Part shown: positions 1 to 14,825 of the stretch, piece after piece
How positions within the stretch are numbered: the first letter of the stretch is position 1
Layout of the letters: each line of letters opens with the position of its first letter
Assembly (NCBI RefSeq): GCF_044324875.1
Contig: NZ_CP172189.1
Length of the DNA stretch: 14,825 nucleotides
Strand: one strand, 5' to 3'
DNA from: Escherichia coli
Lineage (GTDB): Bacteria; Pseudomonadota; Gammaproteobacteria; Enterobacterales; Enterobacteriaceae
Translations under genes and position numbers: made by a program
Notes under the pieces: generated by a model
Told to the model about the DNA's origin: nothing
Databases searched by the model: none
What the model saw: the letters and a program-made list of their open reading frames with translations, nothing else

Positions 1-5933: not shown

Positions 5934-7487
5934 TTACCATCCCAGCGACGGGCCATCCAGTGTCCGTTCCTGTATTTCCAGATGGCGCTCACGCTCTAGG
6001 AATAGCTCATGTTCACGTTCCTGTATCAGTAGTTCGTCCCTTATCTCCTGCTCTCGCTGTATAACTGGCTCAAGTGTTCTGTCTGCTCGCTCAAGTGCTG
6101 CACCTGCTGACTCAACTGCATGACCCGCTCGTTCAGCATCGCGTTGTCCCGTTGCGTAAGCGAAAACATCTTCTGCAATTCCACGAAGGCGCTCTCCCAT
6201 TCGTTCAGCCGCTGCATATAGTCCTGTTGCAGCTGCTCTAAGGCGTTCAGCAAATGTGTTTCCAGCTCTGTCACTCTGTGTCACTCCTTCAGATGTACCC
6301 ACTCTTTCCCCTGAAAGGGAATCACCTCTGCTGATTTCCCGTACGGAAGGACCAGAAATTTCCTGTTCCCGTCCTGCACGAACTCCACGCCCCATGTCTT
6401 CGCGTTCAGTTTCTGCAATGTCTCTTCCTGCTTCCTGATATCTTCCAGGTTCGCCTGTATCCTCCCGCCAAGATACCAGAGCGTCCCGCCACTCGCGGTA
6501 AACAGGAGAAAGACTATCCCCAGTAACATCATGCCCGTATTCCCTGCCAGCTTTAACACGTCCTTCCTGTGCTGCCTCATCGCCTCTTTCACCCCTTCCC
6601 GGTGTTTCTCCAGCGATTCCTCTGTCGAGGCTGTGAACAGGGCTATAGCGTCTCTGATTTTCGTCTCGTTTGATGTCACAGCCTCGCTTACAGATTCGCC
6701 GAGCCTCCTGAACTCGTTGTTCAGCACTTTCTCTGTAGATTCGGCTCTCTCTTTCAGCTTTTTCTCGAACTCCGCGCCCGTCTGTAAAAGATTGCTCATA
6801 AAACGCTCCTTTCAGCCTGATATTCTTCCCGCCGTTCGGGTCTGCAATGCTGATGCTGCTTCGCGTCACCCTGACCACTTCAAGCCCCGCCTCTGTGAGC
6901 GCCTGAATCACATCCTGACGGCCTTTTATCTCCCCTACATGATAAAGAGCGTCTATCCCGCGTGTGACGCTCTCAGCAAGCGCCTGTTTCGTTTCCGGCA
7001 GGTTATCAGAGAGAGTCAGTATCCGGCGGTTCTCCGGGGCGTTGGGGTCATGCAGCCCGTAATGGTGATTCACCAGCGTCTGCCAGGCATCAATTCTCGG
7101 CCTGTCTGCCCGGTCGTAGTACGGCTGGAGACGTTTTCCGGTCTGTAGCTCCATGTTCGGAATGACAAAATTCAGCTCAAGCCGTCCCTTGTCCTGGTGC
7201 TCCACCCACAGGATGCTGTACTGATTCTTTTCGAGACCTGGCATCAGTACGCGCTCAAAGCTCGCCATCACTTTTTCACGTCCTCCCGGCGGCAGCTCCT
7301 TCTCCGCGAACGACAGAACGCCTGACGTGTATTTCTTCGCAAATGGCGTGGCATCGATGAGTTCCCGGACTTCTTCCGGATTACCCTGAAGCACCGTTGC
7401 GCCTTCGCGGTTACGCTCCCTCCCCAGCAGGTAATCAACCGGACCACTGCCACCACCTTTTCCCCTGGCATGAAATTTAACTATCAT
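5934..7487 (-). CDS. mbeA: ColE1-type mobilisation relaxase MbeA (MOB-HEN family), 517 aa
   Basis: MIVKFHARGKGGGSGPVDYLLGRERNREGATVLQGNPEEVRELIDA... is the MbeA N-terminal relaxase domain; the C-terminal half is Arg/Glu-rich. The ORF-track start (7535) is a 16-codon upstream extension; the true ATG is at 7487 and overlaps the mbeC stop. Confidence 0.9.
   Translation of the reverse strand: MIVKFHARGKGGGSGPVDYLLGRERNREGATVLQGNPEEVRELIDATPFAKKYTSGVLSFAEKELPPGGREKVMASFERVLMPGLEKNQYSILWVEHQDKGRLELNFVIPNMELQTGKRLQPYYDRADRPRIDAWQTLVNHHYGLHDPNAPENRRILTLSDNLPETKQALAESVTRGIDALYHVGEIKGRQDVIQALTEAGLEVVRVTRSSISIADPNGGKNIRLKGAFYEQSFTDGRGVREKAERESRIYRESAEQRVQEARRICKRGCDIKRDENQRRYSPVHSLDRGIAGETPGRGERGDEAAQEGRVKAGREYGHDVTGDSLSPVYREWRDALVSWREDTGEPGRYQEAGRDIAETEREDMGRGVRAGREQEISGPSVREISRGDSLSGERVGTSEGVTQSDRAGNTFAERLRAAATGLYAAAERMGERLRGIAEDVFAYATGQRDAERAGHAVESAGAALERADRTLEPVIQREQEIRDELLIQEREHELFLERERHLEIQERTLDGPSLGW
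6041..6274 (-). CDS. mbeD: MbeD, 77-aa mobilisation protein nested inside mbeA in another frame; GTG start
   Basis: MTELETHLLNALEQLQQDYMQRLNEWESAF...; GAAGGAG ribosome-binding site 9 nt upstream of GTG at 6274; same arrangement as the ColE1 mob region. Confidence 0.7.
   Translation of the reverse strand: MTELETHLLNALEQLQQDYMQRLNEWESAFVELQKMFSLTQRDNAMLNERVMQLSQQVQHLSEQTEHLSQLYSESRR
6281..6799 (-). CDS. mbeB: MbeB, 172-aa mobilisation protein with one predicted TM segment, nested inside mbeA in another frame
   Basis: MSNLLQTGAEFEKKLKERAESTEK...MMLLGIVFLLFTASGGTLWYLGG...; AAGGAG ribosome-binding site 8 nt upstream of ATG at 6799. Confidence 0.75.
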   Translation of the reverse strand: MSNLLQTGAEFEKKLKERAESTEKVLNNEFRRLGESVSEAVTSNETKIRDAIALFTASTEESLEKHREGVKEAMRQHRKDVLKLAGNTGMMLLGIVFLLFTASGGTLWYLGGRIQANLEDIRKQEETLQKLNAKTWGVEFVQDGNRKFLVLPYGKSAEVIPFQGKEWVHLKE

Positions 7488-7824
7488 CCCGCGCCCCCTG
7501 TTCCCTGACGGCCAGACGCAGCCGGCGCAGCTCATCCCCGATGGCCATCAGTGCGGCCACCACCTGAACCCGATCACCGGAAGACCACTGCCCGCTGTTC
7601 ACCTTCCTCGCGGTCTGATTCAGGTTATTCCCGATGGCGGCCAGCTGACGCAGTAACGGCGGTGCCAGTGTCGGCAGCTTCCCGGAACGGGCAACCGGCT
7701 CCCCCAGGCAGACCCGCCGCATCCATACCGCCAGTTGTTTACCCTCACAGCGTTCCAGTAACCGGGCATGTTCATCATCAGTAACCCGTATCGTGAGCAT
7801 CCTCTCGCGTTTCATCGGTATCAT
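7477..7824 (-). CDS. mbeC: MbeC/MobC-type relaxosome accessory protein (ribbon-helix-helix)
   Basis: ...MLTIRVTDDEHARLLERCEGKQLAVWMRRVCLGEPVARSGKLPT...; stop overlaps the mbeA start. Start codon uncertain (ATG at 7833, 7824, 7815 or 7800); copy C lacks the 7833 start in frame. Confidence 0.85.
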   Translation of the reverse strand: MIPMKRERMLTIRVTDDEHARLLERCEGKQLAVWMRRVCLGEPVARSGKLPTLAPPLLRQLAAIGNNLNQTARKVNSGQWSSGDRVQVVAALMAIGDELRRLRLAVREQGARDDS

Positions 7825-7864
7825 TACCCCCATGAACAGAAATCCCCCTTACACGGAGGCATCA

Positions 7865-8056
7865 GTGACTAAACAGGAAAAAACCGCCCTTAACATGGCC
7901 CGCTTCATCAGAGGCCAGACATTAACGCTGCTGGAGAAACTCAACGAACTGGACGTGGATGAACAGGCAGATATCTGTGAATCGCTTCACGACCACGCCG
8001 ATGAGCTTTACCGCAGCTGCCTCGCACGTTTCGGGGATGACGGTGAAAACCTCTGA
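7865..8056 (+). CDS. rop: Rop/Rom, 63-aa RNA I-RNA II pairing modulator (four-helix bundle); GTG start
   Basis: V/MTKQEKTALNMARFIRGQTLTLLEKLNELDVDEQADICESLHDHADELYRSCLARFGDDGENL; GGAGG ribosome-binding site at 7855-7859. The ORF-track entry 7793-8056 is an upstream in-frame extension. Confidence 0.9.
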   Translation: MTKQEKTALNMARFIRGQTLTLLEKLNELDVDEQADICESLHDHADELYRSCLARFGDDGENL

Positions 8057-8164
8057 CACATGCAGCTCCCGGAGACGGACACAGCTTGTCTGTGAGCGGA
8101 TGCCGGGAGCAGACAAGCCCGTCAGGGCGCGTCAGCAGGTGTTAGCGGGTGTCGGGGCGCAGCC

Positions 8165-8260
8165 CTGACCCAGTCACGTAGCGATAGCGGAGTGTATACT
8201 AGCTTAACTATGCGGCATCAGTGCGGATTGTATGAAAAGTGCACCATAGCCGATGTGAAA
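8165..8260. other. oriT/bom (basis of mobility) region of module B with the nic-site motif
   Basis: cagtcacgtagcgatagcggagtgtatactAgcttaactatgcggc matches the pBR322/ColE1 bom nic region, between rop and the origin. Confidence 0.7.
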
Positions 8261-8439
8261 TGCCGCACAGATGCGTAAGGAGAAAATGCAACTTCCGACA
8301 CTCTTCCGCTTCCTCGCTCACTGACTCGCTACGCTCGGTCGTTCGGCTGCGGCGAGCGGTACCGGCGCACTCAAAGGCGGTAATACGGTTATCCACAGAA
8401 TCAGGGGAGAAGGCCGGAAAGAACATGTGAGCAAAAAGG

Positions 8440-9030
8440 CAAAGGCCAACGAAAGGCCGCGCCGCTGGCGTTTTTCCATAGGCTCCGCCCCCCTGACGAG
8501 CATCACAAAAATCGACGCTCAAGTCAGAGGTGGCGAAACCCGACAGGACTATAAAGATACCAGGCGTTTCCCCCTGGAAGCTCCCTCGTGCGCTCTCCTG
8601 TTCCGACCCTGCCGCTTACCGGATACCTGTCCGCCTTTCTCCCTTCGGGAAGCGTGGCGCTTTCTCATAGCTCACGCTGTTGGTATCTCGGCTTGGTGTA
8701 GGTCGTTCGCTCCAAGCTGGGCTGTGTGCACGAACCCCCCGTTCAGCCCGACCGCTGCGCCTTATCCGGTAACTATCGTCTTGAGTCCAACCCGGTAAGG
8801 CACGCCTTAACGCCACTGGCAGCAGCCACTGGTAACCGGATTAGCAGAGCGATGATGGCACAAACGGTGCTACAGAGTTCTTGAAGTAGTGGCCCGACTA
8901 CGGCTACACTGAAAGGACAGTATTTGGTATCTGCGCTCTGCTGAAGCCAGTTACCTTGGTTAAGCAGTTCCCCAACTGACCTAACCTTCGATCAAACCGC
9001 CTCCCCAGGCGGTTTTTTCGTTTACAGGCA
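8440..9030 (-). other. ColE1-type origin of replication, copy B (RNA II primer region, transcribed on the minus strand)
   Basis: Near-identity to the pMB1/pBR322 ori body (ggcgtttttccataggctccgcccccctgacgagcatcacaaaaatcgacgctcaagtcagaggtggcgaaacccgacaggactataaagataccaggcg...). Confidence 0.9.
8917..9024 (+). ncRNA. RNA I of origin copy B, with stem-loops 2 and 3 different from copy A
   Basis: Starts acagtatttggtatctgcgctctgctgaagccagttacctt as in copy A, then diverges (ggttaagcagttccccaactgacctaaccttcgatcaaaccgcctccccaggcggttttttcgttt). RNA II promoter follows at 9026-9075 on the minus strand. Confidence 0.75.
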
Positions 9031-9080
9031 GCAGATTACGCGCAGAAAAAAAGGATCTCAAGAAGATCCTTTTAACTTTT

Positions 9081-9221
9081 CTACTGAACCGCGATCCCCG
9101 TCAGTTTAGAAGAGGAGGATGGTGCGACAGTCCCTCCCTGAACATCGCGGATGTAATTAGCTTGGCAGCCTGATAGCAAAGCCATCAAGACAAGCATCCC
9201 TCCTGATAATATCATTTTCAT
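9081..9221 (-). CDS. Colicin lysis (release) lipoprotein, 46 aa, of the second colicin locus
   Basis: Hand-translated [46 protein letters not shown]; lipobox LLSGC; GAGG ribosome-binding site upstream. Mature part almost identical to Kil of module A. Confidence 0.8.
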
Positions 9222-9340
9222 ATATTCCCTCATTAACACATACCCCTAATCTTAGGATGACCATTACTTGTACAGCATGATATGCTTATACACATCTACA
9301 ACTAAATTAATAATAATGAAAAGCTTGGAGAGTTATACCA

Positions 9341-9865
9341 ATGAGAAAAGAGCACACTGACAATAAAGATTTAAACAGGACGCTTTTTTTGATTACTTTT
9401 GCAGGCATAACACCATTAATCATTATTTTTATAACTTATACATCAAACCCCAAGTTCTATTTAATTAGCATCATTTTTGATAACACACAAAATATACCTT
9501 CAATAATTTCCGCATACAATCCTGTGATGACAAAGGTGATGGATATCTACGGGAAAAGCGCTCCCTTACTGGCACTTATTGCTTTTACTCTCCAACTCCG
9601 CGACAGAAAGCTAGAGACAATAGCCAACAGAGAAAAACTAATTACTGCCAGCATATTTAGTCCATTTTTTTATGCTTTTTATGCATATTTCTTTCTGTGG
9701 AATAATTTCGAATTAACCACTGCAGGTAGGACTGTCAGATGGATGTCCGATAATGATTTTACTTTGTTTATTTTTTACGCCTGCCTCTATTTTTGCTCTT
9801 TCTTTATGACTTATGCTCTGTGTTATATTCCGGTTGTGTCATATAAACTCTGGAAAGAAAGGTAG
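9341..9865 (+). CDS. Immunity protein for an A-type pore-forming colicin (colicin A/B/N/U/Y class), 174 aa, four predicted TM helices
   Basis: 174-aa aromatic-rich protein with four hydrophobic segments, convergent with a colicin pore-domain remnant and next to a lysis gene; GGAGA ribosome-binding site at 9325-9329. Which colicin it serves cannot be decided from memory. Confidence 0.75.
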   Translation: MRKEHTDNKDLNRTLFLITFAGITPLIIIFITYTSNPKFYLISIIFDNTQNIPSIISAYNPVMTKVMDIYGKSAPLLALIAFTLQLRDRKLETIANREKLITASIFSPFFYAFYAYFFLWNNFELTTAGRTVRWMSDNDFTLFIFYACLYFCSFFMTYALCYIPVVSYKLWKER

Positions 9866-9882
9866 TCTTCTTGACTACCTTT
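9860..9882. terminator. Bidirectional terminator-like hairpin between the convergent immunity and colicin genes
   Basis: AGGTAGTC-ttctt-GACTACCT followed by TTT on the plus strand and by TTT/CTTT on the minus strand. Confidence 0.5.
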
Positions 9883-9892
9883 CGACTCTAGG

Positions 9893-10103
9893 TTAATACG
9901 CAGGGCGAATAATTTCGTTATTTAACCTGTCTATAAATTTGTCATCAATCAATGCTCCAATAAAACTGGCTATAATAATACCGATAATCCCTACGACTGC
10001 AGCTGATGCCCCCACAGCAAGCAGGTAAGCTCCAAGGGTGGCAGAAAAAATAGCAAGAGCCACAGCAGAAGCAATACCACTGACAACCCAGGACTCGACC
10101 TCC
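9893..10103 (-). pseudogene. 3' remnant (~69 codons) of a pore-forming colicin gene: hydrophobic hairpin and C-terminus of the channel domain; the 5' part is replaced by an IS21-family element
   Basis: ...EVESWVVSGIASAVALAIFSATLGAYLLAVGASAAVVGIIGIIIASFIGALIDDKFIDRLNNEIIRPAY resembles the C-terminal hairpin and end of colicin channel domains (compare the colicin E1 C-terminus in this window). Upstream codons of the track ORF (MMPNCDRRWMPNHDRF...) come from IS terminal repeats. Confidence 0.6.
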
Positions 10104-10123
10104 TGCAAAATGGCATCTGAATC

Positions 10124-10232
10124 GATCGCAGTTTGGCATTCGAATCGATCATGATTTGGCATCCATCTCCGATCACAGTTTGGCATCACAATCGATCACG
10201 ATTTGGCATGCTTCCGATCATTGATTGGCATC
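10124..10232 (+). repeat. Five direct repeats (~23-bp period) of CGATCANNRTTTGGCAT at the IS left end; likely transposase binding sites
   Basis: Copies at 10124-10140, 10147-10163, 10171-10187, 10194-10210 and 10216-10232, with related copies in inverted orientation at the right end (12680-12730). Confidence 0.7.
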
Positions 10233-10305
10233 CTGCCAGTCACTCCGGGAATTAACTCTTTTCACCACAGTCTCCATTGCCGTGTTTAAACCAGTGGAGA
10301 CGTCA

Positions 10306-11871
10306 ATGTCCAGAAAGAGAAAATCCAGGAGCACTATGGAAACCTGTTTTAAGATCCTTCAGCTCAAGTTCGACAAGAAGCTGACTAACCGTTGTATCGG
10401 ACTGACGTTACACATCAGCGCCTCAACCGTTTTTGAGGTTCTTGCCCGCTTCAAAGCCTCTTCTCTGTCATGGCCATTACCTGCTGATATATCCCATGAC
10501 ACGCTGGAGAAACTCATTTTTCCGCCCAAAGACACCTTTGCATCAGAGCTTGTAATGCCTGACATGTTGTACTTCGATACGGAAATGAGAAAACCAGGTG
10601 TGACGCGGCAACTGTTGTGGATGGAATACAAGGCACAGGCGGGTAACAAAGCGATGGGATACTCGCACTTCTGCCGTTGCTACCGGGAGTGGAAAAAAAC
10701 GCGACGTCTCTCCATGCGCCAGGAGCATCGTGCCGGCGAAAAGCTTTTTATCGACTTCTGTGGTCCTACGGTTCCTGTTATTAATCCGGACACCGGTGAG
10801 ATACGCCGCGTGGCAATCTTCGTGGCCGTAATGGGGGCGTCCAACTATACCTACGTTGAAGCGTGCGAAGGTCAGGACATGATGTCATGGTTAAATGCCC
10901 ACAGCCGTTGCCTGACCTTCCTGGGCGGCGTACCGAAGCTGCTCATCCCCGATAACCTCAGAAGCGCAGTGAAAAAGGCCGATCGATATGAGCCTGTCAT
11001 CAACGACAGTTATCAGGCACTGGCTGAGCACTATGGCACGGTTATCATCCCGGCCCGACCACGCAAACCTAAAGATAAACCAAAAGCAGAAAACGGCGTC
11101 CTCATCGTTGAACGATGGCTTCTTGCCCGCATCCGTAATGAAACCTTCCACACGCTCAGGGCGCTGAATGCGCGCCTTAGGGAGTTACTGACAGACATGA
11201 ATAACCGGCCAATGAAGGGGTACGGCAATCAAACCCGTGCAGAACGCTTCCGCATACTGGATGCGCCAGCACTCTCTCCGCTGCCTCTGGCACCTTATGA
11301 ATACACGGAATACAAAGCTGTGAAGGTTGGCCCTGACTACCACGTTGAATATGCCCGTCACTGGTACTCCGTTCCACACGAACTGGTCGGTCAGCGTCTG
11401 TCACTGAAGGCGGGGCAGTCGGTGGTACAGCTCTGGCACAAGGGGCAGTGTGTGGCGCAACATCCGCGCAGCACACATGAATATAAACACACAACCAATC
11501 CGCTTCACATGCCAGAGCGCCACCGGCAGCACGGGACATGGACACCGGAACGCCTGATCGAGCAGGGAAAACGTACGGGCCCGTCCACAGGCCGGGTGGT
11601 TGAATCCATGCTGAAGGCAAAACCCCATCCGGAACTGGCTTATCGTGCAGTTCTGGGGCTGCTGGCACTTCAGAAAAAATACGGCCCGGAACGGCTGGAA
11701 AAGGCCTGTTACGTTGCCCTGCACTATAACGCCCCTGACAGACGCTTTATCGACAATCTGCTGCGTCACCATCGGGAGAACCTGGAGCTTCCATTATCCC
11801 GCCAGGGCGAACAACATCCGGCATATGCTTCAGAGCATGAAAACCTGCGTGGTCCGGGCTACTACCACTGA
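10306..11871 (+). CDS. istA: IS21-family transposase IstA, 521 aa from ATG at 10306
   Basis: N-terminal HTH region, DDE-type catalytic core, typical IstA length; GGAGA ribosome-binding site 7 nt upstream. The track start at 10225 is a TTG inside the terminal repeats and is unlikely to be real. Confidence 0.85.
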   Translation: MSRKRKSRSTMETCFKILQLKFDKKLTNRCIGLTLHISASTVFEVLARFKASSLSWPLPADISHDTLEKLIFPPKDTFASELVMPDMLYFDTEMRKPGVTRQLLWMEYKAQAGNKAMGYSHFCRCYREWKKTRRLSMRQEHRAGEKLFIDFCGPTVPVINPDTGEIRRVAIFVAVMGASNYTYVEACEGQDMMSWLNAHSRCLTFLGGVPKLLIPDNLRSAVKKADRYEPVINDSYQALAEHYGTVIIPARPRKPKDKPKAENGVLIVERWLLARIRNETFHTLRALNARLRELLTDMNNRPMKGYGNQTRAERFRILDAPALSPLPLAPYEYTEYKAVKVGPDYHVEYARHWYSVPHELVGQRLSLKAGQSVVQLWHKGQCVAQHPRSTHEYKHTTNPLHMPERHRQHGTWTPERLIEQGKRTGPSTGRVVESMLKAKPHPELAYRAVLGLLALQKKYGPERLEKACYVALHYNAPDRRFIDNLLRHHRENLELPLSRQGEQHPAYASEHENLRGPGYYH

Positions 11872-11886
11872 CAGAAGGAACAACAG

Positions 11887-12643
11887 TATGAGTGATAACC
11901 TGTTAAACAAACTGACCCAACTGAAACTCCCGGCGATGGCCGGGAGCCTGATACGGCAGCGGGAAACGCCTCAGACCTACGACGAACTGTCGTTCGAGGA
12001 AAGGCTGACGCTGCTGGTTGATGACGAGCTTCTGAGCAGGGAAAACAGCCGTGTGGCACGGTTGAGAAAAAATGCCGGCCTGAAATACCAGGCAACACCG
12101 GAAGGGCTGCGCTATCCGGCCTCAAGAGGTCTGCGGGCTGAACAGATGAGAGAACTGCTGAACGGCCACTACATAACCCACAGGAAAAACCTGCTGATAA
12201 CCGGTCCGACAGGATGTGGCAAGAGCTGGATAGCCAATGCGCTGGGCGAACAGGCATGTCGACAGAAACACAGCGTCCGGTACTGTAGAACCGGGCGATT
12301 ACTGGAACAACTGGCTCAGGGACGTGTTGATGGCAGCTGGCTGAAATATCTGAAACAGTTGCAAAAAATACAGGTTCTAATCCTGGACGATCTGGGGCTG
12401 GAACAGTTAAGTAACGCCCAGTGTAATGACCTTCTGGAGCTCATAGAGGATCGTTACGGACAAAGCAGCACGATAGTGGTAAGCCAGTTCCCGGTAGATA
12501 AATGGCATGGTCTGATGGAGAACCCAACAACAGCAGATGCCATCCTGGACAGACTGGTACATAACTCACACCGAGTGGTCCTTCAGGGAGAGTCACTGAG
12601 GAAAAATCCCCCGGTAGTGGAAAGCAGCGAAAAAACGCGTTAA
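11887..12643 (+). CDS. istB: IS21-family ATP-binding helper IstB (AAA+), 251 aa
   Basis: MSDNLLNKLTQLKLPAMAGSL..., Walker A GPTGCGKS, Walker B ILILDDLG; GAAGGAA ribosome-binding site. The track ORF 11645-12643 is an upstream extension overlapping istA. Confidence 0.9.
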
Positions 12644-12742
12644 AAAGCGGTAGAAAAAGTTAAGTTCCCGGTTGATCGAATGGATGCGAATCGCTGATCG
12701 GACTTCGATGCCAATCCGTGATCGAATAGAGCGGAATACGCA

Positions 12743-14825: not shown

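Follow-up and report, generated by a model that had tools for sequence, protein, structure and literature searches.

The window (the whole stretch of DNA analysed here, 14,825 nucleotides of contig NZ_CP172189.1 from Escherichia coli) carries on its minus strand the mobilization genes mbeC, mbeA, mbeB and mbeD, of which mbeB and mbeD lie entirely inside mbeA. The features of the locus are the following:

7477-7833, minus strand: mbeC, MobC/NikA-type relaxosome accessory protein
5934-7487, minus strand: mbeA, MOB-HEN relaxase, the outer gene of the nest
6801-7487, minus strand: mbeA codons 1-229, relaxase domain, single-frame (omega in the mbeA frame, omega_A, 0.09-0.11; the neutral +1 frame serves as control)
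6806-6812, minus strand: Shine-Dalgarno sequence of mbeB, AAAGGAG, 6 nt 5' of the mbeB ATG
6281-6799, minus strand: mbeB, nested in mbeA in the +1 phase
6644-6799, minus strand: first dual-coded segment, mbeB codons 1-52 over MbeA aa 230-282, both frames constrained
6284-6643, minus strand: second dual-coded segment, mbeB codons 53-172 over MbeA aa ~283-402, mbeB frame constrained and MbeA near-neutral
6284-6289, minus strand: Shine-Dalgarno sequence of mbeD, AAGGAG, 9 nt 5' of the mbeD GTG and adjoining the mbeB stop
6041-6274, minus strand: mbeD, nested in mbeA in the +1 phase, MbeD_MobD family, coiled-coil-like product
5934-6040, minus strand: 3' tail of mbeA, aa 483-517 and stop, constrained in the mbeA frame only

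mbeA has 517 codons (ATG at 7487, TAA at 5934-5936), mbeB has 172 (ATG at 6799, TGA at 6281-6283) and mbeD has 77 (GTG at 6274, TAA at 6041-6043). The start positions of mbeB and mbeD equal 1 mod 3 and that of mbeA equals 2 mod 3; the nested pair is therefore in one phase, +1 relative to mbeA. This confirms the coordinates and the single alternative frame that an earlier note, made from the sequence alone, had given for mbeB and the GTG-initiated mbeD. The mbeB stop codon is followed by 6 nt and then by the mbeD start. At the other end of the nest, the 3' end of mbeC overlaps the start of mbeA by 11 nt; the mbeC start in RefSeq is ATG 7800 (107 aa).

The same note credited each nested gene with a strong Shine-Dalgarno sequence of its own, and both are indeed present in the window. 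That of mbeB is made of the mbeA codons K226-G227-A228, and the mbeB ATG arises across mbeA codons Y230 and E231 (TAT GAG). The MbeA segment R224-L-K-G-A-F-Y-E231 (AGG CTG AAA GGA GCG TTT TAT GAG), which spans the ribosome-binding site and the start of mbeB, consists mostly of residues that are unchanged, or almost unchanged, across 36 diverse MbeA sequences.

Pfam assigns MbeA to Relaxase (PF03432, E 4e-7), MbeB to MbeB_N (PF04837, E 6e-22), MbeD to MbeD_MobD (PF04899, E 3e-34) and the mbeC product to MobC (PF05713) and NikA-like (PF21983). The catalytic residues Y19, H97, E104 and N106 of MbeA are present, and are invariant in 36 diverse relatives; MbeA has the motif I tyrosine of HUH-type relaxases, with H-E-N replacing the three histidines of motif III. 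The gene of the ribbon-helix-helix accessory protein MobC/MbeC lies directly 5' of the relaxase gene, and mbeB and mbeD are nested in the latter, as in ColE1-type (MOB-HEN / MOBP5) modules. The best structural match of the N-terminal domain of MbeA is the relaxase domain of R1162 MobA (2NS6, probability 1.00). MbeB begins with a helical domain (MbeB_N), continues with a hydrophobic segment that occupies aa 89-107 in the window and ends with a C-terminal domain; this architecture is kept in relatives despite identities of 10-46%. In the literature quoted in PMC5935869, MbeB figures as a relaxosome component and MbeD as a putative entry-exclusion protein.

The C-terminal half of MbeA had been described as rich in Arg and Glu and of low complexity, which the residue composition and the entropy bear out. 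Residues 230-517 contain 15.6% R, 14.9% E, 11.1% G and 10.1% A, compared to 8.3% R and 8.3% E in residues 1-229, and the windowed entropy is 3.2-3.7 bits, compared to 3.8-3.9 bits in residues 1-229. The AlphaFold model of MbeA has moderate to high pLDDT at residues 1-285, with a confidently predicted helix at 239-280, pLDDT below 50 at 287-410, which is predicted to be disordered, and a long helix predicted with moderate to high confidence at 408-510.

The window is of mixed origin: at positions 1-3614 and 12743-14825 it is 99.4-99.9% identical to ColE1, and positions ~3615-9146, which hold the intact mob module, derive from a colicin-10-type plasmid. With regard to a cognate oriT (bom), the segment homologous to ColE1 520-3738 is present in the window (94.7%). 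An ISSso4-like element of the IS21 family, at ~10101-12753, adjoins a second mbeA, which is of ColE1 type (99.7% ColE1-like) and is cut at about codon 220-225; this copy is therefore devoid of mbeB and mbeD. Over the mob region, the window is 100% identical to 8.9-kb colicin-10 plasmids (CP070397.1, NZ_CP100535.1), and matches are found in more than 1500 PLSDB plasmids and in 842 of 5426 complete E. coli genomes.

Conservation of the nest in relatives

A profile of the relaxase domain was used to collect 80 genome-contig loci, which were considered along with 21 plasmid loci. The 72 genome loci that are matched from relaxase residue 1 were scored; 53 of them have a complete mbeA ORF (at least 400 codons), and in the other 19 mbeA runs off the contig, is truncated or is broken. 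The hosts are Enterobacterales, Vibrio, Aeromonas, Halomonadaceae, Pseudomonas, Neisseria, Acinetobacter, Moraxella and Aggregatibacter, and the identity decreases to ~48% in the N-terminal domain and to 31% over full-length MbeA.

mbeB is in the +1 frame, with a start 688-700 nt from that of mbeA, in 74/74 loci (21 plasmid and 53 genome loci). mbeD comes after mbeB, with no change of frame, in each of the 21 plasmid loci; among the 53 genome loci, an MbeD HMM detects it in 47 and leaves it undetected in the six most distant ones (Acinetobacter, Moraxella, Aggregatibacter and a Thiomargarita-labelled contig), where a coiled-coil-like ORF of ~65-75 codons occupies the same slot. The open mbeA frame measures 510-532 codons in 21/21 plasmid loci; among the 53 complete genome loci, it measures 466-541 codons in 51 and 419 codons in L081. 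Between close relatives, all indels are multiples of 3 (12, 21, 3, 6, 9, 15 and 27 nt); indels of other lengths are seen only where the divergent segment of mbeB aligns unreliably in pairs.

The start signals are more variable. No match of at least 4 nt to AGGAGG precedes 22 of 72 mbeB starts and 16 of 66 mbeD starts. The gap between the mbeB stop and the mbeD start is 0-9 nt in most lineages and 36-60 nt in one clade.

A search for an un-nested relative returned none among the complete genome loci (53/53 are nested). Three loci with a short or broken mbeA (L052, L078 and L090) were considered as un-nested cases and rejected, as they are truncations or assembly errors. The 267 clusters of the MbeB family that were found are all on small contigs. 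The nested layout appears to be ancient, with a range that takes in Enterobacterales as well as Moraxellaceae, Neisseria and Pasteurellaceae. Codon usage was dismissed as a clue to the direction of overprinting, since it would reflect present constraint and not ancestry.

Selection in each reading frame

Selection was examined in 72 distinct mbeA sequences. The geometry of the overlap is such that position 1 of an mbeA codon is position 3 of a codon of the nested gene. A multinomial fit to the polymorphic sites of 11 close plasmids validated the control region, but was unable to yield absolute omegas for the overlaps, since sites synonymous in both frames are almost absent there and one allele is a highly divergent recombinant. 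A pairwise Poisson model was therefore used instead, whose parameters are a rate for each pair, kappa and an omega for every combination of frame and segment; it is anchored on N-terminal synonymous sites and was applied to 27 or 21 independent close pairs. The differences per site at mbeA codon positions 1/2/3 (independent close pairs) and the omegas, whose ranges span two opposite pair-selection schemes, three divergence cut-offs and two baselines, are as follows:

Relaxase domain: 0.036/0.020/0.187; omega 0.09-0.11 in the mbeA frame, 1.2-1.5 in the +1 frame (control)
mbeB codons 1-52: 0.048/0.029/0.059; omega 0.15-0.36 in the mbeA frame, 0.20-0.44 in the nested frame
mbeB codons 53-172: 0.127/0.080/0.064; omega 0.68-1.18 in the mbeA frame, 0.23-0.52 in the nested frame
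mbeD overlap: 0.088/0.038/0.059; omega 0.45-0.75 in the mbeA frame, 0.23-0.40 in the nested frame
Post-mbeD tail: 0.048/0.085/0.209; omega 0.15-0.55 in the mbeA frame, 1.2-1.8 in the +1 frame

The wobble signal therefore shifts to the nested frame within the overlaps and returns to the mbeA frame after them, and the variation at mbeA synonymous sites is ~3-fold lower over exactly the nested span. In likelihood ratio tests, omega = 1 is rejected for the nested frame in all three overlap segments (p<1e-20). With omegas of 0.20-0.52, this comparison of dN/dS type across mob regions, of the kind that the earlier note had called for, therefore reveals purifying selection on the nested frames. The absolute values assume that the divergence time is the same all along mbeA within a pair, and these plasmids are mosaic: L015 and L020, for example, differ by 2.6% in the N-terminal domain and by 43.6% in mbeB codons 53-172. 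The omega_A of the MbeA linker is bounded just to ~0.7-1.1, because mosaicism was bracketed by two opposite pair-selection schemes. That the control +1 frame is slightly above 1 (1.2-1.5) indicates a modest mis-specification of the model.

Long ORFs do arise in alternative frames of this region, such as those at 7268-7471 (+1) and 6531-7148 (antisense), and mbeB and mbeD could likewise be products of chance or of annotation within a genuine relaxase gene. This idea has next to no chance of being correct. The nested genes have strong Pfam matches, and their frame and position are shared by every relative examined; their omega is well below 1, compared to ~1 in the control +1 frame, and the wobble position switches inside the overlaps. 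Staying open by chance is also improbable: when the MbeA codons are replaced by random synonymous ones, the +1 frame is open over the span of mbeB in 0/400 draws for the window (family median 0.03) and over that of mbeD in a fraction of 0.19 (median 0.12); nevertheless, both spans are open in all relatives. The frame-specific selection signal thus already refutes a chance origin, and mbeB and mbeD are real, conserved genes, selected in their own frame.

Other ORFs of the region were considered as genes and rejected. The antisense ORF 6531-7148 (plus strand) contains 3-10 stops in more distant relatives, and the +1 ORF 7268-7471 (67 codons) has an omega of 0.8-1.0 in the +1 frame and is missing from distant relatives. 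In the slot of "mbeE", the +1 ORF that begins at ATG 6010 stops after 4 codons, in the ColE1 reference as in the window, and the omega of the +1 frame in the tail (1.2-1.8) gives no sign of constraint.

The outer frame does not behave uniformly. Selection on mbeA within the overlap is clear at MbeA 230-282, where the constraint equals that on MbeB (omega_A 0.15-0.36), and over mbeD, where the constraint is moderate; at residues 283-402 omega_A depends on the pairs. The near-neutral region, MbeA ~283-402, coincides with the part of the AlphaFold model that is of low confidence (287-410), and the openness of the frame is its only clearly selected property. Over the last ~35 residues, constraint is seen in the mbeA frame alone; this tail (aa 483-517) forms the end of the long helix predicted at 408-510. 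The suggestion of the earlier note, that the C-terminal half of the relaxase is a tolerant carrier for the nested genes, thus holds for MbeA ~283-402 (omega_A 0.68-1.18, pLDDT <50 at 287-410) and fails for aa 230-282, for the mbeD overlap and for the tail.

When MbeB is resampled with synonymous codons, the mbeA frame is open in 0/400 draws for 21 of 22 diverse representatives; the same test with MbeD gives a median of 0.0075. In the actual sequences, the mbeA frame is open across mbeB in 72/72 cases: it is kept open far beyond chance. These data bear on the proposal that the long mbeA ORF is itself an artefact, with a relaxase that ends near residue 285, a meaningless stretch of 230 last codons and a correct "partial mbeA" in RefSeq. 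MbeA 283-402 is nearly neutral (omega 0.7-1.1) and predicted to be disordered, and the mbeA of many RefSeq records is limited to a 5' fragment, as this proposal would have it. However, mbeA is long and open in the relatives, which would happen by chance, given MbeB, with a probability below 0.003 per lineage; the tail after mbeD has the wobble pattern of the mbeA frame and an omega_A of 0.15-0.55; omega_A over mbeD is 0.45-0.75 (p~1e-9); and annotation pipelines are known to produce such truncated records as an artefact. A MbeA product of ~58 kDa was also reportedly described for ColE1 by Boyd, Archer and Sherratt in 1989, which counts against this proposal too. It is therefore very unlikely that the long ORF is spurious. 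Taken with the constraint on the tail, the openness of the mbeA frame speaks for a full-length MbeA that is produced and required, and whose middle part is a sequence-tolerant linker.

Proposed reading and expression

The locus is very likely a ColE1-type (MOB-HEN) operon, mbeC-mbeA, in which mbeB and mbeD are encoded inside mbeA in the +1 frame. A single mob mRNA would be read in two phases. A subset of ribosomes would start at the mbeA ATG (7487) and translate the 517 codons, while others would initiate internally at the mbeB ATG (6799), using the AAAGGAG inside the mbeA codons K226-G227-A228. After the mbeB TGA (6281-6283), translation would restart 6 nt further on, at the mbeD GTG (6274). 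We infer this re-initiation, or coupling, because the Shine-Dalgarno sequence of mbeD adjoins the stop codon of mbeB and because most lineages have a gap of 0-9 nt here; internal initiation and the coupling of mbeB to mbeD are thus suggested by the Shine-Dalgarno sequences and the spacing.

The nested genes could also be real and be transcribed from a promoter of their own inside mbeA, in which case the overlap would be plain compaction with no translational coupling. One weak sigma-70-like match lies 5' of mbeB (6968-6939, minus strand), and in one clade the mbeD start is 36-60 nt past the mbeB stop, which is too distant for tight coupling. However, the scan for promoters inside mbeA found nothing above chance (1 site, compared to 0.9 expected), most lineages have a purine run resembling a Shine-Dalgarno sequence at a fixed distance 5' of the mbeB ATG, and the short mbeB-mbeD gap prevails. 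Transcription of the nested genes from their own promoter therefore seems improbable, and translation of both phases from the mob mRNA is preferred.

Along the operon, constraint is distributed as follows. MbeA aa 230-282 and MbeB aa 1-52 are both under constraint. Next comes MbeA ~283-402, a predicted disordered linker that drifts almost freely and whose frame must remain open; its bases also encode the constrained, putatively membrane-spanning and C-terminal parts of MbeB. Further on, the C-terminal helix of MbeA and MbeD are both constrained, and the MbeA tail is constrained alone. It is reasonably likely that this distribution amounts to a three-layer split and not to a uniform carrier, the DNA of the middle layer belonging effectively to mbeB and the ~120-residue disordered linker of MbeA being kept open only so that the constrained C-terminal helix is tethered to the relaxase domain.

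Annotation, significance and known systems

In RefSeq/PGAP records, either mbeA is complete and the nested genes are missing, or mbeB and mbeD are present and mbeA is "partial" or "pseudo". This annotation artefact has been noted before for 487 plasmids (bioRxiv 10.1101/2023.11.08.566193). An annotation that is unable to represent the nest can mislead surveys of pseudogenes and of mobility.

The nested architecture has been known for decades, as it is the published arrangement of ColE1; the main value of the present analysis is confirmation, and the map of constraint region by region is a modest addition. A limited literature search found no published quantification of the three-layer split. 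If the split is true, MOB-HEN modules would be a tractable bacterial model of how overprinted genes share constraint. The map also shows which bases are doubly constrained, for the engineering or recoding of ColE1-type mob regions.

In RSF1010/R1162 (MOBQ), the accessory mobilization gene mobB is nested in the relaxase gene mobA in another frame. The relaxase domain of R1162 MobA shares its fold with that of MbeA (2NS6 is the best structural match), but the relaxase family is different, with a 3-His motif III and not HEN, and we know of no equivalent of mbeD in these plasmids.

Protein B of the cryptic plasmid of Neisseria gonorrhoeae (cppB) scores as a protein of the MbeB family (E~1e-30), and in the Neisseria loci L085-L087 a gene of the cppB type is nested in the +1 frame of a MbeA-type relaxase gene. 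This protein is distant (no BLASTP alignment to the MbeB of the window was reported), and the ORF in the MbeD slot of the Neisseria loci is longer (96-103 codons).

The mobA-mobD modules of the ColA/ColK/pCS36-4CPA type (MOB-HEN, ColE1 superfamily) have the same layout in every relative surveyed. In pCS36-4CPA, the 1548-nt mobA ORF encloses two ORFs wholly and overlaps one partly (PMC5935869). The relatives differ by up to ~50% divergence in the relaxase domain and by far more in MbeB, and by the 36-60 nt gap between mbeB and mbeD in some lineages.

The closest system is ColE1 itself (NC_001371), to which mbeA is 95.6% identical in nucleotides, with protein identities of 95.6% for MbeA, 97.7% for MbeB and 94.9% for MbeD. 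Its mobilization region, mbeA/mbeB/mbeC/mbeD, is said to have been described by Boyd, Archer and Sherratt in 1989. The earlier note held that the nest known from ColE1 is preserved intact here, and this is what the comparison shows: the gene set, the gene order, the +1 phase and the GTG start of mbeD are the same, mbeB starts at +688 and mbeD at +1213 of mbeA in both, and the two modules differ by point differences only.

Composite make-up of the window

The whole window looks like a cointegrate, in which a colicin-10-type 8.9-kb plasmid segment is flanked by ColE1 segments of 99.4–99.9% identity. The colicin-10-type segment has its own ColE1-like ori, rop and mob regions (94.7% identity to ColE1), and the window holds an additional (second) colicin immunity gene, PF03857. 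The segments considered for this make-up are 1-3614, 3615-9146, 9341-9865 and 12743-14825.

A second mob copy is found at 12729-13746 (minus strand), with 99.7% identity to ColE1, and it adjoins an insertion sequence:

13396-13746, minus: mbeC of the second copy
13403-12729, minus: mbeA of the second copy, codons 1 to ~225 only
~10101-12753: ISSso4-like IS21-family element
10225-11871: istA, in this element
11645-12643: istB, in this element

The 3' half of mbeA is gone from this copy, together with mbeB and mbeD.

Variation and further reading frames in the intact mob region

Codons 53-172 of mbeB (window ~6284-6643) form a mosaic, hypervariable spot. Four pairs of relative loci (L015/L020, L018/L022, L042/L047 and L010/L028) differ by 20–44% over these codons, versus 2–5% in the relaxase domain of the same pairs, a contrast which suggests that alleles have been exchanged here by recombination.

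Three further open reading frames overlap or follow mbeA:

5996-6010 and 5714-5992, minus: slot of a third +1-frame ORF, after mbeD
7268-7471, minus: +1 ORF of 67 codons, overlapping mbeA
6531-7148, plus: antisense ORF of 205 codons, overlapping mbeA

The first, possibly mbeE, is annotated in some relatives as a "mobilization protein" of 47–53 aa. In the window it starts with ATG (at 6010) and meets TAG after four codons, a short stop shared with the ColE1 reference; the +1 frame of the slot has an omega (per-frame selection ratio) of 1.2–1.8 and thus shows no sign of constraint. Conservation in distant relatives is lacking for both the 67-codon ORF and the antisense ORF, and no own-frame constraint was seen on the former.

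Since mbeB and mbeD share a frame, with only a few codons between them, an MbeB-MbeD fusion would result if the mbeB stop were lost or read through. Four MbeB-family proteins (P0013, P0026, P0037 and P0072) are 285–311 aa long, and in P0072 the Pfam domain of MbeD is present as well.

Annotation and hosts of the relatives

PGAP never annotates the nest in the RefSeq/PLSDB records of relatives. A record either gives mbeA in full and omits mbeB and mbeD, or lists these two and reduces mbeA to a 5' fragment that carries the flag "incomplete; partial in the middle of a contig" (compare, e.g., L002, L004, L005, L007, L008, L016 and L020 with L003, L006, L014 and L015). This artefact has also been reported for 487 plasmids (bioRxiv 10.1101/2023.11.08.566193).

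Some short contigs bear the host labels Rhizobium, Bradyrhizobium, Streptomyces, Trinickia, Bullifex and a Paceibacterota MAG. On these genome contigs (L023, L031, L044, L089, L039 and L048), mbeA is 75–98% identical to that of enterobacterial ColE1-type plasmids, which points to assembly contamination as the likely source.

The "cryptic plasmid protein B" (cppB) of Neisseria gonorrhoeae also scores as an MbeB-family protein (P0058-P0096) and, like mbeB, it is nested in the +1 frame of an MbeA-type relaxase in the Neisseria loci L085-L087.

Follow-up and report, generated by a model that had tools for sequence, protein, structure and literature searches.

The window, by which we mean the whole stretch of 14,825 nucleotides of Escherichia coli DNA analyzed here, carries two origins of transfer (oriT) whose nick cores, TATACTAGCTTA at 8195–8206 and TATACTGGCTTA at 14110–14121 (both on the (+) strand), differ by a single base. 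The question raised by this locus is what that base means for mobilization from the first of the two origins, and whether the relaxase has changed with it. Small mobilizable plasmids of the ColE1 family are among the commonest in Enterobacteriaceae, and most cloning-vector backbones derive from them; knowing which bases of the nick core tolerate change would help to predict mobilizability from sequence. We found that the change at 8201 is genuine and that it is a rare but ordinary polymorphism of a well-known element, with an effect that, as far as sequence comparison can tell, is probably modest.

Two ColE1-type oriT copies differ at one base of the nick core

Homology, position and neighboring genes identify the stretch at 8195–8206 as a ColE1-type (MOB-HEN/MOBP5) nick region, part of the origin of transfer referred to here as oriT_B (Table 1). 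Specifically, the region 5′ of the nick is homologous to that of ColE1-type origins, oriT_B lies in the rom–oriV interval beside the divergently transcribed mbeC–mbeA operon, and a MOB-HEN relaxase (MbeA) and a ribbon-helix-helix (RHH) accessory protein (MbeC) are encoded in cis. The order around the origin is mbeA and mbeC on the (−) strand, rom on the (+) strand, oriT and RNAI (8919–9021). The mbeA_B ORF extends to 7535, with the start taken at the Met that is residue 17 of the ORF, and its product scored 869.9 bits against NF047848 (cut-off of 500) and matched the Pfam Relaxase family. The catalytic Tyr19 and the HQD...E.N motif are present in the MbeA sequence.

Table 1. Features of the window that bear on the two origins of transfer
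Feature	Coordinates	Strand	Remarks
Junction 1, sole cer (XerCD) site in the window	3466..3495	−	switch from ColE1 to ColY sequence
mbeA_B, sole full-length MOB-HEN relaxase gene in the window	5934..7487	−	517 aa
mbeC_B, ribbon-helix-helix nicking accessory protein	7477..7800	−	Pfam MobC and NikA-like; ORF to 7833
rom/rop_B, between mbeC and oriT_B	7865..8056	+	63-aa ORF; annotated Rop in relatives
Conserved oriT_B block, presumed relaxosome recognition region	8147..8206	+	−54 to +5 relative to 8201
oriT_B nick core, TATACTAG/CTTA	8195..8206	+	variant A at 8201, equivalent of ColE1 G1467
Junction 2, IS21-family element (ISSso4-like; istA, istB)	~10104..12742	+	joins truncated cya to truncated ColE1 mbeA
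mbeA_C, ColE1 relaxase gene cut by IS	12743..13403	−	NF047848 profile positions 1–225 of 497
mbeC_C	13393..13716	−	protein sequence identical to that of mbeC_B
oriT_C, canonical ColE1 oriT	14062..14121	+	core TATACTGG/CTTA at 14110–14121

Matches to TATACTRGCTTA in the window numbered two, both of them the oriT cores, against 0.07 expected by chance, and the spacing between the cores (5915 bp) is the register of the duplicated ColE1-type backbone. Over the 60 bp ending in GCTTA, the copies differ solely at 8201 (A), the counterpart of 14116 (G); the nearest further differences lie at 8141 upstream and 8209 downstream, and divergence rises farther downstream (8241–8254 and 8291–8303). The first-pass annotation had described two ColE1/pBR322-type oriT (bom) copies separated by a G→A change between their cores, and both descriptions proved correct, with the change falling inside the octamer CTGGCTTA. 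Its remark that the copies are otherwise near-identical holds for the nick-proximal part (59/60 bases). One difference per 12 bases is unsurprising for copies that are 3–6% diverged; the near-invariance of the 8201-equivalent base across the family is what makes the change notable.

The cleavage octamer of oriT_C is exactly CTGGCTTA, whereas that of oriT_B is CTAGCTTA, which agrees at 7/8 bases, and the nick contexts of the two alleles read ...GTGTATACTGG/CTTAAC versus ...GTGTATACTAG/CTTAAC. Natural members of the family also carry the octamers CTGGCTAA, CTGACTTA and CTGGCTTC, suggesting that exact identity to CTGGCTTA is not strictly required. On the oriT_C side, the window is 99–100% identical per block to a plasmid of ColE1 proper (L009).

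The variant base lies two positions 5′ of the presumed nick

The octamer CTGGCTTA is the ColE1 sequence that contains the relaxase cleavage site (PMC5703827), and in the literature searched this octamer is what is given, without the scissile bond being named. We found that the octamer runs from 1469 down to 1462 on the minus strand of the ColE1 reference, NC_001371 (C1469-T-G-G1466-C1465-T-T-A1462). Varsaki et al. in 2003 reportedly placed the ColE1 cut at 5′-(1469)CTGG/CTTA(1462)-3′, and the agreement of the reference coordinates with this cut puts the nick between 8202 and 8203 on the (+) strand. From the reported cut and the coordinate check together, we infer that the scissile bond is G8202/C8203 and that 8201 is nick −2, i.e., the second base 5′ of the nick rather than nick −1. 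The first-pass annotation had placed the changed base immediately 5′ of the nick and had named a nick not adjacent to this base as grounds for giving the idea up; with the nick between 8202 and 8203, strict adjacency fails by one position, yet the base is still inside the core.

With this geometry, MbeA, aided by MbeC, would cut the (+) strand between G8202 and C8203, and the cut strand would leave 5′ to 3′ toward oriV, with the mbe genes reaching the recipient last. Entry of the mobilization genes last is the usual arrangement.

The window is a fusion of ColE1 and a colicin Y plasmid

The duplicated backbone aligns 6827–9170 with 12743–14825 continuing into 1–262 (94% identity over 2353 bp); since this alignment crosses the ends of the window, with 5915 + 8910 = 14825, the window is one circular molecule. 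Parents were assigned by block-wise comparison of the window with fetched plasmids, and by this comparison it is a complete circle of 14,825 bp in which canonical ColE1 (G oriT) is fused with a colicin Y plasmid (A oriT). The ColE1 part (12743–14825 plus 1–3465) shows one difference from L009 in 12743–14825 and none in the rest, and carries colicin E1, imm, exc1, exc2, the truncated mbeA, mbeC, rom, oriT_C and oriV. The colicin Y part (~3500–10103) is near-identical to pB771_9494 (L195), with 3460–8100 being 100% identical by blocks to another plasmid (L002), and carries the full mbe operon, rom, oriT_B, oriV_B, crl, cui and a C-terminal cya stub. A three-parent mosaic was replaced by these two parents once L195 was compared, and no record in the plasmid and E. 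coli collections covered ≥80% of the window.

The fusion thus has a single intact relaxase gene, encodes the same MbeC protein twice, and contains two RNAI genes as well as two oriTs in direct orientation, and its single cer site suggests that XerCD would be unable to resolve it. In the ColE1 part, mbeA_C is cut after ~220 MbeA residues, with the catalytic N-terminal motifs kept and the C-terminal half lost. Its reading frame (12660–13451 on the (−) strand) covers the region of Tyr19 and the HEN motif followed by ~22 IS-derived codons. This relaxase-domain fragment, were it expressed, might still be able to bind or nick oriT, in competition with full-length MbeA_B.

Several other features of the fusion were recorded. 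The RNAI genes at 9–113 (+) and 8919–9021 (+) both scored above the Rfam threshold, and the RNAI/RNAII-promoter regions (3–262 versus 8913–9170) are only 84% identical, so the two replicons may differ in incompatibility specificity. The colicin Y immunity gene cui (9341–9865 on the (+) strand; Pfam Colicin_im, 133 bits) is intact, the colicin Y gene (9893–10103 on the (−) strand) is a C-terminal stub cut by the IS, and colicin E1 (696–2264) and its immunity protein (358–699) are still encoded. As read from these genes, the plasmid would give colicin Y immunity without colicin Y production.

The nick −2 base is almost invariant across the family

Alleles were counted by comparing 41-mers centered on the core with 72,556 plasmid records using megablast, whose 28-nt exact word means that the central 15 bases are exact in every match. 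The reference core TATACTGG/CTTA was found in 1149 plasmid records and the 8201 allele (first G→A) in 23, while neither the first G→C nor the first G→T was found in any of the 72,556 records. At the other core positions, the second G→A (CTGACTTA) occurred in 7 plasmid records and the nick +1 C→T (CTGGTTTA) in 2, and the nick −3 T→C and nick −4 C→T in none of the same 72,556.

With N at the variant position, a metagenome scan found 145 copies on 120 contigs (109 haplotypes), and every one of them carries G. Another scan, of genomes and anchored on the upstream block only, returned 68 copies (from Pantoea, Erwinia, Dickeya, Yersinia, Kluyvera, Enterobacter and others), among which TGTATACTGG was present in 64/68 and CTAG in 0/68, with variation starting at nick +3. 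The octamer CTGGCTAA was common in the Pectobacterium, Pantoea, Serratia and Klebsiella copies. Across the 109 metagenome haplotypes, the sequence is near-invariant from −54 and highly variable downstream of GCTTA, as would be expected for recognition 5′ of the nick. By these counts, the nick −2 position is strongly constrained and purine-only, with A the commonest departure. Almost no variation is seen at the first G of CTGG/CTTA, yet G→A recurs at ~2% without relaxase change.

Also seen was a circular mini-plasmid of ~1.55 kb with a ColE1-type nick core and no mob genes, whose 158-aa HTH protein gave a sub-threshold RepL match (records L136, L143, L148, L157, L158, L161, L164–L167, L178–L180 and L192–L194). 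At 88–100% identity it appeared on short contigs of Micromonospora, Streptococcus, Clostridium, Rhizobium, Mycobacterium and Acinetobacter assemblies, and its presence in such unrelated taxa is probably contamination by, or carry-over of, an enterobacterial plasmid.

The A allele recurs on several backbones and, among ColY relatives, is private to this lineage

The A allele occurs on at least 7 backbones, and the flanking haplotype differs for each. Plasmids that carry it are ColS4 (L001), mouse 6-kb plasmids (L003), a Salmonella restriction-modification plasmid (L004), a ColE1-proper plasmid (L005), ColK (L006) and mob-less wzz(fepE) plasmids (L007 and L008). In L005, the A is the sole difference from ColE1 over 341 bp. 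The L001 record (NZ_CP133874.1; 14,409 bp) consists of two perfect head-to-tail copies of a 7.2-kb colicin S4 plasmid and has the A allele in both oriTs.

By comparison, all five ColY relatives compared (98–99.8% identity to the window) carry G. Relative to both L002 and L195, the window has four private substitutions in 6.6 kb (7956, 8141, 8201 and 8409), all within 454 bp (p ~0.001 for such clustering by chance), and a single private site of the ColE1 half, 14385, lies in the equivalent neighborhood. All five of these substitutions fall in rom-3′/oriT/ori-leader neighborhoods. Placed among these relatives, the A at 8201 is a recent lineage-private G→A transition on a ColY-type oriT, and its source is a new mutation or else a very short patch whose donor lies outside the sample.

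The second of these sources, a short recombination patch from another A-allele ColE1-family plasmid, concerns only the origin of the base and is compatible with its being a neutral or mild polymorphism; we consider it unlikely, although it draws on several observations. ColE1-family backbones are mosaics, as illustrated by mbeA/B/D (~6200–6800), where L195 is 94–99% identical to the window and L002 100%, with both near-identical to it on either side; the ColS4 plasmid L001 has the ColY sequence over 8142–8238 save for the A; and the private changes are clustered. However, the neighboring private 8141G and 8409G occur in no sampled A-allele plasmid and the ColY-specific markers at 8240–8303 are retained. 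The flanking markers do not support import from a ColS4-like A-allele plasmid, and a patch would have to be shorter than ~97 bp, which still fits, or to come from an unsampled ColY-like donor.

Two further sources were rejected. Conversion between the oriT copies is ruled out by the other copy, which has the ancestral base at 5/5 private sites. A Dcm/Vsr hotspot fails by inspection, as the bottom strand reads GCCAGT, not CCWGG, and VSP repair would if anything favor CTAG→CCAG, i.e., reversion.

The A is probably neutral to mildly deleterious

Our preferred reading is that the A at 8201 represents a natural allele, rare but recurring on ColE1-family backbones that are unrelated, without a change in relaxase or accessory protein, and that it would be a neutral to mildly deleterious polymorphism (probability of roughly 0.65, with "mild" being a judgment). 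Nicking by the R388 relaxase TrwC requires the 6 nt 5′ of the nick, and changes there nearly abolish initiation and cut termination just 5- to 9-fold (PMC3264647). By analogy, the A would at most lower the initiation of nicking at oriT_B, and termination would probably be less affected; the size of the functional effect is something that we infer. Given the strong conservation of the position, less efficient mobilization from oriT_B would be plausible, and the plasmid as a whole should stay mobilizable because oriT_C is canonical and MbeA_B and MbeC are intact.

The same analogy makes a large effect possible. At the extreme, the A would largely inactivate oriT_B and leave initiation to oriT_C only, the allele persisting because the loss of one oriT, or of mobilization, is not quickly selected against. 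The near-invariance of the G, in place of which C or T never occurs, and the A lineages, which look like recent tips a single base away from G relatives (L005 versus L009; the window versus its ColY relatives), would also fit a strongly defective oriT kept by vertical inheritance, and changes just 5′ of the nick nearly abolish TrwC mobilization, albeit in a different MOB family (PMC3264647). The distribution of the allele points the other way: A is the commonest core variant (23 records versus 0–7 for the other transitions tested), it is found on five backbones with full-length mbeA, and it is found in mob-less ~3.1–3.2-kb plasmids (3081–3175 bp) from poultry, pigs and soil in several studies, a wide recovery that suggests continued horizontal spread. 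We favor the neutral-to-mild polymorphism over such a null allele, which strikes us as distinctly unlikely.

A third possibility is that CTAG at nick −2 is a recurrently selected functional variant rather than a drifting defect. Such a variant could tune down nicking by the relaxosome or alter which co-resident ColE1-family relaxases use the origin, and selection would explain its standing as the commonest variant, its presence on at least 7 backbones and the cluster of private substitutions around the oriT/ori leader; we nonetheless hold it to be very unlikely. A sequencing or consensus error in the window record is also very unlikely. The A is private to the window among ColY-type relatives and has three other private changes nearby, but the same allele stands in 23 independent plasmid records, references match ~10 kb of the window at 100% identity, which implies a very low error rate, and mis-polishing would have imported the base of the other copy, which is ancestral at 5/5 private sites.

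A structural role was considered and rejected for a hairpin between ACTGG (8198–8202) and CCAGT (8170–8174), in which the A would give an A·C mismatch: the fold does not reach significance (z = −1.4), the partner base is invariant, and compensating changes are absent from the A-allele plasmids.

No relaxase or accessory protein change tracks the allele

MbeA_B is identical at 533/533 residues to the MbeA of L002 and differs at one of the first 241 residues (Q207L) from that of L195, both of which come from G-allele plasmids. Within the near-isogenic pair of L005 (A) and L009 (G), the first 241 MbeA residues, i.e., the relaxase domain, are identical, and MbeC is the same in copies B and C and in L001, L004, L005 and L009, which together represent both alleles. 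Across the plasmids compared, no MbeA or MbeC residue co-varied with the oriT allele. Because no protein change tracks the allele, we reject the suggestion of the first-pass annotation that the oriT of the first module (oriT_B) co-evolved with its relaxase, an idea also contradicted by the closest ColY relatives, all of which carry G. The related proposal of a specificity switch, in which the A co-evolved with the relaxase or an accessory protein, has a precedent in the TraI proteins of F and R100 and could appeal to the five of the first 241 residues at which MbeA_B differs from ColE1 MbeA, but these same five residues are common to L002 and L195, both with G, and together with the identities above this leaves the proposal with almost no credence.

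Comparison with known systems

In the TraI–oriT pairs of F and R100, single base differences near the nick can define relaxase specificity, and the oriT base changes are matched by relaxase residue changes. At oriT_B, the base change has no matching relaxase residue change. The R388 TrwC/oriT system (MOBF) offers a likeness of another kind, in that initiation depends critically on the bases just 5′ of the nick, and termination less so (PMC3264647); TrwC belongs to a relaxase family other than that of MbeA, and the likeness to MbeA is an analogy. Where one molecule holds two oriT copies, a relaxase can recombine them, an ability that is not general among relaxases (PMC3264647). With one A oriT and one G oriT served by a single relaxase, the fusion would be a convenient natural substrate for measuring the effect of the base.

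Also close to the locus are the colicin Y plasmids (pCol-Let, NC_002487; pB771_9494, NZ_CP120560), with which the window shares the oriT-oriV-crl-cui arrangement, pB771_9494 showing only 5 differences in 7700–10107. All those sampled have G at the 8201 equivalent, and the window differs from them further in that its colicin Y gene is truncated by the IS21-family element and the plasmid is fused to ColE1.

A further close counterpart is the oriT/bom of ColE1 (NC_001371; octamer at 1469–1462, MbeA/MbeC relaxosome). oriT_B matches it at 59/60 bases of the conserved block, lies likewise between rom and oriV with the adjoining mbeC–mbeA operon transcribed away from it, and is accompanied by the same relaxase and accessory protein families, and oriT_C is the ColE1 sequence itself. 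What sets oriT_B apart from ColE1 is the A in place of G at nick −2 and the ColY-type flanks 3′ of the nick.

Follow-up and report, generated by a model that had tools for sequence, protein, structure and literature searches.

Two RNA I genes of the ColE1 type lie on the plus strand of the window, a 14,825-nt stretch of Escherichia coli DNA analysed at its full length. The Rfam model for RNA I (RF00106, RNAI) matches twice, at 9-113 with 73.8 bits and at 8919-9021 with 83.4 bits, and both matches stand above the gathering score of 47. The origin at the edge of the window and the internal origin are referred to here as A and B. An exact 41-mer comprising the 5' tail and stem-loop 1 occurs at 7-47 and 8917-8957 in two copies only, where shuffled sequences give an expectation of 0. 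The initial annotation had described two RNA I genes with a common stem-loop 1 region, which this repeat confirms, and the downstream sequences it quoted for copies A and B are found as written. Its span for RNA I-B, 8917-9024, holds at the start, but homology with the 108-nt ColE1 RNA I places the 3' end at ~9022-9023.

In their minimum-free-energy folds, RNA I-A and RNA I-B (z = -5.4 and -5.5 against shuffles) both have three hairpins after a 5' tail. Both origins display the traits of a ColE1-type RNA I, namely a length of ~108 nt, a single-stranded 5' tail, three stem-loops, and an intrinsic terminator; in RNA I-B, a terminator-like site with a T-run falls at 8994-9015. Four compensatory (covarying) pairs, found among 12 distinct family members with CCCC loops, back stem-loops 2 and 3. 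At 8981, within the stem of stem-loop 2, RNA I-B has one A.C mismatch not seen in other family members. The Rfam match, the fold, and the compensatory changes in the family agree on a three stem-loop structure for copy B, and folding returned different rather than identical loops 2 and 3 for the two copies. Loops 2 and 3 are completely different between RNA I-A and RNA I-B, as had been claimed, but the difference is not one of loops alone; the stems of stem-loops 2 and 3 differ too.

The other parts of a replicon surround each RNA I gene (Table 1). In both origins, homology places a convergent RNA II promoter just past the RNA I terminator and an oriV ~555 nt past the RNA II start. The RNA I promoter of origin B scores under the promoter-scan threshold and has the same position as that of ColE1 in the alignment. 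The RNA II promoter of origin B (9025..9061) is conserved with ColE1 and CloDF13 in alignment, and RNA II runs from it leftwards to oriV, whose position we take from knowledge of ColE1 to be ~445 nt from the RNA I start, as it is there. Many ColE1-type replicons, although not all, have a rom/rop gene; both origins have one here, and the two Rom proteins differ at 2 residues. The stretch 8300-9340 around origin B is 99.3-99.9% identical to 10 records of autonomous colicin Y plasmids. Because both origins are 99.9-100% identical to autonomous natural plasmids, both are presumably functional. Judged by these assignments, the plasmid carries two complete ColE1-type replicons, each with an RNA II promoter, RNA I, oriV, and rom.

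Table 1. Positions of predicted features of the two replicons and of the two plasmid junctions in the window.
Feature	Position	Strand	Details	Basis
RNA I gene, origin B	8917..9023	+		Rfam match, fold, identity to known plasmids
RNA I-B 5' tail	8917-8925	+		Fold
RNA I-B stem-loop 1	8926-8955	+		Fold
RNA I-B stem-loop 2	8958-8986	+	Loop UUCCCCAA	Fold
RNA I-B stem-loop 3/terminator	8989-9020	+	Loop CUCCCCAG, U-run after	Fold
RNA I promoter, origin B	8881..8910	+	-35 TTGAAG 8881-8886; -10 TACACT 8905-8910; start 8917	Homology with ColE1
RNA II promoter/start, origin B	9025..9061	-	-35 TTGAGA, complement of 9056-9061; -10 TAATCT, complement of 9033-9038; inferred +1 9025	Homology
oriV, origin B	8468..8476	-	T-run about 8470-8474; plus strand GCGTTTTTCC	RNA-to-DNA transition region
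rom/rop, origin B	7865..8056	+	63 aa, GTG start	Same as Rop CDS annotated in pB771_9494
RNA I gene, origin A	7..114	+		Rfam match, fold, ColE1 identity
RNA I-A 5' tail	7-15	+		Fold
RNA I-A stem-loop 1	16-45	+		Fold
RNA I-A stem-loop 2	48-76	+	Loop UUGGUAG	Fold
RNA I-A stem-loop 3/terminator	77-113	+	Loop UUGGUAG	Fold
RNA I promoter, origin A	14796-14825	+	At window end	Equivalent of that of origin B
RNA II promoter/start, origin A	117..153	-	-35, complement of 148-153; -10, complement of 125-130; inferred +1 117	Sequence
oriV, origin A	14386..14390	-	T-run of CATTTTTCC; ~445 nt from RNA I start	Sequence
rom/rop, origin A	13780..13971	+	63 aa, GTG start	Same as Rop CDS annotated in pDETEC75 and ColE1
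cer core	3466..3495	-	Sole copy; left pColE1/pColY junction	Exact ColE1 cer core match
IS21-family element	10104..12746	+	Right junction; boundaries within a few bp	99.7-100% identity to ISSso4-family IS21 copies
istA ORF	10225-11871	+	Within the IS21-family element	
istB ORF	11645-12643	+	Within the IS21-family element	

Source of the divergent stem-loops

The two origins belong to a direct repeat of 2.3 kb (6827-9161 versus 12743-14825 + 1-253, ~95% identity) in which divergence is very uneven and sharply local to stem-loops 2 and 3. From oriV to the end of stem-loop 1 (8470-8957), B is identical to A at 481/488 positions, and the RNA II promoter region beyond stem-loops 2 and 3 (9025-9150) is identical at 119 of 126. 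Stem-loops 2 and 3 themselves (8958-9024) retain identity at only 34/70 (Fisher p = 3e-30 for this segment versus the 481/488 segment). Neutral drift of these two stem-loops, without effect on specificity, is a barely credible account of such a pattern. It would have to concentrate 51% divergence in 70 nt next to 488 nt that diverge by only 1.4%. In the family, compensatory changes preserve the pairing of the stems of stem-loops 2 and 3 and the loops are conserved, and loop identity is what sets specificity among ColE1-type replicons (PMC9458437). The divergent block is moreover 95.5% identical to CloDF13, another known replicon, which argues that it arose by exchange and not by drift.

RNA I-A is that of classical ColE1 (NC_001371.1), with 108/108 positions and all three loops identical, so that origin A has the loop identity that marks the ColE1 incompatibility group. 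Copy A had been described as ColE1/pMB1 sequence; the ColE1 half of that label stands (loop 3 is UUGGUAG), and the pMB1 variant (CUGGUAG) does not apply. RNA I-B is identical at 108/108 positions to the RNA I of three colicin Y plasmids, pCol-Let (NC_002487.1), pB771_9494, and pSCU-101-1. Neither RNA I is new, both being identical in sequence to published plasmids.

Comparison with CloDF13 (NC_002119.1) reveals where the divergent part of origin B has its closest relation. RNA I-B is 90% identical to the CloDF13 RNA I over nt 6-108, and the agreement rises to 64/67 (95.5%) in stem-loops 2 and 3, where both loops are identical. From oriV to stem-loop 1, origin B matches ColE1 at 481/488 positions (98.6%) and CloDF13 at only 387/531 (73%). 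The RNA I of origin B is, on this comparison, a natural mosaic of a ColE1-type tail and stem-loop 1 with CloDF13-type stem-loops 2 and 3. With a different stem-loop 1 and no more than 73% identity in the remaining origin sequence, B is not simply a CloDF13-group replicon; membership of that group entails three like loops, and the stem-loop 1 of B is of the ColE1 type. Nor does B pair as a member of the ColE1 group, its loops 2 and 3 lacking complementarity to ColE1 RNA II. The comparison with known RNA I types suggested at the outset thus yields a clear answer: ColE1 for A, pCol-Let for B, and the CloDF13 type for stem-loops 2 and 3 of B. An RSF1030-like RNA I-B was also considered and is not supported, the measured match being CloDF13.

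A wider survey of RNA I provides only a lead, namely that the first hairpin reassorts freely with the class of hairpins 2 and 3 and that loops 2 and 3 are usually identical. A genome scan supplied 63 distinct RNA I sequences, a set that is biased in its retrieval and made up of related sequences. In it, 8 loop-1 classes accompany the stem-loop 2/3 class CCCC/CCCC and 6 accompany the UUGGUAG pair, and the predicted core of loop 2 equals that of loop 3 in 41/63 (8.6 ± 2.6 in shuffles). A tentative and on balance doubtful extension of this lead is that stem-loops 2 and 3 might constitute a horizontally exchanged 'specificity cassette' that is recombined onto conserved backbones with its loops kept alike, new incompatibility groups arising by exchange and not through point mutations. 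If so, origin B, with its ColE1 backbone and CloDF13 cassette, would exemplify such an exchange, the window would be a fusion of two plasmids differing essentially only in their cassette, and family members residing together would stay coupled at a low level through the common stem-loop 1 and tail. The survey is of modest value for plasmid typing and the design of compatible vectors.

Loop pairing, incompatibility and co-residence

RNA I contacts nascent RNA II via complementary loops, pairs with it from the 5' tail, and blocks primer maturation (PMC8683028; PMC9458437). Primer function survives deletion of RNA II stem-loops I and II, which pair with RNA I stem-loops 3 and 2, but it requires RNA II stem-loop III, which pairs with RNA I stem-loop 1 (PMC12966454). 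Because the first two are dispensable and the third is not, stem-loops 2 and 3 of RNA I are free to vary and stem-loop 1 is conserved. ColE1 and CloDF13 represent different incompatibility groups (PMC9458437). Chaillou et al. reported that divergent loops are not enough by themselves to predict compatibility (PMC9458437).

Loops 2 and 3 of the two origins discriminate sharply in predicted pairing. Cognate pairs are fully Watson-Crick, with a dG of -13 to -14.5 kcal/mol (-13.4 kcal/mol against ColE1 RNA II), versus at most two contiguous Watson-Crick pairs and a dG of -0.3 to +1.7 kcal/mol for the A × B cross-pairs. In ColE1-type control, RNA I starts by 'kissing' the loops of nascent RNA II, then zips from its 5' tail and inhibits primer maturation. 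With no cross-complementarity of loops 2 and 3, each RNA I should pair with its cognate RNA II much more rapidly than with the heterologous one, and A and B would have largely separate copy-number feedback and different incompatibility specificities. The reading that two complete replicons, one ColE1 and one the colicin Y mosaic, are controlled in this largely separate way on one circle is given a probability of about 0.8; we infer the kinetic discrimination, the firing of both origins, and the incompatibility phenotype, whereas the sequences, folds, matches to known replicons, missing complementarity of loops 2 and 3, and natural co-residence were observed. Mutual titration of RNA I-A and RNA I-B through their UUGG/CCAA loops was considered and rejected, as the duplex reaches -2.8 kcal/mol, a value that 13% of random 7-mer pairs match.

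Stem-loop 1 and the tail are where the separation could fail. The 41-nt exact identity takes in both loop 1 and the tail, from which stable pairing nucleates, and the A × B cross-duplex of loop 1 is fully complementary at -18.4 kcal/mol, equal to the cognate duplex. Some heterologous inhibition through these common parts is plausible and could be reinforced by Rom, whose action does not depend on sequence. Carried further, partial cross-regulation might render the two origins and their parents semi-compatible and couple their copy numbers, a possibility we hold to be real if rather unlikely. Two points speak for such coupling: RNA I stem-loop 1 pairs with the RNA II stem-loop that is needed for function (PMC12966454), and loop divergence is no guarantee of compatibility (PMC9458437). 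The natural co-residence of the two RNA I types speaks against it.

E. coli SCU-101 has both types side by side, with an exact RNA I-B in pSCU-101-1 and an exact RNA I-A in pSCU-101-2, in separate plasmid records that are flagged linear and of which one is incomplete. A scan of species representatives adds two more strains with an RNA I pair that is identical in stem-loop 1 and different in stem-loops 2 and 3, one in Erwinia endophytica (L031/L032) and the other in Dickeya undicola (L036/L037). E. coli LH10-b-1 was examined as a second A + B pair and set aside, its 'A-type' plasmid having a p15A-like stem-loop 1 so that all three loops differ. ColE1 and p15A have loop 2 in common and are nevertheless compatible, which also counts against partial cross-regulation.

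Co-carriage of the two classes is not depleted in the species at large. The A-type stem-loop 2/3 segment is present in 287/5426 complete E. coli genomes and the B-type segment in 365/5426, and a query of the concatenated A and B segments matched 628 genomes with an exactly additive number of places. By inclusion-exclusion, both classes occur in 24/5426 genomes against 19.3 expected under independence, a comparison that has low power and concerns isolates, not segregation. One E. coli record has both classes (deduced from 292 + 378 - 669). Double carriage of the same class is not clearly depleted either, at no more than 5 genomes against ~7.6 expected for class A and no more than 13 against ~12.6 for class B.

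The proposal that the two origins have different incompatibility specificity therefore gains support from the absence of cross-complementarity in loops 2 and 3, the ColE1 and CloDF13 groupings, and the co-residence in SCU-101. The stronger wording, that the origins should not cross-regulate and could coexist, fares less evenly: coexistence is seen in SCU-101, and as separate plasmids the A and B replicons should be able to co-reside, but the common tail and stem-loop 1 allow partial cross-inhibition.

A fusion of two colicin plasmids and its known relatives

The window end runs on into the window start inside the ColE1-type origin A, so the window is the whole of a circular 14.8-kb molecule. 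The segment 12743-14825 + 1-3462 is pColE1, 99.7-100% identical to pDETEC75 and 99.5-100% to pColE1 plasmids; within it, 1-2277 is 100% identical to pDETEC75 and 12743-14825 is 99.95% identical to pColE1. The segment 3499-10107 is colicin Y plasmid sequence with full or 99.5% identity to pB771_9494 (99.5% over 4450-10107). The fused plasmid has colicin E1 production and immunity genes for colicin E1 and colicin U/Y.

The left junction between the two plasmids is confined to the cer core, the last pColE1-specific SNP lying at 3462 and the first pB771-specific SNP at 3499. The core is made up of a XerC arm, an 8-bp centre, and a XerD arm, and has no second match in the window at up to 3 mismatches. 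Because the fusion junction is inside the cer core, the parents were once in one cell, and the position of the switch suggests that XerCD recombined two co-resident plasmids at their cer sites. At the right junction, the IS21-family element follows the surviving 3' end of the colicin Y gene (to ~10107) and precedes a truncated pColE1 mbeA (from 12743) that corresponds to profile positions 1-225 of 497, the first 225 codons. ISSso4-family IS21 copies with 99.7-100% identity to the element are found in many E. coli genomes. Relative to a simple cer heterodimer, the rest of cya, exc1, exc2, a second cer, mbeD, mbeB, and the 3' part of mbeA are absent. The plasmid is probably a cer-mediated heterodimer of pColE1 and pColY, locked by an IS21-associated deletion of the second cer; with that site missing and the IS21-family element at the deletion, Xer cannot resolve it.

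Long repeats invite doubt about assembly. Two co-resident plasmids might have been misjoined via the 2.3-kb, 95%-identical direct repeat (6827-9161, 12743-253), which could mislead an assembler, and the architecture is so far singular: no identical 14.8-kb record exists in PLSDB or among complete E. coli genomes, and neither IS junction was found in 5426 complete E. coli genomes. A chimera is nonetheless highly improbable, and the difference between the RNA I genes would be real even then. Both junctions are outside the long repeat. At the first, parentage changes cleanly within the 30-bp cer core; at the second, an IS21-family element has a truncated colicin Y gene on one side and a truncated mbeA on the other. 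The exc1-exc2-cer region is present in single copy, as in a coherent biological product and not in two complete plasmids concatenated. Since the architecture reads as a cer heterodimer with an IS-associated deletion, an assembly artefact is unlikely.

The mosaic RNA I of origin B is older than the fused plasmid, as free-standing colicin Y plasmids already carry it. Post-fusion gene conversion between the repeats was weighed as the source of stem-loop 1 identity and rejected on similar grounds, the ColE1 stem-loop 1 being already present in free-standing pCol-Let-type plasmids. The pColE1-related plasmids p1405d and p172c were examined as further two-type plasmids; both are homodimer-like, with two ColE1-type origins each.

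For two origins on one molecule, 'could coexist' is not the relevant property of the pair; independent control and a dual incompatibility phenotype are. Two functional origins on one molecule are known from hybrid replicons, and a single active origin is established for composite replicons such as pSC101-ColE1 hybrids. The fused plasmid could replicate from one origin if the other is repressed, and it is conceivable, although we would not favour it, that a single origin drives replication, the one with the higher set-point firing while the other, kept in check by its own RNA I made in excess of what its set-point calls for, is replicated passively. With both control circuits intact, the more permissive should dominate, and the A.C mismatch at 8981 in the B-type RNA I could shift its set-point. 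Against this, nothing in the sequence inactivates either origin, and both are 99.9-100% identical to autonomous plasmids. Firing from a single origin would be compatible with different specificities, and the second origin would then be functionally silent in the fused plasmid.

Under largely separate control of the two origins, the fused molecule should show incompatibility towards both parental groups. It should exert this effect on both pColE1-type and pColY-type plasmids and be hard to displace by either. That different loops lead to different incompatibility in ColE1-type replicons is textbook knowledge, and the finding matters little on its own.

The components of the fused plasmid each have a known counterpart. 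The ColE1 replicon, with its RNA II primer, RNA I antisense, and Rom, has the same RNA I as origin A. Origin B has the tail, stem-loop 1, and 488 bp to oriV in common with ColE1 at 98.6% and departs from it in stem-loops 2 and 3 (34/70), where the loops are unrelated. The colicin Y plasmids (pCol-Let, NC_002487.1; pB771_9494; pNGF1_pCol_let_like) have the RNA I and origin sequence of origin B; in the window, however, the colicin Y gene is reduced to its 3' end by the IS21-family element and the replicon is joined to pColE1. CloDF13 differs from B by one compensatory G-C/A-U change in the stem of stem-loop 3, and in stem-loop 1 it has the loop CUGCGAA where B has CUGCUGA, together with changes in the stem. 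With regard to the cer/XerCD multimer system, the left-junction switch inside the cer core is as expected from Xer recombination, but the product here is a heterodimer of two different plasmids.

The pairs of ColE1-family replicons that are compatible in laboratory use (ColE1/pMB1, p15A, CloDF13, RSF1030) follow the same principle, by which different RNA I/RNA II loops assign related origins to separate incompatibility groups (PMC9458437). Origins A and B differ from these pairs in that the whole of stem-loop 1 and the tail is common over 41 nt and that both origins are on one molecule. p15A, for which natural p15A-like sequences were compared here, has loop 2 as in ColE1 and different loops 1 and 3, and is thus the mirror image of the A/B pair.

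The two junctions of the fused plasmid

The window's only cer core, on the minus strand, coincides exactly with the junction of its pColE1 and pColY parts. Up to 3462 the window matches pColE1 without a difference, and from 3499 onward it is identical to the free-standing colicin Y plasmid pB771_9494. A switch in parentage at this sole cer core suggests that the junction arose when XerCD recombined the cer sites of two distinct plasmids.

The second junction is occupied by an IS21-family element, flanked on one side by the colicin Y gene, of which only the 3' end is left, and on the other by a truncated pColE1 mbeA. The element stands where a simple heterodimer would be expected to carry a second cer, exc1, exc2, mbeD and mbeB, and the fusion was probably locked by deletion at this site. 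Both junctions of the element are absent from the 5426 complete E. coli genomes searched. Given the colicin and immunity genes present, the host would be predicted to produce colicin E1 and to carry immunity genes to both E1 and U/Y.

Coordinates of junction, insertion and colicin features in the window
Feature	Position	Strand	Remarks
Colicin E1 immunity gene	358-699	+	retained
Colicin E1 gene	696-2264	-	retained
pColE1/pColY junction	3462-3499		brackets cer core 3466-3495 (-)
Colicin U/Y immunity gene	9341-9865	+	174 aa, intact
Colicin Y gene remnant	9893-10107	-	approximately last 70 codons only
IS21-family element (ISSso4-like)	10104-12746		istA + istB

Two plasmids of chicken E. coli, p1405d (16543 bp) and p172c (13127 bp), are dimer-like pColE1 records with two ColE1-type origins apiece. 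In p1405d, copies of an ISSso4-family IS21 element also lie within mbeA, at an insertion site unlike that in the window.

Stem-loops 2 and 3 of RNA I

Loops 2 and 3 share an identical predicted core in 41 of 63 distinct natural RNA I sequences (shuffles, 8.6 ± 2.6), drawn from loci L013-L104, a biased retrieval of related sequences. Loop-1 class reassorts freely with stem-loop 2/3 class among the same 63. Together, the matching cores and this reassortment suggest that stem-loops 2 and 3 evolve and move as a single unit. At several loci, pMB1-, ColE1- or p15A-type RNA I genes also turned up in genome assemblies from non-hosts of these plasmids, including a Mycoplasma mycoides synthetic chromosome (L020), Streptomyces (L044, L051) and Streptococcus (L019, L079); contamination or sequence from cloning vectors is their most likely source.

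At position 8981, the RNA I of the colicin Y-type origin (origin B) carries C in the window, pCol-Let and pB771, and U in all other members of the CCCC-loop family, the RNA I sequences with B-class loops 2 and 3. The C leaves stem-loop 2 with an A.C mismatch in its stem, possibly affecting copy number.

Paired RNA I genes in other strains

Erwinia endophytica A41C3 (L031/L032) and Dickeya undicola 2B12 (L036/L037) each carry two RNA I genes with an identical 5' tail and stem-loop 1 and different stem-loops 2 and 3; in the Dickeya pair, a single base distinguishes loop 2. Both pairs have the same design as the window's RNA I from origin A, the classical ColE1 origin, and origin B.

Follow-up and report, generated by a model that had tools for sequence, protein, structure and literature searches.

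The locus described here is what is left of the operon for colicin Y, an A-type pore-forming colicin (cya-cyi-cyl). It lies on a plasmid that, as judged by its sequence, is a fusion of a ColE1 plasmid with a pColY plasmid of the pB771 type. Our joint best explanation, to which we give a probability of about 0.8, is that on this fusion plasmid the immunity gene cyi is working, the colicin gene remnant cya' is dead and the lysis gene cyl is silent, and that an insertion sequence (IS) joined the two parental plasmids before a deletion by Xer recombination at cer. The window, meaning the whole stretch of 14,825 bp that was analysed, is a complete circular plasmid in circularly permuted form, as was found by self-comparison and by comparison with complete plasmids; its end and its start are neighbouring bases in a 6,647-bp ColE1 plasmid. 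Both the fusion and the junction between cya' and the IS are known from a single assembly.

The colicin Y operon remnant

The following features make up the remnant, each given with the evidence used to assign it.

9081-9221, minus strand: cyl, intact gene for the 46-aa lysis lipoprotein of colicin Y, operon promoter lost (Pfam, identity)
9287-9317, plus strand: candidate constitutive immunity promoter with sigma-70-like hexamers, TATACA/TACACA and AATAAT (consensus scan)
9341-9865, plus strand: cyi (PGAP name cui), the 174-aa colicin Y immunity gene, intact (Pfam, identity to the pB771 protein)
9857-9883, no strand assigned: hairpin with an 11-bp stem between the convergent ends of cyi and cya, overlapping the cyi stop codon (RNA fold)
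9893-10103, minus strand: cya', the stop, the last 69 codons and 1 base of the colicin Y gene, which has 629 codons when complete (identity with the Cya tail in pB771 and pCol-Let)

From position 8900 to 10103, a base-by-base comparison of the window with the colicin Y plasmid pB771_9494 gave 100% identity (0 differences in 1,204 bases). When positions 8900-10107 were searched against PLSDB by megablast, 11 small plasmids from E. coli and E. marmotae were matched at 97.7-99.9%, including the type plasmid pCol-Let, and these carry cya for colicin Y, cui for immunity and a lysis gene. The gene layout in the window, with cyl on the minus strand, cyi on the plus strand and cya' on the minus strand, is that of the intact pB771 and pCol-Let operons. 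As expected for A-type immunity proteins, cyi is flanked by the colicin gene on one side and the lysis gene on the other and is read from the strand opposite to both.

Cyi matches the Pfam family Colicin_im (PF03857, E 8e-39) over residues 41-174, and Kyte-Doolittle analysis gave four hydrophobic segments at approximately 14-36, 66-86, 100-121 and 139-168, the second of which is short, with 14 uncharged residues. The protein is identical to Cui/Cyi of pB771_9494, under an accession (WP_021534853.1) that is likewise annotated on the plasmid of E. coli MP1, and it is identical to the pCol-Let Cyi at 173 of 174 residues, L39F being the sole change. Cyl matches the Pfam family Lysis_col (PF02402, E 1e-23), has the lipobox LSGC (LLSGC) with the cysteine that takes the acyl group in this family, and is identical to the lysis proteins of pB771 and pCol-Let (annotated as WP_010892547.1). 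No family was found in NCBIfam for Cyi, Cyl or the cya' remnant, and the remnant alone gave no significant match in Pfam, where it fell below every colicin threshold. The identity of the three was settled by their identity to annotated proteins and by the Pfam matches of the full-length genes.

At the left end of the IS21-family element, 560 of the 629 codons of cya are gone, together with its start and SOS promoter. Homology to intact cya ends at 10103 and the IS begins at 10104; an apparent continuation of the pColY homology to 10107 in the megablast alignment was rejected as a chance extension, as there is a mismatch at 10104. What remains of cya covers the end of the pore domain, including its long hydrophobic stretch. 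The complete three-domain ORF (translocation, receptor-binding and pore-forming) is absent, and about two thirds of the pore domain is missing. With 89% of the gene missing, and with it the start codon and the promoter, cya' is non-functional.

The pore domain of the parental Cya was compared with colicin structures, and the strongest matches were to colicins B (1.6e-100), A (4.8e-89), S4 (3.6e-83) and N (4.8e-66), with weaker E-values for the non-A-type colicins Ib (6e-14), Ia (3e-12) and E1 (1e-10). The domain is therefore far closer to colicins B, A, S4 and N than to E1, Ia and Ib, and the label A-type is correct.

An initial annotation of this DNA had proposed an intact gene for a 174-aa immunity protein with four transmembrane segments, an intact lysis lipoprotein gene and a colicin gene of an A-type pore-former reduced to its last ~69 codons (9893-10103). 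All of this is borne out by the comparisons above: the end coordinate of the remnant is exact, with 0 differences from pB771, the pore domain of the parental Cya falls in with those of colicins A, B, N and S4, and the 174-aa protein belongs to an immunity family and not to another. The BLASTP-type comparison that it had suggested, of the immunity protein and the 69-aa remnant against colicin loci, matched both to colicin Y (pB771, pCol-Let).

An open frame of 98 aa was also observed on the minus strand (9893-10189), which starts inside the left end of the IS and runs into the last 69 residues of Cya. We take these residues to comprise helix 10 and the hydrophobic hairpin made by helices 8 and 9, which is the membrane part recognised by A-type immunity proteins. 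If expressed, the 98-aa product could conceivably pair with Cyi in a toxin/antidote-like manner, stabilising the fused plasmid, or could titrate Cyi, a suggestion so speculative that we give it almost no weight.

Predicted expression of the immunity and lysis genes

The sigma-70-like hexamers upstream of cyi lie 24-26 nt before its start, in a region that is 100% identical to pB771; this candidate promoter is a match from a consensus scan, which is by itself no evidence of function. At the other end of the gene, the hairpin at 9857-9883 folds on the minus strand with -19.9 kcal/mol (z -5.3) and is followed by UUUCUUUCC, directly 3' of the cya stop and before cyl. According to the fold prediction, it is terminator-like in both directions. 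As its own upstream region and terminator have been kept, cyi should be constitutively expressed and its product should protect the inner membrane against imported colicin Y.

The DNA of the MP1 plasmid matches window positions 8900-10107 at 99.8%, and its annotation has the same Cyi and Cyl accessions as pB771. When the colicin gene was deleted in E. coli MP1 the strain was still immune, and when cyi was deleted too it became sensitive (PMC7284606). By analogy, the plasmid described here should protect against colicin Y without producing colicin Y.

The cheater state put forward in the initial annotation, in which the cell keeps immunity and no longer makes the toxin, holds as to colicin Y only. 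The same plasmid has an intact colicin E1 operon, and window positions 1-2277 are 100% identical to the ColE1 plasmid NZ_CP116092.1. Going by its gene content, the cell should make colicin E1 and be immune to both E1 and Y, that is, have one toxin and two immunities.

Lysis genes depend for their transcription on the SOS promoter of the colicin gene, which is controlled by LexA and serves both genes. This could not happen for cyl, because the 5' end of cya and the region upstream of it are absent. A LexA-box scan of the whole window gave a sole LexA-box-like site, at 2324-2343 upstream of cea, and none for cyl. Likewise, the consensus scan gave no sigma-70-like site on the cyl strand (minus) across 8900-14000, in keeping with the earlier claim that the lysis gene had lost its native promoter; the scans used simple consensus sequences, which weak or non-sigma-70 promoters may escape. 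With the SOS promoter gone and a strong hairpin in front, cyl is probably silent. The intactness of cyl says nothing about selection, as its flanks are undiverged as well (0 differences).

Another possibility, which we consider improbable, is that cyl is transcribed after all, either by read-through from the mob promoter (via mbeA' and the antisense strand of the IS) or from a promoter that was not recognised, and that it adds leakiness or release of colicin E1. Such transcription would fit with mobC-mbeA' and cyl sharing a strand with no same-strand gene between them, and with the perfect intactness of cyl. However, mbeA' and cyl are separated by about 3.5 kb, which would be transcribed mostly as untranslated antisense RNA, and RNA of this kind is prone to Rho termination. 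There are also five terminator-like hairpins on the cyl strand inside the IS, in addition to the hairpin of -19.9 kcal/mol, and the lack of any promoter-like site on the minus strand between 8900 and 14000 argues against it as well. It is conceivable that a low level of transcription from the mob promoter passes through the IS in antisense and reaches cyl, but this is unlikely.

Fusion of a ColE1 plasmid with a pColY plasmid

The remaining features of the plasmid that bear on its origin are given below.

9-113: second RNAI, of the ColE1-derived origin (Rfam RF00106)
173-2264: intact colicin E1 locus, with kil at 173-310 (minus strand), imm at 358-699 (plus strand) and cea at 696-2264 (minus strand) (identity to ColE1 plasmid)
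3466-3495, minus strand: ColE1 cer core of 30 bp, consisting of the XerC site, an 8-bp spacer and the XerD site (exact match)
8919-9021, plus strand: RNAI of the pColY-derived origin (Rfam RF00106)
10104-12742, plus strand: IS21-family insertion sequence of 2,639 bp with ends TG...CA (NCBIfam, repeats, comparison with other copies)
10336-11871, plus strand: istA, open (start mapped from the annotation of the copy in plasmid p1054c)
11888-12643, plus strand: istB, open (start mapped from the same annotation)
12743-13403, minus strand: mbeA', ColE1 relaxase gene truncated by the right end of the IS, with about 220 N-terminal codons left (NCBIfam profile)

The plasmid can be divided into two parental parts. 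Positions 12743-14825 followed by 1-3462 are 99.95-100% identical to a ColE1 plasmid, in the order mbeA', mobC, rop, ori, kil, imm, cea, exc1 and exc2, and positions 3499-10103 are 99.5% identical to a pB771-type pColY, in the order extra backbone, full mob, rop, ori, cyl, cyi and cya'. Two RNAI genes were found, with scores of 83.4 and 73.8 bits (Rfam gathering threshold 47), which confirms two replication regions. Compared with both parents and the IS, 3,955 bp are missing (6,647 + 9,494 + 2,639 - 14,825). The missing parts are the first 560 codons of cya with the SOS promoter, exc1/exc2 of pColY, one cer, and that part of ColE1 which begins in the 3' half of mbeA and extends to mbeD.

At one junction lies the IS, which scored 284.4 bits with the NCBIfam model for the IS21 transposase (NF033546, cutoff 160) and 256.6 bits with that for IstB (NF038214, cutoff 200). 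Its termini are TGCAAAATGG...GAATACGCA, and its left end contains five direct repeats of ~20 nt (10121-10232), with inverted copies at the right end (12680-12730). The boundaries 10104 and 12742 were set by comparison with two further copies, each flanked by a 6-bp duplication of its target: a chromosomal copy (99.4% identical to the window IS, duplication GTATCC) and the copy in plasmid p1054c (99.85% identical, duplication GCCTGA). A start at 10101, from which many E. coli copies align, was rejected, as the copies with duplicated targets give 10104 and the TCC in front of it is shared by chance. The two break points have TCC(CGC) in common.

In the window, the IS has no target-site duplication, with ACCTCC at its left flank and TCCCGC at its right flank. 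From 12743 onwards the sequence is 100% identical to 6,647-bp ColE1 plasmids, and mbeA' matches positions 1-225 of 497 in the NCBIfam profile relax_MbeA_E1. As there is no target duplication and the right flank is mbeA' and not cya, this is a rearrangement junction and not a simple insertion. The initial annotation was thus right that the 5' part of the toxin gene and its SOS promoter are lost at the left end of an IS21-family element, but this loss looks like the by-product of a plasmid fusion in which ~4 kb disappeared.

Since the alignment with p1054c runs straight through the junction of IS and mbeA, it was considered whether the two plasmids share one event. This was rejected, as the insertion in p1054c is separate, 12 bp away, and has its own GCCTGA duplication. 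A hybrid IS was also considered as a sign that diverged copies had recombined; the window IS is near-identical (99.85%) to the p1054c copy along its full length, and this test is therefore uninformative.

At the second junction, the backbone switches from ColE1 to pColY within 3463-3498, an interval that brackets the cer core: the last difference that discriminates pColY is at 3462, the first that discriminates ColE1 is at 3499, and positions 3496-3700, adjoining the core, are backbone of the pB771 type. On the side of its XerC arm, a cer site has some 200 bp of accessory sequence to which ArgR and PepA bind. The core matches at 30 of 30 positions (0 matches expected by chance) and is present as a single copy in the window. 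In the literature the core sequence was matched mostly by unrelated primers, and one table confirmed that this is the sequence listed for ColE1 cer (PMC2410131). The 36-bp identical block at cer ranks 31st among the 48 exact blocks shared by the parents, of which the longest is 216 bp, and it makes up 36 of 2,943 shared bases. As this is ~1%, a crossover by homology or an error of the assembler would land there ~1% of the time. The position of the junction points to Xer/cer site-specific recombination as its origin.

The two junctions could be explained as follows. The IS21-family element would have joined the two plasmids, either because two copies of it recombined or through a cointegrate of the kind that IS21 forms, and by either route the product would carry the IS twice and also two cer sites as direct repeats. 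In its usual resolution reaction, XerCD would then have recombined these cer sites and excised a circle without an origin, which would have been lost. This circle would have carried the 5' part and promoter of cya, exc1/exc2 of pColY, the ColE1 segment from the 3' end of mbeA to mbeD and the second IS copy, and the end state would be a plasmid with one IS, one cer and two origins.

Both reactions have well-known models, R68.45 being the paradigm for IS21 cointegrate formation and ColE1 multimer resolution that for Xer/cer. The likeness to them lies in an IS21-family element at one junction and a cer core exactly at the other, as both reactions would leave; here, the two are deduced from the sequence of the end product alone. 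Two parental junctions would be expected, one with the IS in cya and one with the IS in mbeA, each with a 6-bp duplication; a search of 5,426 complete E. coli genomes gave neither. In the query for the insertion in cya the last 12 bases were filler and not cya, but a real junction would still have covered 85% of it.

The reverse order would lead to an identical final sequence, again with a single cer where the backbone changes and a single IS that lacks a target duplication. A heterodimer would then have arisen by intermolecular exchange at cer. After this, an IS21-family element already in cya or mbeA would have deleted the adjacent ~4 kb by intramolecular transposition, so that one of the two cer sites was lost and the plasmids could no longer separate. 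In the mbeA of another ColE1 segment, that of p1054c, this IS occurs as a simple insertion at a distance of 12 bp, which makes a pre-existing insertion in mbeA plausible. However, cer and its accessory sequences strongly favour intramolecular resolution in Xer recombination and a heterodimer with two cer sites is short-lived, so that this order needs a disfavoured intermolecular fusion. It also needs an adjacent deletion, which to our knowledge is not a typical documented outcome for IS21-type elements. We consider the reverse order unlikely, although it is the alternative that deserves the most serious thought.

A different kind of explanation is that the 14.8-kb circle is an assembly chimera of separate plasmids, for example pColE1::IS and pColY::IS, in which case cya may be interrupted and not deleted. 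Both junctions, one at the IS and the other at the 36-bp block around cer, do lie in sequence that the parental plasmids have in common, and the exact cya'-IS junction was matched in no other record of PLSDB, the 5,426 complete E. coli genomes, the GTDB representative genomes or the JGI metagenomes. However, an assembler should favour the longer identical blocks over the one at cer, and landing exactly on the core site of a recombinase has a ready biological cause. We therefore hold a chimera to be very improbable. Even in a chimera, the IS would disrupt cya at codon 560/561, and the immunity and lysis genes would still be without a working toxin gene.

Comparison with known systems

The absence of the cya'-IS junction from the four collections and the 100% identity to extant parents indicate a recent and private event. 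Orphan colicin immunity genes are carried by 243 E. coli plasmids, 146 of them for pore-formers, according to a 2025 survey in Nature Communications (PMC12546727). These orphans likewise have an immunity gene without a working cognate toxin, at times beside a heavily truncated bacteriocin gene, whereas here the truncation is private, very recent and next to an intact operon for a different colicin. With 0 differences in 1,204 bases and a private truncation, the locus is a case of 'toxin loss' and gives no evidence of long-term maintenance.

The present plasmid is similar to ColE9-J in having a working operon and a second, decapitated one that keeps its immunity and lysis genes. In ColE9-J (Lau & Condie 1989, Mol Gen Genet 217:269), the operon for colicin E9 reportedly has behind it a colicin E5 gene in truncated form, the E5 immunity gene and a second lysis gene. 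A transposon-like structure is said to be associated with it, and its host reportedly makes one toxin and is immune to two. The colicins of ColE9-J are nucleases and the immunity gene is co-directional in the operon, whereas here both are pore-formers (E1-type and A-type) and the immunity gene, which has a putative promoter of its own, is read from the other strand. In addition, the IS here is intact and the whole partner replicon has been kept.

A laboratory counterpart is the delta-colY derivative of E. coli MP1, which has the same Cyi and Cyl accessions and from which the colicin gene was removed, with production lost and immunity kept (PMC7284606). That change was made by replacement with a kanamycin cassette on the native 8.5-kb plasmid, whereas the one described here is natural and came about through an IS and plasmid fusion. 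In pGF4-D (NZ_CP172221.1), a plasmid of the pColY type, cya is also interrupted by an IS and cui and the lysis gene are left in place. However, the IS is of another family (ISCro1, IS66 family), its site is near the 5' end of cya and the accession of the lysis protein differs. It looks like a simple insertion, with both parts of cya present and no plasmid fusion.

The locus is a clean new instance of a well-known kind of event; its novelty is low and it adds neither a new mechanism nor a new gene family. It does provide a natural case, resolved in full, of a colicin plasmid that has acquired two immunities with one toxin, a state that is the intermediate invoked in models of colicin diversification and for which ColE9-J is an old precedent. 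When bacteriocin genes are surveyed, a match to cyi or cyl need not mean production of colicin Y. It also shows a plausible route, in which an IS21-family element would fuse two ColE1-type plasmids and Xer recombination at cer would trim the result, leaving a stable plasmid that has two origins but a single cer, the junction precisely at cer being a neat mechanistic detail.

Replication regions and the second plasmid-plasmid junction

The window spans an entire circular plasmid that has a single cer site and a single complete mob operon; two ColE1-type replication regions were found in it, 6827-8910 and 12743-14825, which are 95.5% identical over 2.1 kb. The features concerned, with the truncated relaxase gene, are as follows.

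9-113, first RNAI
8919-9021, second RNAI
12660-13451, minus strand, mbeA', the truncated ORF for the relaxase (N-terminal part of mbeA, about 220 codons)

The single 30-bp cer core (3466-3495, minus strand) is bracketed exactly by the interval in which the backbone changes from ColE1-type to pColY-type, a 36-bp identical block at 3463-3498. As the switch brackets the cer core and this block makes up only some 1% of the sequence in which both parents are identical, the sequence comparison points to XerCD recombination having made the second plasmid-plasmid junction. Beyond it, about 2.3 kb of pB771-type backbone (3615-5935) lacks an equivalent in the 6,647-bp ColE1 plasmid, and a transposase fragment is annotated within the corresponding segment in related records.

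Among the plasmids of 12-17.5 kb from chicken E. coli (GPEC), for example NZ_JBUBJK010000004.1 and NZ_JBUBJL010000005.1, several that are ColE1-type and about twice the unit length carry two copies of mbeA. Each could be a dimer, or another heterodimeric fusion comparable to the window plasmid.

The relaxase gene and the break points of the IS

The reading frame of mbeA' extends about 28 codons into the right end of the IS21-family element; mbeA', mobC and the neighbouring ColE1-type region amount to a second, partial mobilisation module of the plasmid. A 99.85% identical copy of the element is present in plasmid p1054c (NZ_JBUBIS010000004.1, 2655-5293), where it lies inside mbeA of another ColE1 segment in the same orientation as in the window, with its GCCTGA duplication 12 bp away from the window break point at 12743. 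Two neighbouring positions in mbeA could possibly reflect an insertion hot spot, or a coincidence.

A short motif is common to both break points of the IS in the window (10098-10103 and 12743-12748), the uninterrupted sequences being GACC-TCC/CGCATT in cya and ATTCT/TCCCGCCGTT in mbeA (slash, break). This motif may have arisen by chance or stem from a preference of the IS for certain targets.

Disruption of the colicin Y gene

At the other end of the element, a 98-aa open frame (9893-10189, minus strand) starts (GTG/ATG) within the IS left end and reads into the last 69 Cya residues, including a long hydrophobic stretch; no visible promoter or convincing ribosome-binding site was found for this frame. 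In the pColY-type plasmid pGF4-D (NZ_CP172221.1, 7846-12171 and 2-241), the colicin Y gene is broken by the IS66-family ISCro1, and cui and a lysis gene are kept. This disruption is natural and independent of that in the window, therefore inactivation of cya by IS elements recurs.

Follow-up and report, generated by a model that had tools for sequence, protein, structure and literature searches.

A complete ISSso4 element marks one of two joins in an apparent fusion of ColE1 with a colicin Y plasmid

The window analysed here, 14,825 bp (14.8 kb) of Escherichia coli DNA, is a whole closed circle, and the ISSso4 element that it carries at positions 10104-12742 appears, from sequence comparison, to occupy one of the two points at which ColE1 became fused with a colicin Y plasmid resembling pB771_9494. 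The circularity is directly apparent because window base 14825 corresponds to ColE1 position 758 and base 1 to ColE1 position 757; the circle is that of the assembled sequence. ColE1 contributes about 5.6 kb and the pB771_9494-like plasmid about 6.6 kb, with the IS making up the rest, and against the two plasmids the circle shows only two discontinuities, the IS itself and the interval 3463-3498. The preliminary description had proposed that the element is the physical join between modules and owes its position not to simple insertion but to a deletion mediated by the IS or to a fusion of replicons; flanks that come from two plasmids support this.

The element is a common, intact ISSso4 of the IS21 family. 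The copy in the window, on the plus strand with termini TG...CA, matches many plasmid copies with 100% identity from end to end; the name is taken from those copies in which PGAP labels istB “IS21-like element ISSso4 family.” All 20 independent ISSso4 copies that we surveyed (L003 and L006-L024) are 2,639 bp long, start with TGCAAAATGG and end with GGAATACGCA, exactly as found at window positions 10104 and 12742, so that the ends assigned earlier are exact. The left end was aligned with the reverse-complemented right end. The left terminal region (10104-10240, plus strand) contains the terminal inverted repeat and, at intervals of about 23 bp, five subterminal repeats with the motif TTGGCAT, located at IS positions 30, 53, 77, 100, and 122, while the right terminal region (12663-12742, plus strand) contains the imperfectly matching inverted repeat and two to three subterminal repeats. 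Multiple subterminal repeats 23 bp apart are typical of IS21 ends (PMC10122671). The istA gene (10336-11871, plus strand) encodes a 511-residue IS21-family DDE transposase that matches the NCBIfam profile NF033546 (transpos_IS21) with 284.7 bits against a curated cut-off of 160, and its coordinates agree with the annotated istA of other ISSso4 copies. Starting 17 bp past the end of istA, istB (11888-12643, plus strand) encodes the 251-residue AAA+ helper ATPase, which scores 257.8 bits against NF038214 (IS21_help_AAA; cut-off 200). Both profile matches bear out the IS21 assignment of the preliminary description. IS-derived sequence in the window is confined to 10104-12742; within a single E. 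coli genome ISSso4 can occupy as many as 23 places.

The different origins of the two flanks are equally directly observed. The junction reads ...GACTCGACCTCC-IS-TCCCGCCGTTCGG..., with a colicin remnant on the left and an mbeA remnant on the right, as first described. On the left, the 3′ remnant of the colicin Y gene cya (9893-10103, minus strand) comprises the last 69 codons and the stop codon and is 99.5-100% identical to cya of pCol-Let, pB771_9494, and NZ_CP016009; the 5′ 89% of the gene is missing, and intact cya runs on past the junction as CGCATTAACGG. Window 9804-10103 is 100% identical to colicin Y plasmids, within cya. On the right, the 5′ remnant of a ColE1-type mbeA (12743-13403, minus strand) retains codons 1-220 of 517, with 100% identity to ColE1 mbeA over 12743-12942, and intact mbeA reads ...CCTGATATTCT just before the junction. 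The flanks therefore belong, as had been claimed, to different genes of different modules, the left to the pColY-type backbone and the right to ColE1. The circle also holds an intact pColY-type mbeA (5934-7487), whose product is identical to the remnant protein at 216 of 220 residues; alignment of window 6797-6856 with ColE1 and the right junction places the uninterrupted counterpart of the mbeA target at 6821-6832 (minus strand, TATTCT/TCCCGC). The homology to cya seems to continue for 4 bp inside the IS, but this was rejected: TGCA in the window and CGCA in cya differ at the first base, and the three matches that follow are due to chance.

No known plasmid has these two flanks contiguous. 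Neither the cya-IS nor the IS-mbeA junction occurs in any other record in PLSDB or the RefSeq complete E. coli genomes, the exact junction strings have no match in GTDB representative genomes or JGI metagenomes, and a lookup of the exact MbeA′-IS fusion reading frame with both candidate start codons gave no match. Independent ISSso4 insertions in mbeA are present in OX345325 and in p1054c (NZ_JBUBIS010000004.1), the latter 6-12 bp away from the window junction, and mbeA is therefore a genuine ISSso4 target. Both copies resemble the one in the window in length (2,639 bp), identity (99.7-100%), and orientation relative to mbeA. They differ in that each interrupts a single gene and is bordered by a 6-bp duplication (CGATTT and GCCTGA, respectively), whereas the flanks in the window come from two plasmids and share only TCC.

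Target duplications of 5 bp (n=4), 6 bp (n=9), or 7 bp (n=6) surround 19 of the 20 independent ISSso4 copies; three further loci, on viral contigs, break off within the IS and contribute nothing on duplications. The target duplication of IS21 in vitro is 5 bp. The one exception, L015, has a 3-bp duplication (CTG) in the context TTC-CTG-CGC, with CGC directly following it; its empty site, 597 bp against 600 bp for the joined flanks, shows it to be a genuine simple insertion. Around the window copy no duplication of the usual 5-7 bp is present. The earlier statement that no 4-8 bp direct repeat flanks the element holds to the extent that none of the usual length exists, but it needs to be qualified by the 3-bp TCC repeat, since ISSso4 occasionally makes 3-bp duplications. 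With a left flank that derives from cya and a right flank from ColE1 mbeA, the element would not be expected to show a target duplication. The absence reflects insertion history, not a property of the element, and is no argument against IS21 membership. With correct ends and no duplication of the expected length, the original observation stands.

Outside the IS, each arc of the circle follows a single parent. The ColE1-derived arc begins at 12743-14825 with mbeA′, mbeC, rop, and ori, running from ColE1 2840 down to 758 with 99.7% identity, and continues into 1-3462, which is 99.4-99.9% identical to ColE1 and shows hardly any differences as far as 3462. It carries RNAI (9-113, identified with Rfam) and, with gene names from the ColE1/p1054c annotation, kil (173-310, minus strand), imm (358-699, plus strand), cea (696-2264, minus strand), exc1 (2524-2961), and exc2 (3042-3461). 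The pColY-type arc (3499-10103) contains the accessory side of cer, 2.4 kb without recognised genes, mbeD, mbeB, mbeA, and mbeC, rop, ori, RNAI (8919-9021), crl (9081-9221, minus strand), cui (9341-9865, plus strand), and the cya remnant. Identity to pB771_9494 is 99.5% over the whole arc and 99.54% across 4450-10107, and there are virtually no differences from L002 between 3499 and 4700. The circle contains two backbone repeats of 2.1-2.3 kb that are 91-97% identical. The possibility that window 1-8910 was a pre-existing 8.9-kb plasmid fused through these repeats was rejected, as neither backbone copy mixes parental types and both ColE1 and pB771_9494 run without a break over the repeat edges. 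The loops of the two RNAI genes differ, so the parental plasmids could coexist in one cell.

In a closed circle the two parental arcs must also meet at a second join. The preliminary description had overlooked both the circularity and this join. The last ColE1-specific SNP lies at 3462 and the first pColY-specific SNP at 3499, which directly places the crossover within 36 bp (3463-3498, minus strand) at the cer core. The XerC/XerD core, composed of the XerC arm, the 8-bp central region, and the XerD arm (GGTGCGTACAA-TTAAGGGA-TTATGGTAAAT; 3466-3495, minus strand), is an exact match to the published ColE1 cer sequence (PMC2410131). This 30-bp sequence, GGTGCGTACAATTAAGGGATTATGGTAAAT, is the only exact cer core in the window, and none is expected by chance. 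The XerC side of the core, from 3499 onward, is of pColY type and continuous with the cer region of pB771_9494. As a class of site, ColE1 cer is characterised by recombination that depends on XerC and XerD and by about 180 bp of accessory sequence, beside the XerC arm, that binds ArgR and PepA. RecA was rejected as the maker of this join, since the 36-bp run accounts for just 0.5-0.9% of the homology-weighted probability of crossover. In the reconstructed cointegrate the two cer cores are on the same strand (L002 core minus, aligned ascending; L004 core plus, aligned descending) and therefore form direct repeats, as resolution requires. The join at the cer core indicates that both a fusion and a deletion occurred.

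These features are best accounted for by a fusion at the IS followed by an Xer deletion, a course of events that we consider probable and whose order, use of Xer, and choice between transpositional and homologous fusion we infer. At the outset, one of the parents would have carried ISSso4, in mbeA if this was ColE1 and in cya if it was the colicin Y plasmid. The two plasmids may then have fused at the IS, either through the cointegrate transposition typical of IS21-family elements or because both parents carried IS copies that underwent homologous recombination. The cointegrate arising in either way would contain the IS twice and cer twice, each pair in direct repeat. Cointegrate formation is a classic activity of IS21-family elements, which also act on tandem copies (PMC3297565; PMC10122671). 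XerCD acting at the two cer sites, in the normal direction of resolution, would split the cointegrate into two circles. The one lost would consist of ColE1 2841-3908, the second IS copy, and pColY 5657-8510, with no origin, and the annotations place no origin in the missing ColE1 and pColY arcs; the other would be the observed 14,825-bp plasmid with both origins, one hybrid cer, and one IS. The predicted parental junctions are ATTCTTCCCG(C)(C)-TGCAAAATGG on the left, for ColE1 mbeA::ISSso4, and GGAATACGCA-(G)(A)CCTCC-CGCATTAACGG on the right, for cya::ISSso4. Searches of PLSDB, RefSeq complete E. coli genomes, GTDB representative genomes, and JGI metagenomes turned up neither a parent with either junction and a normal duplication nor a two-IS intermediate.

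A possible, though rather less likely, course begins with a heterodimer. ColE1 and the pColY-type plasmid would have fused at cer, by rare intermolecular Xer recombination or by RecA within the short identical run; ISSso4 would then have inserted into cya or mbeA, and intramolecular transposition of one end of the IS into the other of these genes would have deleted the intervening 3.9 kb together with the second cer, locking the fusion. This yields exactly the observed structure of one hybrid-flank IS, one cer, and two origins, and sequence alone therefore cannot fix the order of events. The transposase would have selected both endpoints of the deletion, in keeping with the repeated insertion of ISSso4 in mbeA. 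On the other hand, Xer recombination at plasmid sites such as cer is filtered to resolve multimers, not to form them (PMC7399989), and a RecA crossover in the 36-bp run has a probability of only about 0.5-0.9%. A heterodimer with two cer sites would soon be resolved again, leaving little time for an insertion and then a deletion, and no record of an IS21-family element deleting adjacent DNA was found.

We also considered that separate ColE1::ISSso4 and pColY::ISSso4 plasmids were joined by the assembler through the shared IS and the backbone repeats. In favour of this, the 2.6-kb IS in the circle frequently occurs in several copies in E. coli (as many as 23 places in one genome), the two backbone repeats (2.1-2.3 kb, 91-97% identical) are also present, and the junctions occur in no other record searched. 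Such a chimera is nevertheless improbable: it would require a second false join, within a 36-bp identical run at a recombinase core even though the backbone repeats offer identical runs of up to 216 bp, as well as the omission of 3.9 kb of sequence, and both joins lie at biologically meaningful sites.

What fusion at the IS followed by Xer deletion leaves unexplained is that uninterrupted cya and mbeA both carry TCCCGC exactly at the join. Chance identity of 3 bp between flanks is expected in 1.7% of cases, and coincidence of TCCCGC in one fixed register in 0.04%. If this is no coincidence, ISSso4 might also insert in a second mode, staggered by 3 bp at targets of the pyrimidine-rich form NNN-CGC, and both fusion junctions might have been made in that way, a proposal to which we give little credence. 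L015 (TTC-CTG-CGC) could serve as its verified example, and the mode could match the 2-3-bp geometry predicted for IstA without proper remodelling by IstB (PMC10122671). In its wider form, the proposal would make fusion by an IS followed by Xer/cer resolution a general way for small cer-bearing plasmids to swap or pool modules.

Still more doubtful is a history in which the shared hexamer itself provided an illegitimate join, the arc without an origin was lost at cer, and ISSso4 later inserted at the join with a rare 3-bp TCC duplication. Removal of the IS and one TCC does leave a seamless cya/mbeA hybrid over a 6-bp identity that is improbable by chance, and L015, with its verified empty site and CGC after the duplication, makes a 3-bp duplication possible. 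However, out of a whole 12-kb plasmid the IS would have had to hit one of about four specific positions, and with a duplication length found in just one of 20 copies, for a joint probability of about 1e-5 to 1e-4, and the IS-free hybrid site GACCTCCCGCCGTT is absent from PLSDB and RefSeq E. coli. An ordinary insertion into one gene, with misplaced ends or an overlooked duplication such as the TCC repeat, is refuted for practical purposes by the exact ends of the element and by flanks, cya and mbeA, that are adjacent in no plasmid of the collections searched.

Linkage of two replicons by an IS21-family element is shared with IS21 cointegrates (R68.45 with tandem IS21; the IstA cointegrase; PMC3297565; PMC10122671). 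In a canonical cointegrate, IS copies in direct repeat occupy both replicon boundaries and a duplication surrounds the whole inserted replicon, whereas our circle has one IS, with cer at the other boundary; we read the present structure as having arisen from a cointegrate and not as one itself. The crossover within 36 bp at an exact cer core, with directly repeated parental sites, resembles XerCD/cer resolution of ColE1-type plasmids, and Xer-site-mediated cointegrate resolution has been described for Acinetobacter plasmids (PMC5790767). While normal cer resolution gives identical monomers, here the putative Xer partners were cer sites from two plasmids held together by the IS, and resolution would therefore have removed a hybrid arc without an origin and stabilised the fusion. 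A single intact IS with no matching duplication and flanks from different replicons is also seen with hybrid-flank copies in IS26 cointegrates (PMC7986276), although IS26 belongs to another family with different transposition chemistry, and in the window the second IS was, as we propose, removed by site-specific recombination and not retained.

The event is an ordinary, known kind of plasmid rearrangement and leaves the understanding of IS21 elements and of Xer unchanged. When plasmids are annotated or typed, an IS that lacks a target duplication can usefully flag a replicon boundary; at the partner boundary there may be a site-specific recombination site instead of a second IS. Because only one IS and one cer are left, neither Xer nor recombination between IS copies can separate the parts, and the fusion is stable. 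The resulting plasmid, assembled from ColE1 and a colicin Y plasmid, has two origins and two colicin modules and retains colicin E1 production together with colicin Y immunity.

By local BLAST against ColE1 and the colicin Y (pColY-type) plasmid pB771_9494, window 12743-14825 aligns with ColE1 from 2840 down to 758, and window 1-3614 with ColE1 757 down to 1 and then 6646 down to 3791 (99.4-99.9% identity), while window 4450-10107 corresponds to pB771_9494 1-5660 (99.54% identity). The ColE1 match is unbroken over the end and start of the window, base 14825 being ColE1 758 and base 1 being ColE1 757. Therefore, the window is a closed circle, a complete plasmid of 14,825 bp and not a fragment, and the matches establish its make-up as ~5.6 kb of ColE1, ~6.6 kb from a pColY-type plasmid, and an insertion sequence (IS). 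Two arcs are absent: ColE1 2841 to ~3908, which holds mbeB, mbeD, the rest of mbeA (its 3' part), and the accessory side of the XerC/XerD site cer; and pColY 5657 to ~8510, which holds exc1, exc2, and the 5' 89% of the colicin Y gene cya. In the annotations of the two plasmids, no origin is found in either missing arc.

The IS (10104-12742, 2,639 bp) is assigned to ISSso4. Its assignment to the IS21 family in the preliminary description is borne out by istA (10336-11871; NCBIfam transpos_IS21, 284.7 bits against a cut-off of 160) and istB (11888-12643; IS21_help_AAA, 257.8 bits against 200). The termini are TG...CA, and TTGGCAT-containing repeats, five at the left end ~23 bp apart and two to three at the right, complete an end structure like that reported for IS21 (PMC10122671). 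End to end, the element shows 100% identity with numerous plasmid copies that carry an istB annotated as ISSso4-family, and it matches 506 PLSDB records, the majority from Escherichia. All 20 independent ISSso4 copies used for comparison (L003, L006-L024) are 2,639 bp long, start with TGCAAAATGG, and end with GGAATACGCA, so the boundaries first proposed are exact.

The element had also been described as joining unrelated genes without a target duplication. The left flank (9804-10103) lies within cya and matches colicin Y plasmids at 100% identity; what is left of the gene (9893-10103) codes for the C-terminal 69 residues, and intact cya runs on past the junction as CGCATTAACGG. For the right flank (12743-12942) the match, again at 100%, is to ColE1; 12743-13403 encodes MbeA residues 1-220, and in intact mbeA the junction is preceded by ...CCTGATATTCT. 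Thus the flanks do derive from different genes, cya of colicin Y plasmids and mbeA of ColE1. The target duplication of ISSso4 varies within this one element and has no fixed length, being 5 bp in four of the 20 copies, 6 bp in nine, 7 bp in six, and 3 bp in one. The last copy (L015, duplication CTG) is a true simple insertion: when its flanks are joined (600 bp), 597 bp align with uninterrupted plasmids of IncK/I type. At the window copy the flanks (...GACCTCC / IS / TCCCGCC...) share TCC alone, a 3-mer identity that chance alone would give in 1.7% of cases, whereas other copies mostly have 5-7 bp; a duplication of the expected length is indeed missing.

A circle derived from two parents needs two joins. 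When window 2200-4700 was aligned with both parents, it tracked ColE1 to 3462 with a handful of differences and pColY from 3499 with essentially none. The parent-ambiguous interval, 3463-3498 (36 bp), contains the only cer core of the window (3466-3495), an exact match to GGTGCGTACAA-TTAAGGGA-TTATGGTAAAT, the published ColE1 cer XerC/XerD site (PMC2410131). This interval is a hybrid cer site, and it is within these 36 bp that ColE1-type sequence gives way to pColY-type. The parents share 299 identical runs of up to 216 bp; with chance crossovers weighted by run length, only 0.5-0.9% would be expected in the 36-bp run, and the second join is best read as the probable product of Xer site-specific recombination. 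The earlier proposal of replicon fusion or IS-mediated deletion instead of simple insertion is supported by the different-parent flanks and extended by this join at cer.

The most parsimonious path is IS fusion followed by Xer resolution. IS21-family elements are classic cointegrate formers, active on tandem copies (PMC3297565; PMC10122671), and at plasmid sites a topological filter permits Xer to resolve multimers and bars multimer formation (PMC7399989). The plasmids would first have fused at the IS, through cointegrate-forming transposition or through recombination of IS copies that both carried, giving pColY 5657...5656 - IS - ColE1 2840...2841 - IS. The cer core is on the minus strand of pB771_9494, which aligns ascending, and on the plus strand of ColE1, which aligns descending, so that in the reconstructed cointegrate the cores are on the same strand, as direct repeats. 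Xer resolution (cer x cer) would then yield the observed circle and a second one (ColE1 3908-2841, IS, pColY 5657-8510) that, lacking an origin, would be lost. The surviving IS would carry one flank per parent, necessarily without a duplication. Because a single IS and a single cer remain, neither the Xer nor the IS system can reverse the fusion; RecA could still undo it between the two backbone repeats of the plasmid (2.1-2.3 kb, 91-97% identical). Plasmid fusion linked by an IS, with a deletion afterwards, is a familiar type of event, of which this is a further case, and its components, one IS and two plasmid types, are already known.

An identical end product would arise if a heterodimer formed first, followed by IS insertion and IS-mediated adjacent deletion. 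This route calls for Xer activity that the filter opposes, or for an improbable RecA crossover, and then for two further events within a short-lived intermediate. In an unlikely alternative, a microhomology junction came first and a simple ISSso4 insertion afterwards. Exactly at the join (window 10101-10103 plus 12743-12748; pB771_9494 5650-5662; ColE1 ~2832-2846), intact cya (GACC-TCC-CGC-ATT) and mbeA (TTCT-TCC-CGC-CGTT) have TCCCGC in common, with a chance of 0.04% in one fixed register, and taking out the IS and one TCC leaves a seamless cya/mbeA hybrid. The IS must then have struck precisely there, with a duplication of the rare 3-bp length. The IS-free hybrid site is absent from PLSDB and RefSeq E. 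coli. CGC also directly follows the CTG of L015, the sole verified 3-bp ISSso4 duplication. An assembly chimera is unlikely because the second join lies at a 36-bp recombinase core rather than in the long backbone repeats.

The mbeA junction is believable as a site chosen by the transposase, since at least two independent ISSso4 insertions, oriented as here, occur in mbeA of other ColE1-like plasmids: OX345325 (duplication CGATTT, ~210 bp from the window junction) and p1054c (GCCTGA, 6-12 bp). The p1054c locus (NZ_JBUBIS010000004.1, 1722-11639) belongs to a 197-kb record with tandem 7,279-bp ColE1-like::ISSso4 units beside a ColE1 copy, an array that may reflect concatemerization or faulty assembly. 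Both hybrid junctions are absent from PLSDB, RefSeq complete E. coli genomes, GTDB representative genomes, and JGI metagenomes.

The plasmid has two RNAI genes (9-113 and 8919-9021; Rfam RF00106), identical over ~39 nt before their loops diverge; because the loops differ, the two ColE1-type replicons are probably compatible, and one cell could have held both before the fusion. The colicin E1 operon is intact (cea 696-2264, imm 358-699, kil 173-310), as are cui (9341-9865), for colicin Y immunity, and crl (9081-9221, minus strand), for lysis. Since only 69 codons of cya (9893-10103) survive, colicin Y immunity without colicin Y production is expected of the plasmid.

Two minus-strand ORFs are mechanical fusions across the IS ends. 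One (12660-13451) joins MbeA residues 1-220 to 27 residues read from the right end, and no record of it was found; the other (9893-10189) starts at a GTG inside the left end and continues in frame into the C-terminal hydrophobic segment of colicin Y. A region of ~2.4 kb (3500-5930) is common to pB771_9494 and 8,910-bp colicin plasmids; it has no annotated genes, and its ORFs had no NCBIfam match. Positions 5100-5550, which include 26-nt direct repeats (5268 and 5333), are AT-rich (GC 26-31%).
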